A DNA stretch of 64,000 nt, taken from positions 7,380 to 71,379 of the forward strand of contig DHXR01000052.1 of the NCBI GenBank assembly GCA_002413785.1, read 5' to 3'. Under the pieces are notes generated by a model that saw nothing but the letters and a program-made list of their open reading frames with translations, did not search any database and was not told the DNA's origin. Below, piece by piece: positions 1 through 64,000 of this stretch (positions are counted from its first letter, which is position 1; each line of letters opens with the position of its first letter). The position numbers were made by a program, and so were the translations under genes. This DNA comes from Mucilaginibacter sp. UBA5151. Lineage in GTDB: Bacteria > Bacteroidota > Bacteroidia > Sphingobacteriales > Sphingobacteriaceae.

Positions 1-984
1 TTCCCTGTAACCATAGTCGGTCAAGATAATAATGTCAGGTTTATAATCGAGTTTAATATCCAGGCCATTAAAAAAGCTGCTTGTAAAAAAGTTATATTTT
101 TTGAGTAGTAGTTCATCAAATTGACTTTCGGCTTTATAATTATAATCTTCAAAAGGTTTAAACAATTCAACACCCTCGTTTGAACAAAATATTCTGTGAT
201 CGTTTGTAAGCTTAAGTTGGTCGATTAGTTCCTTGATTCCATCAAGTGAATTAAAAAAGATACAATAATGGTCAGAATCATTTGTTTCGATATACTCTTT
301 TAACCCGTTGACGATACTATTTGAATGTACTAAATTTATTTTGGGCATATACATTTCCTTATTGGCATCAATTTCGAAATCAGGCGTTATTTTAATATTT
401 TTAAAATTCTTCTCTTTGAACCTGGGATCTGTTGGAGCAATTGGAGTAGCAGAAATCATCGCCTTATTTTCGAAATCAAAAAAATGCTCCATAACTTCCA
501 CCATATCGTCCCGATATTGAGCGTCTTTGATGAACTTATGGCACTCGTCAATTAAGAAAAAGATGTTTTTCTTGTAATCAAAGTACTTTGATTCTTCGGT
601 AACTGTATTTAATGCGGAAATTATTTTGTCGACACCCTTCGGTGTAGTTAATATTTTAAGGTATTCATAGTCTTTTTCTATATGGTTAATAATGTCTTTT
701 ATTTTAATTTCACCATACACAGCAAACGTGTGATCATCTGTTTTATGACCTTTATTTTTGCTTTTAACAATAGAAATATGAGGCAGGACTATTATGCTGT
801 GCCTCTTCGCTTTGATTTCACTGGTTGTGGCGCCGATACCGGTTACAGTTTTATATATTATTGAGTCTTTTGGAATGGGATTCACACCTTTGATTTCAGT
901 AAAATATTTTACTGTATTTGGAAATTCATGAACTTCATGAAAGACTATATTGAAGTTGTTTGTGTTTTTATCTATTGGTAACAT
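1..984 (-). CDS. SF2 (DExH) helicase-like protein, 3' end outside window
   Basis: Manual translation from ATG at 984 gives 328 open codons. Motifs: KTVTGIGATT (variant Walker A), LIDECH, ISAT, YCIFFNS, TSSFFNGLDI. Missing from the ORF track because no stop lies in the window. Confidence 0.85.
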   Translation of the reverse strand, partial: MLPIDKNTNNFNIVFHEVHEFPNTVKYFTEIKGVNPIPKDSIIYKTVTGIGATTSEIKAKRHSIIVLPHISIVKSKNKGHKTDDHTFAVYGEIKIKDIINHIEKDYEYLKILTTPKGVDKIISALNTVTEESKYFDYKKNIFFLIDECHKFIKDAQYRDDMVEVMEHFFDFENKAMISATPIAPTDPRFKEKNFKNIKITPDFEIDANKEMYMPKINLVHSNSIVNGLKEYIETNDSDHYCIFFNSLDGIKELIDQLKLTNDHRIFCSNEGVELFKPFEDYNYKAESQFDELLLKKYNFFTSSFFNGLDIKLDYKPDIIILTDYGYRE

Positions 985-1026
985 GGTAAATTGTGTTTGA
1001 TAGTAATTTGAGTGTTGATTATTATT

Positions 1027-1054
1027 AAAAGAGAGGTGCTTGGATAGACCTCTC
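1027..1054 (-). terminator. Intrinsic terminator after the 198-aa ORF
   Basis: GAGAGGT/ACCTCTC stem followed by TTTT on the minus strand. Confidence 0.5.
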
Positions 1055-1095
1055 TCGATGATTTGAACTTACAATTTGAATTAAGCTTGCTCGAA

Positions 1096-1692
1096 TTAGT
1101 AAAGCTCGTTGAAGCCTACACAATACCCTTCATCAAACCATTCTCCACCTTCATCATAACAAAAATCGCCATAGCCATTCGCTTCATCTTCCTCTGCTAA
1201 GGCAACGTCATAAGGTGCATTTTTTGCAAAGTCTTCGCAAGCTTCACTAATTGTTTTAAACTCGCCAAATAGGGCTAGGAATTTGACATCGTTGGCATTC
1301 TTAAATGACGGGGCTTCATTTATGATGTCGAAATCAAAAAATACACCCTGGGTTTCTTTGCCGTTGTTCAATCTAGGCCCAATGCCTAAATCATAAACGA
1401 AAATTGTTTTATTAATGAGGTGTTCCAGCGCTGCAACCTTATTTAATTTCGGATCAATGGGAAGATTCAGTAACGCTACCTCGAATTCTAAGCCGTCAAG
1501 GAAGAAACCTTCTTTACTTGCTTTCCAATTTACTATACCTATTGGAACCTGGTCAAATTTGTGAAATTCTCTATAAATTATAGTTCTTATAAAAAAATAA
1601 CCTGATCTTGGTGCAAGTCTTCCAGTACCTTCCAATTTTGCGTTATCAAATTTTTCGCTAACTCTTTCAGACATTTGGTTAAATAAATTCAT
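1096..1692 (-). CDS. Hypothetical protein with acidic/aromatic C-terminal tail
   Basis: 198-aa ORF; TATTTTTG promoter-like motif at 1728-1735 (minus); no recognised family. Confidence 0.7.
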   Translation of the reverse strand: MNLFNQMSERVSEKFDNAKLEGTGRLAPRSGYFFIRTIIYREFHKFDQVPIGIVNWKASKEGFFLDGLEFEVALLNLPIDPKLNKVAALEHLINKTIFVYDLGIGPRLNNGKETQGVFFDFDIINEAPSFKNANDVKFLALFGEFKTISEACEDFAKNAPYDVALAEEDEANGYGDFCYDEGGEWFDEGYCVGFNELY

Positions 1693-1824
1693 GATTAGTA
1701 TGCCATTTTGTTTTTTAGATGGCGATACAAAAATATAGCAATATGTTTATAACATATTGATTATCTGTTATTTACAAAGGTCAAGGAAGGGCTGAAAAGA
1801 TCATTAGGTTGACCTTTACTATTT

Positions 1825-3033
1825 TTAAATAAATTTCTTTTTACGATTTAAATTTTTAAAGGCATTATCAAATTTCGTACTTGAATACAATGGTTTATTA
1901 CTTAGTTCAATCTTAAATTTACTCAATCGTTCTTTTATTTGCTTTATCGAGCTGGAGTCGCTCCATTCACTTGTAGAATTTAAAGGCAATCCAATCATAA
2001 TCAGGTATTGGTAGATAAAATTATTCCTTTTGCGTTTTGTTATAATTGGGTCTTTAACTGATAACAGTTTTTCCGTCTCTAAATACATCATTATACCGGA
2101 ATAAAGCTGATTTAGGTTATAGATATTCTGACTTTCTGTATTATATTTATTTGTCGAGTGGTTTAGTTTATCGTATTCACCTGAAAAAAAATCGTGCTCA
2201 AGTAATGCTTTATAAAATTCGGTGTTATGTTCTTTTTGTTCCTTAAATAGGGTCTTAACGATAAAAGTATTAAATTTTATATTTTGTTCCTGATCTCTTT
2301 CGGTAAAAGTAACTGTCTTTCCTCCAATGTTATAGCTAAAATCGATTTTAATGTCTTTTGAAACTATCAGAAAATTTGGTTGCTCTTTCTCGTTTGACTT
2401 TTTAACTTCAGGCAATTTAATATTAATGTTAAAATATGCTACGATCCGCTTTATTACCTTGTTTTGCAAATCTTCATCAATCGTACTAAAGTCAATTTCG
2501 CCTTCGGTATTCTTAAATTCACTTTCCGGTTTTCCAGATAGCATTGATAGATAGCTTAAAAGTATATTATCTTTTTCATAGGAATCCAGATGATCATAAA
2601 TTGCATCTTTGATAGTTTCAATTGTATATTTAGGGAGTGGTGCTTTTATAAAGTTTAAAAGCAATTTGCCTCTTGTTCTCAACACATCATCCACATAAAC
2701 GTCGCTGTACTTATCTCTATTTGCTATAACATAAGTGTTAGCAAGTAAAAGTAATTCGTCAGCATGTTTTTCTAATTCAGATGATGATGATTCTAATACC
2801 GAATTAAATAACTCAATAAATTCACAAAGGAATGGTTCATCATATTGTTGAAAATAAGGGAATTTAAAAGGGACAGTAAACGAAGCAGGCCGATAAAAGG
2901 TAATACTATGCTCACCATAGGGATACATTACGAGGTCAACAAGTTTTTCTAAACTATATTTTGTGATGAAATCATAAGTCAATGATAATTCGATTTGTGA
3001 TTGGTTATCGTTATCTAGAACTATTTTAGGCAT
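1825..3033 (-). CDS. Hypothetical integrase-adjacent protein
   Basis: 402-aa AT-rich ORF co-oriented with the integrase; no recognised motif. Confidence 0.75.
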   Translation of the reverse strand: MPKIVLDNDNQSQIELSLTYDFITKYSLEKLVDLVMYPYGEHSITFYRPASFTVPFKFPYFQQYDEPFLCEFIELFNSVLESSSSELEKHADELLLLANTYVIANRDKYSDVYVDDVLRTRGKLLLNFIKAPLPKYTIETIKDAIYDHLDSYEKDNILLSYLSMLSGKPESEFKNTEGEIDFSTIDEDLQNKVIKRIVAYFNINIKLPEVKKSNEKEQPNFLIVSKDIKIDFSYNIGGKTVTFTERDQEQNIKFNTFIVKTLFKEQKEHNTEFYKALLEHDFFSGEYDKLNHSTNKYNTESQNIYNLNQLYSGIMMYLETEKLLSVKDPIITKRKRNNFIYQYLIMIGLPLNSTSEWSDSSSIKQIKERLSKFKIELSNKPLYSSTKFDNAFKNLNRKKKFI

Positions 3034-3112
3034 TTTCTTTGGGATTAAAATTTGAAATTATGAAAAAAGGCGGGTTTGAAATACAGCATACTTCTTATAA
3101 GGTCACTAAGAT

Positions 3113-3142
3113 AAAAAAAGCAGGATAGTTACCTACCTTGCT
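3113..3142 (-). terminator. Intrinsic terminator after the integrase
   Basis: AGCAAGGTAG-GTAA-CTATCCTGCT then T-tract on the minus strand. Confidence 0.6.
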
Positions 3143-3161
3143 CCTTATGTAATATATATAT

Positions 3162-4493
3162 TTATTTATATTTCGAATAGATTGATAAGCTCGTCTTTTG
3201 CAATTTATACTTATTTAGATCGATAGACGGCCTTAAAGTAAAACTGCAGGGATTTCTTACCAACTTAAGGCAAGGAATTACATTTATAATAACCTTATCA
3301 TTCATTTGGTCTATAAGACTTTGGTCGAAATCATCAAGGTAAATATTGGTTATCTTATTACCATACTCATGTCCTAAAGATTCAGCAATCATCTCGTTTG
3401 AATATCCAAGTTTCTTAGCTGTAGTTGCCCAGGTATGTCGTATCACATAAGTGGTTAGATTGATTTTCAGTTTACATTGCGAGGTAATTTGATTCAGATA
3501 ATTGTTGGTTACTTTAATCCATTGTCTTGTAATTCTTATAGCAGCCTCACTATCTTCAATCGTACCTTTAGTAAAGACTGGCAATAAATAATCTGTTGGG
3601 TTGTCTTTGTAATAATTAAATATTTGAATAGCCACAGGATGAAGTTTAATGGTATAAAGCTTCTTTGTCTTCCGCCTTCGATAAGTTATGTATCCTTTGT
3701 GAATATTTTCACTTTTCAGATAAGCCATATCTGTAAATGACATGCCTCTTAATGCGAAACTCAGGAATAAGAAATTAGCTGCATGCCATTGTTGTGAATT
3801 GGTTTTTTTTGGACAATTGTAAATTTTAGATAACTCATCGCTACCAATTGCCCGTTTGGCAGTCTTTTCAGTTTTTATTGAAATGTCATAAAATGGATAT
3901 AAATCTCGTGCTACGATCTTAGCCTTGATAGCTTTATTAAATAAAGCCCGAATAGATCTGAAATAATTTCCAATAGTGTTTTTGCTCATCCCCTCTTGTG
4001 ATAATTTATTTTGAAAGTTATCTAATAAAGTGTAATTTATATCCTTAAATTCAAGTTTAAGGTTGTCAGTATACAGCATTAATCGGTTAATAGCGGTTCT
4101 ATAAACAAGTGCATTCCCTGTTCGTTTAACCAATATAAATTCATCTACCACTTTGTTAGCAAAGTTTAGAAATGTAGTATTTATAACAGGTTGTATTTGT
4201 TTAGGCATAAGTTTAGACTTTAGCTTTTCAAAACAAAATGGTTCAGATTCCTCTATTTGAAGAATTGCCTTTTGAATTTCATAGTAACGCTTACTTAATG
4301 CAACATTGATAGTACTGTAGTTAGGATGTGTACTTCTTAAATTAAGCTTATTTTGATCCCAATCATTTTCCTTAATTGATATTCCCGAATGAATTAAATG
4401 AACCTTTTTAATGTTAGTTACTCTAAAAGTAACCGGATAAGTACCATCAGATTTTTTTCTTCTGACGTCTAAAACAATTTTTAAATGAACCAT
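3162..4493 (-). CDS. Tyrosine recombinase/integrase (arm-binding, SAM-like and catalytic domains)
   Basis: N-terminal LDVRRKKSDGTYPVTFRVT arm-binding-like segment; catalytic LRGMSFTD, YVIRHTWAT, LGHE, TNIYL. ATG 4493 preferred over the track start at 4529. Confidence 0.95.
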   Translation of the reverse strand: MVHLKIVLDVRRKKSDGTYPVTFRVTNIKKVHLIHSGISIKENDWDQNKLNLRSTHPNYSTINVALSKRYYEIQKAILQIEESEPFCFEKLKSKLMPKQIQPVINTTFLNFANKVVDEFILVKRTGNALVYRTAINRLMLYTDNLKLEFKDINYTLLDNFQNKLSQEGMSKNTIGNYFRSIRALFNKAIKAKIVARDLYPFYDISIKTEKTAKRAIGSDELSKIYNCPKKTNSQQWHAANFLFLSFALRGMSFTDMAYLKSENIHKGYITYRRRKTKKLYTIKLHPVAIQIFNYYKDNPTDYLLPVFTKGTIEDSEAAIRITRQWIKVTNNYLNQITSQCKLKINLTTYVIRHTWATTAKKLGYSNEMIAESLGHEYGNKITNIYLDDFDQSLIDQMNDKVIINVIPCLKLVRNPCSFTLRPSIDLNKYKLQKTSLSIYSKYK

Positions 4494-4538
4494 AAATTTG
4501 AGTTTATGGCTATGGTTTGTGTAAGTCACACCTTAAAA

Positions 4539-4593
4539 TTTGCAAACTATTTGCAAACTATTTGCAAACTATTTGCAAACTATTTGCAAACTA
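4539..4593. repeat. Five perfect tandem copies of TTTGCAAACTA
   Basis: Units start at 4539, 4550, 4561, 4572 and 4583; each contains the palindrome TTTGCAAA. Confidence 0.97.
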
Positions 4594-4606
4594 AGTCAAG
4601 AAAAAC

Positions 4607-4798
4607 GTGCCAGGCATGAAAGATTTCAGGGGCACCATCCTCTTTACCACGCGTGACCATGAGTTGGTTGAAACTGTAGCCAACAGGATTATAGAAATAA
4701 CCCCTGGCGGCACTATAGATAAGCTGATGACCTACGATGAGTATATCAACAGCGATGCGGTGCAGAAACAGCGGGATGAGTTGTACGCGATGGCTTAG
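4607..4798 (+). pseudogene. Orphan 3' fragment of an ABC-F family ATPase gene
   Basis: GMKDFRGTILFTTRDHELVETVANRIIEITPGGTIDKLMTYDEY matches the C-terminus of the second ABC domain of YbiT-like ABC-F proteins; no upstream gene body. Confidence 0.8.
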
Positions 4799-4914
4799 GT
4801 GAAGGGCGAAAGGTAAAAGGTGAAAGGTTTTCATCTCCAATTATGCTTCTTTCGGACTTTTCCGACTTTCGGACTTCAAAAAAAATCCGTTTATTTGCAG
4901 CCCGTCTTTACAAT

Positions 4915-4987
4915 GACTTGGTAGCTCAGCCGGTAGAGCAACTGACTCTTAATCAGTGGGTCGAGAGTTCGATCCTCTCCCAGGTCA
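4915..4987 (+). tRNA. tRNA-Lys(CTT)
   Basis: Acceptor stem GACTTGG/CCAGGTC, D arm TAGCTCAGCCGGTAGAGC, anticodon loop CT-CTT-AA, T loop GTTCGAT; CCA not encoded. Confidence 0.97.
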
Positions 4988-4990
4988 CTG

Positions 4991-5025
4991 AAAGCCTTTC
5001 AGCAGAAGTTGGAGGGCTTTTTTTT
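4991..5025 (+). terminator. Terminator of tRNA-Lys
   Basis: AAAGCCTTTC...GGAGGGCTTT stem plus T8. Confidence 0.8.
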
Positions 5026-5142
5026 ATTGTGTAAGCACAGCCTACAGGCATAGTTTATCCATTTTGGAAATCTAAGGAATGTGGGTTTATAAAGTTAATT
5101 GAACTTACTCAGCTATTACCAATAAGTTCAGGACTTTCATTT

Positions 5143-6009
5143 TTATTTCGATTTATGTTTTGGATTAATTCCAATAGTGTTGATCAAAGTGCCAATGGCA
5201 TCAATACTGATTTCCACTACATCACCCTCCTGCAAAGTAAAGTCAGGCGAAGGTACAAGGCAGGTGCCGGTCATCAGGTAGCAACCATGCGGGAAATCAC
5301 ATTCGCGGTATAGATAGCCGGTTAATTCGGTAAATGATCGTTTTATACGGGAAACGGTGGTAGCGTCTTCATAAACTTTCACTTCATCCCGTTTAATATT
5401 CATTTTTATGGCAGTATCGCCGCCTATTGGTGATGAAGTAACGTAAAGACAGGGTCCCAGTCCGGCACTTTTTTCATAAATTTTAGCCTGCGGCAGATAT
5501 AGTGCATTTTCCCCTTCAATACTCCTTGAGCTCATGTCGTTACCAATGGTATAACCCTGTATATTTCCGTTTGCGTTGATAAATAAGGTTAGTTCAGGCT
5601 CCGGTACATTCCAGGCGGAATCTGTGCGGATAAAAACCTGTTGTTTATGTCCCGATACCCTGGAGGCTGTTGCCTTAAAAAACAACTCCGGGCGTTCGGC
5701 ATCATACACCCTGTCGTATAAACTTGCCGCCCCCGAACTTTGCGACTCTTCCATGCGGGCATCACGGCTTTTGAGGTAGGTAACCCCCGCGGCCCATACC
5801 TCCTGGTGTCCAATTGGTGGCAAAATACAATTATCTTCCAGGTATTTCACTTCCTCGCTAAGGGCTAATTGCCTGGCAGTTTTGGTTTTTGACAATAAAT
5901 AAGCTTCCAGGTTATCCCGGTTAACCAGGCTATCCCAGTGCCCGTTGATCAGAAACATGGAGTAGTTGTACTCCAGTATTATCCCGTTAATGGTGTTATA
6001 CAATTTCAT
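5143..6009 (-). CDS. Fumarylacetoacetate hydrolase family protein, XylX-like (2-keto-3-deoxy sugar acid dehydratase)
   Basis: QEVWAAGVTY, RPELFFKA, VPEPEL, GNDMSSR, YLPQAK motifs. Confidence 0.85.
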   Translation of the reverse strand: MKLYNTINGIILEYNYSMFLINGHWDSLVNRDNLEAYLLSKTKTARQLALSEEVKYLEDNCILPPIGHQEVWAAGVTYLKSRDARMEESQSSGAASLYDRVYDAERPELFFKATASRVSGHKQQVFIRTDSAWNVPEPELTLFINANGNIQGYTIGNDMSSRSIEGENALYLPQAKIYEKSAGLGPCLYVTSSPIGGDTAIKMNIKRDEVKVYEDATTVSRIKRSFTELTGYLYRECDFPHGCYLMTGTCLVPSPDFTLQEGDVVEISIDAIGTLINTIGINPKHKSK

Positions 6010-6218
6010 GATCAATTTTAAAGAAAATTTTCGTCAAATTGATATTTTTAATTTTGTTAGTTATGACTTTGTCTGATCTTTGGTCAGGATCTCCCCGAAC
6101 AATACCTGTATAATAGGGGAACCTATTATAAACAATCCACTTATCCTTGAAACTTCAATTATTCTGCCATACATTTGTTAAGCTTGTGCAAGTACGCTGC
6201 ATTATTATGGCCTGAAAA

Positions 6219-6443
6219 ATGATAAATGAATCATATCCTAAAATATATTTATACAGACGGTTAGTTCAGGCAAAACTATTTATTGACACCCACTATGCCG
6301 ATAATATTGACCTAAGCAACATTGCTGATGAAGCGTATTTTTCCAAGTTTCATTTCATTAGAAAGTTCAAACATATTTACCGTAAAATACCGCACCAATA
6401 TTTAATTTTCGTACGAATTGATAACCAGAATCAATACCCTTGA
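6219..6443 (+). pseudogene. Truncated AraC-family regulator (first HTH only)
   Basis: AKLFID...LSNIADEAYFSKFHFIRKFK...PHQYL..VRI then diverges; second HTH absent. TACATTTG promoter at 6170-6177. Confidence 0.7.
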
Positions 6444-6828
6444 TGAACATAGCACGGCCCAGTGGGGTAAGATGAATATTTATCAGATGTTAAAACATTG
6501 TACTCTTTGGGAAGAAATGATATCTGGTAAAATAGCGTGTAAACGGTCATTCCTTGGCCGATTGTTCGGTAAAACAGTTTTGAAAGATTTTATCAAAGAT
6601 GAAAAACCTTGGAAGCGGCATTCACCAACAAGTCCTGAACTTAGGGTAAAAGAAAGAAATGGCAATGTTGCATCCGAAAGAACAAAATGGATTGCCCTGA
6701 TTGAGGGAAATGCTCATTTTTCAAATTCCAGCTTCGTACATCCCTTTTTCGGAAAAATGACAAAAGAACAAATTGGAATTTTAGCTTATAAACACACTGA
6801 CCACCACCTAAGACAGTTTAACAGTTAA
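6418..6828 (+). CDS. DinB-like/DUF1569 protein, probably lacking about 10 N-terminal residues
   Basis: WGKMN...QMLKHC, HPFFGKMT, YKHTDHHLRQF. Confidence 0.75.
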   Translation: MITRINTLDEHSTAQWGKMNIYQMLKHCTLWEEMISGKIACKRSFLGRLFGKTVLKDFIKDEKPWKRHSPTSPELRVKERNGNVASERTKWIALIEGNAHFSNSSFVHPFFGKMTKEQIGILAYKHTDHHLRQFNS

Positions 6829-6989
6829 CTCAATTAACAAAAAAGATGATCAAAACTTTTAATATGCAGACCGCTACGTTTGTTTATGAATTGATAACAT
6901 AATAATCATCTGAATTTCGTTGGGTTTTTGGTTAAAAGTTGTTCTCCGCAGATCTTTAACTCAGAAAAATTAAATTTTTATAATCACAG

Positions 6990-9315
6990 CTAATCAGATA
7001 AGGGTGACTGGTGCTTTTTTATCTTAATGATGATCAGCTTTGAGGTAGGCGTATTGCTTTTTTCAGCTACGCTGTCAATCGGCACTAAAACATTGGTTTC
7101 CGGATAATAGGCAGCGGTATTACATTCGGGGATATTATAGGGCACCACTACAAACAGGCGTGCAGCGCGTTCAACTCCACCGGAGTAATTAAACAGGTCT
7201 ACCTTCTCCCCTGTTTTAAAACCTGCCTTTTGCATATCAGTTTCATTCATAAAAATAACCCGCCGCTCATTATACACACCTCGATAACGGTCATCCAGTC
7301 CGTAGATAGTGGTATTAAACTGATCATGGCTCCGGATGGTTGTCAGCATATATTCATCATCAGCAATTTTGTTTACAGGCAGCTCAGTAATAGTAAATGG
7401 CGCTTTACCCTCAAATCCGGTATTTTCAAACTTACCTTCCCGCGGAGCATTAGGCAGGTAAAAGCCTGCCGGCTGACGAACTTTTTGATTATATTCTTCA
7501 AAACCCGGTATAACTTTGGCAATTACATCACGCACAGCATCGTAACTGTCAGCGTATTTATCCCAGTCAATAACAGAACGGGAACCAAGCGTTGCTTTAG
7601 CCAGCTTACAAACTATTTGGTTTTCATTCAACAAGTCTTTCGATATGGGTTCTAAAACACCTTTCGATAGCTGTACAACCCCCATGGAGTTTTCGCAACT
7701 GATAAACTGCGCTTCGCCATTAACCATATCCTTATCACTTCGGGATAAAGTGGGTAAAATAATGGCTTCTTCCCCGTGTACAAGGTGGCTCCTGTTCAGC
7801 TTTGTGGATACCTGTACTGTCAATTTCAATTTACGCATGGGTTCGGCGGTGTAAAGAGTATCCGGCGTAGCTGAAATAAAATTACCGCCCATAGCGAAAA
7901 ACACCTTTAACTTTCCCTGCTGCATGGCTTTTATAGCTTCAACCACATCATAACCCTTTTTACGGGGTGGCTCAAAGCCGCAAACTTCCTTTAATTTATC
8001 CAGTTGTTTTTTACCGGGGTTTTCCCATATCAGCATGGTACGGTTACCCTGCACATTGCTATGTCCGCGCACAGGGCATAAACCTGAGCCGGTTTTGCCA
8101 ATGCTGCCCTTTAATAAAACAAGGTTTACAATTTCTTTTATGGTATCAACGCCATTAACATGTTGCGTAATCCCCATGGCCCAACAGATGATGATCCTGT
8201 TTTTATGTTTCAGTGTTTCGGCAGCTTCTTTAATTTGGCTCAGCGGGACACTGCAGGCTACAGCAAGTTCATCTATATTATATTGCTGCAGAAGATCAAC
8301 AAATACTTCATAGCCAACAGTTTTATTTTGTATGAACTGTTGATCAAACACCTTTCCCGGGTTTTCCTGTTCAGCACCATAAAGAAGTTTTTCTATCGCC
8401 TTCAACAGCGCTAAGTCTCCGTTAATTTTAACCTGCAAATACAGATCGGCCAGTTGGGTGCTAAAGCCCAGCACCCCTTTTACGGTTTGCGGGTTTTTAA
8501 AAGCCATTAAACCTGCCTCGAAAAGCGGGTTTACCGCGATAATTTTCGCCCCGTTTTTTTTAGCCTTTTCCAGCGCCGAAAGCATCCGTGGATGATTTGT
8601 ACCGGGGTTTTGCCCCATTATTATGATGACATCTGTATCATAAAAATCATCCAGTGTAACGGTGCCTTTTCCAATACCTATGGTTTCAGTTAACCCAACA
8701 CCCGACGATTCGTGGCACATATTTGAGCAATCGGGCAAATTATTGGTGCCAAATTCTCTCACAAACAGCTGATACATAAAGGAAGCCTCGTTACTGGTAC
8801 GGCCCGATGTATAAAATGCCGCCTCATCCGGCGAAGCTAAACTGTTTAAATGATGGGCTATCTTCTTAAAAGCATTATCCCAGCTGATCGGCTGGTAATG
8901 CGTACCGCCTTTTGGCAAATATACAGGCTGCGCGATCCTGCCCATTTTGCCGATCTCATAATCATTCAGCTTTGCCAGGTCGGCAACGGAATGATCAGCA
9001 AAAAATTCGGCAGTCAGTTTTTTTGTAGTCGCTTCCTCGGCCAGCGCCTTGGCACCGTTTTCACAATACTCGGCAATAGGCGAGCGGTCGTCATCCGGAT
9101 CGGGCCAGGCGCAGCTCGGGCAATCAAAAACCGCCCTTTTTATTCATGTGAAAAAGACCTTCCATGCCCCTGACCAGCCCGGCTTCTTTAAAAACATCCT
9201 TCCCGGCCTCAAGAACAGCCGGAATACCTGCCGCCCATTTTTTTGGTGAACTTAGCTTCAAATCCAGCAGTTCTTCCGGATTTTCGGCGGCTGGTTGTTC
9301 AATCCCCTTCTTCAT
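6990..9315 (-). pseudogene. FdhF/YdeP family molybdo-bis-MGD oxidoreductase, frameshifted
   Basis: N-terminal 63 aa (9124-9315) join the 651-aa ORF via DCPSCAWPDP...EYCENGAKA if one T of GGTTTTTGAT (A5 at 9126-9130) is removed. Confidence 0.9.
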
Positions 9316-9667
9316 AATTTTTATCAGCTAAAGGGTTAGGATAGTTGTCACTTTGATCTTCGTTTACATTATCCAGGCAGGCAAAATCTTTTTCAACAAG
9401 TATATGCAGCGGACCGGCATCATTTTCAAACCCAACCCTGTTGGTATTTATCAATTCATTGATCATCCCCTTAGGCATCAGCAGGGTAATGGTATGGTCA
9501 ACAAAAGTTGATGACAGCTCCTTGTCATCCGTCAGCCTTATCGCGTAAATTAACGACTGCTTTCCAAAGCTTACTTTATCATCGAGGTAGCCGGTCAAAG
9601 CTAATTTTTTTATAGCCGAACGGGTAAGTCTGTACCTTATCGAATTACTTTTAATACGTATTTTCAT
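9299..9667 (-). CDS. Conserved hypothetical protein (DUF7009-like)
   Basis: [17 protein letters not shown] and [10 protein letters not shown] motifs; overlaps both neighbours. Confidence 0.75.
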
Positions 9668-10520
9668 GGACAGGAAGTAAAATGCGGTGAGCCGCAGTGT
9701 AAATATTAAAGCGTTGTCCCCTTAAAAAACCAATAAGCGTGATATTAAATTCATCTGCAAGTTCAACAGCCAGGCTTGACGGAGCGCCAACCGCAGCAAT
9801 AATATTGATTCCCGCCATAGCCGCTTTTTGTACCAGTTCAAAACTTGCCCTGCCGCTTAACATCAGTATGCTTTGATTTAATGGCAGCCAATTTTTGTTC
9901 AATGCCGCGCCAATTAGTTTATCTAAGGCATTATGGCGACCCGCATCTTCGCGTAAGAGCAACAATTCGCCCTTTTAGTTAAATAGCGCCGAAGCATGCA
10001 ATCCGCCTGTATCTGCAAAAACCTGTTGGTGCTTTCGCAGTCTATCCGGCAATTGGTACAGTAATTCTGCATCTATCCTGAATTTATTATCCCTCTGCCC
10101 GGTAAAAGCGCTTACGGTTCATATAGCTTCTATAGAACCCTTGCCGCAAACCCCGCAGCTTGAAGTGGTATAAAAATTACGTTCCGTGTTTTTGAGTTCA
10201 GGGATAACGCTTTCGGCTAATTTTACCAGGATTACATTCTCCTTATTCTCAGCGCAGGCAATAAAACAGTGGTCGATAGCGGCAATATCAGCAGTGCTTT
10301 TAACAATCCCTTCGGTAAACAGGAAACCGGCGGCAAGTTCCGGATCATTGCCGGGGGTGCGCATGGTGACTGAGATATTTTGCAATTTCCGCTTGTTTTC
10401 TGCACCGTATTCCAGCCTTATCTCCAACGGTTCCTCAATAGCCAGTGCATCGCTTGCATCTATGCTTTTATCATCATTTACTTTGATAACCGGGATCCTT
10501 TTAATTGCACTATCAGCCAT
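9651..10520 (-). pseudogene. fdhD: FdhD sulfurtransferase with two in-frame stop codons
   Basis: One reading frame: [35 protein letters not shown]. Interrupted by TGA (10119-10121) and TAA (9975-9977). Confidence 0.92.
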
Positions 10521-10607
10521 AGTCAAATATACAAATCGGGATGCTGATTGTTTATTTTTATTGCAGGCACACCCTATTTTATGATGATTTTGCCCTAATT
10601 TTGTGGC

Positions 10608-10850
10608 ATGAAGATAAAAGTGCTGGCATTTGGTATTTCAAAGGATATTTTTGGTGCATCATCCGTTAACCTGGAGCTGGCCAACGATGCAACCGTATAT
10701 AATTTGCAGTATGTGCTGGAGCAGCAATACCCCCGCCTGCAGCAACTGGCATCGTACATGGTGGCCATAAATAACGAATATGCCCTGCCCGGCGATACCA
10801 TCCATGAGCGGGACGAGATCGCTATTATTCCGCCGGTGAGCGGGGGGTGA
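10608..10850 (+). CDS. moaD: Molybdopterin synthase sulfur carrier subunit
   Basis: 80 aa ending IIPPVSGG; TAATTTTG promoter motif just upstream. Confidence 0.95.
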   Translation: MKIKVLAFGISKDIFGASSVNLELANDATVYNLQYVLEQQYPRLQQLASYMVAINNEYALPGDTIHERDEIAIIPPVSGG

Positions 10851-10865
10851 GGAATCCTTTTCACC

Positions 10866-10931
10866 ATTGTTTGTGTCCTCACAAACAATCCGCCGGAAAG
10901 GCAAGCTTTGTCTGTGGGGACACAGACAAAG
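10866..10931. repeat. Inverted pair of REP-like palindromes
   Basis: ATTGTTTGTG-TCCT-CACAAACAAT (10866-10889) and CTTTGTCTGTG-GGGA-CACAGACAAAG (10906-10931). Confidence 0.75.
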
Positions 10932-10951
10932 GGGATGGAGATAAGGAAGAG

Positions 10952-11521
10952 TTAAATTAAACCTCTTTTTTTCATTTCCCAAAAGCATTTCACAGTGGCT
11001 GTTATGTCTGCCAAAGCATCATGGGCTCCGTCAAATCTGGTGTTGAATAATTTTTGGTGTAATTCTGTTAGCTTAGGATACTTGAAGCCATAAGGGCCGT
11101 TTATAGCGCAATAGTTCACCGATCCCATCATTGTGCATATTAACTTCTTAGCGGGTAGCGGGTTTTTCATTTTAGCCCGAAGAAATTCAGCACCAACAAT
11201 GTTTTTGTCAAAGCTTACATTGTGTGCTATTAAATATTCTGATGAGTCAATCAGATTGTTAAAGCTTTTTAGAACAGGCAACAGATCAACACCATTTTTT
11301 TGGGCAAAATCTGTAGTTATACCGTGAATTTTGGCGGCATCGGATGGGATAATAAAACCATTGGGTTTTATTATCGAACTTTCTTTAGCTAAAGTATTGC
11401 CATCCTTGTCGTGCAAAATCCAGGCTATTTGAACTAATCTCGGCCAATTATTCAAATCAGTCACCGGCGCCTTATAATTTCTTGGCGTTCCTGTAGTTTC
11501 CGTGTCAAAAAATAAATACAT
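10952..11521 (-). CDS. DnaQ-like 3'-5' exonuclease (DEDDh)
   Basis: FFDTETTG, AHNVSFD, HDALADI. Confidence 0.92.
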   Translation of the reverse strand: MYLFFDTETTGTPRNYKAPVTDLNNWPRLVQIAWILHDKDGNTLAKESSIIKPNGFIIPSDAAKIHGITTDFAQKNGVDLLPVLKSFNNLIDSSEYLIAHNVSFDKNIVGAEFLRAKMKNPLPAKKLICTMMGSVNYCAINGPYGFKYPKLTELHQKLFNTRFDGAHDALADITATVKCFWEMKKRGLI

Positions 11522-11561
11522 AATTTAGGTCTCTATTAAAAACAAAATAAAACATTTTAAA

Positions 11562-11981
11562 TTGTCCACACAAATTCAAATATCGCCCGACCCGTTAAAT
11601 ATTCAATCATGTATTGACTGGATCATGTCGCCGCAATCCGGCGGAATTGATGTGTTTATCGGCACCGTTCGCAATGCCACAAAAGGCAAAGCGGTTTTAC
11701 GCCTGGAGTTTGAAGCTTATGAACCTATGGCCCTGACCGAAATGGAAAAAATAGTAAAACAAGCAATCGAAAAATGGCCGGTACAAAAAGCGCTTGTCCA
11801 TCACCGCACCGGGGTATTACAGGTTGGCGAAGTACCTGTCATTATAGCCGTATCAGCGGCCCACCGTGCTGCCGCATTCGAGGCCTGCCGTTATATTATT
11901 GATACGCTGAAACAAACTGTCCCTATCTGGAAAAAAGAAATATTTGAAGATGGCGAAGTGTGGGTGGCTGCACATCCGTAA
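11562..11981 (+). CDS. moaE: Molybdopterin synthase catalytic subunit
   Basis: FIGTVRN, HRTG, AHRAAAFEAC, LKQTVPIWKKE; TTG start. Confidence 0.95.
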   Translation: MSTQIQISPDPLNIQSCIDWIMSPQSGGIDVFIGTVRNATKGKAVLRLEFEAYEPMALTEMEKIVKQAIEKWPVQKALVHHRTGVLQVGEVPVIIAVSAAHRAAAFEACRYIIDTLKQTVPIWKKEIFEDGEVWVAAHP

Positions 11982-11984
11982 TGC

Positions 11985-12151
11985 AGAGATTAGAGACTGG
12001 AGATTAGAGATTAGTGCCTTTCTTTGGGGGTAATGAATAAAATAATCGACCATCCGTAAAACGCGAATATATAAATATCAAATTCTTTATTCTTTCGGAC
12101 TTCCAGTCGTTCCGACTAAAACTAATCTCTAATCACCAGCCTCTAATCTCT
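11985..12151. repeat. 167-bp element with 30-bp terminal inverted arms built from AGATTAG-type heptamers
   Basis: Left AGAGATTAGAGACTGGAGATTAGAGATTAG and right CTAATCTCTAATCACCAGCCTCTAATCTCT, 28/30 complementary. Confidence 0.85.
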
Positions 12152-13204
12152 AAATTCAACCCATGCCTTCAATCCGCCTTCCAAAGAAAACACCCTGGCA
12201 TCAGGATATTTCTGCTTAATAGCCTTAACAGCTTCCCCGCTTCTTTTGCCTGATGCACAGTAAAGCACCGTTTTAACATCTTTGTTTATTTGATCAAGAT
12301 CTGTAGTAAGCATATCTAATGGCATATTCCTGCCGCCTATGTTAAACTCCTTATGTTCCTGATCTGACCTTATATCTATCACTTCGATTGAATTTTCAGC
12401 AATAGCATTCTTTAGATCAGCAACCGAAATTGCAGGGATAATAACCGTCTCCATTAACCTTGTGATATGGATATTGGTTGTATCGCCAATTTTAATAATG
12501 CGGCTCTGCATTGTTTGCGCATCAAATATAAGCACCTTACCTGCAAGCAGTTTACCGGTTTTGGTAATGTATTTAATTACCTCATTAGCCTGCATACAGC
12601 CAATAATGCCGGCCAGTGTGGGGATCACCCCGCCTTCAGCGCAATTGGGGATTTTTGTAGCATCCACTTTTGGAAAAAGGTCGCGATAATTGGGCGACCT
12701 TGTGTCGTTTTCATTCTCAATGTTCCAAACTGCAACCTGTCCCTCGTATTGGTAAATAGCGCCGTAAACCAGCGGCCTGGCTGTCAACACCGCAGCATCA
12801 TTCAATAAATAACGGGTATCAAAATTATCGGTGCCATCTACCACAATATCATACTGCCACAGCAAATCCATCACATTATGCGACGTTACACGCACATCAT
12901 GGGGTACCAGTTTTATACCGGGATTTTGTTTTTGTAAATGCTCACAGGCTACGACGGCTTTTTTATGGCCCACATCCGCCGGGGAGAATAATACCTGACG
13001 ATGAAGGTTACTGATTGCAACCGTGTCGAAATCGGCAATACCCAACGTGCCTACGCCTGCTGCTGCCAAATACTGCGCGGCCGGACTGCCCAGCCCCCCG
13101 GCACCAACAATCAGTACCCTTGCATTTTGCAAAAGACGCTGGGCGCGTTCAGTAAAACCCGGCAAAGCGATCTGGCAACTGTATCGTAAGAAATCGGGGT
13201 TCAT
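12143..13204 (-). CDS. moeB: MoeB/ThiF adenylyltransferase with C-terminal rhodanese domain
   Basis: VGAGGLGSP, SNLHRQ, DGTDNF, rhodanese LYCASGKRS. Confidence 0.92.
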   Translation of the reverse strand: MNPDFLRYSCQIALPGFTERAQRLLQNARVLIVGAGGLGSPAAQYLAAAGVGTLGIADFDTVAISNLHRQVLFSPADVGHKKAVVACEHLQKQNPGIKLVPHDVRVTSHNVMDLLWQYDIVVDGTDNFDTRYLLNDAAVLTARPLVYGAIYQYEGQVAVWNIENENDTRSPNYRDLFPKVDATKIPNCAEGGVIPTLAGIIGCMQANEVIKYITKTGKLLAGKVLIFDAQTMQSRIIKIGDTTNIHITRLMETVIIPAISVADLKNAIAENSIEVIDIRSDQEHKEFNIGGRNMPLDMLTTDLDQINKDVKTVLYCASGKRSGEAVKAIKQKYPDARVFSLEGGLKAWVEFRD

Positions 13205-14388
13205 CAGGCGTTTGTTGTTTGATGCAATAAAAGTTTAACTTTTTCAAGATCTTCGGGCGTATTTACATTAGTAAGGTCATCCGGATTGGGAACCTCCAAC
13301 AAAGTTATATCGCTGTTTATCAAAACCTTCCGTGGACAGGAATAACCCTGTGACAGGAATGAAAGCAAAACGGGATAACTTTTTGGCTCCCAAATGGTGA
13401 TCAATGGTTCCGGGAAATCATCAAAGCTGCTTTGATAGGCAGTTGCAATTGACGAACTATTCCGGTTTTCCGTTAAATATTTTAATGTTTTTTCACTTAA
13501 TAAAGGCAAATCGCAGGCGACAACGAACCAGGCGCTGTCGGGTTTTTCGCGGAATGCTGATAATATGGCCCCAAATGGCCCCAATCTTGTAAAAGTATCC
13601 GGCAGACTTGCATAATGCCCATCAATTTCCTGCTGCTGGTCTGCCCGGCAGGAGATAAATACCTCTTTGCAAAAGGGTTTCAACATATCGGCAATATGGT
13701 AACGTTGTTCTTTTCCGTGCCAGTTTACGCCGCCCTTATCAAAACCCATACGTTCGCTTTTGCCCCCGGCCAGCACCAATCCGTTGAGTACCGGTTTAGC
13801 CTGCTGCATTTGCTTTTCAAAAAAAGCAATGATCTTTTCGATTTCACCAAGTCTGTAAAGCGGAAGGACCTTCCAATTTGGAACAACCTCTTTTATAAAA
13901 TCAAAAACCTCATTAGCATCGTCGGCAAGCAAAATCATTTGCACATTGTTTACCTGCGCCACGCGTTTTTGCAATGATGCTTTTTTACTTTCGCAAATAA
14001 TAACTACCTGCGCTTTTGCCTGATGATGGTTACCGTTTACAAGCACAAGATCAGCACCCGCAAATGTTTCCCTGAGCTTAAATGGGTTAAACTCCGTTTT
14101 GTAGTTTATTTCCCTGTAATCTATCTGGTCGGTATAATCAATTACCGCTCCATTCGCCAAACGGCCAGGCTGTAAAATAATATCATCATTGTGCGAAGTA
14201 TCAACGTATGCACATTTACAGGCTGGAGATAAAGTATTTATAATCTGATCGGCCAGCAACTTTATAGCGGCACATTGGCCGCCAATCAGGGCCCATTCAT
14301 TTCTGCCAAAATTACCGGTGGATGGCCTGGCTAAAGCAGGATGTTTTTTATGCCCTTTTGTAATCACGTTATGCTCTATTGAAATCAC
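13204..14388 (-). CDS. mobA: Molybdenum cofactor guanylyltransferase with N-terminal MobB-like extension
   Basis: C-terminal LVLAGGKSERMG, GPFGAI, ACDLP, NVNTPED. Confidence 0.85.
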   Translation of the reverse strand: MISIEHNVITKGHKKHPALARPSTGNFGRNEWALIGGQCAAIKLLADQIINTLSPACKCAYVDTSHNDDIILQPGRLANGAVIDYTDQIDYREINYKTEFNPFKLRETFAGADLVLVNGNHHQAKAQVVIICESKKASLQKRVAQVNNVQMILLADDANEVFDFIKEVVPNWKVLPLYRLGEIEKIIAFFEKQMQQAKPVLNGLVLAGGKSERMGFDKGGVNWHGKEQRYHIADMLKPFCKEVFISCRADQQQEIDGHYASLPDTFTRLGPFGAILSAFREKPDSAWFVVACDLPLLSEKTLKYLTENRNSSSIATAYQSSFDDFPEPLITIWEPKSYPVLLSFLSQGYSCPRKVLINSDITLLEVPNPDDLTNVNTPEDLEKVKLLLHQTTNA

Positions 14389-14839
14389 GTTTACCTCCCG
14401 TTTTTGATAGCAGCTTCGTTTCTTTTATCACAATATTGTGGCTCATCGCCTTACACATATCGTAAACCGTTAAAGCTGCAATAGATGCTCCTACCAGTGC
14501 CTCCATCTCTATTCCTGTTTTAGCGGTAATACTTGCAGTACAATCAATCACAATCTCCTGTAGTTCATTTATGCTGATCGTAATGTTGCAATTATCCAAA
14601 CCCAATGGATGACAAAGCGGGATCAGGTCGCCCGTTTTTTTAGCCGCCATAATGCCGGCAATTATCGCGGTCTGAAAAACCGGACCTTTTTTTGATTGAA
14701 GGTCGCCACCCGCCAAATGCTCTAAAACCTCCGCAGGCATACAAACGATGCTCCGCGCGGTTGCAGTGCGATGCGAGGCTTGTTTTGAAGTCACATCAAC
14801 CATAGTTGGGTTGCCTTGTTTATCTAAGTGTGTGATCAT
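14369..14839 (-). CDS. moaC: Cyclic pyranopterin monophosphate synthase
   Basis: MVDVTSK, LIPLCHP, GIEMEAL, YDMCKA, KTGGK. Confidence 0.97.
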   Translation of the reverse strand: MITHLDKQGNPTMVDVTSKQASHRTATARSIVCMPAEVLEHLAGGDLQSKKGPVFQTAIIAGIMAAKKTGDLIPLCHPLGLDNCNITISINELQEIVIDCTASITAKTGIEMEALVGASIAALTVYDMCKAMSHNIVIKETKLLSKTGGKRDFNRA

Positions 14840-14890
14840 TGTTTTGATTTCACCGATTTTGTTTTGATTTCACCGATTATTATCTGACAC

Positions 14891-16084
14891 TCAGAAGCGC
14901 CAAACTTTAAACACCTCTCCTCTTTTAAACTCATTCCTTTCCAGCGGCAGTTCTATAAACGCATCGGTATCTGCTAAGTTAGCAAAATCTCCTGATCCGT
15001 TTCCTTCAACCGGGGCTGCCATTAACTGGCAGTACTCATTAAAATGAAGTTTTACCTGCAAAAAGCACTTTACGGGCTGATGAAAGCTATAACGGTTATT
15101 TAAAACCGCAAATAAAGGTGGTTTTTCATTTATACCAAGCGAGGCCTGCAACCATGGTAAAAAATACCTGTGGAGGCACATAAAAGTTGCCACCGGGTTG
15201 CCCGGGAAAGCGAATACCAGTTTACCGTCATCATGCCTGCCAAACCAAAATGGTTTACCGGGACGCTGCTTAACTTTATGAAAAAGCTGGTTTACCTTTA
15301 GGTCGTTCAGCGCCTTTGGTATATAATCAAACTTGCCCATGGATACGCCACCGCTCAAAAGCAGCACATCATAATTTTCAAGGCAAATGGCTAACTGCTT
15401 TTTAATGGTCGCCGGTTCATCCGGGATATGCAGCGTATCAGCCAATAAGCCATGCTGTTTTAAAACTGACTTAACGGTATAGCTATTTGAACGCCTGATC
15501 TGGTAAGGTGTGGGTGTTTCGTTTACATCAACCAGTTCATCACCAGATGAAATAATTACGACCCGTGGCATTTTTTTAACTCTTAATTCCGTTTCGCCAA
15601 CTGAAGCCATAAGGCCAATAAGAGCAGGACTAACACACTGGCCTATATTGGCGACAATATCATCCTGCTTTTTATCATGACCTTTGTAATGGATGTTTTG
15701 GCCCCTCTTTATCTGATTGGTAACCAGTGTGGCTAAGCCCGCCCTTAATTTAAGGTCCTCATAACGGATAACCGTATCAGCTGATGCCGGTAACACGGCG
15801 CCTGTCATGATCTCCACACATTCATTCTGCTCCTCAATGGCAACCGGAGGATCCCCGGCGGCTTGTGTAGCTTTGATACGAAAAGTACTGATCCCGCTTT
15901 CGATAGCATCATAATTCACCGCTATCCCATCCATGGTCACCCTATTAAACGGAGGTAAATCCCTGTCGGCTTTAATATTCTCCGCCAAAACCCTGCCTAA
16001 AGCCAATTCAAAAGGGACTATTTCAGCGCCGTAATCTGTAACCTGGGCAAGTATTATTTTTTCAGCTTCCTCAACAGTTATCAT
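14891..16084 (-). CDS. moeA: Molybdopterin molybdenumtransferase
   Basis: MDGIA, IMTGA, SSGDEL, GGVSMG, PGKP, FPGNP. Confidence 0.96.
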   Translation of the reverse strand: MITVEEAEKIILAQVTDYGAEIVPFELALGRVLAENIKADRDLPPFNRVTMDGIAVNYDAIESGISTFRIKATQAAGDPPVAIEEQNECVEIMTGAVLPASADTVIRYEDLKLRAGLATLVTNQIKRGQNIHYKGHDKKQDDIVANIGQCVSPALIGLMASVGETELRVKKMPRVVIISSGDELVDVNETPTPYQIRRSNSYTVKSVLKQHGLLADTLHIPDEPATIKKQLAICLENYDVLLLSGGVSMGKFDYIPKALNDLKVNQLFHKVKQRPGKPFWFGRHDDGKLVFAFPGNPVATFMCLHRYFLPWLQASLGINEKPPLFAVLNNRYSFHQPVKCFLQVKLHFNEYCQLMAAPVEGNGSGDFANLADTDAFIELPLERNEFKRGEVFKVWRF

Positions 16085-16108
16085 ATCACCTTAATTTTTT
16101 ATTATTAT

Positions 16109-17098
16109 TTATCCGCCAATGGTAGCCATTGATTCATGCACCCCTTTATGCTGAACCCTTAAACGTTCGGCCTCCCAACCATCTTTTGCCCTGTGACTAA
16201 TGGCGTTTAACAATGTTTTGTTTAAGTTATCTTCACTAATTTCCTGTCTTATCAAATCTTTAATATTCAGTACCCCATCATCGTATAAACATGTTTTTAA
16301 TTCACCTGTCGGTGTAATCCTGATGCGGTTACAGGTACCGCAAAAAGTACGCGAAAAAGCCGCTATAATACCAATACTACCCTTGTGCCCGGGAATCTGG
16401 TAATTATATGATGTTGAATGCAAGGGGTCTCCGATCTTTTTTACACCGGGATATTTACTGCTGATCTCTTCTAAAATGCGTAAATAATCCCATTGCAGTC
16501 CCCCATAAAGATGGTTGTCGCCGTTAAATGGCATTTCTTCAATAAAACGAACGCTAACCGGCAATTCCCGCGTCAACTCAACCAATGGGATAATATCTTC
16601 AATATTTTTACCGTCCATCACCACCGCATTGATCTTCACTTCCATATCATGCTTCAGCAACTCATCCAATGTCAGCATAACATTTGCGAACTCATCCCTT
16701 CCGGTAATTGCAAAAAAACGACCAGCATCCAAGGTATCCAGACTCAGGTTAACAGAGCTCACCCCTATTTTTTTTAATTCAGGCACATAAGGTGCGGTCA
16801 GTACCCCATTTGTGGTTATGGTAAGTTCTTTTACTCCGGTTAATTGTCCAAGTGCCGTTAAAAACCGCATAATATCCTTGCGTACAAAGGGCTCCCCACC
16901 GGTTATGCGAATCTTTTCGATACCCATTTTTACCAGCAAGGAACATATTTGCAGCATTTCCTCATAAGTCATCAGTTCCTTGCGCGCTAACCATTGAAGG
17001 CCTTCTTCGGGCATGCAGTAAAAGCAGCGCAGGTTGCACCTGTCCGTCACCGCAAGCCGCAGGTAATTAATTTTTCGTCCGTGATTATCTGATAACAA
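16109..17098 (-). CDS. moaA: GTP 3',8-cyclase (radical SAM)
   Basis: CNLRCFYC, TGGEP, FCGTCNRIR...C, IGG C-terminus. Confidence 0.97.
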   Translation of the reverse strand: MLSDNHGRKINYLRLAVTDRCNLRCFYCMPEEGLQWLARKELMTYEEMLQICSLLVKMGIEKIRITGGEPFVRKDIMRFLTALGQLTGVKELTITTNGVLTAPYVPELKKIGVSSVNLSLDTLDAGRFFAITGRDEFANVMLTLDELLKHDMEVKINAVVMDGKNIEDIIPLVELTRELPVSVRFIEEMPFNGDNHLYGGLQWDYLRILEEISSKYPGVKKIGDPLHSTSYNYQIPGHKGSIGIIAAFSRTFCGTCNRIRITPTGELKTCLYDDGVLNIKDLIRQEISEDNLNKTLLNAISHRAKDGWEAERLRVQHKGVHESMATIGG

Positions 17099-17233
17099 TT
17101 ATTTACTGTCTAAAATTTACGCCAATGTAAAAATAATTAATACAAATTAGTCCAATGTTGATTAAATGTACTTTTTCTGTTATTTTGACCCTTGTATTAA
17201 TTAAATTACAACATTTATAATTATCTAAAGCAA

Positions 17234-17803
17234 ATGCCCGGTATTATCATTCTTGCGGCCGGTTCATCAGGCAGGCTGGGTTCGCCCAAACAAAACCTGA
17301 TTTACAAAGGTCAAACTTTATTGCAAAGAGCTATTAAAACGGCAGTGGCATCAGCTTGCGGGCCGGTGATTGTTGTTTTGGGGGCGAATGAAAATGTAAT
17401 CCGGCAAAGCATTGAGGGCAGCAAGGCAACAATAGTTTATAATGCTGATTGGCAGGAAGGTATGGCATCATCTATCCGGGTCGGCATTACAGCGCTTAAA
17501 AAAAAACACCCGGAATCTGATGCTGTAATTTTAATGCTTTGCGATCAGCCTTTTGTTGATACTTCCCTGCTTAATCAGTTCGTTCAAAAAAGATCAGCAA
17601 AAGGAATAATTGCCTGTGCATATAATGATACCATTGGTCCGCCTGTTTTATTTGATGCTTTTTATTTTGATGACCTGCTATTGTTAAAAGGACAGGAAGG
17701 CGCTAAAAAGCTTCTGATGAAACACCAGCATGATATTGTTACAATACCGTTTCCTTTGGGTAGCGTGGATATCGATACGGTGGAGGATTTTGAGCGGTTA
17801 TAA
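17234..17803 (+). CDS. MocA-like nucleotidyltransferase (NTP_transf_3)
   Basis: ILAAGSSGRLGSPKQ, GMASS, LCDQP, DIDT. Confidence 0.85.
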   Translation: MPGIIILAAGSSGRLGSPKQNLIYKGQTLLQRAIKTAVASACGPVIVVLGANENVIRQSIEGSKATIVYNADWQEGMASSIRVGITALKKKHPESDAVILMLCDQPFVDTSLLNQFVQKRSAKGIIACAYNDTIGPPVLFDAFYFDDLLLLKGQEGAKKLLMKHQHDIVTIPFPLGSVDIDTVEDFERL

Positions 17804-17811
17804 GAAATAAA

Positions 17812-18009
17812 TTATTGCTTTTGTTTTGGAAGTTTTTTTAACAATTCTTTAGCAGGGACTGATTTTACGTTACCCTTTCCATCACTTATAACCAGGCTCC
17901 CGTCATTTGCGGCAGAGGTTTCCACTAATTTACGAAGTGCTTTATTTACTCCATAAAGAATTTTTTCACCAAATTCATCCAAATCTGTACTTTTAGTTTG
18001 AGCTATCAT
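17812..18009 (-). CDS. Small conserved partner of the zeta-toxin-like ATPase
   Basis: 65 aa, overlaps the stop of the upstream gene. Confidence 0.7.
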   Translation of the reverse strand: MIAQTKSTDLDEFGEKILYGVNKALRKLVETSAANDGSLVISDGKGNVKSVPAKELLKKLPKQKQ

Positions 18010-18577
18010 TTCTTTGTAGTAAAATGGTATTCCAAATATCGCTGTTAATTATTACTTCTCCAAACAGAGTCGAACTTTGGGCAACAACTTCTGATGGTAC
18101 GCTCGCATTGTTCATAACAATCCATTTATCGCAAACAGGTATGTATAAATTTAATAGATTTTTTATACCCCGGTAATATCTGCGTTCAATTGTATCAATA
18201 GGAATGTTATGTCCGCCCTCGCTTACACGTTTTGCAACCCGATCATACGCCGTTTCAGGAGAATCTAACCAAAAATAAAGTAATGTAACTTCGTAACCAG
18301 CTTGTTGGGCTTTTTTTATTAATGAAACATAGCTCCTGGTTGAAAGTGTGGTTTCAAATGCAAAATCAGATCCTTCGCCCAAAAGTTCATTAATTCTTTT
18401 CAGCATTATTCGTCCCGCTTCTATTGCTACACTTTCGGGATTAAACGGAGAAATCCCTGCGGCTATATTATCTGCATTAACAAACTCTCTACAGTTTAAT
18501 ATTTCAGGCAATATGGTATAACTGGCGGTAGTTTTACCTGCTCCGTTGCAACCAGCAATAATATATAAGTTTGGCAT
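17993..18577 (-). CDS. Zeta-toxin-like P-loop kinase/ATPase
   Basis: IAGCNGAGKTT, VNADNIA, FETTLS, RVSEGGH. Confidence 0.88.
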   Translation of the reverse strand: MPNLYIIAGCNGAGKTTASYTILPEILNCREFVNADNIAAGISPFNPESVAIEAGRIMLKRINELLGEGSDFAFETTLSTRSYVSLIKKAQQAGYEVTLLYFWLDSPETAYDRVAKRVSEGGHNIPIDTIERRYYRGIKNLLNLYIPVCDKWIVMNNASVPSEVVAQSSTLFGEVIINSDIWNTILLQRNDSSN

Positions 18578-18594
18578 TTGTCACTTTTTATGCT

Positions 18595-19776
18595 CTACTT
18601 TCCCACCGAAAGCTTATAGATCGTAACCGTTTTATAAACATCCCCAGGCTTAAGCACTGTTGACGGAAATTGCGGTTTGTTTGGCGAGTCTGGAAAATGC
18701 TGTGTTTCCATGGCAAAGCCAGTGCGGTAATCATCAGTTTTACCGTCAGGCATGGTATTGCTGCCGGGCATGAAGTTGCCGCTGTAAAATTGCATGCCGG
18801 GTTCGGTTGTAAATATTTCAAGCTTTATACCGCTTTTATCGCCTGTTACTGTTGCAACCGGGCTTGTAATATCATGCTTATCAAGCACAAAATTATGATC
18901 GTAACCTTTCCCGTTCTTTAACTGTTCGTCGTTCGCTTCGATCCTGCTGCCAATGGTTGCCGGTTTAGAAAAATCAAATGGCGTACCTGCTACTGGGGCT
19001 ATCTGGCCGGTTGGTATCAGCGTTATATCCACCGGGGTAAAACCGGCTGCCTTTAACTGAACCACATGGTTTAATATGCTGCCGTTTCCAGCACCATTGA
19101 GGTTGAAATAAGAATGATTGGTTAAATTTACTACAGTGGTTTTATCCGTTGTTGCCTCGTAACTTATTTTTATGGCATTATCGTCTGTAAGTTCGTAAGT
19201 TACCTTACAACTCAAATTACCCGGATAACCCTCTTCCATATCTTTTGATAAATAGGTAAAGGTTACGGTTTGGTCATTTACTTGCTGCGTGTCCCAAATC
19301 ACATCGTTAAATCCCTTTTGACCTCCATGCAAAGTATTGGGCTTATTATTGATAAACAGATCATAGCGGCGGCCTTCGAGTACAAAATGTCCGTTGGCAA
19401 TACGGTTGCCGTATCTGCCGATGGTTGCGCCATAATAGGCTGACATCGCTTTTTTGTACCCGTCAATATCAGCAAAGCCGATAACTACATCAGTCAGTTT
19501 GCCGGTTTTATCAGGTACGGCAAGACTTATTAAATGGGCGCCATAGTTTGTTAGCGCCGTCTGCACGCCGTTTTTGTTTTTTAAGACATAAAAATGGGCT
19601 TTTTTGCCGTCAATTGTTTTCTCGAATCCTGAAGAAGGTGGTAATGTTACGGGGGTAGAATTGTCCGTCATGGTTGATGCTGTGGATGTATTTTTAGCTT
19701 TGTGATTACAAGCAGCCAAAGATAGGATACAAACAGGTAAAAATATCGCTGAAAAGGTTTTAAATATTGTATTCAT
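18595..19776 (-). CDS. galM: Aldose 1-epimerase (lipoprotein signal)
   Basis: GRYGNRI, LHGG, NLTNHSYFNL, ETQHFPD; lipobox LAAC. Confidence 0.93.
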   Translation of the reverse strand: MNTIFKTFSAIFLPVCILSLAACNHKAKNTSTASTMTDNSTPVTLPPSSGFEKTIDGKKAHFYVLKNKNGVQTALTNYGAHLISLAVPDKTGKLTDVVIGFADIDGYKKAMSAYYGATIGRYGNRIANGHFVLEGRRYDLFINNKPNTLHGGQKGFNDVIWDTQQVNDQTVTFTYLSKDMEEGYPGNLSCKVTYELTDDNAIKISYEATTDKTTVVNLTNHSYFNLNGAGNGSILNHVVQLKAAGFTPVDITLIPTGQIAPVAGTPFDFSKPATIGSRIEANDEQLKNGKGYDHNFVLDKHDITSPVATVTGDKSGIKLEIFTTEPGMQFYSGNFMPGSNTMPDGKTDDYRTGFAMETQHFPDSPNKPQFPSTVLKPGDVYKTVTIYKLSVGK

Positions 19777-19840
19777 TTGAGGGCTAAGTTAACAATTTGA
19801 TCATCAATATTATTTTCCGTTCAGTTGTTTTATCAGGCGT

Positions 19841-19896
19841 ATCCTCTCCCAGATCACAAAAAGCCTTTCAGCGTTGCCGGAGGGCTTTTTTTATTG
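19841..19896 (+). repeat. Degenerate direct copy of the tRNA-Lys 3' end plus terminator
   Basis: ATCCTCTCCCAGATCACAAAAAGCCTTTCAGC...GGAGGGCTTTTTTTATTG versus 4972-5029. Confidence 0.85.
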
Positions 19897-19935
19897 CAAT
19901 ACGCAAAGCCTGCAAATACTGCCTAACCAACAGCC

Positions 19936-20070
19936 TTATTTAATCTCCACAATACCATCCGCTACGGCCGGGAATTTGGAGAACACCTGCGCGTCATGGC
20001 CGGGGATGATATACTTCGCATCGGCAACCATGGTTTTCATCCTTTGCATGGCTTCACGTAGCCGGCCCTT
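19936..20070 (-). pseudogene. C-terminal remnant of an N-acyl-homoserine-lactonase-like metallo-beta-lactamase gene
   Basis: AMQRMKTMVADAKYIIPGHDAQVFSKFPAVADGIVEIK*; sequence upstream is unrelated. Confidence 0.6.
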
Positions 20071-20149
20071 CCAAAACCGCCCGCGAAAATTGAATATTAA
20101 CCCATAACTATGCTCAAAAAGCTTAACTTTGCGCTTTTCAAATCCAAAT

Positions 20150-20728
20150 ATGACAAGCTCTTTACTCCAGGCACGCAGCGGCAATTCCTGCGAACTCTGC
20201 CATTCAACAACCGACTTATCTGTTTATGCCGTTCCGCCGGCAAATCACCCGGATAACGGGATAATGATTTGCGGTACATGCCTGGCGCAACTCAACAACA
20301 GCGCAGAAACTGACGCCAAATACTGGCGTTTTTTGACTGAAGCCATGTGGAGCGCTGTACCCGCAGTACAGGTGGTGGCCTGGCGGATGCTGTCGCGTTT
20401 AAAAAATGAGGGATGGGCTGCAGAGAACCTGGATATGCTTTACATGGATGAAGATACGCTGGCCTGGGCAAAAGCGGTGGGTGAAGATGATGCGCCCGCA
20501 GAGACAGCAGCGGTACACAGGGATAGTCTGGGGGCCGAATTACAAAACGGCGACACTGTGGTACTCACCCGGTCGCTTGATGTGAAAGGCAGTTCGCTCA
20601 ATGCCAAAATGGGGACCGTTGTTAAAAATATCCGCCTGGTTGCTGATAATACGGAACAGGTGGAAGGAAAAATAGAAGGCCAGCAGATTGTGATATTGAC
20701 GAAATATCTCCGGAAGCAAAAAAGTTAA
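20150..20728 (+). CDS. PhnA/YjdM-domain zinc-ribbon protein
   Basis: CELC...CGTC, LQNGDTV, KMGTVVKNIRL; TAACTTTG promoter at 20124-20131. Confidence 0.88.
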   Translation: MTSSLLQARSGNSCELCHSTTDLSVYAVPPANHPDNGIMICGTCLAQLNNSAETDAKYWRFLTEAMWSAVPAVQVVAWRMLSRLKNEGWAAENLDMLYMDEDTLAWAKAVGEDDAPAETAAVHRDSLGAELQNGDTVVLTRSLDVKGSSLNAKMGTVVKNIRLVADNTEQVEGKIEGQQIVILTKYLRKQKS

Positions 20729-20886
20729 CAAAACCCGATTGGCATTTGCAAAAAAACTGAGCGGGTAAAAAAGAGCATTGTTTTAGACGGAATCCATTGT
20801 AAAAGCGTTTTTTTTTACAGTATGTTTCAATAAAAGCAAAAACCTTGATAATTAAGCGTATATTGCGCCAATACACAAAAAATATC

Positions 20887-21078
20887 ATGGCAACAGGAAC
20901 AGTAAAATTTTTTAATGAATCAAAAGGCTTCGGCTTTATTACACCAACAAGTGGCGGCAAAGAAGTATTCGTACACGTTACAGGGCTGATCGACCAGATC
21001 CGCGAAAACGATGAAGTAACTTACGAAGTAGAAGAAGGAAAAAAAGGCCCGAGTGCCGTTAAAGTAAAAATAGCTTAA
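20887..21078 (+). CDS. Cold-shock protein
   Basis: GTVKFFNESKGFGFI, VFVH. Confidence 0.95.
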   Translation: MATGTVKFFNESKGFGFITPTSGGKEVFVHVTGLIDQIRENDEVTYEVEEGKKGPSAVKVKIA

Positions 21079-21084
21079 AACGCA

Positions 21085-21534
21085 TTGGCAAGATCAACAG
21101 AAACTTTTAGTAAAAAGGAAAAAGAAAAAGCCCGGTTAAAAAAGGCGAAAGAGAAAAAGGAAAAGGCCGAAGACCGCAAGGCAAGTGGCGGCAAGGGCAA
21201 AAGCCTTGAAGATATGATGGCTTATATTGATGAGCACGGGAATATTACGTCAACTCCGCCCGACCCCTCCAGAAAGATAAAGATCAATTCAGAGGATATC
21301 CAGGTAAGTGTCGCGAGGCAGGAGGATTTGCCGCATGATACGGTCCGGAACGGCATTGTAAGCTTTTTTAATGAAGCAAAAGGCTATGGTTTTATCAGGG
21401 ATATGCAAACACAGGAAAGTATTTTCGTGCATATCAACGCTTTAACCGAACCGCTAAAGGAAAATAACATGGTTACTTTTGAGACAGAGCAAGGTCCGAA
21501 AGGATTATCGGCCATTAAGGTAAAAAAGAAATAA
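21085..21534 (+). CDS. Cold-shock-domain protein with Lys-rich N-terminal extension
   Basis: C-terminal FFNEAKGYGFI, IFVH; TTG start. Confidence 0.9.
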   Translation: MARSTETFSKKEKEKARLKKAKEKKEKAEDRKASGGKGKSLEDMMAYIDEHGNITSTPPDPSRKIKINSEDIQVSVARQEDLPHDTVRNGIVSFFNEAKGYGFIRDMQTQESIFVHINALTEPLKENNMVTFETEQGPKGLSAIKVKKK

Positions 21535-21536
21535 TT

Positions 21537-21776
21537 ATGGCTGCCAAAACAACAGCGACCGCACTTCAAAAGGAAACCTTCAAACTCAGGTTTGCCGAAA
21601 TCATTAAGAATAACACAAAACTAAGGGACCAGTATTCTATCCAGTTTTTTGAAACTGCTCAAAAAAGCAATTACGTTATTTACGGACTGAATGGTAAAAC
21701 CATCAATATTTTGGAGGCCCTGACTTTAGAAGAAGCAGAAAAATATAAAATCCTGAAATCCGACTGGCAGAATTAG
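21537..21776 (+). CDS. Hypothetical protein
   Basis: 79-aa ORF starting 3 nt after the CSD gene stop. Confidence 0.65.
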   Translation: MAAKTTATALQKETFKLRFAEIIKNNTKLRDQYSIQFFETAQKSNYVIYGLNGKTINILEALTLEEAEKYKILKSDWQN

Positions 21777-21861
21777 CCGCGCGTTTTTCATTCAGCTGGG
21801 GATTACCTTCATTGGCACCAGTCCCTTTATAGCTGTTGGTTAATGCAACTTATTCTTCGGG

Positions 21862-21916
21862 CCTTTTCCGGAATCGCAAAAAGCCTTTCAGCGGAAGCTG
21901 GAAGGCTTTTTTATTG
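21862..21916 (+). repeat. Third, more degenerate copy of the tRNA-Lys 3' end plus terminator
   Basis: CCTTTTCCGGAATCGCAAAAAGCCTTTCAGCGGAAGCTGGAAGGCTTTTTTATTG. Confidence 0.7.
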
Positions 21917-22260
21917 GTACGAACAGTTTACACACATAGTTGATCCATGGTTGAAAACGACCGGCAGCAGGTATTTATCGACACATACAGGCCACTCATC
22001 GATTAATATTGTTGTTAAAATTCCGAATTGTGATATTTGAAGCTTATACGGCAGGTGTTCTTACCTGCCTTTTGTGATAAGGTTTAGGTTAAGGCATCCA
22101 AACAGCGAGTGTAAGGGTGCCTTTTTTTGGCGCCAATTCAAGATTTTAGCAAGCATCCATTTTAAAAACCTGCCGGGCATTTGCAGCCCTGCAAACCATT
22201 AAAATTAAAGCAAACAGAAACAGTTTTTAAAATATTTTCAATTTTTCCGAGGCTTCGTTA

Positions 22261-23448
22261 CTACATTGACTTAAAAATTCCCATTTCCAAACCTCTCAAT
22301 TCGGCAAGCCCCCTTAACCTGCCGATAGCGGAATATCCCGGGTTGGTTTTCTTTTTTAAATCATCCAGCATTTGGTGCCCATGGTCGGGCCGCATCGGGA
22401 TATTTACTTTTCTATCCTGCATCAGCCGTACAACCGTTTTTACAACCTGGTACATGTCCGCATCGCCTTCTAAATGATTGTCTTCGTAAAAATCGCCAAA
22501 CTCATTGCGCCGGGTGCTGCGGAGGTGTAAAAAATGTATCCTGTCGCCGAATTGTTTTATCATTCCGGGCAAATTATTGTCTTTCCTTACACCAAAGGAA
22601 CCGGTGCAGAAGCAAACACCATTATTTAATGAAGGAACGGCGGCAACCAGCGCCTGTACATCAGCGGCAGTTGATACAATACGGGGCAGGCCTAAAATAC
22701 TATAGGGCGGGTCGTCAGGGTGTATGGCCATTTTTACACCCAGTTCATCAGCTACCGGGATAATCTGCTGGAGAAAATAAATTAAGTGTTTACGCAAGGC
22801 GTTTTCATCAATGTTATGGTAGGCATCTAAAGCAGACTGAAACTGTTCCAGCGTGAAACTTTCTTCACTGCCCGGTAAACCTGCAATAATATTACGCTGT
22901 AGTAGTATTTTTTCTTCCGCGCCCATCTTTTCAAACCGTTCACGCGCGCGTTTTATTTCTTCGGTTGAATAGTCCTGTTCGGCATTCTTCCTTTTCAAAA
23001 TAAACAGATCAAAGGCCATAAATGCTGCTTTTTCAAAAAGCAGGGCCTTCGATCCGTCTTCAACCGCATAAGCCAGGTTGGTGCGCGTCCAGTCGAGCAC
23101 CGGCATAAAATTATAGGTGATAATATTGACGTCACATGCTGCCAGGTTGCGTATAGTTTGTTTATAATTTTCAATAAACAGGCCGAAATCCCCGGTTTGG
23201 GTTTTTATTGCTTCGTGTACCGGCACGCTTTCAACCACATTCCAAACCATACCGGCTTTTGCTATCAGGTTTTTGCGTTGGTTGATTTCGTCAATCTCCC
23301 ATACTTTTCCGTTAGGGATATGATGCAAAGCGGTTACCACGCCGGTACAGCCTGCCTGCCTCAAATCGTTCAGCGAAACCGGGTCATTCGGCCCGTACCA
23401 GCGCATAGTATGTATCATTTTAAAACCGAAAGGTGAGTTATTTTCCAT
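22261..23448 (-). CDS. uxuA: Mannonate dehydratase
   Basis: [36 protein letters not shown]; ATG 23448 preferred. Confidence 0.96.
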
Positions 23449-23692
23449 AGCGTTTAATATAATGTCAAAATTAGTAATCAATCCCGGTTTAACATAATGT
23501 TTATTGTTGAGTCCGCCCACGGACGGGTCACCGGGGCCTTCTTATTGGGGAACACACAGGCTATATGCCTGGTTTACCGTCAGCCGGAAACCGCGCCAAA
23601 AGTGTTGGCTAAATAAACCATCAAGGTTTTGCGCAGCATGTGGAAAACTATCTGCTACAAGGAAATCTGAATATGCTGACCTTTAAAAGGAA

Positions 23693-23881
23693 ATGAAATC
23701 GCTCCAGGAATTAAACAACGAAGCTGCTGCAATTAATTTAACCATCAGGAAACTGGTGCTTAACAAACATTGCTTTGATGAAGGGCTGGAGGAGAAAATT
23801 GCGGTTGTGGTTAAGATTACTACCTTAAGGGAAACTTTGGCCCGTGTGCAGCGGGAGATACGGATACGATCTGACGAGTAA
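23693..23881 (+). CDS. Small hypothetical helical protein
   Basis: 62-aa ORF with A-rich leader, followed by a REP hairpin. Confidence 0.45.
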   Translation: MKSLQELNNEAAAINLTIRKLVLNKHCFDEGLEEKIAVVVKITTLRETLARVQREIRIRSDE

Positions 23882-23897
23882 ATAACCGGATAAAGGC

Positions 23898-23930
23898 AGA
23901 CTTACGAAGTTTCCAAAACTTCGTAAGTCT
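23898..23930. repeat. REP-like palindrome AGACTTACGAAGTTT-n-AAACTTCGTAAGTCT
   Basis: Near-identical copy at 34836-34868; same architecture at 47391-47423. Confidence 0.85.
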
Positions 23931-24027
23931 TTGGATAACAAATTAATCCCCTAACTTGTTCAGGCTTTCGCCTGGATACGAAACGATTTAAGAGGAACGT
24001 ACAATCTACAGGCATACAAGCCCTTAC

Positions 24028-24310
24028 CTAAGGTACTGGCGGGTACTGTTCCGCAATTACTTTTTTGAATTCATCGAGCGAAACAATGGTAAGCTTCGGG
24101 AAGTGGAGCGTTTTTAACGGATTGAAGTGCTTGTCGTTTGTTACCAGATAATCAACATTCCCCGCCACTGCCAGGTCGGCAAATTTATCATCATCAGGAT
24201 CGGCTTTAACAAGCTGCCATCTAAAAAAGGGCTCGGTAAAAGTCACATTTACAGCAGTACTGATAATGGAATAAACCAATAGAGCGGTTTGTATCTATAA
24301 CAACCCGCAT
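24028..24310 (-). pseudogene. PIN-family toxin with internal deletion and frameshift
   Basis: ATG at 24310 gives MRVVIDTN; after 31 nt the other frame gives ...DPDDDKFADLAVAGNVDYLVTNDKHF. The central part is missing. Confidence 0.85.
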
Positions 24311-24528
24311 CAGCTTTCCGCATTCAGCATATTGTCAAAATCCCTCTGTATATAGCCCTTTTCAGCAACAACTTTGGTTACTTCCTCTTTTAAGAGTTTC
24401 GAATAATGTTTTACCAGCAACCGTTTTAATTCGAGCGTTTCCTGCTCAGCCATTGGCCTGTTAAACAACCGTAACAGGCTTACCTGTAAAGGATTTAATT
24501 CTGTATGTTGATTTACTGCAACCGCCAT
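24310..24528 (-). CDS. Putative antitoxin
   Basis: 72 aa, LNPLQVSLLRLF; TGA overlaps the toxin ATG (TGATG). Confidence 0.8.
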   Translation of the reverse strand: MAVAVNQHTELNPLQVSLLRLFNRPMAEQETLELKRLLVKHYSKLLKEEVTKVVAEKGYIQRDFDNMLNAES

Positions 24529-24653
24529 TTTAGTTTTATTACAAACAAATTTAATAAAAATTGACTACAAATTATCAATAATCGTATAAATGGGGCAGTT
24601 CAGAAAATAAAATAAGAATCGTAAGTTTGTTCTAAAGCAACAAGCAATAGCAC

Positions 24654-25388
24654 ATGCCATTTTTATCCCGCATATCGCTCCCGCCCATAGGGGATGGCAG
24701 TTACCTGCAAGATATTCCAAGCCTGAAACTTGGTTTACGGCTCGAATTGAAAAATAATGTCACCTTCTTTGTAGGCGAGAACGGTTCGGGGAAGTCCACG
24801 CTGCTGGAAGGTATTGCGGAACAGTGCGGGTTCAGCCTCAGGGGCGGCAACCGCAATCATAATAAGAATACCGGCTACCGGTTTGAGGGATACGAATCAG
24901 CGCTGGCATCTTACCTGCAACTCGGCTGGACGCCGCGCAGGATTACGGAAGGTTTTTTTATGCGGGCCGAAAGCTTTTTCAATTTCGCTTCCTATATTGA
25001 TGAACTGGCCGTGGACGATGGCCGTATTCTCCGGGCTTATGGCGGGCGGTCGCTGCATGAGCAGTCGCACGGCGAATCGTTCCTCAACTTATTTAATAAC
25101 CAGTTCGAGTCGGGGATCTATATCCTCGATGAGCCCGAAGCGGCCCTGTCGCCCGCGAGGATACTGGCCTTTATGTCGGTGATCCACCAGCTTGACAAAA
25201 GCGGCCGGGCCCAATTCCTGATCGCCACGCACTCGCCGATGCTGATCTGCTACCCTGGCGCCACAATTTACCAGTTTGATGACGACGGCGTGCGCGAAAC
25301 CACTTATGAAGACACCGAGCATTATTCGCTCACCAAATCGTTTCTGGATAATCCGGCAGCGTATCTTCGGCATTTGATGGAGGGGTAG
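24654..25388 (+). CDS. Predicted ABC-type AAA ATPase (COG3910-like)
   Basis: GENGSGKST, SHGESF, ILDEPE, ATHSP; TAAGTTTG promoter at 24622-24629. Confidence 0.9.
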   Translation: MPFLSRISLPPIGDGSYLQDIPSLKLGLRLELKNNVTFFVGENGSGKSTLLEGIAEQCGFSLRGGNRNHNKNTGYRFEGYESALASYLQLGWTPRRITEGFFMRAESFFNFASYIDELAVDDGRILRAYGGRSLHEQSHGESFLNLFNNQFESGIYILDEPEAALSPARILAFMSVIHQLDKSGRAQFLIATHSPMLICYPGATIYQFDDDGVRETTYEDTEHYSLTKSFLDNPAAYLRHLMEG

Positions 25389-25509
25389 GTGGGGATGTTT
25401 GCCCCGCACCAATTTTATGTTTTACAAACGCTGTTAACGGCGGTATTTACAATTTAAGCGGTACGCTTAAATTTTTAGCATTCAAGCGAAACACTTGGGC
25501 TGTAATTTG

Positions 25510-26532
25510 TTATTTTTTTTGATAGTTTTTCATATCAACGTCTTTCATCCTGTCAATTTCTTTGCCATTCTTATATTTCACCATGCTAATGATCCAATCG
25601 GATTGTTCGGGATCAAGCCGGGGCGGCGAACCACTCTCATTCCAATCTTCATAAACCGTTTTTTTGGTAATCTCACGCTCTTCGTCATATTCGGTTTTAT
25701 GGATCATATAATCATGTATCCCTTTTTCATGTGGCTCAAATAGTTCAAGTTTTTTTCTCCATTTGTATGCCACCTTTTTTATCCCGTTGTCGTAATATTC
25801 AATCCTGCGCAGTTTGGTTTGTTTTATTTTTAAATGGCCGTCTGGATAAAACTCTTTTATTCTCTCAATTCTTTTAACATCTGATTTCTTTAATTTCAGC
25901 CCGCCGTCGGGAAAATATTCCTTTGTTCTTGACCATCTGTAACTTAAAATCGATCCATTTTGATAAGTTGAAATTTTAATGCGATGAGCTGTGGAGTCGA
26001 AAATTTCAATTGCTGTTATTTTTGAAAAATGTAACCGCTTGTATTTTAGTGCGCCGTTATTATAATAGGTTAACATACTGTCTTTGACATAACCACGTAC
26101 GAAATCACCCCTCATTTTAATTTTCCCATCGGGATAATAACTTTCGAAAAAGCCATTTATTAGTTTGCCGCAACCTTTATAAACCATTGGGCTATCCATG
26201 CTACCGTCATATAAGCCAAAATCCGGTTCTTTAACCCGGAAAATAAAAAGGCCTGTATCTCTTATTTCTATAGTCGTGTCAAGATAAAAGCCATCATTAA
26301 AATCGATCCTGTACTGCCCAGGGCCTGGAAGATGAACCGTCCCTTTTTTAACAAAATAGTCGGTATCAATGCTTAGTGGCATTTTATGCATGGTGTAATT
26401 GGTATCCAACTGTTCGGCGACAGTACATGCTTTCGTACGATATAATTGAAACCGCACACCTTGACAAAAGCAACAATTGCAGGTGAATATAAAAAAGAGC
26501 AAAAGAAAAAAAAAGATATTTTTCATCAACAT
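25510..26532 (-). CDS. Secreted MORN-variant/YwqK-like repeat protein
   Basis: Signal-like N-terminus; repeated YYPDGKIK, YYNNGALK, YFPDGGLK, FYPDGHLK, YYDNGIKK. Confidence 0.7.
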   Translation of the reverse strand: MLMKNIFFFLLLFFIFTCNCCFCQGVRFQLYRTKACTVAEQLDTNYTMHKMPLSIDTDYFVKKGTVHLPGPGQYRIDFNDGFYLDTTIEIRDTGLFIFRVKEPDFGLYDGSMDSPMVYKGCGKLINGFFESYYPDGKIKMRGDFVRGYVKDSMLTYYNNGALKYKRLHFSKITAIEIFDSTAHRIKISTYQNGSILSYRWSRTKEYFPDGGLKLKKSDVKRIERIKEFYPDGHLKIKQTKLRRIEYYDNGIKKVAYKWRKKLELFEPHEKGIHDYMIHKTEYDEEREITKKTVYEDWNESGSPPRLDPEQSDWIISMVKYKNGKEIDRMKDVDMKNYQKK

Positions 26533-26702
26533 TTATTTAGTAAGATGCTAAAAGCTAATTTTTTCCATTAGCTAAATCTAAAAATAATAATTTGGTTTTG
26601 GTAATTTTCGTTTGGGTTGCATTTACACTAAACCTTTTCACCGACCCCAACCCCCGCTTTACCGGGGAAACCCCTTACTGTACCTAATACAGGCCCTTTT
26701 GC

Positions 26703-26730
26703 TGTAACGTTCAATACGCAGTGATGGTCT
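26703..26730 (+). promoter_or_regulatory. ECF-sigma-like promoter TGTAAC-N18-GTC
   Basis: Same motif and spacing at 27533-27559. Confidence 0.5.
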
Positions 26731-26787
26731 TATCGGTGTATTTAAAAAGAAAGAAAAATTAATAAGACACTCAAAAATTTACACATC

Positions 26788-27405
26788 ATGAAAACTCAAA
26801 TCATAACATTATTCACAGCACTTGTATTAAGTACCGGAATAGCAGCAACAACTTACGCAGATACTACCAGCAAAGAAAATGTAACTGTGTTATCAGGTAT
26901 CAGCGCCATCAACAAAATCGAAATCTACGGAAACGTTCGGGTATATATCTCTGACGGCGCCGCCGACCAGGTAAAGGTTTATAATAAATATTATGCCGAA
27001 AGCGCTTTGGTTCAAAGCAAAAACGGCGTATTGCGTATCAGCTCATACAAAGCCGAAAAATTAGTAGTATGGGTTACCGCCGCCGACCTTCAATCCATTT
27101 CAGCTTATGACAATGCCGAAGTAAGTTCATTCGGCGACCTTTCAAAAATTGAATTTGAAGTCGATCTCCACAATAACGCGTCTGCCAAACTAAGTATTGA
27201 TGCCCTCAGCGCCAACGTGATTGTAAACGACCAGGCAAAAGTTACCCTTAGCGGTCATGCGGATGAATATTCGCTAAAATACAGCCACGCTGAAAACGTT
27301 ATCGAAAACAGTTTTGAAGCAATGCACAGCTCAAAAACCTCGAACAACATAGCTAAGGTTGAAGTTGAAAAATCAGAACTTGACCAATTGGCTGATTTGT
27401 TTTGA
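26788..27405 (+). CDS. GIN-domain (DUF2807-like) secreted protein
   Basis: Signal peptide; KIEIYGNVRV, KNGVLRIS, L..I.A..NA beta-helix repeats. Confidence 0.75.
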   Translation: MKTQIITLFTALVLSTGIAATTYADTTSKENVTVLSGISAINKIEIYGNVRVYISDGAADQVKVYNKYYAESALVQSKNGVLRISSYKAEKLVVWVTAADLQSISAYDNAEVSSFGDLSKIEFEVDLHNNASAKLSIDALSANVIVNDQAKVTLSGHADEYSLKYSHAENVIENSFEAMHSSKTSNNIAKVEVEKSELDQLADLF

Positions 27406-27411
27406 GCAGAA

Positions 27412-27505
27412 GCCCCACCTAAATCCTCCCCGGTAGGGAGGACTTAAAAAAAACCAACACGAGCGAAGCTAAAGTCTCCCCAACCGGGGGAGATTTAGAG
27501 GGGGC
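27412..27505. repeat. REP doublet, CCTCACCC/GGATTTAGGTGAGG family variant
   Basis: Related copies at 33247-33354, 43236-43270, 44503-44615 and 59292-59376. Confidence 0.8.
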
Positions 27506-27532
27506 TTTAATCAACAAATTACTTACATTTGA

Positions 27533-27559
27533 TGTAACTAAATCACTTAATCAGTAGTC
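27533..27559 (+). promoter_or_regulatory. ECF-sigma-like promoter TGTAAC-N18-GTC
   Basis: Matches 26703-26729; housekeeping TACATTTG at 27524-27531. Confidence 0.5.
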
Positions 27560-27578
27560 CCATAAAATAAATAAAATC

Positions 27579-28301
27579 ATGAAAAAGATATACTTAGCAA
27601 TCCTGTTTTTAACTGCCTGCCTTACCATTGGCGGGCTGTCGTCATGTGTTTTTCATTGTGTGCATGGTTCGGGGCATATAGTATCCGAAGACCGCAAAGT
27701 ATCCGGTTTTAGTAAGATCAGCATTTCGGGTGGTTTTAAGGTGGTGCTAAAGCAGGATAGTTCTATGGCTGTAAAAGTTACCGCTGATGATAACCTGCTG
27801 AAATATATAAAAACCGAGGTTGAGGGCGACAGGCTGCGCATATACAGTAAAAAGAACTTATGTAATAACGGGCAGCTGACTATCAATATTGGCATACGCA
27901 ACCTGGAAGAATTAAAAGCATCGGGCGCAGTTGAAGTAGAATCTGATGGCAAAATCCATACAGGCGACGTGCATTTCAAACTGACAGGCGCTACCAAAAT
28001 CACAATGGACCTTAACGCGGCCAATGTAACTACCAGCGGCAGCGGCGCTACCGAACTGAATTTAAAAGGTCAGGCTACTTCGCATAATATCGATTTAAAC
28101 GGCGTAGGCCATGTTTATGCCTTTGATTTTGTAGTAGGCAGCTGTGATATCCAAACATCCGGCGCGGGGCATAGCGATGTTAATGTATTAAACTCCCTGA
28201 GCGTGCATTCAAGCGGCGCATCCGAAGTACGGTACCGCGGTAACCCCGCAAACGTAACCAATAATAAATCAGGCGCTTCTTCTGTTGAAAAGGTAAATTG
28301 A
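27579..28301 (+). CDS. Head GIN domain (DUF2807) lipoprotein
   Basis: Lipobox LSSC; GSGHIVSEDR, DDNLL, ASGA/SGAG repeats, VRYRGNP. Confidence 0.88.
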   Translation: MKKIYLAILFLTACLTIGGLSSCVFHCVHGSGHIVSEDRKVSGFSKISISGGFKVVLKQDSSMAVKVTADDNLLKYIKTEVEGDRLRIYSKKNLCNNGQLTINIGIRNLEELKASGAVEVESDGKIHTGDVHFKLTGATKITMDLNAANVTTSGSGATELNLKGQATSHNIDLNGVGHVYAFDFVVGSCDIQTSGAGHSDVNVLNSLSVHSSGASEVRYRGNPANVTNNKSGASSVEKVN

Positions 28302-28409
28302 AAGCGTCGGACTTTCGGACTTTTTTCCTACCTTTGCCCCTCCAAAAGCCGGCGCAGGTTTTACAGCGCGCCTGCGTAAAATTTAAAAGTTTAAATACCC
28401 GGTAAAAAG

Positions 28410-29753
28410 ATGAATATTTCACAGGAAAAAATCGATAACCTGAACGCCATTGTAAAAATCAATATCAATCCCGAAGATTATCAGCCACGTGTTGATAAAG
28501 CTATAAAAGACCAAGCGAAGAAAGCTAAAATACCAGGTTTTCGTCCGGGAATGGTGCCTGCATCGCACATCAAAAGGATGTACGGAAAAAGCATTTTGGT
28601 TGATGAGATCAATAACATGCTTTCAGATACTCTGAATAAATATATCGAAACTGAACAACTGGAAGTTTTAGGCCAGCCATTACCAAAAATTGACGACGCG
28701 AAAGAGTACAACTGGGATTTTGCCGATAATTTTGAATTCAACTACGAGCTTGGTTTAGCCCCCGACTTTACTATTGATTTTTCACCGAATGATCATTTAA
28801 CCCAATACGTGATCAAAGTTGATGAGGAAACTTTAGCCTCGCGTATAAAAAACATCCGCCGCAGTTATGGCAAAATGACAAATCCTGACGTATCGGCAGA
28901 CGATGATGTGCTTTATGCCGAATTAGTGCAGCTTTCGCCGGATGGTGCTGTTTTTGAGGACGGGATAAGCAATACGGCATCGGTTCGTTTAGACCAGATA
29001 AAAGATGAAGCAATAAAAGCTTCGCTTATCGGTTTAAAAAAGGGAGATGAAGTAAGACTGGATATTCAGAGAGCATTTGATAATGATGCGGCAAAGGTTG
29101 CAGGCTTATTAAAAATTGATGAAGAAACAGCAGCTGATTTAAGGTCTGATTTCCGCTTAACGGTTAAAAATGTAAACCGTTTGGAAGAAAGCGACCTGAA
29201 CCAGGAGTTCTTTGACAAATTATTTGGTGAAGGTGAAGTAACTAATGAAGATGAGTTCACGACGAAGATCACCGCCGAGCTTGAAAGTATGATGGTGCAG
29301 GATGCCGAGCGCAAACTACAGGATGATATTTACAAATATAGCTTAAGCAAAGTTCAGTTTGATTTGCCTGATGAGTTTTTGAAACGCTGGTTAAAAGCCA
29401 CAAACGAAAAACTAACAGCCGAAGAACTTGCAGCCGGCTACAATGATTTTGCCCAAAACCTTAAATGGACCCTTATTGAAAATAAGATTATTAAGGATAA
29501 CAACATCGACATTCAATACGAAGAGGTTTTTGAACTGGCTAAAGTGCGTTTAGATCAGCAATTCAGGATGTACAGCCCTCAGCCTTTAAGCGAAGAGCAA
29601 TTAGGACAATACACTGTTCAATACCTGCAAACGAAAGAAAATGCAAACAAGATATTCGAAGAAGTGAAAGCTTTCCGGGTGTTTGATTTTATAAAAAGCG
29701 CTGTTACGTTAGAGCAGAAAGAGATATTATTTACTGATTTTCAGGCGTTGTAA
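28410..29753 (+). CDS. tig: Trigger factor
   Basis: IPGFRPGMVP ribosome-binding loop; upstream of clpP/clpX; TACCTTTG promoter at 28329-28336. Confidence 0.95.
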   Translation: MNISQEKIDNLNAIVKININPEDYQPRVDKAIKDQAKKAKIPGFRPGMVPASHIKRMYGKSILVDEINNMLSDTLNKYIETEQLEVLGQPLPKIDDAKEYNWDFADNFEFNYELGLAPDFTIDFSPNDHLTQYVIKVDEETLASRIKNIRRSYGKMTNPDVSADDDVLYAELVQLSPDGAVFEDGISNTASVRLDQIKDEAIKASLIGLKKGDEVRLDIQRAFDNDAAKVAGLLKIDEETAADLRSDFRLTVKNVNRLEESDLNQEFFDKLFGEGEVTNEDEFTTKITAELESMMVQDAERKLQDDIYKYSLSKVQFDLPDEFLKRWLKATNEKLTAEELAAGYNDFAQNLKWTLIENKIIKDNNIDIQYEEVFELAKVRLDQQFRMYSPQPLSEEQLGQYTVQYLQTKENANKIFEEVKAFRVFDFIKSAVTLEQKEILFTDFQAL

Positions 29754-29795
29754 AGAAGTTCGAAAGTCAGTAAAGTCCGGGAGTCCGAAAGATTT

Positions 29796-29833
29796 CTCCG
29801 CCTTTGTTGGAGCCAACTCCAACAAAGGCGGAG
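29796..29833. repeat. REP-like palindrome CTCCGCCTTTGTTGGAG-n4-CTCCAACAAAGGCGGAG
   Basis: Partial copy at 36847-36876. Confidence 0.75.
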
Positions 29834-29862
29834 AAATTCTGAAGGTGGAATGAAAAAAAGGC

Positions 29863-29972
29863 TGTCATGGTGAGGCACTCGAACCATGAGCGCAAAGGCA
29901 CAACGCCAATGCAATAACGTAAATGCAAGGCGTACAGGCCACCCCACATGGTTCGAGTGCCTCACCATGACA
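29863..29972. mobile_element. 110-bp MITE/REPIN with 26-bp perfect terminal inverted repeats
   Basis: TGTCATGGTGAGGCACTCGAACCATG arms; near-identical inverted copy at 44679-44789. Confidence 0.85.
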
Positions 29973-30149
29973 CCCGCCCGCTGCTGACCTTTTTTTACTT
30001 TCAGACTTCGGGCTTCATACTTTCCAGACTCCCCGCCGAATAATTTCACTTTTAAAGAACTTTCGGACTTTACTAACTTTACCGACTTTCGGACTTAAAA
30101 AAACAACTATATTTAACGCGGTTAAAATCTGCACCATAACAAAAATATC

Positions 30150-30854
30150 ATGAGTAATATTGATAAAAACGAATTCAGGAAATATGCTGTTAAGCATCAC
30201 CGTATTAACAGTATTTATGTAGATAAATTTATTGCAGGGGTTGATAGAAGCACCCTGCCTACCGGCATGACGCCGTATATCATTGAAGAACGACAGCTTA
30301 ACGTTGCGCAAATGGACGTGTTCTCGCGTTTGATGATGGACCGGATCATTTTCCTTGGCGATGCGATTTATGAAAATATTGCAAACATTATCCAGGCTCA
30401 ATTGCTGTTCCTGCAGTCAGCTGATGCTAAACGCGACATTCAGATCTATATCAATTCACCGGGTGGCTCTGTTTATGCCGGTTTAGGGATCTATGATACG
30501 ATGCAATTTATATCAAATGATGTGGCCACAATTTGTACAGGTATGGCGGCCTCAATGGCAGCGGTACTATTATGCGCAGGCACAGAGGGCAAAAGGGCAG
30601 CATTACCGCACGCAAGGGTAATGATCCACCAGCCATCAGGCGGCGCCCAGGGGCAACAGTCGGATATAGAGATCACCTATCACGAGATCACTAAATTGAA
30701 AAAAGAATTATACCAGATCATTGCTGATCATAGCGGTGCGCCTTTTGAAAAAGTATGGGATGCATCTGACCGTGACCATTGGATGATTGCCGAAGAAGCA
30801 AAAGAGTTTGGTATGATTGACGAAATTTTACGTGGCACTAAAGGGAAGAAATAA
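30150..30854 (+). CDS. clpP: ATP-dependent Clp protease proteolytic subunit
   Basis: YINSPGG, GMAASM, RVMIHQP. Confidence 0.97.
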   Translation: MSNIDKNEFRKYAVKHHRINSIYVDKFIAGVDRSTLPTGMTPYIIEERQLNVAQMDVFSRLMMDRIIFLGDAIYENIANIIQAQLLFLQSADAKRDIQIYINSPGGSVYAGLGIYDTMQFISNDVATICTGMAASMAAVLLCAGTEGKRAALPHARVMIHQPSGGAQGQQSDIEITYHEITKLKKELYQIIADHSGAPFEKVWDASDRDHWMIAEEAKEFGMIDEILRGTKGKK

Positions 30855-31063
30855 TTTTTTGAGTCCGAAAATCGGTAATTCCGAAAGATGATTTATCTTA
30901 AGTTTTCTACTTTCGGAACAATAAAACTGAAACAAAAAAGTTTAAAAGTCCGTAAACAATAAGTCCGGGACTTAAGAAAAGCTTTTTTTTCATTCTCGGA
31001 CTTACCAGACTTTTCGGACTTTCGGACTTTTTTAATTAACTTTGAATCAGAAATATAAATAAC

Positions 31064-32302
31064 ATGAATAAAAGCAGCAAGGAAATCAGGTGTTCGTTTT
31101 GTGGAGCAGGTAAACAGGATTCCCTGATGCTGATTGCGGGGCTTGATGCACATATTTGTGACAAATGCGTTAACCAGGCAAACGAAATACTGGCCGAAGA
31201 GCTGAAGGTGCGGAAGGTAAAAACATCGCCGTCGACACCTGCTATATTAAAACCAACCGAAATTAAGGCCCATCTTGACCAATATGTCATCGGCCAGGAT
31301 GATGCAAAAAAGGTATTGGCCGTTGCTGTTTATAACCACTATAAACGTTTAAACCAGCGGGTTGACAAGGACGAGGTAGAACTGGAAAAATCAAACATCA
31401 TTATGGTGGGAGAAACAGGTACCGGCAAAACTTTGCTCGCCAAAACACTTGCCAAGATATTAAATGTTCCTTTTTGCATCTGCGATGCTACGGTATTAAC
31501 CGAGGCAGGTTATGTAGGCGAGGATGTGGAAAGTATCCTTACCCGTTTGCTGCAATCTGCTGATTATGACGTGGCTACAGCCGAAAGAGGTATCGTTTAT
31601 ATTGATGAGGTAGATAAGATCGCCCGCAAAAGCGATAATGCTTCTATCACCCGTGACGTATCCGGCGAAGGTGTACAACAGGCTCTCCTGAAAATACTGG
31701 AAGGCACCATGGTGAATGTGCCGCCCCAGGGTGGCCGCAAGCACCCCGATCAAAAAATGATCACCGTTAACACCAATAACATCCTGTTTATTTGCGGTGG
31801 CGCCTTTGATGGTATTGAGCGGAAGATCGCCAATCGCTTACGTACACAAACCGTTGGTTATAAAATGAAACGTGATGACGGCGAGGTTGACCTTAAAAAC
31901 CTGTACAAATACATCACGCCACAGGATTTAAAATCTTATGGCCTTATTCCGGAGTTAATCGGCCGTTTGCCCATTCTGACTTATTTAAACCCTTTAGACA
32001 GGGAAGCATTACACAATATTTTAACCGAGCCGAAAAACTCATTGCTTAAACAATATAAAAAATTGTTTGAATACGAAGGGGTAAAGCTTGATTTTGAAGA
32101 CGATGTGCTTGACTTTATTGTTGATAAAGCGGTTGAATTTAAGCTTGGCGCGCGTGGCCTGCGTTCGATATGTGAAGCGATAATGATAGATGCGATGTTT
32201 GAGTTCCCTTCAAAAAAAGACATCAAGCGCCTAAATATCACACTGGACTATGCCCACGAGAAGTTTGAAAAATCAGATCTGAAAAAATTAAAGGTAGCTT
32301 AA
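31064..32302 (+). CDS. clpX: Clp protease ATP-binding subunit
   Basis: CSFC...CDKC zinc finger, [23 protein letters not shown]. Confidence 0.98.
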
Positions 32303-32383
32303 CAATAAGCAGACAATAAATAATTATATTTGATATACTGCAAACCCTGGTTTATGCCGGGGTTTGTTGTAAAATAAAGTGTC

Positions 32384-33247
32384 ATGAATGAGCAATTAGA
32401 TATAAAAAAAGACCTGCAGCCCGAAAAAAAGGAAAAGAAAATAAAAGAAGTAACAGGTTCGCGGGCATCCGGATTGAAAAGCAAAGAAGCCATTGTTACC
32501 AACTGGCTACCCCGTTATACGGGCCGGGCAATTGATGACTTTGGCAAGTATATTATCCTAACCAATTTTTCAAAATACATTCAGTTGTTTTCGCAATGGA
32601 ACGATGATGCGCCAATAATGGGTATTGATAAACCCATGCAAAGTGTTTCAGCCAACGGCATCACCATTATAAACTTTGGTATGGGCAGTTCCGTAGCTGC
32701 TACCATAATGGACCTGCTTACAGCCATAAACCCCAAGGCAGTGATATTTTTAGGAAAATGCGGGGGATTAAAAAAGAAAAACAATGTAGGCGACCTGGTG
32801 TTGCCGATAGCAGCTATCAGGGGCGAGGGTACATCAAACGATTATTTACCAGCCGAAGTACCGGCATTGCCTTCATTCGCCCTGCAAAAAGCTATTTCAA
32901 CTACCATCCGCGATTTTGGGCGCGATTACTGGACCGGCACCTGTTATACCACCAACCGCCGCGTTTGGGAGCACGACAAAGACTTTAAAAAATACCTGAA
33001 AGAACTAAGGGCAATGGCCATCGATATGGAAACAGCCACCATATTCACTACCGGCTTTGCCAATAAGATCCCAACCGGAGCCTTGCTGCTTGTATCTGAT
33101 CAGCCAATGATCCCGGAGGGCGTTAAAACCGCCGAAAGCGATTCGGACGTTACCGAGCAGTATGTTGAAACTCATTTAAAAATCGGCATTGAATCGTTAA
33201 AGCAACTAATCAATAATGGGTTAACGGTGAAGCATTTGAAGTTTTAG
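32384..33247 (+). CDS. amn: AMP nucleosidase (Bacteroidota short form)
   Basis: NWLPRYTG, FGMGS, GKCGG, RGEGTS, DMETAT. Confidence 0.9.
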   Translation: MNEQLDIKKDLQPEKKEKKIKEVTGSRASGLKSKEAIVTNWLPRYTGRAIDDFGKYIILTNFSKYIQLFSQWNDDAPIMGIDKPMQSVSANGITIINFGMGSSVAATIMDLLTAINPKAVIFLGKCGGLKKKNNVGDLVLPIAAIRGEGTSNDYLPAEVPALPSFALQKAISTTIRDFGRDYWTGTCYTTNRRVWEHDKDFKKYLKELRAMAIDMETATIFTTGFANKIPTGALLLVSDQPMIPEGVKTAESDSDVTEQYVETHLKIGIESLKQLINNGLTVKHLKF

Positions 33248-33354
33248 CCTCACCCTGCCCTCTCCAAAGGAGAGGGTTCTTAAAGTATTAGCAAAAATTC
33301 TATTTTAAATATGCAAATCAAAGTCCTCTCCTTTGGAGAGGATTTAGGTGAGGC
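33247..33354. repeat. REP doublet
   Basis: GCCTCACCCTGCCCTCTCCAAAGGAGAGGG ... GTCCTCTCCTTTGGAGAGGATTTAGGTGAGGC. Confidence 0.88.
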
Positions 33355-33456
33355 TTTAATCAACCCCATCAACTTTCTTCATAGATATATCACATAAGAA
33401 AGCTAATTTTGAGGAATAGTCCTTCTCTCATTAAAGGATTAGTAGATTTTAAATTT

Positions 33457-34815
33457 ATGTGGTACAATAATATATTGGAAACCATTGGCAATACGCCCCT
33501 GGTTAAGTTGAATAAGGTAACAAAAGACATCCCGGCAACGGTTTTGGCTAAGATCGAAACAACCAACCCCGGCAACTCCATTAAGGACCGTATGGCCCTT
33601 AAAATGATTGAAGATGCCGAAAAAAGCGGCAAACTTAAACCCGGGGGCACAATTATTGAAGGCACATCAGGCAATACGGGTATGGGTTTGGCTATTGCGG
33701 CTGTAATAAAAGGCTACAAATGCATTTTTACCAGCACCGACAAGCAGTCTAAGGAAAAGTTTGACGCCCTGCGCGCTTTTGGGGCAGAAGTAATTGTTTG
33801 CCCCACTAATGTTGATCCTGAAGATGCACGCTCCTATTACTCTGTTTCCTCCCGTTTGGAGCGCGAGGTGCCAAATTCATGGAAACCCAACCAGTACGAT
33901 AATTTATCCAATTCGGACGCTCACTATGAGTCAACCGCGCCCGAGATCTGGGAACAAACCGAAGGTAAGATCACGCACCTGGTGGCAGGCGTTGGGACCG
34001 GGGGCACTATTTCGGGCATTGCAAAATATTTAAAGGAAAAAAATCCGGCCATACAGATCCTGGGGATTGATACATACGGCTCGGTATTTAAAAAATATAA
34101 AGAAACCGGCATCCTGGATAAAAACGAGATCTATCCCTATATCACCGAAGGTATCGGCGAAGATTTTTTACCGAGGAACGTTGATTTTAACCTGATAGAT
34201 CATTTTGAAAAAGTAAGCGACAAAGACGCCGCCCTGATGACCCGCGAAATAGCCCGCAAAGAAGGCATATTTGCAGGTAACTCAACCGGTTCGGCAGTAG
34301 CGGGCGTTTTGCAGATGAAAGACCGGTTTAAAAAAGGCGATGTAGTGGTCATTATATTCCCCGACCATGGTTCGCGCTACATGGGCAAAATGTATAACGA
34401 TGACTGGCTGCATGACCGCGGATTTTTGAAAGACGAAAAGCTGACTGCCCGCCATATTATTGAAATGAAGGATAAACAGCCTATCGTGACCATTGATTGC
34501 GAGAAGACGGTTTTAGAGGCGATAAATACCATTAAGTCGCTCAATATTTCGCAGATCCCGGTAACCCAGAAAGGGATGGTAATAGGCAAGATCACCGAAA
34601 GCGATATATTAAATTCGCTGATAGAAAATCCGTCCATAAAATCACAGCCCATAAACAAAATAACTACCGCCCCCTTCCCTTTTGTTGATCTGAATACTTC
34701 AATTGACAAAATTTCAGCCATGATCAACAAGGACAACATAGCCGTATTGGTTGAAAGCGAAGGGAATATTGAGATCATTACGCAGTATGATATTATCAAT
34801 GCGATTTCTGCCTGA
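33457..34815 (+). CDS. Cystathionine beta-synthase family PLP enzyme with CBS domains
   Basis: NPGNSIKDR, TSGNTG, GVGTGGT; C-terminal CBS pair; ATG 33457 preferred. Confidence 0.92.
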   Translation: MWYNNILETIGNTPLVKLNKVTKDIPATVLAKIETTNPGNSIKDRMALKMIEDAEKSGKLKPGGTIIEGTSGNTGMGLAIAAVIKGYKCIFTSTDKQSKEKFDALRAFGAEVIVCPTNVDPEDARSYYSVSSRLEREVPNSWKPNQYDNLSNSDAHYESTAPEIWEQTEGKITHLVAGVGTGGTISGIAKYLKEKNPAIQILGIDTYGSVFKKYKETGILDKNEIYPYITEGIGEDFLPRNVDFNLIDHFEKVSDKDAALMTREIARKEGIFAGNSTGSAVAGVLQMKDRFKKGDVVVIIFPDHGSRYMGKMYNDDWLHDRGFLKDEKLTARHIIEMKDKQPIVTIDCEKTVLEAINTIKSLNISQIPVTQKGMVIGKITESDILNSLIENPSIKSQPINKITTAPFPFVDLNTSIDKISAMINKDNIAVLVESEGNIEIITQYDIINAISA

Positions 34816-34835
34816 GGCGAAACGTGAAAATAGTC

Positions 34836-34868
34836 AGACTTACGAAGTTTTTAAAACTTCGTAAGTCT
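34836..34868. repeat. REP palindrome containing the CGNR gene stop codon
   Basis: AGACTTACGAAGTTTTTAAAACTTCGTAAGTCT. Confidence 0.88.
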
Positions 34869-35532
34869 TTGGATAATTAACCTCTGTTTTAACACCCTTC
34901 CTGATTTTGTAATATCGTTTATCGCTGGGTATGCGTCCGCAGGTTGTTTGGTTACACCAGCGCCTGGCGTTGTTTTTCGTCCTGTCCAAAAACAGGCTGC
35001 CGCAAGTTTTGCATTGCTTAATCCTTTTTGGATTGGCTCCTAACAGCAGTTCGGCGGCAGACCGTAAAACTATCCATAAAGGCAGCAAAATCTCCTCATC
35101 AATATTAAGCCATACCAATTGCCAGCCATCGCTTGTACTTTCATAGCGTAAACTTTTTGCAGATGCATCCAGTCCGGAATTAAATTCCCGGACAAAAATT
35201 TCGTCTGCAGGTTCGGCTTTTATTAGCGATAAAAATATTTGGTGCAACATAAACCGGGAAGTAATTACCTGTTGAAACGCGGCTTTTGCCTCACTAACGT
35301 AGCAGTACGCTTCCAGACTGATTGCCTGGTAATGATCGTATGCTATAACCCCTGCCCTGTTGCACCAATATAAAAAATCTTCGTAATCGGTTAAAAAATC
35401 TTTCGGGTTTTCACTTCCCCGGTCTTTCAGCGTGTTTACAAAATTTAATGCGATTGCACCGCCGTCCAGGGGGCTCATTGTGTCTTTAAAATGCTGCAGG
35501 CGCTCCCGCGCAAGAACTGATTTAGCTTTCAT
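34840..35532 (-). CDS. CGNR zinc-finger/ABATE-domain protein
   Basis: GAIALNFVNT; C-terminal CKTCGSLFLDRTKNNARRWC...CG. Confidence 0.88.
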   Translation of the reverse strand: MKAKSVLARERLQHFKDTMSPLDGGAIALNFVNTLKDRGSENPKDFLTDYEDFLYWCNRAGVIAYDHYQAISLEAYCYVSEAKAAFQQVITSRFMLHQIFLSLIKAEPADEIFVREFNSGLDASAKSLRYESTSDGWQLVWLNIDEEILLPLWIVLRSAAELLLGANPKRIKQCKTCGSLFLDRTKNNARRWCNQTTCGRIPSDKRYYKIRKGVKTEVNYPKTYEVLKTS

Positions 35533-35577
35533 GATAATATTTGTGTTTAGTGGATTTTAAATTTGCCCTAAATAGGC

Positions 35578-35745
35578 AAATTACGAGGAGCTAAATGCGT
35601 TTAGCCCCTCGTGATTTTATCGGTTTGAGGAGCTAAATACGTTTAGCCCCTCGTAATTTTTTCGATTTGAGGAGCTAAATGCGTTTAGCCTCTCGTAATT
35701 TTTGCCGTTTGAGGAGCTAAACGCGTTTAGCCCCTCGTAATTTTT
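35578..35745. repeat. Tandem array of four 42-bp hairpin units
   Basis: GAGGAGCTAAA-n4-TTTAGCCCCTC starting at 35585, 35627, 35669 and 35711. Confidence 0.95.
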
Positions 35746-36094
35746 GGACTGTTTTAGCGGGCAACAGCCTTCGGTAAAGGCGCAAAAACGGCCCCTGTTG
35801 CATGTAAACAAGGTTTTTAAAAGAAAAATGAACCTGGGATCAAAACGAGCCGGAATTTTTCCGGGTATTTTTACCGGATAATTTTTATAAACTTGAAATT
35901 TGTGTTTTTTAGATCAGCGGCAGACAGCCCTGATCCCGATAGTTCTGAATAATTATACAAATATAGCAAAATTGACTAATATAATTAGTAAATTCCGGAA
36001 GATTTCTATTGATTATTATCGGATAAAGAACACCAGACAACCCTTATAAAAAGACAATTAATTTTTATATTTGTAAGTAAAAGGAGGAAAGGTT

Positions 36095-36313
36095 ATGAAA
36101 ACAAATATTTCTGCAAATAAAGGGTTGTTCAAAACCCACAAGTCATATAGTCCCGAAGAAATATTGGCGGCCGGCGGGACTACTGCATTTGGCCGTCGGT
36201 CAGGGAAAAACAATGCTACACTTATTAAGGCACTCGAAAATGCTCCGCCAATAGAACCTTTTACCGATGAGGAGTGGGCTGATTTGATGGATCAACTTGC
36301 AAAGGATAAGTAA
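36095..36313 (+). CDS. Putative antitoxin
   Basis: 72 aa; stop overlaps the PIN start (TAATG); TATATTTG promoter at 36066-36073. Confidence 0.75.
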   Translation: MKTNISANKGLFKTHKSYSPEEILAAGGTTAFGRRSGKNNATLIKALENAPPIEPFTDEEWADLMDQLAKDK

Positions 36314-36771
36314 TGAATCTTTTACTGGATACCAATATTATCTTAAATATAAACAGGGCGAGGAATTTTATTGGTGCTGTCAGTTTCATTAACCCGGAAG
36401 ATTCTCCGATGTATATTTCCGTGGTTTCAGAAGCCGAAATAAAATCACTCGCAATTAGAAAAAAATGGGGGATAAACAGGCTCGACGTTCTTAGTGATTT
36501 TTTAGATCAAGCCCATGTAGTCGAGGTCAATCAATCATTTATAGCAACTTATGCTGAAATAGATGCTTATTCCCAACGATTAAACCCGAACTTTGAAAAT
36601 TACCCTTTTAATACGCCGCGTAACATGGGAAAGAATGACCTATGGATAGCATCCCTCGCAGCTTTGCTGGGTTTGAGGCTTGTTACTACAGGCTCCGACT
36701 TTGACCACCTGCATAATGTATTTTTTGAGGTTAAAAAAATAAAGCCTGCTGATTTTGTTCCTTTTTTTTAA
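36313..36771 (+). CDS. PIN-domain (VapC-like) toxin
   Basis: LLDTNII, SEAEI, GKNDLWIA, DFD. Confidence 0.9.
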   Translation: MNLLLDTNIILNINRARNFIGAVSFINPEDSPMYISVVSEAEIKSLAIRKKWGINRLDVLSDFLDQAHVVEVNQSFIATYAEIDAYSQRLNPNFENYPFNTPRNMGKNDLWIASLAALLGLRLVTTGSDFDHLHNVFFEVKKIKPADFVPFF

Positions 36772-37057
36772 GTTTAACCAGGAATTGTATCCGCCCTGTT
36801 CAAATGCTCCAAATTGACCATGGCGGAATTTATAGCCATCCGCTTTTCCGCCTTTGTTGGAGTTGTCTCCAACAAACCGTGTGCAAAGTAGAAACCATAA
36901 CCGAAGTGTTGTTGCAGATAGCCCAAAACCGCCTAACATCCCTGCTTTATGAAAGCATTGCGGAGTTGTCTGAACCCGAATTTATCGAATTAATGAATTT
37001 TTAGAATTCCGGTAATTCCTGAATTCTGTAAATTCTGATTCAGAAAAAAATGCAACC

Positions 37058-37081
37058 GCTGCCGCAAGCGTCCCCTTGTGG
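37058..37081. repeat. REP-like GCTGCCGCAAGCGTCC..CTTGTGG
   Basis: Direct copy at 39412-39437; the pair brackets the sulfur operon. Confidence 0.75.
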
Positions 37082-37169
37082 TAGCAGGGAGATTTGATTC
37101 AGAATCTATTCAATTATTTTGTTGAATAGTTGAAAAGATATTATATTTGCACTGTAAAACTATTTCAAC

Positions 37170-37832
37170 ATGGCAACTACTTCTATAAAAGAACAGGTTT
37201 ACCAGGAACTTTCACGGGTAACACATGCAATCTCCAACCCTAAAAGGATGGAACTGATTGATGTGCTTTCCCAAAAGGACTATTCGGTAGAGGAACTTTC
37301 TAAAGAGATTGCAATGTCCATAGCAAGTACTTCACAACACTTGCAGGTGCTGAAATCGGCAAAATTGATAGACAAACAGCGTCAGGGCAATTTTATCATT
37401 TACAGCATTACTGACGATAGCGTACTCAGACTGGTATTTGCCGTTAAGGAATTAGGTTTCCGCAAGATTGCAGAAATAGAAAGGCTTATAAGGGATTTTA
37501 AAACGGACAAAAATATTTTGGAATCCATTACCCTCGATGATTTACTGATAAGGTCTAAGAAAGAAAAAATAATACTGATTGATGTTCGGCCGGAAGAGGA
37601 ATACAAAGCAGGGCACATACCCAATGCACTATCTATTCCTCTTGAACAGCTCCAGAAACGACTGAACGAATTACCCCAAAACAAAACCATTGTAGCGTAT
37701 TGCCGCGGGCCTTTATGCGTTATGGCGGCAGATGCAATAAAACTTCTCAACGAAAAGAAATACAAAGCCATTCGTATGGAAGATGGCTATGTGGAATGGA
37801 AATTAAAGCGGCAGGAAAAATCAAAAAATTAA
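37170..37832 (+). CDS. ArsR/SmtB regulator fused to a rhodanese domain
   Basis: SNPKRMELI, STSQHLQVL HTH; DVRP, GHIPNA, AYCRGPLC; TATATTTG promoter at 37142-37149. Confidence 0.92.
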   Translation: MATTSIKEQVYQELSRVTHAISNPKRMELIDVLSQKDYSVEELSKEIAMSIASTSQHLQVLKSAKLIDKQRQGNFIIYSITDDSVLRLVFAVKELGFRKIAEIERLIRDFKTDKNILESITLDDLLIRSKKEKIILIDVRPEEEYKAGHIPNALSIPLEQLQKRLNELPQNKTIVAYCRGPLCVMAADAIKLLNEKKYKAIRMEDGYVEWKLKRQEKSKN

Positions 37833-37836
37833 GACT

Positions 37837-39003
37837 ATGAGTAAAACAATATTGGTACTTGGTGCAGGTACAGGTGGCATTATTACCGCAAAGGAATTAA
37901 GCAGGGAAGCAGGTAAAGGCAGTGGGGTTAACCCTGTAAAAATTATTGTCTTTGAAAAAGAAGAAAAGAATGTTTTTGCCCCCTCGTTGCTTTGGTTGAT
38001 GGTAGGAAAAAGAAAACCTGAGCAGATTTACAGAAGCACTAATAAAATTGCGGGTTCTGGAATTGAGGTGGTACCCGGTGTAATTGAAAAAGTAAATCCG
38101 GAAGCAATTTCAGTCACAGTCAGGGGCAAAGAATACAAAGGCGATTACATGGTAATCTCGTTGGGTGTGGAACAAGTGGCGGAGCACAATCTGGATAACT
38201 TTGCACAGGATTTTTATACTCTTGAAGGAGCAAAAATATTTAACGAACAACTCCAAAAGTTTGAAGGCGGCAAAATTGCCGTGGTCATTCCTTCATTGCC
38301 TTTTAAATGTCCTGCCGCACCATACGAAGCGGCAATGCTTATAGAGGCGTTTATCCGCAAAAAAGGATTGCGTAATAAAACGGAGATTTCACTTTACACT
38401 CCGGAGCCGGGGCCTATGGCTGTTGCAGGAAAAGAACTGTCGGGGGCGGTAAAACAAATTGTGGAAAGCAAAAATATTCACTATTTCCCCTTACACCAGT
38501 TAATAGCAGCAACAGAAAATACACTGACTTTCAGGCTCGCCTCCGGCGAAACTAAAACAACAGCATTTGATTTGCTTGCTTACACCCCAAAGCATCAGTG
38601 TCCTTCGGTAATTAAAGAAACTGCACTGGTTGGAAAATCAGGTTGGATTGAAGTTGACAGAAACACGATGGAAACAGCCTTTCTCAATGTATATGCTATT
38701 GGTGACATCACTCATATTCCACTTGAGATGGGCAAGCCGTTGCCCAAAGCAGGTGTATTTGCTCACTATCAGGCAGCAATAGTTGCTCATAACATAGCAA
38801 AGAAAATTGAGGGGGAAATACCGGATAAAATATTTAATGGTGAAGGGCAATGTTTCCTTGAATTGGGTGATGGTAAAGCAGGTTATGCCGGTGGTGATTT
38901 TTATGGTTCACCTTTGCCAAATGTCAAAATGAAAAAGCCGGGCTATTGGTGGCATTGGACCAAAGTATTTTTTGAAAAATACTGGTTCTTTAAATATTTC
39001 TAA
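37837..39003 (+). CDS. Sulfide:quinone oxidoreductase-like flavoprotein
   Basis: GAGTGG, FKCPAAPYE, YAIGD, PKAGVFA, GQCFLE. Confidence 0.85.
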   Translation: MSKTILVLGAGTGGIITAKELSREAGKGSGVNPVKIIVFEKEEKNVFAPSLLWLMVGKRKPEQIYRSTNKIAGSGIEVVPGVIEKVNPEAISVTVRGKEYKGDYMVISLGVEQVAEHNLDNFAQDFYTLEGAKIFNEQLQKFEGGKIAVVIPSLPFKCPAAPYEAAMLIEAFIRKKGLRNKTEISLYTPEPGPMAVAGKELSGAVKQIVESKNIHYFPLHQLIAATENTLTFRLASGETKTTAFDLLAYTPKHQCPSVIKETALVGKSGWIEVDRNTMETAFLNVYAIGDITHIPLEMGKPLPKAGVFAHYQAAIVAHNIAKKIEGEIPDKIFNGEGQCFLELGDGKAGYAGGDFYGSPLPNVKMKKPGYWWHWTKVFFEKYWFFKYF

Positions 39004-39016
39004 TTAATAATAAAAA

Positions 39017-39370
39017 ATGAAAATCTTAATTATCATCAACGATGCGCCTTATGGGAGCGAAAAAGCATACAATGCATTGCGCATAGCAAATCAGCTTAAC
39101 AAAGAATACGCTGATATTGAGGTCAGAATTTTCCTGATGGCAGATGCCGCCAATTGTGCCATTGCCAACCAAACAACTCCAAATGGCTACTACAATATTG
39201 AACGTATGCTGAAGTTAGCTGTAAATAAAGGGACTAAGGTAAAAATTTGTGGAAGCTGTGCCGAAGCAAGAGGATTGAAAAATATACCATTGGTTGAGGG
39301 TGCAGAAATCAGCACCCTTGCCGAACTTACGAACTGGGTGGTTGACAGTGATAAAGTTTTAACTTTCTAA
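39017..39370 (+). CDS. DsrE/YchN family sulfur relay protein
   Basis: APYGSEKAYNALR, FLMADA, ICGSC...RG. Confidence 0.88.
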   Translation: MKILIIINDAPYGSEKAYNALRIANQLNKEYADIEVRIFLMADAANCAIANQTTPNGYYNIERMLKLAVNKGTKVKICGSCAEARGLKNIPLVEGAEISTLAELTNWVVDSDKVLTF

Positions 39371-39781
39371 GAAAAGGCGAGGGAAAGAAAAGAAAAAAAA
39401 ATAGTTCCACTGCTGCCGCAAGCGTCCTCGCTTGTGGCCCGCATGCCAGATAAGCGCAATGCACTGCCGCCCTTGCATTTACCACTTGGCTTTAACGTTT
39501 TTTATGTCTTAATCAGTAATCACCTGCCACCTCCGCGTGGCATATCGGCGACCAATCATGCGGGGCAAAGGTCTATGCGCCATGCATCGCCAACTGCACG
39601 GTGAACTATTCCACCGGCAAACATTCGCCAGCCCTGCCCACCGTGGTTCGACAAGCTCACCATGACAGCTTTTTTTGTCATTCCTACTTAAGAATTTCAC
39701 GAAATTTCACCACTCGCAATGACGATTCGTTAGATTATTGTCAATCAACCTGTTGTGGGAATACATAGTGCTCCGTACTTA

Positions 39782-40513
39782 TTATTTACCGCCATTTGCT
39801 TTCAGGTCAGCAATGCAATTTGCATCAAGGGATGGGACGGCGCTTATTATATCAGTGAACCCTGCTTCAACATTATAATACATCAAGCAGTCCGGATTGC
39901 TGCAGTGGGCGCCATTGGCTGGGTCTCTATGATTGGTCAGCATTGGTGAACCCTGGTCTACCAATCCCATCAAATGTCCAAATTCATGTTCCAGGATTGT
40001 TGTTAACAGTACTGATCTGCTAACGTCGCCAGGCTGATCTGTATTATCATCTATTGGTTTACCAAATACACAGAAAGACGTGTTCCAGTAGGAAATAGCC
40101 AAAATATTATTGCCCGAATAATAACCATTCGTTATCAACACATACACGCTGATGACATCATTTCCTGTAAAATAGTTGCGGTAGCTTCGTTCTATGTTTA
40201 CAATATTATTTAAAGATGAAACAGACAAGCTGCTTGGTCCAATCTCTTCTTGTATTATGTTAATCCCACTGGGCTTATTGATGCGGCTGTTTAAAAACGT
40301 AACCAGATTATTTAACGCCGAAGCATCGGGTGCATAACCCGGCATATATTGTATTTCTATTTGTAATGAGGGGTATTTCGCGGAGGATAACAGATCATGG
40401 GCTGAAGCGCCAAGCGTCCGGTAATCGAAAAAACCTTCAGCCTGTTCCTTTTTGCAGGATCCGGAAATAAAAAAAACACAAAAAAGATAATAAAGTATAA
40501 AATTTCTCCTCAC
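39782..40513 (-). CDS. Zinc metalloprotease-like lipoprotein
   Basis: Lipobox SGSC; HEFGHLMGL, AHC...CLMY. Confidence 0.75.
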   Translation of the reverse strand: MRRNFILYYLFCVFFISGSCKKEQAEGFFDYRTLGASAHDLLSSAKYPSLQIEIQYMPGYAPDASALNNLVTFLNSRINKPSGINIIQEEIGPSSLSVSSLNNIVNIERSYRNYFTGNDVISVYVLITNGYYSGNNILAISYWNTSFCVFGKPIDDNTDQPGDVSRSVLLTTILEHEFGHLMGLVDQGSPMLTNHRDPANGAHCSNPDCLMYYNVEAGFTDIISAVPSLDANCIADLKANGGK

Positions 40514-40651
40514 GGTTGCTTTATTGTATGTATAAAGATAACAAATAATTCGATGGATGTTAATGATTTGTGCTCACGAAAGCCCGTCGTTTAAAAACAA
40601 TAAAGCCGGGCTGCTTTAAGGCCCGGCTTTATATCAGAAAAAATACATAAC

Positions 40652-41593
40652 TTAATTACAGGTGTGATCACCTTTATTTATACCGCTTATAAGTGTCTTA
40701 AAGGCAATACCAGCTGAAGTATTAGCTCTAGGAGTAGCTAAAAAGGCAGTGCCGTATGGAGGGAGCAGGGGTACACCTGAAACACCGCCTATATAAGCAT
40801 TAGCAGTGTTTAACCCAGTCTGGTCATACACGGCTCCTGATATCTGGTTTAAATATGCAGGTATTAATTGACTTGCCACAGCTAATAAACCGTTTCCTTG
40901 AACAGGCGCCCACAAAATTTGCTGACATTGCAGATAAGTATAAGAATTGGTTCCTATTGTCAGGCTGGTTGTAGCATCAACATACCCGGGCCAAAGGCTA
41001 ACGTCTGTATTCATATAGTAACCCTGACCACCATGTATACAGGCAGCTGTAGGACAATCAAGCGTTGAAGCTGTCAATATGTTCGACCATAGGCTTTTAT
41101 TCTTCTTACTATCCCCATGAGCGAAAGCCCTGAAAACATAGGCCGTACCGCAAGTCAGATCGCCCGGGCAATTTGTGGAAGCTCCATTGTCCAATAAGAG
41201 ATCTCCGATCGTTACTGTAACAGATCCTCCGGCAGCCAGGTTATAATTTGATGCAAACGCCTTGCCTGAAAACGAGGCCTTACAAAATTGTGTTGTATCT
41301 AAAGGCCAAACATCATTAATAGCATCAAACTGTGCTTTTGTCATCCATTGAATCGAAAAACCCGCAGGCGCCCCAGTCCCGGGAGTAGGCATAGTAACAG
41401 TAATGTCAATTGATTGAAGGGTAGCAACGCCGGCTGATAATATGGGCGTATCATACATGCCCGCACTTTTGCCACCTGAAGCATCACTGGTAACAGTGGG
41501 GCTTTTGTGCGCGTCTTTTTTACAGCCGTAAAATACCAGGGCTGCAAGGCCTGCAACCAGCAGGGCTGATAAGAGAAATTTGTAAGGTTTCAT
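40652..41593 (-). CDS. Hypothetical lipoprotein
   Basis: Lipobox FYGC; Cys-containing Ig/FN3-like middle region; GQGYY...GNGLLAVASQLIPAYLN C-terminal domain. Confidence 0.75.
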   Translation of the reverse strand: MKPYKFLLSALLVAGLAALVFYGCKKDAHKSPTVTSDASGGKSAGMYDTPILSAGVATLQSIDITVTMPTPGTGAPAGFSIQWMTKAQFDAINDVWPLDTTQFCKASFSGKAFASNYNLAAGGSVTVTIGDLLLDNGASTNCPGDLTCGTAYVFRAFAHGDSKKNKSLWSNILTASTLDCPTAACIHGGQGYYMNTDVSLWPGYVDATTSLTIGTNSYTYLQCQQILWAPVQGNGLLAVASQLIPAYLNQISGAVYDQTGLNTANAYIGGVSGVPLLPPYGTAFLATPRANTSAGIAFKTLISGINKGDHTCN

Positions 41594-42095
41594 AATGTTA
41601 AAAATTTTAAAGGGTAAAGTATTAGCGTTTAACTATTTATTTTAGGTTAATTTATTTAGTAAAATACTGGCAGTGAATGATATATTCAACAACAATTATA
41701 CCTTTGAACTCCCTTGTTTAATGCCCCCCCTTTTTTTTATTTAAGCTGTGTGATATCCTGAACGTTTTACGTAAAAGGAAATTATTCTAACTTAGAATAT
41801 CGCCATCTTAATCCAAATAATGGTTTTTAATTATTAAATAATCTATAATAGATTAAGCAACTATTTGGCTTTTTTACAAATTAAATTGGGGATTACGGAG
41901 CCGGGTAATAAGTTCCCCGGAATTTAGGGCAATAAATTCCCCAAATTGGCCAAATGCAGAGTAGCAGGTAGGGTTTATGAAAGCCATTGATTGCCTGTAA
42001 GTTAATTAATTACTCGCAATGACGCTTTGTTAAGTGTCGTTCTGCCAAATAAAATTCCGTCCAGCCTCATTATTTTCAAAAAAATAAAATTTTCT

Positions 42096-42126
42096 TTTGA
42101 TAAATTCATTTTAACCTGTACATTTA
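42096..42126 (+). promoter_or_regulatory. Putative housekeeping promoter of the aro operon
   Basis: TTTG (42096-42099), 19 nt, TACATTTA (one mismatch to TAnnTTTG). Confidence 0.45.
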
Positions 42127-42143
42127 CGCCGTAAACAAAAACA

Positions 42144-42209
42144 ATGAAATTCAACAATGCATATTTTTATGGTTACTACTTTTACTTTACCAGTAAGAGC
42201 CGGGACTAA
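42144..42209 (+). CDS. Tyr/Phe-rich attenuator leader peptide (21 aa)
   Basis: MKFNNAYFYGYYFYFTSKSRD*; residues 7-15 are 5 Tyr and 3 Phe; A-rich Bacteroidota-type initiation context. Confidence 0.85.
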   Translation: MKFNNAYFYGYYFYFTSKSRD

Positions 42210-42237
42210 TATGCATCAAAAACATATAAAGAAACTG

Positions 42238-42267
42238 AAAAGTCCCGGCCAAAAACCGGGACTTTTT
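42238..42267 (+). terminator. Attenuator terminator hairpin
   Basis: AAAAGTCCCGG-CCAAAAA-CCGGGACTTTTT; its 5' arm is complementary to leader bases 42199-42207. Confidence 0.85.
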
Positions 42268-42283
42268 GCATTAAAGGTGATTT

Positions 42284-43192
42284 ATGAAAACTGATAAACC
42301 AAGAGTTGCCATACAAGGGATCCGCGCTTCCTTCCACGAAGAAGCGGCGCTGAAATATTTCGGCGAAGATATCCATACCATTGAATGCAACTCTTTTAAG
42401 CAAACGTTTGAGGCTTTACAAAAAAAAGAAGCCGACTATGTGGTGATGGCTATAGAAAACAGCATTGCAGGCAGCATTTTGCCCAACTATTCGCTGTTGC
42501 TCAGTTACGCATTTCCTGTGGTTGGCGAAATTTACCTGCCTATACAACTGCATTTAATGGCTTTACCGGGCGTAAAGTTTGATGATGTAAAATATGTCAC
42601 CTCCCACCCTATTGCCATCCGCCAGTGTGTTGATTTTTTTGACGAATACCCCCACCTTAAAATCATCGAAAGCAATGATACCGCCGCCTGCGCCAAACGC
42701 ATCCGCGATGAACAGCTTACAGATACCGTTGCCATCGCAAACACCCTGGCTGCAAGGCTGTACGGACTTGACGTTCTGGAACGCCGCATAGAATCGAACA
42801 AGAAAAACTTTACCCGTTTCCTGATCCTCACCCATCACGAAAACGTGACTAAAAAACAGCCAAACAAAGCTTCCTTATGCTTCGAGGTAAGCAATAAGGT
42901 TGGCGCGCTGGCCAAGGTGCTCAATATTTTTTCCGAGGAAGGCGTTAATATGAGCAAAATACAATCCATGCCTGTTTTGGGCAAACGGAACGAATATAAT
43001 TTTTATGTGGACATTGAATGGGATGAAGCCCGTCAGTATGATACCGCCATCAGGAAAATCCTTAAATACACCCATAATTTTAATATCCTGGGCGAATATG
43101 AAAGGCATGTTGACGAAGGTGATATTGCACCAAAGCCCGCAAAGAATGAAAAAATACCGAGGAAATATATTAATATAAAGAAAATGGGATGA
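42284..43192 (+). CDS. pheA: Prephenate dehydratase with ACT domain
   Basis: QGIRASFH, IENSIAG, SHPIA, NFTRF, KIQSMP. Confidence 0.93.
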   Translation: MKTDKPRVAIQGIRASFHEEAALKYFGEDIHTIECNSFKQTFEALQKKEADYVVMAIENSIAGSILPNYSLLLSYAFPVVGEIYLPIQLHLMALPGVKFDDVKYVTSHPIAIRQCVDFFDEYPHLKIIESNDTAACAKRIRDEQLTDTVAIANTLAARLYGLDVLERRIESNKKNFTRFLILTHHENVTKKQPNKASLCFEVSNKVGALAKVLNIFSEEGVNMSKIQSMPVLGKRNEYNFYVDIEWDEARQYDTAIRKILKYTHNFNILGEYERHVDEGDIAPKPAKNEKIPRKYINIKKMG

Positions 43193-43371
43193 AAAGAAGT
43201 CCGGAAGGAGCTGCAGCTAAAAGAGGTTGCAGCTAAAGTCTCCCCCTACCGGGGGAGATTTAGAGGGGGCTGGGCAGTCACCAGATAAACGAAAACAAAT
43301 TAAACATAGAGCTAATAACATAAACAAAACAACAATTAACCTTCCGGACTTTCGGACTACAAAAAAAAACG

Positions 43372-44499
43372 ATGAAACTAAATTTAAACATACAACCGCT
43401 TAGCTCCTGGATAAAAACAGGCAGCGAACCATTATTGATTGCCGGCCCATGCAGCGCCGAATCAGAAGACCAATTAGTTGCTACGGCGCATTTACTGGCA
43501 AAAACAGGCAAAGTATCGGCATTACGTGCCGGCATCTGGAAACCACGTACCCGTCCGGGTGAGTTTGAAGGCATTGGCAGTATTGGTTTGGAATGGCTTA
43601 AACGCGCCAAAGAAGAAACCGGCCTGCCCACCACCGTTGAAGTAGCCAACGCCAAACACGTGGAAGAAGCTTTAAAAGCAGGTGTTGACATTTTATGGGT
43701 TGGCGCGCGCTCAACCGTAAACCCTTTTACTGTTCAGGAAATTGCCGACGCCCTGCGTGGTGTTGATATCCCGGTGATGGTAAAAAACCCGGTAAACCCT
43801 GATCTTTCCTTATGGATCGGCGCCCTGGAGCGTATCAACAATGCAGGCATCACCAAACTGGCAGCTATTCACCGCGGCTTCTCCTCACACGAAAAAAGCG
43901 CTTTCCGCAATGAGCCTATGTGGGACTTAGCCATCAGCCTGAAAACACATGCACCTGAATTGCCAATCATTTGCGACCCAAGCCATATTTCGGGTAACCG
44001 CGACCTGATCGGGTACATCTCACAAAAAGCGCTTGACCTTGACATGCAGGGCTTGATGATAGAATCGCACATTGATCCAAGCGTGGCCTGGACCGATGCC
44101 AAACAACAGGTTACCCCTGATGCTTTAGCCGAAATTATTGAGCACTTAACCCTGCGCAAACCTGAATTCCGCAATGCCGAGTTAAAGGACAAACTGGCTG
44201 AATTACGTAACCAGATTGATAAAATTGACGACCTGGTGATTCAGAAAATGGCAGAACGCATGAAAATTGTTGAGCAGATAGGCAACTACAAAAAGGATAA
44301 CAACGTCACCATTTTGCAGGTTAACCGTTGGGACGAAATATTGCAGAAACGCACCAATTATGCCAAAGCCTTAAAATTAAGTCCTGAGTTTACCGAAAAA
44401 TTACTGGAACTGATACACAGCGAATCTATCCGTAAACAAACAGAGATTATGAATAAGGATGCAGCAGGACAAGCGGCTGAAAAATTAACACACGCGTAA
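43372..44499 (+). CDS. Bifunctional DAHP synthase / chorismate mutase
   Basis: IAGPCSAE, WKPRTRPG, VGARST, DPSH, GLMIESH; C-terminal LRNQIDKID chorismate mutase domain. Confidence 0.93.
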   Translation: MKLNLNIQPLSSWIKTGSEPLLIAGPCSAESEDQLVATAHLLAKTGKVSALRAGIWKPRTRPGEFEGIGSIGLEWLKRAKEETGLPTTVEVANAKHVEEALKAGVDILWVGARSTVNPFTVQEIADALRGVDIPVMVKNPVNPDLSLWIGALERINNAGITKLAAIHRGFSSHEKSAFRNEPMWDLAISLKTHAPELPIICDPSHISGNRDLIGYISQKALDLDMQGLMIESHIDPSVAWTDAKQQVTPDALAEIIEHLTLRKPEFRNAELKDKLAELRNQIDKIDDLVIQKMAERMKIVEQIGNYKKDNNVTILQVNRWDEILQKRTNYAKALKLSPEFTEKLLELIHSESIRKQTEIMNKDAAGQAAEKLTHA

Positions 44500-44502
44500 T
44501 TC

Positions 44503-44615
44503 GCCTCACCCTGCCCTCTCTCCGAAGGAGTCCGGAGTCCTTCGGACCAAAGGAGAGGGTTTTTAAAAAAGAGCGAAGTTTAAGTCCTCTCCTTTGGAGA
44601 GGATTTAGGTGGGGC
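44503..44615. repeat. REP doublet with nested GGAGTCC...GGAC palindrome
   Basis: Same family as 33247-33354. Confidence 0.8.
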
Positions 44616-44678
44616 CTCGCAGGTTAAAAAAAAAGCGAAGTTTAAGTCCTCTCCTTTGAAGAGGATTCAAAAAAGGGG

Positions 44679-44789
44679 TGTCATGGTGAGGCACTCGAAC
44701 CATGTGGGGTGGCCTGTACGGCTTTGCATAGCCGTTATTGCATTGACGTTGTGCCTTTGCGCACATGGTTCGAGTGCCTCACCATGACA
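44679..44789. mobile_element. 111-bp MITE/REPIN, inverted copy of 29863-29972
   Basis: Identical 26-bp arms and a highly similar interior. Confidence 0.85.
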
Positions 44790-44825
44790 CCCAAAGCTAC
44801 AGGGAAAATACCTATATAATAAATA

Positions 44826-46160
44826 ATGAAGCATAACATCATCCTTACCAAAAAAAGCAAATCAGTAAAGGGTACCGTACACCTCACCGGTTCAAAAAGT
44901 GAATGTAACCGCGCCCTTATTATTGAAGCGCTGAGCAACGGTAAAGTAAAGGTTGAGAATATTTCGGATGCCGCGGATACGGTGACGCTCGCAGGTATCC
45001 TGCGGGCAGAGGTTAGAGATAAGAGATTAGAGATTAGTCAAACAAATAATTCCGGGGTTAATCCCCTAAGCTCTAATCTCCAATCTCCAATCTCTGAAAT
45101 CAACATCGGTCCTGCCGGCACGGCTATGCGCTTTTTAACGGCTTACTTCACTTTACAGCCTGCCTGCCGGACAGGCAGGGATGAAGAAGTGATTTTAACC
45201 GGCAGTGAACGCATGAAACAACGTCCGATAGGAATTTTGGTGGATGCTTTACGCGAACTGGGCGCGCATATTGAATACGTTGAAAACGAGGGTTTTCCCC
45301 CTATCAAATTGAAAGGCAGTCTGGAGCAGCTTTCTAATAAGGTCAGTATAAAAGGAAATATAAGCAGTCAGTACATCACTGCGCTATTGCTTATAGCTGC
45401 CCGGCTGCCTTTTGGTTTGGAATTAAATATTGAAGGAGAACTTACTTCGCGCCCTTATGTGGAGATGACACTGGCCATGCTGCAAACCGCAGGGATACAG
45501 CATACCTGGGAAGGCAATACCATCAGCATAAAACACCAGGAATTTACGCCAACCTTGTTGCATGTGGAACCGGATTGGAGCGCGGCTTCTTATTGGTACG
45601 CCATTGCAGCTTTGGCTGATGAAGCCGAATTGTTTTTACCAGGCTTAACGCAATACAGCCTGCAGGGCGACAGCGTGATCACGGAGATTATGGCTAATTT
45701 TGGCATCACCTCGCAGTTTAAAGATGGCGGTGTTTATTTACAGAAGGAAGTAAAACCGGTTATCCGCAAAATATTCGATCTGAAAGAATGTCCCGACCTG
45801 GCCCAAACCATCATCGTGGTATGCGCTGCATTAGGCCATGAAGCTACCTTTACAGGATTAGAAACTTTAAAGATCAAGGAAACCGACCGCATAAAGGCCC
45901 TGCAAAATGAGCTGGCAAAAATCGGCGTTAAGCTAATTGAAAAAGGACAGGTTTATAAACTGGATTGCAGCGAAAAATTCATCCCCGAACGTATATTTGT
46001 AAACACCTATGACGATCACCGCATGGCAATGGCCTTTGCGCCGCTGGCCCTGCTGATAAACGAAGTAGAAATTGAAGATGCGCAGGTAGTTGAAAAATCG
46101 TACCCCGCATTTTGGAAGGATTTGGAGAAGGTGGGATTTGAGGGAGAGATTAGAGGTTAG
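44826..46160 (+). CDS. aroA: EPSP synthase with two repeat-derived in-frame insertions
   Basis: GSKSECNR, GPAGTAMR, RMKQRP, SSQY, KETDR, DDHRMAM, KSYP. Confidence 0.96.
   Translation: MKHNIILTKKSKSVKGTVHLTGSKSECNRALIIEALSNGKVKVENISDAADTVTLAGILRAEVRDKRLEISQTNNSGVNPLSSNLQSPISEINIGPAGTAMRFLTAYFTLQPACRTGRDEEVILTGSERMKQRPIGILVDALRELGAHIEYVENEGFPPIKLKGSLEQLSNKVSIKGNISSQYITALLLIAARLPFGLELNIEGELTSRPYVEMTLAMLQTAGIQHTWEGNTISIKHQEFTPTLLHVEPDWSAASYWYAIAALADEAELFLPGLTQYSLQGDSVITEIMANFGITSQFKDGGVYLQKEVKPVIRKIFDLKECPDLAQTIIVVCAALGHEATFTGLETLKIKETDRIKALQNELAKIGVKLIEKGQVYKLDCSEKFIPERIFVNTYDDHRMAMAFAPLALLINEVEIEDAQVVEKSYPAFWKDLEKVGFEGEIRG
45008..45095. repeat. Heptamer-arm inverted-repeat element inside aroA
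   Basis: Left arm 26/30 identical to 11985-12014; right arm 45066-45095. Confidence 0.85.
45159..45179. repeat. 21-bp palindrome inside aroA, encoding PACRTGR
   Basis: CCTGCCTG-CCGGA-CAGGCAGG, exactly 7 codons. Confidence 0.85.
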
Positions 46161-46274
46161 AGATTGGAGATTAGAAGGAGCCTGATCTCCAGGCCCTAAA
46201 AAAACCAATGACACAATGACTAATGACAAAAAAATCGGTGCAATCATAAAAAAATCGGTGTAATCACAAAAAAT

Positions 46275-47369
46275 ATGGCAGGCAATTCATTCGGGCAAAT
46301 ATTCAGGATAACAACTTTTGGCGAGTCGCATGGCGAAGCTATCGGTGTAATTATTGACGGCTGTCCGGCGCAACTGGAGGTTGATCTGGATTATATCCAG
46401 GGCGAACTGGACAAACGCAAACCGGGGCAGTCGAAAATTACTACGCAGCGTAAGGAAAGCGATACGGTAAAAATTCTTTCCGGTGTTTTTGAGGGCAAAA
46501 CCACGGGCACCCCAATTGCCATGCTGATACCCAATGAGGACCAGCGCTCAAAAGATTATACCCATAATGTGGATGTGTTCCGTCCATCGCATGCGGATTA
46601 TACCTATCAAACAAAATATGGCATCCGCGACCATCGCGGCGGCGGCCGTTCATCAGCCCGCGAAACCGCGGCCCGTGTTGCAGCAGGCGCCCTGGCGAAA
46701 TTGCTGCTCAAAACACAGGGCATAGAAATTGTGGCCCATGTAAGCAGCGTTGGAAAAATAAACGCTCCGAATGTGGAGATCAATGATGCATTGGCTTTTA
46801 TCGGCGAACGCGAAAAAAACATCGTCCGCTGCGCCGATGCCGCAACGGCCGTAGAAATGATTGAATATATCGACGGCATCCGTAAAAAGGGTGACACCGT
46901 TGGCGGCAAAATAAGCTGCTATATTACAAACTGCCCGGTCGGCCTCGGCGAACCTGTATTTGACAAACTGCACGCCGAATTGGGCAAAGCCATGCTGAGC
47001 ATTAACGCGGTTCATGGCTTTGAATATGGCTCCGGCTTTGCAGGAAGTGAAATGCTCGGGTCGGAACATAACGACATATTTGTTAAAAGCCATTTGGGCG
47101 ATATAGAAACCCTCACCAATTTTTCGGGCGGCATACAGGGTGGTATCAGCAACGGTATGCCTATTGAGTTTAAAGTGGCATTTAAACCGGTAGCTACCAT
47201 TATGCAAAGCCAGGCTACGGTTGATAGCGAAGGCAATGCCGCCGAAATATCGGGCAAAGGCCGTCATGATCCCTGCGTAGTGCCGCGTGCCGTGCCTATC
47301 GTAGAGGCAATGGCCGCTTTGGTTTTGGCAGATCATTGGCTGAGGAACAGGACTACCAGGCTGAGGTGA
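46275..47369 (+). CDS. aroC: Chorismate synthase
   Basis: [33 protein letters not shown]. Confidence 0.98.
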
Positions 47370-47432
47370 AAGGTATCTTTAAAATCAGTAAGATTTGTCA
47401 ACTTTTAAAAAGTTGACAAATCTATCCCCACT

Positions 47433-47480
47433 CATCCGCACATCTGCATATCTGCACATCTGCACATCTGCACATCTGCA
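47433..47480. repeat. Six tandem CATCTGCA octamers
   Basis: Two units carry one substitution; ends about 10 bp before the TATCTTTG promoter motif. Confidence 0.9.
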
Positions 47481-47505
47481 CATTTAATAATATCTTTGTT
47501 CAACA

Positions 47506-48735
47506 ATGCTGACCTCCTTTTTCCAATTATACAAACAAGCTTACAGTGGCCTTTCGCGGAATAGCTGGTATTTAAGCATAGTGATGCTCATTAACCGCAG
47601 CGGAACTATGGTAGTGCCATTTATGAGTATTTATTGCATACAAAAGCTGCATTTTGACATAAAACAGGCTGGTATAATTATGGCGCTGTTTGGCGCAGGG
47701 TCGGTAACAGGCGCATTTTTTGGCGGCAAATTAAGCGATAAGTTCGGCTTTTACGATCTGCAGGTTAGCGCTTTGTTAAGCGGTGGGCTGCTGTTCCTGA
47801 TTTTAGGGTACCAGCATACTTTTATACCGCTATGTATTGGCACGTTTATACTGAGTGTTTGTAATGATTCGTTCAGGCCGGCAAACTCGGCGGCCATAGC
47901 CCATTACAGCAGCCACGAAAACAAAACAAGGTCGTACTCCTTAAACCGGCTGGCGGTAAACCTGGGCTGGGCGGTTGGCGGCGCTATGGGCGGCTTCCTG
48001 GCGGCTATCAATTATCATTTATTGTTTTGGGTTGACGGCTGCACCAATATTGCGGCTGCATTACTCCTGTTAAAACTGATGCCAAGGGCCAACGTAATAA
48101 AAACCATAAAAAAGCGCGATAAAACTATCATCGCCGCTTCGCCTTACCACGACAAAATTTACCTGATCTTCCTATTGCTGGCTATGCTTTTCGCGATGTG
48201 TTTTTTCCAGTTTTTTATTATGCAGCCGGTTTTTTATAAAATACAATGGCATTTTAACGAGCGCTTTATCGGCTTTTTGCTGGCCCTTAACGGGATACTG
48301 ATCGTACTGATTGAAATGGTGCTGATACACAACATTGAAGGGAAAAGAAACGGTTTGATCTTTATCAGCACCGGCATTTTTATGTTAGGCGTCAGCTTTA
48401 TGCTGCTCAATATTGTGCGCCCTTCTGCAATTTCTGCTATTTTCATTGTTGTTTTGATCACTTTTAGCGAGATGGTAAGTATGCCCTTCATGAACGCATT
48501 CTGGATAAGCCGCACAACCGATTATAACCGGGGCGAATACGCAGCATTATATACCATGTCGTGGTCAGCAGCCCAGGTTATCGGGCCATTTGCCGGCGGC
48601 CAGGTAATTTTTTATGGCGGGTTCAGGATGTTATGGTGGCTGCTCGGCGCTGTAAGCATGCTTGCTTCGCTCGGCTACATCATCTTATACAGGGTGAATT
48701 TCCATCGTAAACAAAAAAGTGTTATACCTTCGTAG
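47506..48735 (+). CDS. MFS transporter
   Basis: About 12 hydrophobic segments; GGKLSDKFG motif A. Confidence 0.92.
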   Translation: MLTSFFQLYKQAYSGLSRNSWYLSIVMLINRSGTMVVPFMSIYCIQKLHFDIKQAGIIMALFGAGSVTGAFFGGKLSDKFGFYDLQVSALLSGGLLFLILGYQHTFIPLCIGTFILSVCNDSFRPANSAAIAHYSSHENKTRSYSLNRLAVNLGWAVGGAMGGFLAAINYHLLFWVDGCTNIAAALLLLKLMPRANVIKTIKKRDKTIIAASPYHDKIYLIFLLLAMLFAMCFFQFFIMQPVFYKIQWHFNERFIGFLLALNGILIVLIEMVLIHNIEGKRNGLIFISTGIFMLGVSFMLLNIVRPSAISAIFIVVLITFSEMVSMPFMNAFWISRTTDYNRGEYAALYTMSWSAAQVIGPFAGGQVIFYGGFRMLWWLLGAVSMLASLGYIILYRVNFHRKQKSVIPS

Positions 48736-48749
48736 TCATATCAACATAC

Positions 48750-49376
48750 ATGAAACAGGCTTTAATATTAGATCTCGACAATACTATCTATCCCGTAAGT
48801 TCCATCGCTGAACATTTGTTTGAACGTTTATTCTGGCTGCTCGACCAAACCGAAGACGGAACAAATTATGAGAAAATTAAGGATGCAAAAGATGAATTGA
48901 AAAGGCGCCCTTTCCATTTGGTGGCGGATAAGTACAATTTCGGGGAAGAGCTTACCGAAAAAGGGATTGACCTGTTAAAAAATATGGCTTACGATTTGCC
49001 TATGCAGCCTTTTGAAGATTACCGTTACATACAGTCGGCCAACATCCCGAAGTTTTTGGTTACCACCGGTTTTTCCAAATTACAGTGGAGTAAGGTTAAC
49101 ATGCTTGGGATCGGGAATGATTTTGCGGAGATCCATATTGTTGACCCGGAAACATCGCAACAAACAAAAAGAGAGGTATTCGCTGATATCATGAACAGGC
49201 ATTTTTATTCGACAGATGAGTTGCTGGTTGTTGGTGATGACCCCGAATCTGAAATAAAAGCCGCCGGGGAATTAGGTATAGATACCTTTTTATTCGATCC
49301 TGAAAACAAGCACCCCGGCGCAAATGCCACCTACAAATCGGTTAGCCTCAGGGATGTTTTGAACCATATTTCGTAG
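48750..49376 (+). CDS. HAD family hydrolase
   Basis: LDLDNT, LVTTG, VGDDPESEI. Confidence 0.9.
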   Translation: MKQALILDLDNTIYPVSSIAEHLFERLFWLLDQTEDGTNYEKIKDAKDELKRRPFHLVADKYNFGEELTEKGIDLLKNMAYDLPMQPFEDYRYIQSANIPKFLVTTGFSKLQWSKVNMLGIGNDFAEIHIVDPETSQQTKREVFADIMNRHFYSTDELLVVGDDPESEIKAAGELGIDTFLFDPENKHPGANATYKSVSLRDVLNHIS

Positions 49377-49591
49377 AGACGCAATACCCTGCGCCGTATG
49401 CTTGTGTGTACCAAAATATTATATTTTTGCCCGGCGGGCATTTGTTGGCCTTACGCATCACGCCGGTGTAATGTTCAACGCAGGGTCCGCTGCGAGATAC
49501 GGGAACCCTAAATATGCATCTATTATAATTTCGATTTTATCAAAAATTAACGATAAAAAGCATGGCGGCCTTTATAAACCCAGGCCCTACC

Positions 49592-50905
49592 CTATTTCGC
49601 CTTCAGCGAATCGGCCTTTAAGTACTTCATGTAATTAACCCGGCTAACCCTGATGGAACTATCAATATTGGTGCCTGCTGTGTAAAACTTCCTGTAGGCG
49701 TCAATCAAAGCAAAGGAATGATCAGCTTTGGCATTATCCATAAATTCCGAAAAGCCTTTGGCGTTAACTTTACTTAGCTTGAGGGTTGAGGGCAGGTTGA
49801 GGGTATCCGTCCAATCTAAAGCATCTTTAGTTTTATCCTTGGGTATGGCCACCAGATTGAGGTAGTAATTGGTCTCTTTTATAACCCGGCCATCGGTCCT
49901 GTTAAATTCAGCCACCTCAAAAGATGGGTTATTCCCGTGATTTGAACAAATAGAGGGCACGATGCGCATATACGACACGGGTTCATTTGCAATATTATAA
50001 AACACCCTGAAATCATTAAAATGGGTATGGGCGGCTATGCTGAGTTTAACTTTAGGCGCGTATTCAACCACTGTATTGATGAAAGTTTGGGTATAACCGG
50101 GATTCCAGAAGTTTGAATTGTTATAAACATTTGTTCCCGGCGGGATATGGGTTAGCAGCCATACATTTTTTGTTTTGGCATCCGCCAGATTGCTTTGCAG
50201 CCAGTTTAACATGGTAGCGGCCTGCGGGTAGTTTGTGCCGGCATTTAATAAAGCGCTGTTGTACACCATTATTTTTAAGTTGCCGGTTTCGGTAGTATAA
50301 TAACCCTGCGCCTTTAATTCATCAGCCGAAGGTTTCGGCAAATTGGGCGACCAGGCATCTGCAAAATCGTTGAAAAATGCGGCATCCTGCAAAGCATAAT
50401 CTTTCCCGTAAGTATCGTTGTTGCCCATTGCCGGGATAATGGTTACGCCGGGATAATACTCTTTAAACAGCCGGGCGATAAACCTGATACATTTCCTTTT
50501 CAAAACGGAATCCGCCGGTTTTGCACCGTGCCAGATGAAATCACCGGCAATAATGATAAAGGCCGGATGCGGCAGCCGCTTTTTCATGTTGTCCAAAGCG
50601 GACTTTAAAATACCATAGTTGGCATCCTGGTATAACAGGCTGGCATTTATCATCATCTGCGGATCCGAGCTTTCAAATGATTGCTTCCATTCCTCAAATG
50701 ATGCGTTCTGCAATTTTCTTTTTAATACCGTATCCCTGTGCGAACCGAATAAAGGATCAAAGTGAATATCAGATACGATCAGGCACTTTTTGACCGTCTC
50801 GTGCCTTTTTACCGTTTGGGAATAACAGGCAACAGCATAAAAAAAGGATAAGGCGATCAGCAAACCGGGGATCACTTTGAAAAAATGGTTTTTAATATTT
50901 TTCAT
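49592..50905 (-). CDS. Secreted metallophosphoesterase, acid-sphingomyelinase-like
   Basis: SDIHFD, AGDFIWH, GNND, THIPPG, AHTH; signal peptide. Confidence 0.85.
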   Translation of the reverse strand: MKNIKNHFFKVIPGLLIALSFFYAVACYSQTVKRHETVKKCLIVSDIHFDPLFGSHRDTVLKRKLQNASFEEWKQSFESSDPQMMINASLLYQDANYGILKSALDNMKKRLPHPAFIIIAGDFIWHGAKPADSVLKRKCIRFIARLFKEYYPGVTIIPAMGNNDTYGKDYALQDAAFFNDFADAWSPNLPKPSADELKAQGYYTTETGNLKIMVYNSALLNAGTNYPQAATMLNWLQSNLADAKTKNVWLLTHIPPGTNVYNNSNFWNPGYTQTFINTVVEYAPKVKLSIAAHTHFNDFRVFYNIANEPVSYMRIVPSICSNHGNNPSFEVAEFNRTDGRVIKETNYYLNLVAIPKDKTKDALDWTDTLNLPSTLKLSKVNAKGFSEFMDNAKADHSFALIDAYRKFYTAGTNIDSSIRVSRVNYMKYLKADSLKAK

Positions 50906-51021
50906 AAAATAAAAAGCCGCATAACGCGGCTCTAAATTTCGTCATAAAATTCATAAAAATGGGGCATTGTTTGAAAGACTTAGCTTATAAAACTTAAGGC
51001 CGCCTCGTGAATTGTGGATTG

Positions 51022-51210
51022 TTATGCCTTGTTATAGTTTTCGGGCGGGGTAGAAACAATCTCACCAAATTCATTAACATAAGCCAGTTCCATATCGCCA
51101 CCGGTAGAATTTTGCTGGCGGTCAAGCTTGCGTTGCTCTTTATCTTCTTTCTTCTTCTGCTTGTTTTTTTCGAGTTGCTTCTTCATGAAGGTCGCCTGTG
51201 ATTTTGCCAT
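51022..51210 (-). CDS. Small basic protein homologous to the N-terminus of the CSD protein at 21085
   Basis: MAKSQATFMKKQLEK...LAYVNEFGEIVSTPP versus MARSTETFSKKEKEK...MAYIDEHGNITSTPP. Confidence 0.75.
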   Translation of the reverse strand: MAKSQATFMKKQLEKNKQKKKEDKEQRKLDRQQNSTGGDMELAYVNEFGEIVSTPPENYNKA

Positions 51211-51540
51211 GATGCTGATATTAAGTGAGATGGCCGCGGGCAAAATATGCTGTTCCGGGCCGGGCGGCCTGGATGTGTATCAAACAAGCCTTGAATTAAC
51301 GCAAAGGTAACAAAAATATGTAATCAGGGCCTTTTTTAAACCATCTTTCGGCGGGGAAATCGCTTTTGAAATTTATACCGGCTTTTTCTATATCCAATAC
51401 GTTGAACCCAAAGATGTTCGAAAACTTTTTTTTACCCTCTTTGCCGATTTCGGCAGAGAGGGTAGCTGCAATTTTTTTCATATTTCTAACACTCAAAGTC
51501 TGAAACCTTATGGGAAAACCAACTGATTTTTCTAAAAAGC

Positions 51541-52171
51541 CTTCCGGCAGATCCGCTGGGCAGGTTGTTCTCCACAGTGGCATACGCCCGGCAAATAATC
51601 TTTTCGGAAGAGGAAAATGCGCTGCATGCTATTGACCAGGTAAGCGCCATTCATAAAAATGTGGAAAAAAACCGTGGTGCCAAAACACCAGATTGGGCCC
51701 ACCGTGATGTATTATTTTTACTGATTGGTTATTCAATAAGCTCGTACGAACTATTGTACCGAAGACTTAGCGATGAAGAAAAAACTGAAATTTTTGATGT
51801 TTTTTACCGTGTTGGCCTGCGTATGAAACTGGCCGGCTTATCCAAAACCTTCCGTGAATGGGAGGCGATGCGGGAGGCGCATTTACAGGAAAATCCCGCC
51901 AACAGCTCATTTACCGCCGACCTGTACCTTCAATATAAAAAGCACCTTGGCCGGGCAAGGTTTGCCTTATTGAAACAGGTACAATTGCAACTCGTCCCGG
52001 TAACGGTAAAAAAATCGCTGCCCATCGGCGGGATACCGTGGTTGATACCTTTGCTGTGGCTTTATAAACCCTTCAGGTATATGAAACTTGATGCGATGTT
52101 GAAAAATATATTGCTGCCCCCGGGCGTATAAAGCGCAAATAAAAGCACTGGAGAGTGATTTTGGCGGTTAA
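51541..52171 (+). pseudogene. MpaB/DUF2236-like oxygenase, 5'-truncated and 3'-frameshifted
   Basis: LPADPLGRLFSTVAYAR with no proper upstream start; an extra G near 52122 shifts PP-AYKAQIKALE out of frame. Confidence 0.7.
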
Positions 52172-52278
52172 TTCCGAACCTTAACAACAAAATCCGGCTT
52201 AAGTATATCGGATGCTTTGTACGCATCAATAAACTTAAGCCGGGACTGTTAAGTATTAAATCTTAAATATAAAACAAC

Positions 52279-52488
52279 CTACCAGCCAGAGCCTTTTTTA
52301 GCGTTGCCATTTTTTATGTGCTCTTCCGCAGTGGCTTTTCCCATAATAGCAGCCATTTTATTGCCTGCGCCATCGGTTCCTGTTGCAATGTACCTGCCTG
52401 ATTTGATATCAATAACAGGGTCGATCATTGGTACGTTCTTTGTTTTTGTTTTTACTGAATAAGCAGTAATACCGTTTGTTGTTGCCAT
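52279..52488 (-). CDS. Small DUF5679-like protein lacking Cys
   Basis: AYSVKTK...M.D......G.Y.A.G.DG.GNKM..IM. Confidence 0.7.
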   Translation of the reverse strand: MATTNGITAYSVKTKTKNVPMIDPVIDIKSGRYIATGTDGAGNKMAAIMGKATAEEHIKNGNAKKGSGW

Positions 52489-52960
52489 GATAAGTCTTTT
52501 GTTTTTTTAGTTAACCCCCTGTCGGGGAAATTGTTTTTACAGATTGGTTTTAACCTGTTATTTTTTATTAAAATTAATAATCCATAACACATCGGCAAGA
52601 TATATAATTATGCTTAACAAACAAGCAGGATTATTTATTTGTTATTAACACATTATTGAATTAAAATTAGCACCAATCGGGGTAAAGATACGGGCACATA
52701 TTTAAGGTGAATCAAGAGCCAAGAGTCAAGAACCAAGAGTTAAGAAAAAGACAGCCGGGTTGAAGAAATTGACCAAAATGGAACAATTTAAGCAAACCTG
52801 TCAGCACAGTACTTTAAACTGCGTTGCTCTTTACTTTTTATCTTGATTCCTGGCTCTAATATCTTGACTTTTGATTCGCATATTTTATTAAAATTTGGAA
52901 CTATTAACATTAAGTGGTAGTTTAACCTTATTAAATTATAGCATACAAAAACAACAAATA

Positions 52961-53158
52961 ATGAGAAACAGGGATTCAAGTATTTTATACCTTTTATTAG
53001 GGATTTACGCATTAATGATAAACTGGCATCAAAACCATAACCTCATTCTGCTTTTGATCAGTTACATTTTTTGGCCGCTGTACCTTATTTACGAATTGCT
53101 TACCGGCCAGCTTGCCCATGGCATGTGGAAAGAGATCCCATTATCCTACTTTAAATAA
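52961..53158 (+). CDS. Small membrane protein
   Basis: 65 aa with two hydrophobic segments; A-rich leader before ATG 52961. Confidence 0.6.
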   Translation: MRNRDSSILYLLLGIYALMINWHQNHNLILLLISYIFWPLYLIYELLTGQLAHGMWKEIPLSYFK

Positions 53159-53272
53159 AGCATTGGGATTATTTCGCGTGATGATTGCGGATGAATGTTA
53201 AATTGTGTAAAAAATCCAATATCTATTATATTAATCTTAGGTAAAAGTCGTTCTTTTGCTAAATAAACATAT

Positions 53273-53824
53273 ATGAAGAAAATTTCACTTATTGCTACCT
53301 TGTTATTAGCAGTTTTAATACTGCAAAAATGCACCAAAGATACAGTTTCAGCATCAGCCCAGTCAAACACTTTACTTTTCGCAGTTATTAATGACACCAC
53401 ATGGAACGCGGTTACAGTGAACGCTTCGATTACTTATAATTCTGCATCAAAAACTAAAGTACTCGCATGTACTGCCATAGGCGCTAATAAAGAAGTGAAT
53501 TTTTCAGTTACGCAAACATACAATGCAATAAATACTACCGGCTTTCCATTAAGCACCTTTAATGCTGACGTGGCCGGAAATAATACATTTTCCTATCTCA
53601 CTAACGGGTCCGGTGGCTACACACAACAGGGAACCGTTGCCCCGGGATCAGGTACGGTAATTGTAAGTGCCATTGATTCGGTAAAAAAGGTAATTACCGG
53701 TACATTTTCATTCCTGGCAAAACAAAACAATTACGACAGCAACGGTAATATCGTTTCCATCACAATTTCGGGAGTACAGGCTGGTTCATTTAACAACATG
53801 CCTTATACCTTTATCAGTAAGTAA
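53273..53824 (+). CDS. DUF6252-like lipoprotein
   Basis: LQKC lipobox; AVINDTTWNA, ISGTFSF-like ITGTFSF. Confidence 0.7.
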   Translation: MKKISLIATLLLAVLILQKCTKDTVSASAQSNTLLFAVINDTTWNAVTVNASITYNSASKTKVLACTAIGANKEVNFSVTQTYNAINTTGFPLSTFNADVAGNNTFSYLTNGSGGYTQQGTVAPGSGTVIVSAIDSVKKVITGTFSFLAKQNNYDSNGNIVSITISGVQAGSFNNMPYTFISK

Positions 53825-53899
53825 ACTGAGGCTGGCGGCGATACGGGAATCACGAAGTTTTGACGCCTCCGTGATTCTCATTTTCATATTTCCCTCTGG

Positions 53900-56497
53900 T
53901 TACCGGTGCAAACAGTTAGCCACCAGCCCTGTCCAGCCGGTTTGGTGGGATGCGCCTACTCCCCTGCCAGTATCGCCGTCAAAATATTCATGAAACAAAA
54001 TATAATCTTTAAAATCAGGATCATTTTGCATTTTACTGTAATGGCCAAATACAGCCCGTTTACCCCCGGCATCGCGTAAAAATAAGTTCGACACCCTTTT
54101 ATACAACTCGTCCGCCACCTGCTGCAGGTTCATAAAATTGCCTGATCCTGTCGGACATTCAATTTTATAATCATCGCCATAGTACTGGTGGAATTGATGG
54201 AGGCTTTCAATCAGCAGGTAATTCATGGGCATCCATACCGGGCCGCGCCAGTTGCTGTTGCCGCCAAACAGGCCGCTGTCGCTTTCCGCTGGGGTATATT
54301 TAATACTGAATTCAATACCGTCAACCTTTACGTGGTAAGGGTTATTTAGGTGATACTTTGAAACTGAGCGGATTCCATAGTCACTCAAAAACTCATTTTC
54401 GTCAAGCATATACTTAAGCAGCGATTTTATGCGGTAGCCGCGGAGTAAACTTATCAGGTGTTTGCCCGGCCCTTTCGTTTCAGACCAGCGGGAAACCAGC
54501 GAGGCCAGGTCGGGGCGATTTTCGGCAAACCAGTTCATCCTGTCCCTGAATATGGGATTTTCGGTTATATCGCTTTCATCAAGCACTTCGGCAGCAAATA
54601 AAGGTATTAAACCTACGATGCTCCTGATGCGCATTTTTTGTGTACTGCCGTCCGGCAAACGAATCTGGTCATAAAAAAAACCATCGGTATCGTCCCACAA
54701 GCCCTCCTTATCCTGTCCCAGGTTCGAAATAGCGCCGGCAATATAGATAAAGTGTTCAAAAAACTTGGAGGCAATATCATTATATGCCTTATTGGTTATG
54801 GCAAGCTCCGCCGCTATCCGCAATAAATTCAATGAATACATGGCCATCCAACTGGTGCCGTCGGCCTGTTCCAGGGTTTCGCCCCCTGACAGCTTCGTAT
54901 TCCTGTCGAATACGCCTATGTTATCAAGCCCTAAAAAACCGCCTTCAAAAATATTATTCCCAAGGTCATCTTTGCGGTTTACCCACCATGTAAAATTGAG
55001 CATCAGTTTATGAAATATGCGCTCTAAAAAATAGGTGTCGCCCTTGCCGTTATTGGCCGCTTTATCCTGCTGATAAATTTTCCAGGTTATCATACCATGT
55101 ACCGGCGGGTTGGCATCGCCAAAGTCCCATTCGTATGCCGGCAATTGACCGTTGGGGTGCATATACCAATCCCTGATCAACAAGGTAAGCTGGCTTTTTG
55201 CGAAAGCCATATCCACGGTCGCCAGCGGCAAACAATGAAAAGCAAGGTCCCATGAAGCAAACCAGGGGTATTCCCATTTATCGGGCATGGAAATAATATC
55301 CATTGTATTCAAATGCATCCATTTTGCATTCCTGCCCTCAAGTCTTTCTGTAGGGGGCTCCGGTTCCGAGGGGTCGCCATCTAACCACCGGCGTATATCG
55401 TAATAATAAAATTGCTTGCTCCACAACATGCCCGCAAAAGCCTGGCGCTGCACCAGGCGGCGATCTGCATCATTGTTACCCTGTTGAATATCGTCATAAA
55501 ACTGACCGGCTTCGGCAGCCCTGGCGTCAAACAGTTGGTCAAAATCACCAAAGCCATTTGTAGCGTCTTTTGATAACCTTAAACGCAGGGTAACACTTTG
55601 TTTTGCAGGTACTATAATGTCATAATTTGCACAGGCCTTAGTACCCGTTTTCCGGTGGTTTATTGTATCAGCGCCATGCACGATACGATCATTTATGCCA
55701 TCTTTAAAAAACGGCCTGCCGTCATCATAATTATACAAACGTTTGGTATTGGTTTCGTTGTCGCAAAAAAGCAGTTCCGGAGAGTTTTCAGCATTTAGCC
55801 AAAACTGACCCAGGTCTTTATGATAAATTTCAATTACCCCATGCGAATCAGCGGTCAGCAGGGGCTGATAATCCGAATATCCCCATGCCCATGTATTACG
55901 GAACCAAACCGTCGGCAACACATTTACTGCGGCGTCAACAGCGCCCCTGTTATGCACAGTTATTTTTACCAGTATATCTTCCGGGGTGTTTTTGGCGTAC
56001 TCAACAAATACATCAAAATAAGCGTCCTGATCAAACAAGCCGGTATCTATCAGTTCAAATTCAGGATCATTACGACCCCTTCTTTTATTTTCATCAAGCA
56101 GCCATGCATAAGGGTATTCATTTTGCGGGTATTTATACAGCATTTTCTGATACGAATGTGTTGGAGTATTATCAAGATAATAATACAGCTCCTTAACATC
56201 TTCGCCATGGTTTCCCTCGGGGTTGCTGAGCCCGAAATAACGCTCCTTAATCAGGGGATCTTTTTTATTCCATAAAGCAAGGGCAAAGCAAAGTAACTGC
56301 TCATGATCACTTATCCCTGCAATACCCTCCTCGCCCCAGCGGTAGGCTTTGCTGCGGGCCATCTCATGGGTTACGCAATTCCAGGCGTCGCCATCGGCGC
56401 TGTAATCTTCCCTTACCGTTCCCCACTGCCGGTCGCTTACATAAGGGCCCCATTTTTTCCAGGTTGGGTCTTTTAGTCGGGTTTGTTCTGCGTTCAT
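53900..56497 (-). CDS. GH63/MGH1-like glucosidase
   Basis: WGPYVSDRQWGTVREDYS, MPDKWEYPWFASWD, NWRGPVW, GASHQTGWT; ATG 56497 preferred. Confidence 0.9.
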   Translation of the reverse strand: MNAEQTRLKDPTWKKWGPYVSDRQWGTVREDYSADGDAWNCVTHEMARSKAYRWGEEGIAGISDHEQLLCFALALWNKKDPLIKERYFGLSNPEGNHGEDVKELYYYLDNTPTHSYQKMLYKYPQNEYPYAWLLDENKRRGRNDPEFELIDTGLFDQDAYFDVFVEYAKNTPEDILVKITVHNRGAVDAAVNVLPTVWFRNTWAWGYSDYQPLLTADSHGVIEIYHKDLGQFWLNAENSPELLFCDNETNTKRLYNYDDGRPFFKDGINDRIVHGADTINHRKTGTKACANYDIIVPAKQSVTLRLRLSKDATNGFGDFDQLFDARAAEAGQFYDDIQQGNNDADRRLVQRQAFAGMLWSKQFYYYDIRRWLDGDPSEPEPPTERLEGRNAKWMHLNTMDIISMPDKWEYPWFASWDLAFHCLPLATVDMAFAKSQLTLLIRDWYMHPNGQLPAYEWDFGDANPPVHGMITWKIYQQDKAANNGKGDTYFLERIFHKLMLNFTWWVNRKDDLGNNIFEGGFLGLDNIGVFDRNTKLSGGETLEQADGTSWMAMYSLNLLRIAAELAITNKAYNDIASKFFEHFIYIAGAISNLGQDKEGLWDDTDGFFYDQIRLPDGSTQKMRIRSIVGLIPLFAAEVLDESDITENPIFRDRMNWFAENRPDLASLVSRWSETKGPGKHLISLLRGYRIKSLLKYMLDENEFLSDYGIRSVSKYHLNNPYHVKVDGIEFSIKYTPAESDSGLFGGNSNWRGPVWMPMNYLLIESLHQFHQYYGDDYKIECPTGSGNFMNLQQVADELYKRVSNLFLRDAGGKRAVFGHYSKMQNDPDFKDYILFHEYFDGDTGRGVGASHQTGWTGLVANCLHR

Positions 56498-56848
56498 AGG
56501 TTTTTTACAGGTAATTACACATAAGATCACGTTTCGTTGGAGACAACGCCGACAAAGACAAAAAGAGAAAAATCCGATAAGGTGCTTACTCAACGTTTGC
56601 GCTAACGTTCTCCTGCGTAAATCTCCGTAATCTTTGCGGTTATTTTATAAAAACTTAAAAGAGAAAGCAAAATCAGGCAATATGCTGCCTGCTTTCGGAT
56701 GGATCACCGAAAAAAAGCTTTATAACGCTTTGTATGGGTGAGCATTTCACCCCGATAGCTATCGGGAATCTTAAAAAAGACATTGTTATTATGATGATAA
56801 AATGTGTTTTTCTGGGGTTCCGAAGAGGCGTAGCCTCGATAAATATTA

Positions 56849-57009
56849 TAGCAACGGATTTTAATCCGTTGAAAAGATAATAAGGAAAACATCAAGAACC
56901 ATAGGTTCGACCCATATTAATACGACAACTAATAGCGATTAAAAATGAATCGTGCCTATGGCACTCTTATTATTAGGGTTCATGTTCAACGGGTTAAAAC
57001 CCGTTGCTA
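56849..57009. repeat. REPIN-like inverted doublet
   Basis: TAGCAACGGATTTTAATCCGTTG (56849-56871) and CAACGGGTTAAAACCCGTTGCTA (56987-57009); central GTGCCTATGGCAC palindrome. Confidence 0.8.
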
Positions 57010-57106
57010 CAAAATGTTTCGAGCCGAAGGATCTATAATTAAACGCTTACCCATACAAATCGTTATAGAACCAGCTATTTCTATAAGGGAATACGTCAAA
57101 ATAAAT

Positions 57107-57970
57107 TTACGATGCGTAAAAAGAAGCCTGGTTAAACCAGTTTAAATAGGGAAATATCAAAGTGGGCAGGCTATGATATATCTGTATTTTTTCAGGAAAT
57201 TTATCAAACATGCGTTCAAATGTCTGGTGCTTTTTTCCCACAAGCGCTGTCATCTTTATCTCTAATGTGTCCAAAACGGAATCGATGGAGGCTTTAATGT
57301 TTTTACTCTTTAAGTTTCTCAAAAACATTTTAAGGTAATTGGCCTTAACAGACACCACATCGCTTAATATTTCCTGTGCATACTTGTCATCCATATCGGG
57401 CAGGCCCGGGGCGGATATGTGAGTAACAAATAGCTGTGCATTAAAAACTTTTAAAAATTTCACTACTCCGAAATCACAATAACGAAGATCTGTTACATAA
57501 GCTATTTTCTTAAAGTAACTCAATTCAAAATTCTCCGGGATTATTAATACCGGACAGTTAATATTTTCGATCACCTTCAGGGCAAAATTTCCTGAATCAA
57601 TGTTTTTCAGATGATTTAGTTGCCTCTCGTCAATAATGATCATCCATACATTATTACGGACTACCATCTCAGCGATAGCGCGGGGGTTAAAACTGCCAAG
57701 CTCAAAACAACGGACCGCCGGAACGAAGGCGCTGTCGGGCTGTTTATTAATTTTTAGCTGCTGTGCTAATTCTGCTATATCAACATTATTATGCGTATCG
57801 GTTAATATATCTTCGTGGCCATGATGTACTAATACTTTTTTATTAACCTGGCTTGCTGCAACATTACACAAATGCAGGTTAGCCTTACATTGATTGGCGA
57901 TTTTTAAAGCCTTTTTTGCCAGGCCCTCTGCCTCCGCAACATTATCGATAAACAGCATTATATTTCTCAT
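57107..57970 (-). CDS. Universal stress protein-like (tandem USP fold)
   Basis: NINCPVLIIP, KKIAYVTDL. Confidence 0.7.
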   Translation of the reverse strand: MRNIMLFIDNVAEAEGLAKKALKIANQCKANLHLCNVAASQVNKKVLVHHGHEDILTDTHNNVDIAELAQQLKINKQPDSAFVPAVRCFELGSFNPRAIAEMVVRNNVWMIIIDERQLNHLKNIDSGNFALKVIENINCPVLIIPENFELSYFKKIAYVTDLRYCDFGVVKFLKVFNAQLFVTHISAPGLPDMDDKYAQEILSDVVSVKANYLKMFLRNLKSKNIKASIDSVLDTLEIKMTALVGKKHQTFERMFDKFPEKIQIYHSLPTLIFPYLNWFNQASFYAS

Positions 57971-58158
57971 AATATGACAGATTAATGCGTACTTTTAAAT
58001 ACAGCAGACCTAAAATTCAGAATAAATTAAGCAGGGGGGTGAAGATGTTCATTATTTCAAGTTTTAATTGAAATAAATATACAACCATTTAACTTATAGT
58101 TACTGATTTTATTGTAAAGAAATTTGTATAATAGGATAAAAATTCTGTTTAGCCCTTT

Positions 58159-59229
58159 TTATCCCCAGGCATTCCTCAAAAACCGGAGCCAGTTTCCGTG
58201 CATCATATTTTCAATATCGGTATCACTGTACCCGCGTTTTTTCAACAACCCAGGTACTTTTTGGAGGTCTGCAATGGTTTCGAGATCATAAGGGCATTGT
58301 TCCCGGCCAAAAGCGCCGTCAAGGTCGGTACCCATGCCAACGTGTAATGCATTCCCGGCAAGCTGACAGATATGATCAATATGATCAATCATCACGTTCA
58401 GGTTGCAGCCCATTTCCTTTGGGTTGGATACTCCCCTGACCCATCCGGGCACCATCATCCAGGCATCGAGGGCAGCGCCTATTACGGCGCCCCTGTTGAT
58501 CAGTTCTTTTATCTGCTCATCGCTGTACTGGCGGTTATGGTTCACCAAAGCGCGGCAATTGTTATGACTGGCCCATATATGCCCGTTAAAATGACCGAGT
58601 GCTTCCCAAAAACTATCATCACAAAGATGCGTGGCATCCAGAATTATATTCAAATGCTCCATTTCCTTTAACAATTGGTGCCCTTTTGGACCCATGTAGC
58701 CGGTTGCATCAGTTCCCTGTGCATAGCGGCCGGGGCCATAATGCGCCGGGCCTACTGCCCTTAATCCATAGTTATAAGCCCTTTCCAGGTGATTGACCGT
58801 AACGATCGAATCTGCACCTTCCAAACTTAAAATATAACCGATTGGTTTATTTTGATTTGATGCGCCGTCATTCCAGAGGCTGATGTGCTTTTCGAGGCTT
58901 TGCAAATCATTTACCTGCACCATTTCGCCGTCATCTTCCATAGCCTTATACCAGGCAACCTGTCCCTGTGTTTGCGCCCAGGCCTGTTCCGGCGAGTGCC
59001 AGCCGGGCAAATTATTTCCGGGGGCTATATAGCGGGCAATCTGCGTGGCAACTACCAAACCTATGTTGCCTTTCCGCAATTCGGGTAAGGAAACAACGGC
59101 TTTTGCGCGGTCGGGTTTATCTGTTAAACCTTTTTCGCGTTCATTTATAGCTGAAACAGGTTGCCGCAGGTCGCGGTTCCATTCCAGGGCGTTCATACTT
59201 AAATCGAGATGGGCGTCTATGGTAAACAT
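58159..59229 (-). CDS. Membrane dipeptidase (M19) family
   Basis: DAHLD, SLEGAD, DATH, ASHNN, GTDLDG, GNWLRF. Confidence 0.9.
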   Translation of the reverse strand: MFTIDAHLDLSMNALEWNRDLRQPVSAINEREKGLTDKPDRAKAVVSLPELRKGNIGLVVATQIARYIAPGNNLPGWHSPEQAWAQTQGQVAWYKAMEDDGEMVQVNDLQSLEKHISLWNDGASNQNKPIGYILSLEGADSIVTVNHLERAYNYGLRAVGPAHYGPGRYAQGTDATGYMGPKGHQLLKEMEHLNIILDATHLCDDSFWEALGHFNGHIWASHNNCRALVNHNRQYSDEQIKELINRGAVIGAALDAWMMVPGWVRGVSNPKEMGCNLNVMIDHIDHICQLAGNALHVGMGTDLDGAFGREQCPYDLETIADLQKVPGLLKKRGYSDTDIENMMHGNWLRFLRNAWG

Positions 59230-59291
59230 GAAGATCGGTTGATTGAGTTAGATTTAGTTGAATGGGTTGATTAAGTTTAAAAAACGTTGTT

Positions 59292-59376
59292 GCCTCACCC
59301 TGCCCTCTCCAAAGGGGAGGGTTCTAAAAAAGAGCGAAGTTAAAGTCCTCTCCTTTGGAGAGGATTTAGGTGAGGC
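59292..59376. repeat. REP doublet
   Basis: Same family as 33247-33354. Confidence 0.85.
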
Positions 59377-59434
59377 GGGAAGTATGTTTATTAGAAAAAT
59401 CATTTTGTAAAAATCATTTCGTTCGGATTTTACC

Positions 59435-60550
59435 TTAAATAGTTATTTTCCTGTCGCGGGCGATATTTTTCCATTCGCTGCTTGTTTTGCTGTTTTCTAT
59501 AGTGATGGCGCGCTCGTATAAAGCGATCGTCGGGCAAATATGATAAGGTAATCCGTATAACACGTCACCCACTTTGTACTGATGGCCTTTACCTGCGTCC
59601 GCAACCAAATGTTCTTCGCTGTGGCCGGTCATTACCAACTCCGGGGCGTTAAGAAAAAACACCCTGCTACCCAATTCCTTTTCGGAGGCCACTGATTTAT
59701 GTCCCAGATCCAAACATAGTTTTGTTTCATCGGGCATAGAGATCACTCTGCTCACTACCAGCGCTGCAGGTAAAAAGGGCTGTTCCGGTATTTCGTTCTG
59801 GTAGCCTTTATCCCAATAAACAAATGTACCCGGACTGCATTCAATTACCTTTCTTTTTGCATGGATGGAAAATGTAGGCGAACCTCCCGCTATAATTAGA
59901 GGCTCGGAGTAACCCAGGTTTTTTATATCGGCTTGTAATTTAATTACAGGTTCAAAGCAGGCGTCGCATTTTTCGGTACGGGCAACGAGACCGGCATCAT
60001 GAAGATGGCCGTCATAAGCATGCAAACCAACAGGTTTTATACCGGGCAGCAATTCGCAATCAACATAAAGCTGCAAGGCTTCTTTACCCGGCTTTATCCC
60101 GGTCCGGTTCATCCCAAGGTTGAGGTCGATATAAACCGGGATGTGGATCCTGTTACTTAGGGCAGTTGCAGACATTTCTACAGCAGCAGTGGTATTATCA
60201 ACCAGGCAGGAAAATTTAGTGTCGGGATAGGCCAAAATCAATTGTACAAACCTGTTCAGCTTAGGTCCGACAGGCTGATAGGCCAATAATACATCAGGGG
60301 ATTTGCACATAGCCAGCATTTCGGCTTCGGCGATGGTGGCGCATTTAAACTTTGTTATCCCGGCCCCAAGCATAAGCTGCGTAACCTCTTTACTTTTATA
60401 GGTTTTAGCATGGGGCCGCAAACGTGCCACATCATCGATCATGCTTTCGAGCGTGGCGATATTTTTTTTTACCCTTTTGGGATAAACCACCAACGCTGGG
60501 GTATCTAAATTTTCTATATCATCAATGATATACCATTCCTTTTCTGCCAT
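59435..60550 (-). CDS. D-threonine-aldolase-like fold-III PLP enzyme
   Basis: LRPHAKT, CATIAEAE, HAYDGH, GGSP, DLGHK, SEEH, HICPT. Confidence 0.88.
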   Translation of the reverse strand: MAEKEWYIIDDIENLDTPALVVYPKRVKKNIATLESMIDDVARLRPHAKTYKSKEVTQLMLGAGITKFKCATIAEAEMLAMCKSPDVLLAYQPVGPKLNRFVQLILAYPDTKFSCLVDNTTAAVEMSATALSNRIHIPVYIDLNLGMNRTGIKPGKEALQLYVDCELLPGIKPVGLHAYDGHLHDAGLVARTEKCDACFEPVIKLQADIKNLGYSEPLIIAGGSPTFSIHAKRKVIECSPGTFVYWDKGYQNEIPEQPFLPAALVVSRVISMPDETKLCLDLGHKSVASEKELGSRVFFLNAPELVMTGHSEEHLVADAGKGHQYKVGDVLYGLPYHICPTIALYERAITIENSKTSSEWKNIARDRKITI

Positions 60551-60589
60551 CTTTTTATTTATTTCGAAACAACAAACTTTCAGACTTCC

Positions 60590-61054
60590 TCAAAACAACT
60601 CAAACAAAGCTTCAATCTCAACCGGGATATTATCGGGCAGGGAACCCATACCTACGGCGCTGCGCACCCCTATCCCATTGTCTTCGCCCCATACTTTTGC
60701 AAACAGCTCACTGCATCCGTTGATGATGAAAGGATGTTTTTCAAAATCGGAAGTACAATTTACCATACCCAATACTTTTATAACCCGCTTTACTTTATCA
60801 AAGCTGCCCAAATTGGCCTTAATGGTTGCCAATATGGCTAAACCAACCTGGCGGGCGGCCAGTTTGCCTTCTTCGGGGTTCATAGTGTCGCCTATCCGGC
60901 CAATAATTAGGGTGCCGTCGTCTTTCACGGTGCCATGCCCCGAGATATAAAGGTATTTCCCATCAATTAAACATGGTTTGTAAACCCCGATGGGTTTTGG
61001 GGCCGGTGGCAGGTTAAGCCCTAACGCGGCAAAATTTCGATCAGCTGTATTCAT
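60590..61054 (-). CDS. RidA/YjgF family protein
   Basis: YLYISGHG, INGCSEL, RSAVG, PVEIE. Confidence 0.9.
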   Translation of the reverse strand: MNTADRNFAALGLNLPPAPKPIGVYKPCLIDGKYLYISGHGTVKDDGTLIIGRIGDTMNPEEGKLAARQVGLAILATIKANLGSFDKVKRVIKVLGMVNCTSDFEKHPFIINGCSELFAKVWGEDNGIGVRSAVGMGSLPDNIPVEIEALFELF

Positions 61055-61089
61055 TTTTTAAGACAATAATGTACCACAAAACTAAAATA

Positions 61090-61118
61090 AAAAGCCGGGT
61101 ATCTCAGGCCCGGCTTTT
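61090..61118. terminator. Bidirectional-type terminator
   Basis: AAAAGCCGGG-n11-CCCGGCTTTT. Confidence 0.7.
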
Positions 61119-61137
61119 ACTTAAATCAAATTATCTA

Positions 61138-62691
61138 TTAATTACCTGCGCCGTCGGCCTGCGCCCTTTGTATAGCATACTGGCCAACCATATTACCGGT
61201 TACCAAACCAACTTCACAATCACTGCGATAATGTAAGGCTCCATACAACCTTGACATTGCAGCCTGGTTAGCCATGTCTGTAAACTTTGTGCCCCTGTCG
61301 GGTAATAAGTAAGTCAATATAGTTGCGGCGGCTCCGCTGAAGTTGGAGTGACCAGAAGAATATGACGGAAAATTCGGAATACCTGTTAATGTTTTGATCT
61401 CAGGATTAGCTTGTGTCGGGCGCTGATTATAGTAAAAATATTTAGTATCCCAGCAAACAATAGCTGCATCCATTTCAGCCATATTCAACAGGGCAAGGTT
61501 TCTGGCCCAGCGTACTTCGCTGTAATTTTGTTTTACAAACTCGTCTGCCGCAATAGCGTTCCAATGCCCCGCAGGGGTATAAGTCCCTGCGCCATCGGCC
61601 CAAAAGTTGACAATGGCCTGGTGTTCGCGTGTAGGGTTTTTACTGTATGATAAAACTTCGGCTACTTCCTGATTAAATGCTGCGGAACCTGCTAAATTCG
61701 GCGGCCCCGGGCGAATTGCAGCAACGGTCAACGTATCAAACAAAAACGGGATCACTTTACCAAACAATGGCAACATTGGAGGCCTGGAGGGTGATTCGAG
61801 GCTTATCCAGGCAACATCCCCCCTGGATGTGGCGTGAGCCGGTAATAAAGCCCATTGTGCAGGTGTGCCAATTGCTTTACCTGCCCGGTCCGTGCGTGCG
61901 CGGGCTGCAAACACGTCAGCAACCTGGCTGCCTAATGATTGACCCGCAGTTAATTCGCCGCGCACATTTACACCAGCCATTATGCGGTATTGCATTTCTT
62001 CTGCTGCTCTTTGCTGAATGTAACCAATATCAGCAGGGAACAATAATTTCATGATCTCAACTGTGGCGCCCGCTACTACCGCGTCTTCGCCCGGGTACGA
62101 TGGCAGTGCTGATTTAGGTATCAATGCCTGCACCGTTGCGTCATTATTATAAGGTGCGGCACGGTTATACAGTTTTTTGAAGTGATAAGCTGCAACAAGT
62201 GCATCGTATTGGGCCGCGCTTACATAAGCATAAGCACGTGCGGCATACGGCGGATTTGAAAAAGGGAACTCAGGATATGCGAAAGGGTTGGCTGAGCTTG
62301 GTGCTGGATATGTCCCGTCAGCATTCTGGTATGGCGGCAGATTATGCTTCGCAACAAGGTCGCGCAAAATTTCATTCCACCGTAATACTGCGCCGGCGCT
62401 CCAGTAATTAATTATCGCTTTTTGAGCGCTGGTCAAACTGCTTTGATAACCTTTGATCTCATTTAAATCTGCGGTATAAGCGGGAGAACCTATCGCGTCC
62501 GGCGCTGCAACCGTAAATACTGTCGGATCAGTAATTAATACCGGTTTCCAGGTATCAGCATTCAAATCAATATTTGTTGGCGCAAGGGCGGGATATAATG
62601 TAGTGCGGTCGATGACAGTTTTATTACATGACCCCAGGAAAACTGATGCTGTTACAACAATCAGCGCTGTTATTTTTATAAGTCTTTTCAT
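61138..62691 (-). CDS. Vanadium-haloperoxidase/PAP2 superfamily lipoprotein
   Basis: Lipobox LGSC; KYFYYNQRP, PSYSSGH, SRLYGALHY; ATG 62691 preferred. Confidence 0.88.
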   Translation of the reverse strand: MKRLIKITALIVVTASVFLGSCNKTVIDRTTLYPALAPTNIDLNADTWKPVLITDPTVFTVAAPDAIGSPAYTADLNEIKGYQSSLTSAQKAIINYWSAGAVLRWNEILRDLVAKHNLPPYQNADGTYPAPSSANPFAYPEFPFSNPPYAARAYAYVSAAQYDALVAAYHFKKLYNRAAPYNNDATVQALIPKSALPSYPGEDAVVAGATVEIMKLLFPADIGYIQQRAAEEMQYRIMAGVNVRGELTAGQSLGSQVADVFAARARTDRAGKAIGTPAQWALLPAHATSRGDVAWISLESPSRPPMLPLFGKVIPFLFDTLTVAAIRPGPPNLAGSAAFNQEVAEVLSYSKNPTREHQAIVNFWADGAGTYTPAGHWNAIAADEFVKQNYSEVRWARNLALLNMAEMDAAIVCWDTKYFYYNQRPTQANPEIKTLTGIPNFPSYSSGHSNFSGAAATILTYLLPDRGTKFTDMANQAAMSRLYGALHYRSDCEVGLVTGNMVGQYAIQRAQADGAGN

Positions 62692-62698
62692 GTCTGAA

Positions 62699-63637
62699 TT
62701 ATTTTGTAGCTTTTTTTGCAAAATCAAATACATACAGCACACCACCAAACAAAGTGGTGCTCTGGCCAACATTCCGCCCTGCCAAAACATAATTGCCGCC
62801 GGCAGTCAGCTCAAGCCCGGATGTTGAAAAACTGTACTTAAATAATGCACCGGCGGTAGTCATATTCATGGTATTACCCGGGAAAGGCATATCGTTTTTC
62901 CGGATATCAAAACCACCCAATGTTGTCGTTTGCGAGAATATCGCTTCTGCATTAAATGTCAGGCTGCGGTAGCCGGTACTGATAAGGTAGTTGTTAACAT
63001 TGGGCATATATACCTTGTTGCTGTAAATTAACTGCGTTGTGTAATAGGCATTTTGATCAATGGTAATATCGCTTCGCTGTATATACTGGCCTGCGCCCGC
63101 TACAAAAAAACGCCCCACCTGGTAATTAACAAGCCCCCTTAGCGATGCTGTTTCAGTGTGAAGACCGATAGATATGGGCAAAAAATCAGGTTCGTAGTTA
63201 CTCAAGGGTATTGACCCGGATGCAATTGCATGACCGCTCAATATTCCTTTGCCAATTTCAGTTTGAAAAGCCAGCCATTTTAAGGTAAGTGTAAGGTCTT
63301 GCAAGCCGCTTTGGCCCTTAAGAGTACCGGCTGAGGCGTTTGTTGTAATATATGGCGCCGAAAATAGAACATCGAGTTTATTGGTGATACCATAATTCCC
63401 CATAACCATGTACGAATCGGTAGTTAACCTGCCGATATTGCCATTATCACGTTTAAAAGTACCTTCCCAGTAATTTGTCCAGCTGTTGGAAGAGTAAACG
63501 GCACCGGCACAGAAAAAATCCTTTGGTATCATCAGCGCATCAGCATCGGTTTGCGCGCTGGCAACTTGTGCAAAAATCATTAAACAGCATATAGCCGCAC
63601 AATACCTGTAAAAATACAGGCGTAAAGATTTATTCAT
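62699..63637 (-). CDS. Outer-membrane beta-barrel protein
   Basis: Signal peptide and alternating amphipathic strands; directly upstream of the haloperoxidase-like gene. Confidence 0.75.
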   Translation of the reverse strand: MNKSLRLYFYRYCAAICCLMIFAQVASAQTDADALMIPKDFFCAGAVYSSNSWTNYWEGTFKRDNGNIGRLTTDSYMVMGNYGITNKLDVLFSAPYITTNASAGTLKGQSGLQDLTLTLKWLAFQTEIGKGILSGHAIASGSIPLSNYEPDFLPISIGLHTETASLRGLVNYQVGRFFVAGAGQYIQRSDITIDQNAYYTTQLIYSNKVYMPNVNNYLISTGYRSLTFNAEAIFSQTTTLGGFDIRKNDMPFPGNTMNMTTAGALFKYSFSTSGLELTAGGNYVLAGRNVGQSTTLFGGVLYVFDFAKKATK

Positions 63638-64000
63638 AATCTTTGGTTAAAAAATTAAATAAAAAGGATTGATAAAAACTACTGGAAGTACCATTAAATA
63701 CCCGTCAGTATTTCAATAATGATACTATCAACAGCATAGGAAGACAATGCTTTAAAACCTCAGCAATAAGTTTGTTTAAAAACCTGCATAATGCACATTT
63801 GATTGCAAATTCAAATGCAAAACATGCAGTACAAGTTTTTATAAAAAAATAAATCGAAACGCAGCCATGCAAAATAGTATGACCGGCAAATTAAGTTTAA
63901 AAAGCAGTGTTAGCTGATGAAATTTGGCGGTTTACCCGGAGATTCGATGAATGGGTCATCTGAAATAACAGCTACAGGCGCCTGGTTTAGCTTCTGAAAT

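What the first reader, a model, noticed from the sequence alone, without database searches (positions are those of the whole stretch)
45159..45179. Second, independent 21-bp palindrome insertion (PACRTGR) in aroA
Seen: CCTGCCTG-CCGGA-CAGGCAGG is exactly 7 codons, between YFTLQ and DEEVILTG, close to the GPAGTAMR motif. Inference: a minimal frame-preserving mobile palindrome. Two different repeat families in one gene suggests tolerant loops or an insertion hotspot.
Basis: partly seen in the sequence, partly recalled or inferred. Interest (0 to 1): 0.65.

Follow-up and report, generated by a model that had tools for sequence, protein, structure and literature searches.

The report
Mobile 21-base hairpin inside aroA
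A 21-base perfect DNA hairpin sits in frame in the essential enzyme gene aroA of a soil Mucilaginibacter; it is one copy of a tiny repeat that has landed seamlessly in several core genes of this genus, so it is a new example of a known phenomenon, with some odd features.

Summary
Window 45159-45179 is CCTGCCTG-CCGGA-CAGGCAGG, exactly 7 codons (PACRTGR) inside an intact EPSP synthase gene. It is a true insertion. Of 229 species genomes of the genus, only this one and its nearest relative G115 have the filled site with this perfect form; G055 carries a variant there. Close relatives show the clean empty site TTNCAG|GAYGA, with no target duplication.

It belongs to a small dispersed family that I call P: a 20-nt perfect palindrome and a 21-nt variant, 0-46 exact copies per genome. 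Copies nest in the loops of other hairpin repeats and in a 57-63-nt three-hairpin composite.

The 21-nt form lies alone and in frame in at least five unrelated genes: aroA, rlmD, recJ, a TonB-receptor-like gene and one other. The recJ copy is a clean gain in G115 against an empty G000 site.

At the aroA and rlmD sites, presence is scattered over the gene trees (AU test rejects one clade, p 0.0003). The 21-mer shows no synonymous change while the flanks are saturated (p about 1e-6). The copies therefore look younger than their host alleles.

AlphaFold puts the 7 residues in a low-confidence loop. No dedicated transposase gene lies beside any copy examined, so the mechanism is inferred. The closest known kinds are intragenic REPs and Rickettsia RPEs.

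The parts
45159..45179 (+). P21: 21-nt perfect hairpin (8-bp stem CCTGCCTG/CAGGCAGG, loop CCGGA), translated as PACRTGR (AroA residues 112-118)
   Evidence: Sequence. Unique in the window. Absent from 29 orthologues. Identical copy at the same site in G115. Same 21-mer elsewhere in the genome and genus.
45153..45158 (+). 5' flank of the insertion site (TTACAG, codons Leu-Gln); the empty site in relatives reads TTNCAG|GAYGA
   Evidence: DNA comparison with 23 genus orthologues and 8 metagenome alleles. The boundary is ambiguous by one G. There is no target-site duplication.
45180..45185 (+). 3' flank of the insertion site (GATGAA, Asp-Glu)
44826..46160 (+). aroA (EPSP synthase, class I-like), intact host gene and the only copy in the genome
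   Evidence: Pfam PF00275 at E 2e-82. PDB homologues down to E 8e-63. One match in G000. Residues expected at the catalytic positions are invariant in the alignment.
45008..45095 (+). First, unrelated in-frame repeat cassette of aroA (heptamer-arm hairpin). Context only; it is the subject of another finding.
Evidence: Hypervariable block in all genus orthologues. pLDDT below 50 at residues 65-89.

Best explanation
The 21 bases are a copy of a very small REP-like palindromic repeat, called P here. P exists as a 20-nt perfect palindrome (CCTGCCTGCC|GGCAGGCAGG) and as a 21-nt variant with one extra central base. It spreads within Mucilaginibacter genomes as a discrete unit with exact ends and no target duplication. 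Shown: the copy entered aroA between codons Gln111 and Asp112 (numbering without the insert) before the split of this genome from its nearest relative G115. It adds seven residues to a loop between helix 97-110 and strand 122-126 and leaves the gene open. Inferred: because aroA is needed for aromatic amino acid synthesis, only an insert whose length is a multiple of three, in a tolerant loop, could persist. This explains why the 21-nt form, not the commoner 20-nt form, is seen in core genes. Shown: the same site carries the same 21-mer, with changes only at positions 7 and 19, in several lineages that are not each other's closest relatives. The 21-mer has no synonymous changes although the flanks are saturated. 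Inferred (about 60%): copies at this site are repeatedly gained or exchanged by a seamless, site-preferring process, most plausibly a single-strand hairpin cut-and-rejoin reaction of the HUH/Y1-transposase type acting in trans. After insertion, the encoded Cys is purged by selection (TGC to AGC or GGC). The aroA copy itself most likely has no function; it is a tolerated passenger. The confidence given (0.7) is for the core claim, a tolerated in-frame copy of a mobile REP-like hairpin family; the enzymatic mechanism alone would rate about 0.3.
For: Insertion and site: 29 orthologues lack it and the closest empty sites are exact. The exact filled-site pattern was found only in G000 and G115 of 229 genus genomes; G055 carries a variant 21-mer at the same site.

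Family: exact-stem copies occur in 21 of 121 genomes, 0-46 per genome, and the reversed control gives 0 everywhere.

Discrete unit: G115 has the 20-nt palindrome between GTTGTTCA and TTTACGG where the matching G000 copy of the same repeat element has none. G115 recJ has the 21-mer where G000 has TCCAA|CGGGCA, and no other of the 229 genus genomes has the 21-mer there. Copies are nested in the loops of CCCTCTCC/GGAGAGGG hairpins and other repeats.

In frame in other genes: rlmD in G022, G204, G216 and G064; a roughly 900-aa TonB-receptor-like ORF and a 609-aa ORF; recJ; and, as part of the composite, murF and a BshC-like ORF.

Selection filter: a 20-nt relative frameshifts a multi-copy Y1-like paralogue.

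Recurrence: 6 of 117 AroA homologues carry it. The tree needs 7 changes, at least 4 of them forced, and the AU test rejects one clade (p 0.0003). There are three +/- sister groups at 87-90% nt identity, whose flanks are as similar as the rest of the gene. For rlmD, 18 of 120 homologues carry an insert and the tree needs 11 changes.

Youth of copies: 0 of 5 four-fold sites vary inside the insert against 65 of 66 in the flanks (p 5e-7). For rlmD the figures are 0 of 6 against 50 of 54 (p 4e-6). The murF composite is 63/63 identical between G000 and G115 against 86% in the flanks.

Cys purge in three genes and on both strands.

Tolerant loop: pLDDT is below 50 only at residues 65-89 and 113-119.
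Against: No enzyme is identified. None of the Y1_Tnp (PF01797) genes of G000, G115, G085, G007, G070 or G106 has a P copy within 1.5 kb. G106 has 9 copies of P and a single Y1 match. No conserved target motif emerged; a G immediately 5' of the 21-mer is common, but the sample is about 13 sites. Identical position and orientation in all aroA carriers would also fit one old insertion. Sub-variants shared between distant alleles (P0016 and P0018 are identical) fit descent or copying better than independent mutation. G000 itself holds only about a dozen family members, so there is no sign of present activity in this genome.
Confidence: 0.7

Rival explanations
1. One ancient insertion in an ancestor of a large Mucilaginibacter clade, inherited vertically, followed by many independent precise deletions. 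The surviving copies would be kept nearly unchanged by a nucleotide-level constraint: an mRNA or DNA hairpin, or hairpin-templated correction.
For: All carriers have the same site, length and loop orientation. P0052 carries a copy with 6 of 21 changes, as an old insert would. The A19G change keeps a U-G wobble in RNA, so the observed variants largely spare a 6-bp RNA stem (sequence).
Against: It needs many seamless 21-nt deletions without flanking direct repeats; only a 1-nt G repeat is present. The T7G and T7A changes break a stem pair, so the hairpin is not strictly maintained. The loop third positions are also unchanged. The same pattern appears in rlmD. Host-level selection on a junk loop is not expected. 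The AU test rejects one clade on the gene tree, although losses would also produce that result.
Confidence: 0.2
2. The insert spreads between lineages by homologous recombination of aroA segments (allele exchange), not by insertion. The scatter on the tree would then reflect mosaic genes.
For: aroA is visibly mosaic. G000 shares its first cassette type with the more distant G021, while G115 and P0015 share another type.
Against: In the 171 nt immediately flanking the site, each carrier is closest to its own non-carrier sister and not to other carriers. The flanks of carriers are saturated at four-fold sites while the 21-mer is invariant. Conversion tracts would therefore have to be about as short as the insert itself.
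Confidence: 0.07
3. The hairpin or the seven residues are adaptive in aroA, for example a translational pause site, an mRNA stability element or a modified enzyme loop, and are kept by selection.
For: The perfect stem is conserved 21/21 between G000 and G115. The fold is strong in the mRNA context.
Against: At 90% flank identity, 21 unchanged bases are expected by chance about 12% of the time. About 95% of close homologues do without it. Other carriers have broken stems and changed residues. The same 21-mer sits in unrelated genes and in non-coding repeats. The loop has low model confidence and lies at the far end of the helix whose start carries the GPAGT motif.
Confidence: 0.05
4. Local de novo origin: a replication template switch built the palindrome from nearby aroA sequence. 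CCTGCCGG occurs 51 nt upstream in the GPAG codons.
For: An 8-9-nt match between the GPAG codons and the core of the 21-mer (sequence).
Against: The identical 21-mer occurs at unrelated loci in this genome and in 18 other genus genomes. rlmD and recJ have no such local template.
Confidence: 0.02

Closest known systems
Intragenic REP elements (GTAG- and CGTC-tagged palindromic repeats; Di Nocera et al. 2013, PMC3733652)
   Same: Both are short GC-rich stem-loops; CGTC REPs have stems of 8-9 bp and loops of 4-5 nt. Both are dispersed, with copy number very uneven between species. In both, some copies lie wholly inside genes for known proteins, including repair genes (recJ here). CGTC REPs likewise have no dedicated transposase (read).
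   Different: P has no GTAG or CGTC tag and no 3-bp tail. It is a 20-nt perfect palindrome or a 21-nt hairpin with nothing else. Copy numbers are low (0-46). No REPtron was found. It is often nested in the loops of other repeats. The same gene site is occupied in non-sister lineages.
Rickettsia palindromic elements (RPE; Ogata et al. 2000, as summarised in PMC3733652)
   Same: Palindromic repeats inserted in frame in genes that stay functional, adding a peptide segment to a tolerant part of the protein.
   Different: RPE-1 is about 100-150 bp and encodes 30-50 residues; P21 encodes 7. The phylum and lifestyle differ (free-living soil Bacteroidota). Sequence relatedness was neither tested nor expected.
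IS200/IS605-type single-strand transposition and its short derivatives (RAYT/REP, PATEs)
   Same: Hairpin-based elements that insert and excise seamlessly, without target duplication. The behaviour of P resembles this most closely (exact ends, no duplication, clean empty sites).
   Different: Those elements carry distinct left and right ends, insert 3' of a fixed tetra- or pentanucleotide and have a cognate TnpA. P is one symmetric hairpin, shows no fixed target, and no adjacent Y1 gene was found. This is a resemblance in behaviour only.
MITEs giving in-frame fusions (e.g. Coxiella QMITEs, PMC5896051)
   Same: Non-autonomous repeats that contribute amino acids to annotated proteins.
   Different: MITEs are 70-300 bp with terminal inverted repeats and target duplications, and lie mostly at gene 3' ends. 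P is 20-21 nt, makes no duplication and sits in the middle of genes.

Membership tests
REP (repetitive extragenic palindrome) superfamilies GTAG/CGTC | Short (20-40 bp) GC-rich stem-loop present in many dispersed copies | tested here: met
   8-bp stem with a 5-nt loop, or a 10+10 palindrome. About 12 family members in G000 and 0-46 exact copies in 121 genus genomes.
REP (repetitive extragenic palindrome) superfamilies GTAG/CGTC | GTAG or CGTC tetranucleotide tag at one end of the stem-loop | tested here: not met
   The unit begins CCTG and ends CAGG. The flanks differ between copies and carry no such tag.
REP (repetitive extragenic palindrome) superfamilies GTAG/CGTC | Association with a RAYT gene flanked by the repeat (REPtron); holds for GTAG REPs only | tested here: not met
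   39 Y1_Tnp matches in six genomes; 38 of these loci were scanned. No P copy lies within 1.5 kb of any, apart from a P-like insertion inside one paralogue.
Rickettsia palindromic elements (RPE) | Palindromic repeat inserted in frame within genes that remain open | tested here: met
   aroA, rlmD, recJ, a TonB-receptor-like ORF and a 609-aa ORF; murF and a BshC-like ORF via the composite.
Rickettsia palindromic elements (RPE) | Element sequence and size class of the RPE families (tens to about 150 bp, Rickettsia) | tested here: not met
   21 nt, in Mucilaginibacter. Rfam has no matching family.
MITE | Terminal inverted repeats around an internal region, with target-site duplication | tested here: not met
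   Filled/empty pairs in aroA, recJ and an intergenic repeat show exactly 21 or 20 nt added and no duplication.
IS200/IS605-like (Y1 HUH) mobilised element | Seamless insertion without duplication | tested here: met
IS200/IS605-like (Y1 HUH) mobilised element | Insertion 3' of a conserved tetra- or pentanucleotide and a cognate transposase that cleaves the hairpin | tested here: inconclusive
   The 5' flanks are CAG, ATG/ACG, TGG, GGG, CAA and others; G is frequent but there is no fixed motif. Y1 genes exist in the genome but are not linked to P. Cleavage cannot be tested with these tools.
EPSP synthase (host gene) | Full-length match to PF00275 with the conserved substrate-binding residues | tested here: met
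   E 2e-82 over model positions 2-417 of 417. PDB EPSPS hits. K24, S25, R29, G98, T99, R129, D318, E346, H398, R399 and K424 are invariant in 30 sequences.

The most novel reading that the evidence does not exclude
P21 would be the smallest autonomous-looking unit of mobile DNA described in bacteria. It is a 21-nt hairpin that a trans-acting enzyme inserts and removes seamlessly at preferred sites inside essential genes, and that moves between such sites (and perhaps between species). Its copies would then stay 'young' while the host genes diverge. It would be a minimal, frame-neutral gene parasite with a gain-decay-loss cycle like that of homing elements.
Probability: 0.3. Interest if true: 0.8.

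Novelty: new member of a known kind. Interest (0 to 1): 0.5.

Why it matters
Palindromic repeats inside genes are known from Rickettsia and from some REP-rich bacteria, but how they get there is unsettled. This case is clean and tractable. The unit is only 20-21 nt and has exact ends and no duplication. Matched filled and empty sites exist between close relatives in aroA, recJ and rlmD.

Two features ask for a mechanism. First, the same codon boundary is occupied in non-sister lineages. Second, the insert stays invariant at synonymous sites while its flanks are saturated. If an enzyme that inserts or excises the hairpin can be found, it would explain how REP-like elements without a dedicated transposase move.

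The case also gives a natural experiment on which protein loops tolerate insertions, and on how fast an exposed Cys is purged. If there is no such enzyme, it remains a tidy example of neutral repeat DNA in core genes.

Tried and rejected
Rfam (E-value threshold) on eight composite-bearing loci gave only sub-threshold miRNA-like hairpin noise.

The five- to six-fold excess of the octamer CCTGCCTG in the genome (360 sites) is not due to the family. Nearly all contexts are unique, so it is general oligonucleotide bias.

A target-site duplication was sought by hand. CAG...CAGG at the aroA junction does not give the empty site. Only a 1-nt G ambiguity remains.

The REPtron idea failed: no P copy lies next to any Y1_Tnp gene in six genomes.

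Compensatory changes were expected in the variant aroA inserts, but the changes are not compensatory: G-A or A-A mismatches and a T-G pair.

Recombination hitch-hiking was not seen in the flanks.

Conservation of the perfect stem between G000 and G115 alone is not significant (0.90^21 is about 0.12).

No paper on Mucilaginibacter repeats turned up, and this scan has no look-alike note by sequence.

Fold search was not used, because the sequence match to solved EPSPS structures already fixes the fold.

Full report
**1. Observation**

Window 45159-45179 reads CCTGCCTG-CCGGA-CAGGCAGG, an 8-bp perfect stem with a 5-nt loop. It is the only such site in the window even with two mismatches allowed, and chance expectation is 0.02.

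It lies in frame in the ORF 44826-46160 (+). That ORF is a full-length EPSP synthase: Pfam PF00275 at E 2e-82, with solved EPSPS structures down to E 8e-63. It sits in an aromatic-biosynthesis gene row between a DAHP synthase/chorismate mutase gene and chorismate synthase.

The seven codons give PACRTGR between YFTLQ and DEEVILTG. The window is contig C85 of a 4.74-Mb, 41% G+C genome. The named homologues in the protein search are all from Mucilaginibacter.

**2. It is an insertion**

AroA from 23 genomes of the genus and 6 from other families all lack the seven residues. At DNA level the closest of these (G021) reads TTGCAG|GATGAAGAG where the window reads TTACAG-[21 nt]-GATGAAGAA. The boundary is ambiguous by one G. 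There is no target duplication.

A degenerate pattern for the filled site found it in 2 of 229 species genomes of the genus: this one and G115. G115's AroA is 92% identical and carries the identical 21-mer. That pattern missed G055, which carries a variant 21-mer at the same site (see section 6).

**3. The family**

The same 21-mer occurs three more times in this genome, on the other strand. A 20-nt perfect palindrome, CCTGCCTGCC|GGCAGGCAGG, and near-copies of it occur about eight times.

Across 121 genomes of the genus, exact-stem copies number 0-46 per genome: G115 has 46, G085 15, G007 14 and G070 13. The reversed-sequence control gives none.

The contexts are as follows.
- The 21-nt form is normally the middle hairpin of a three-hairpin composite of about 57-63 nt.
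- The 20-nt form sits in the loops of CCCTCTCC/GGAGAGGG hairpins, inside TCGGAC-type repeats, inside 'cattgcgag' repeats, and at the centre of a roughly 100-nt element in G085.
- Rfam has no matching family.
- The genome-wide excess of the octamer itself is ordinary oligonucleotide bias.

**4. It behaves as a discrete inserted unit**

- In one repeat element, G115 has the 20-mer exactly between GTTGTTCA and TTTACGG, where the G000 copy has nothing. In a sister copy, the left flank has been rewritten as the reverse complement of the right flank, so the palindrome has grown outward.
- In recJ, G115 has the 21-mer in frame (SN[LPAGQAG]G) where G000 reads TCCAA|CGGGCA. This is exactly 21 nt with no duplication. 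No other genome of the 229 has the 21-mer there, so it is a gain in the G115 lineage since its split from G000.

**5. In frame in several genes**

The solo 21-mer is translated in these genes:
- aroA;
- rlmD (G022, G204, G216, G064);
- recJ (G115);
- a roughly 900-aa TonB-receptor-like ORF (G152, G194, G064);
- a 609-aa ORF (G170).

The composite is translated in murF and in a BshC-like ORF of this genome. murF carries a second repeat-derived block as well. The unit has no stop codon in any of the six frames (direct reading of the sequence).

A 20-nt relative inserted in a Y1-transposase-like paralogue causes a frameshift relative to the intact paralogue 5 kb away. The simplest reading is a selection filter: in needed genes, only multiples of three in tolerant loops survive.

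**6. Recurrence at the aroA site**

Among the 120 best AroA homologues in the large protein collection, 117 could be scored at the site and 6 carry a 7-residue insert exactly there: PACRTGR, PAGRTGR, PAGRTGG (twice), PASRTGG and PASPAGK. Their DNA shows the same 21-mer in the same orientation. It differs only at position 7 (T, G or A) and position 19 (A or G), except for one copy with six changes. The changes are not compensatory.

On an ML tree built without the insert and cassette columns:
- the carriers need 7 changes of state, at least 4 of them forced by well-supported branches;
- an AU test rejects the carriers as one clade (log-likelihood difference 183, p 0.0003).

There are three carrier/non-carrier sister groups at 87-90% nucleotide identity. 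In the 171 nt around the site, each carrier is closest to its own non-carrier sister, so there is no hitch-hiking haplotype.

rlmD shows the same picture: 18 of 120 homologues carry an insert at one site, with the same peptide variants, and the tree needs 11 changes. The variant CCTGCCAGCCGGACAGGCGGG is found in aroA of G055 and in rlmD of three other species.

**7. Copies look younger than their hosts**

| Comparison | Variable four-fold sites in flanks | Variable inside the 21-mer | Fisher p |
|---|---|---|---|
| Six aroA carrier alleles | 65 of 66 | 0 of 5 | 5e-7 |
| Four rlmD carriers | 50 of 54 | 0 of 6 | 4e-6 |

The murF composite is 63/63 identical between G000 and G115 while its flanks are 86% identical (p 8e-5).

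The changes that do occur remove the Cys codon (TGC to AGC or GGC) or turn AGG into GGG. The same Cys purge is seen on the opposite strand in the TonB-receptor-like gene. The window's copy still has the Cys.

**8. Place in the protein**

An AlphaFold model built on 30 homologues has mean pLDDT 77.5. Only two segments fall below 50: residues 65-89 (the first cassette) and 113-119 (this insert). The insert lies in the loop between helix 97-110, whose start carries the GPAGT motif, and strand 122-126.

Residues expected at the EPSPS substrate-binding positions are invariant in the alignment. It follows from established EPSPS structures that this loop is at the end of the helix remote from the cleft. 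This was not measured on the model.

**9. Mechanism**

Shown: exact ends, no duplication, nesting in hairpin loops, a recent gain, recurrence at two gene sites, and young copies.

Inferred: a seamless hairpin-dependent reaction on single-stranded DNA of the HUH/Y1 type would give all of these.

Against: although the genome has three good and several weak Y1_Tnp matches, no P copy flanks any such gene in six genomes. No fixed target motif is evident either. The enzyme is therefore unknown.

The rivals are one old insertion with many seamless losses and a nucleotide-level constraint, allele exchange, adaptive value, and local template switching. They are weighed in their own section.

**10. Comparison and verdict**

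The nearest known kinds are:
- intragenic REPs, especially the CGTC class, which have 8-9-bp stems and 4-5-nt loops, no dedicated transposase, and copies in repair genes (PMC3733652);
- Rickettsia RPEs.

P lacks the defining tags and sizes of both, so it works like them but is not a member. It is a new family of a known kind. The site recurrence and the synonymous freeze remain the open, interesting points.

I confirmed that the cassette differs between close relatives and that aroA is mosaic there.

Noticed in passing
G000 contig C5:26990-28543 (-), outside the window (locus L146): murF carries two in-frame repeat-derived blocks that orthologues lack. One is the 63-nt three-hairpin composite (KVSPPAGGGDLPAGQAGLEGA). 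The other is a block of about 50 residues near the C-terminus built of TCGGAC-type repeats with a nested 20-nt P-like palindrome.
   Followed up: partly
G000 contig C28:193900-195648 (-), outside the window (locus L177): A 583-aa BshC-like ORF carries TCGGAC repeats plus the composite in frame (..SPKVRKSESRSSE..KVSPPSGGGACLPDRQDLEGA..).
   Followed up: no
G000 contig C22:19797-25100, outside the window (loci L035, L036, L038): A cluster of three paralogous Y1-transposase-like genes (weak PF01797 matches). One is frameshifted by a 20-nt P-like hairpin, CCTGCCTACCGGCAGGCGGG. The stretches contain runs of N.
   Followed up: partly
window 44676-44792: A 31-bp perfect inverted repeat with a 55-nt spacer lies just upstream of aroA. 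It sits in an intergenic region (44500-44825) packed with other hairpin repeats: 44521-44546, and 44547-44558 paired with 44586-44597.
   Followed up: no
window 46140-46195: The last codons of aroA (GEIRG) and the sequence just downstream are heptamer repeats (GAGATTA/GAGGTTA type) of the same kind as the first aroA cassette. The C-terminal tails of genus orthologues differ in length and sequence.
   Followed up: no
L072 (G115:C1:40811-41430) against G000 C1:20100-20300: Next to an inserted 20-nt palindrome, the left flank has been replaced by the reverse complement of the right flank (CATTACCGTAAA-P-TTTACGGTAATG). The palindrome has been extended outward, which suggests fold-back templated synthesis.
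   Followed up: partly
L071 (G115 murF) against G000 C5:~27900: G115 has 24 extra bases of TCCGAAAG-type tandem repeats in frame just upstream of the murF composite. Repeat number inside core genes therefore changes between the two closest genomes.
   Followed up: no
aroA first cassette, window 45008-45095, against G115, P0015 and G021: The cassette type is incongruent with the rest of the gene. G000 shares its type with the more distant G021, while its nearest relatives G115 and P0015 share another type. This indicates replacement or recombination of the cassette.
   Followed up: partly
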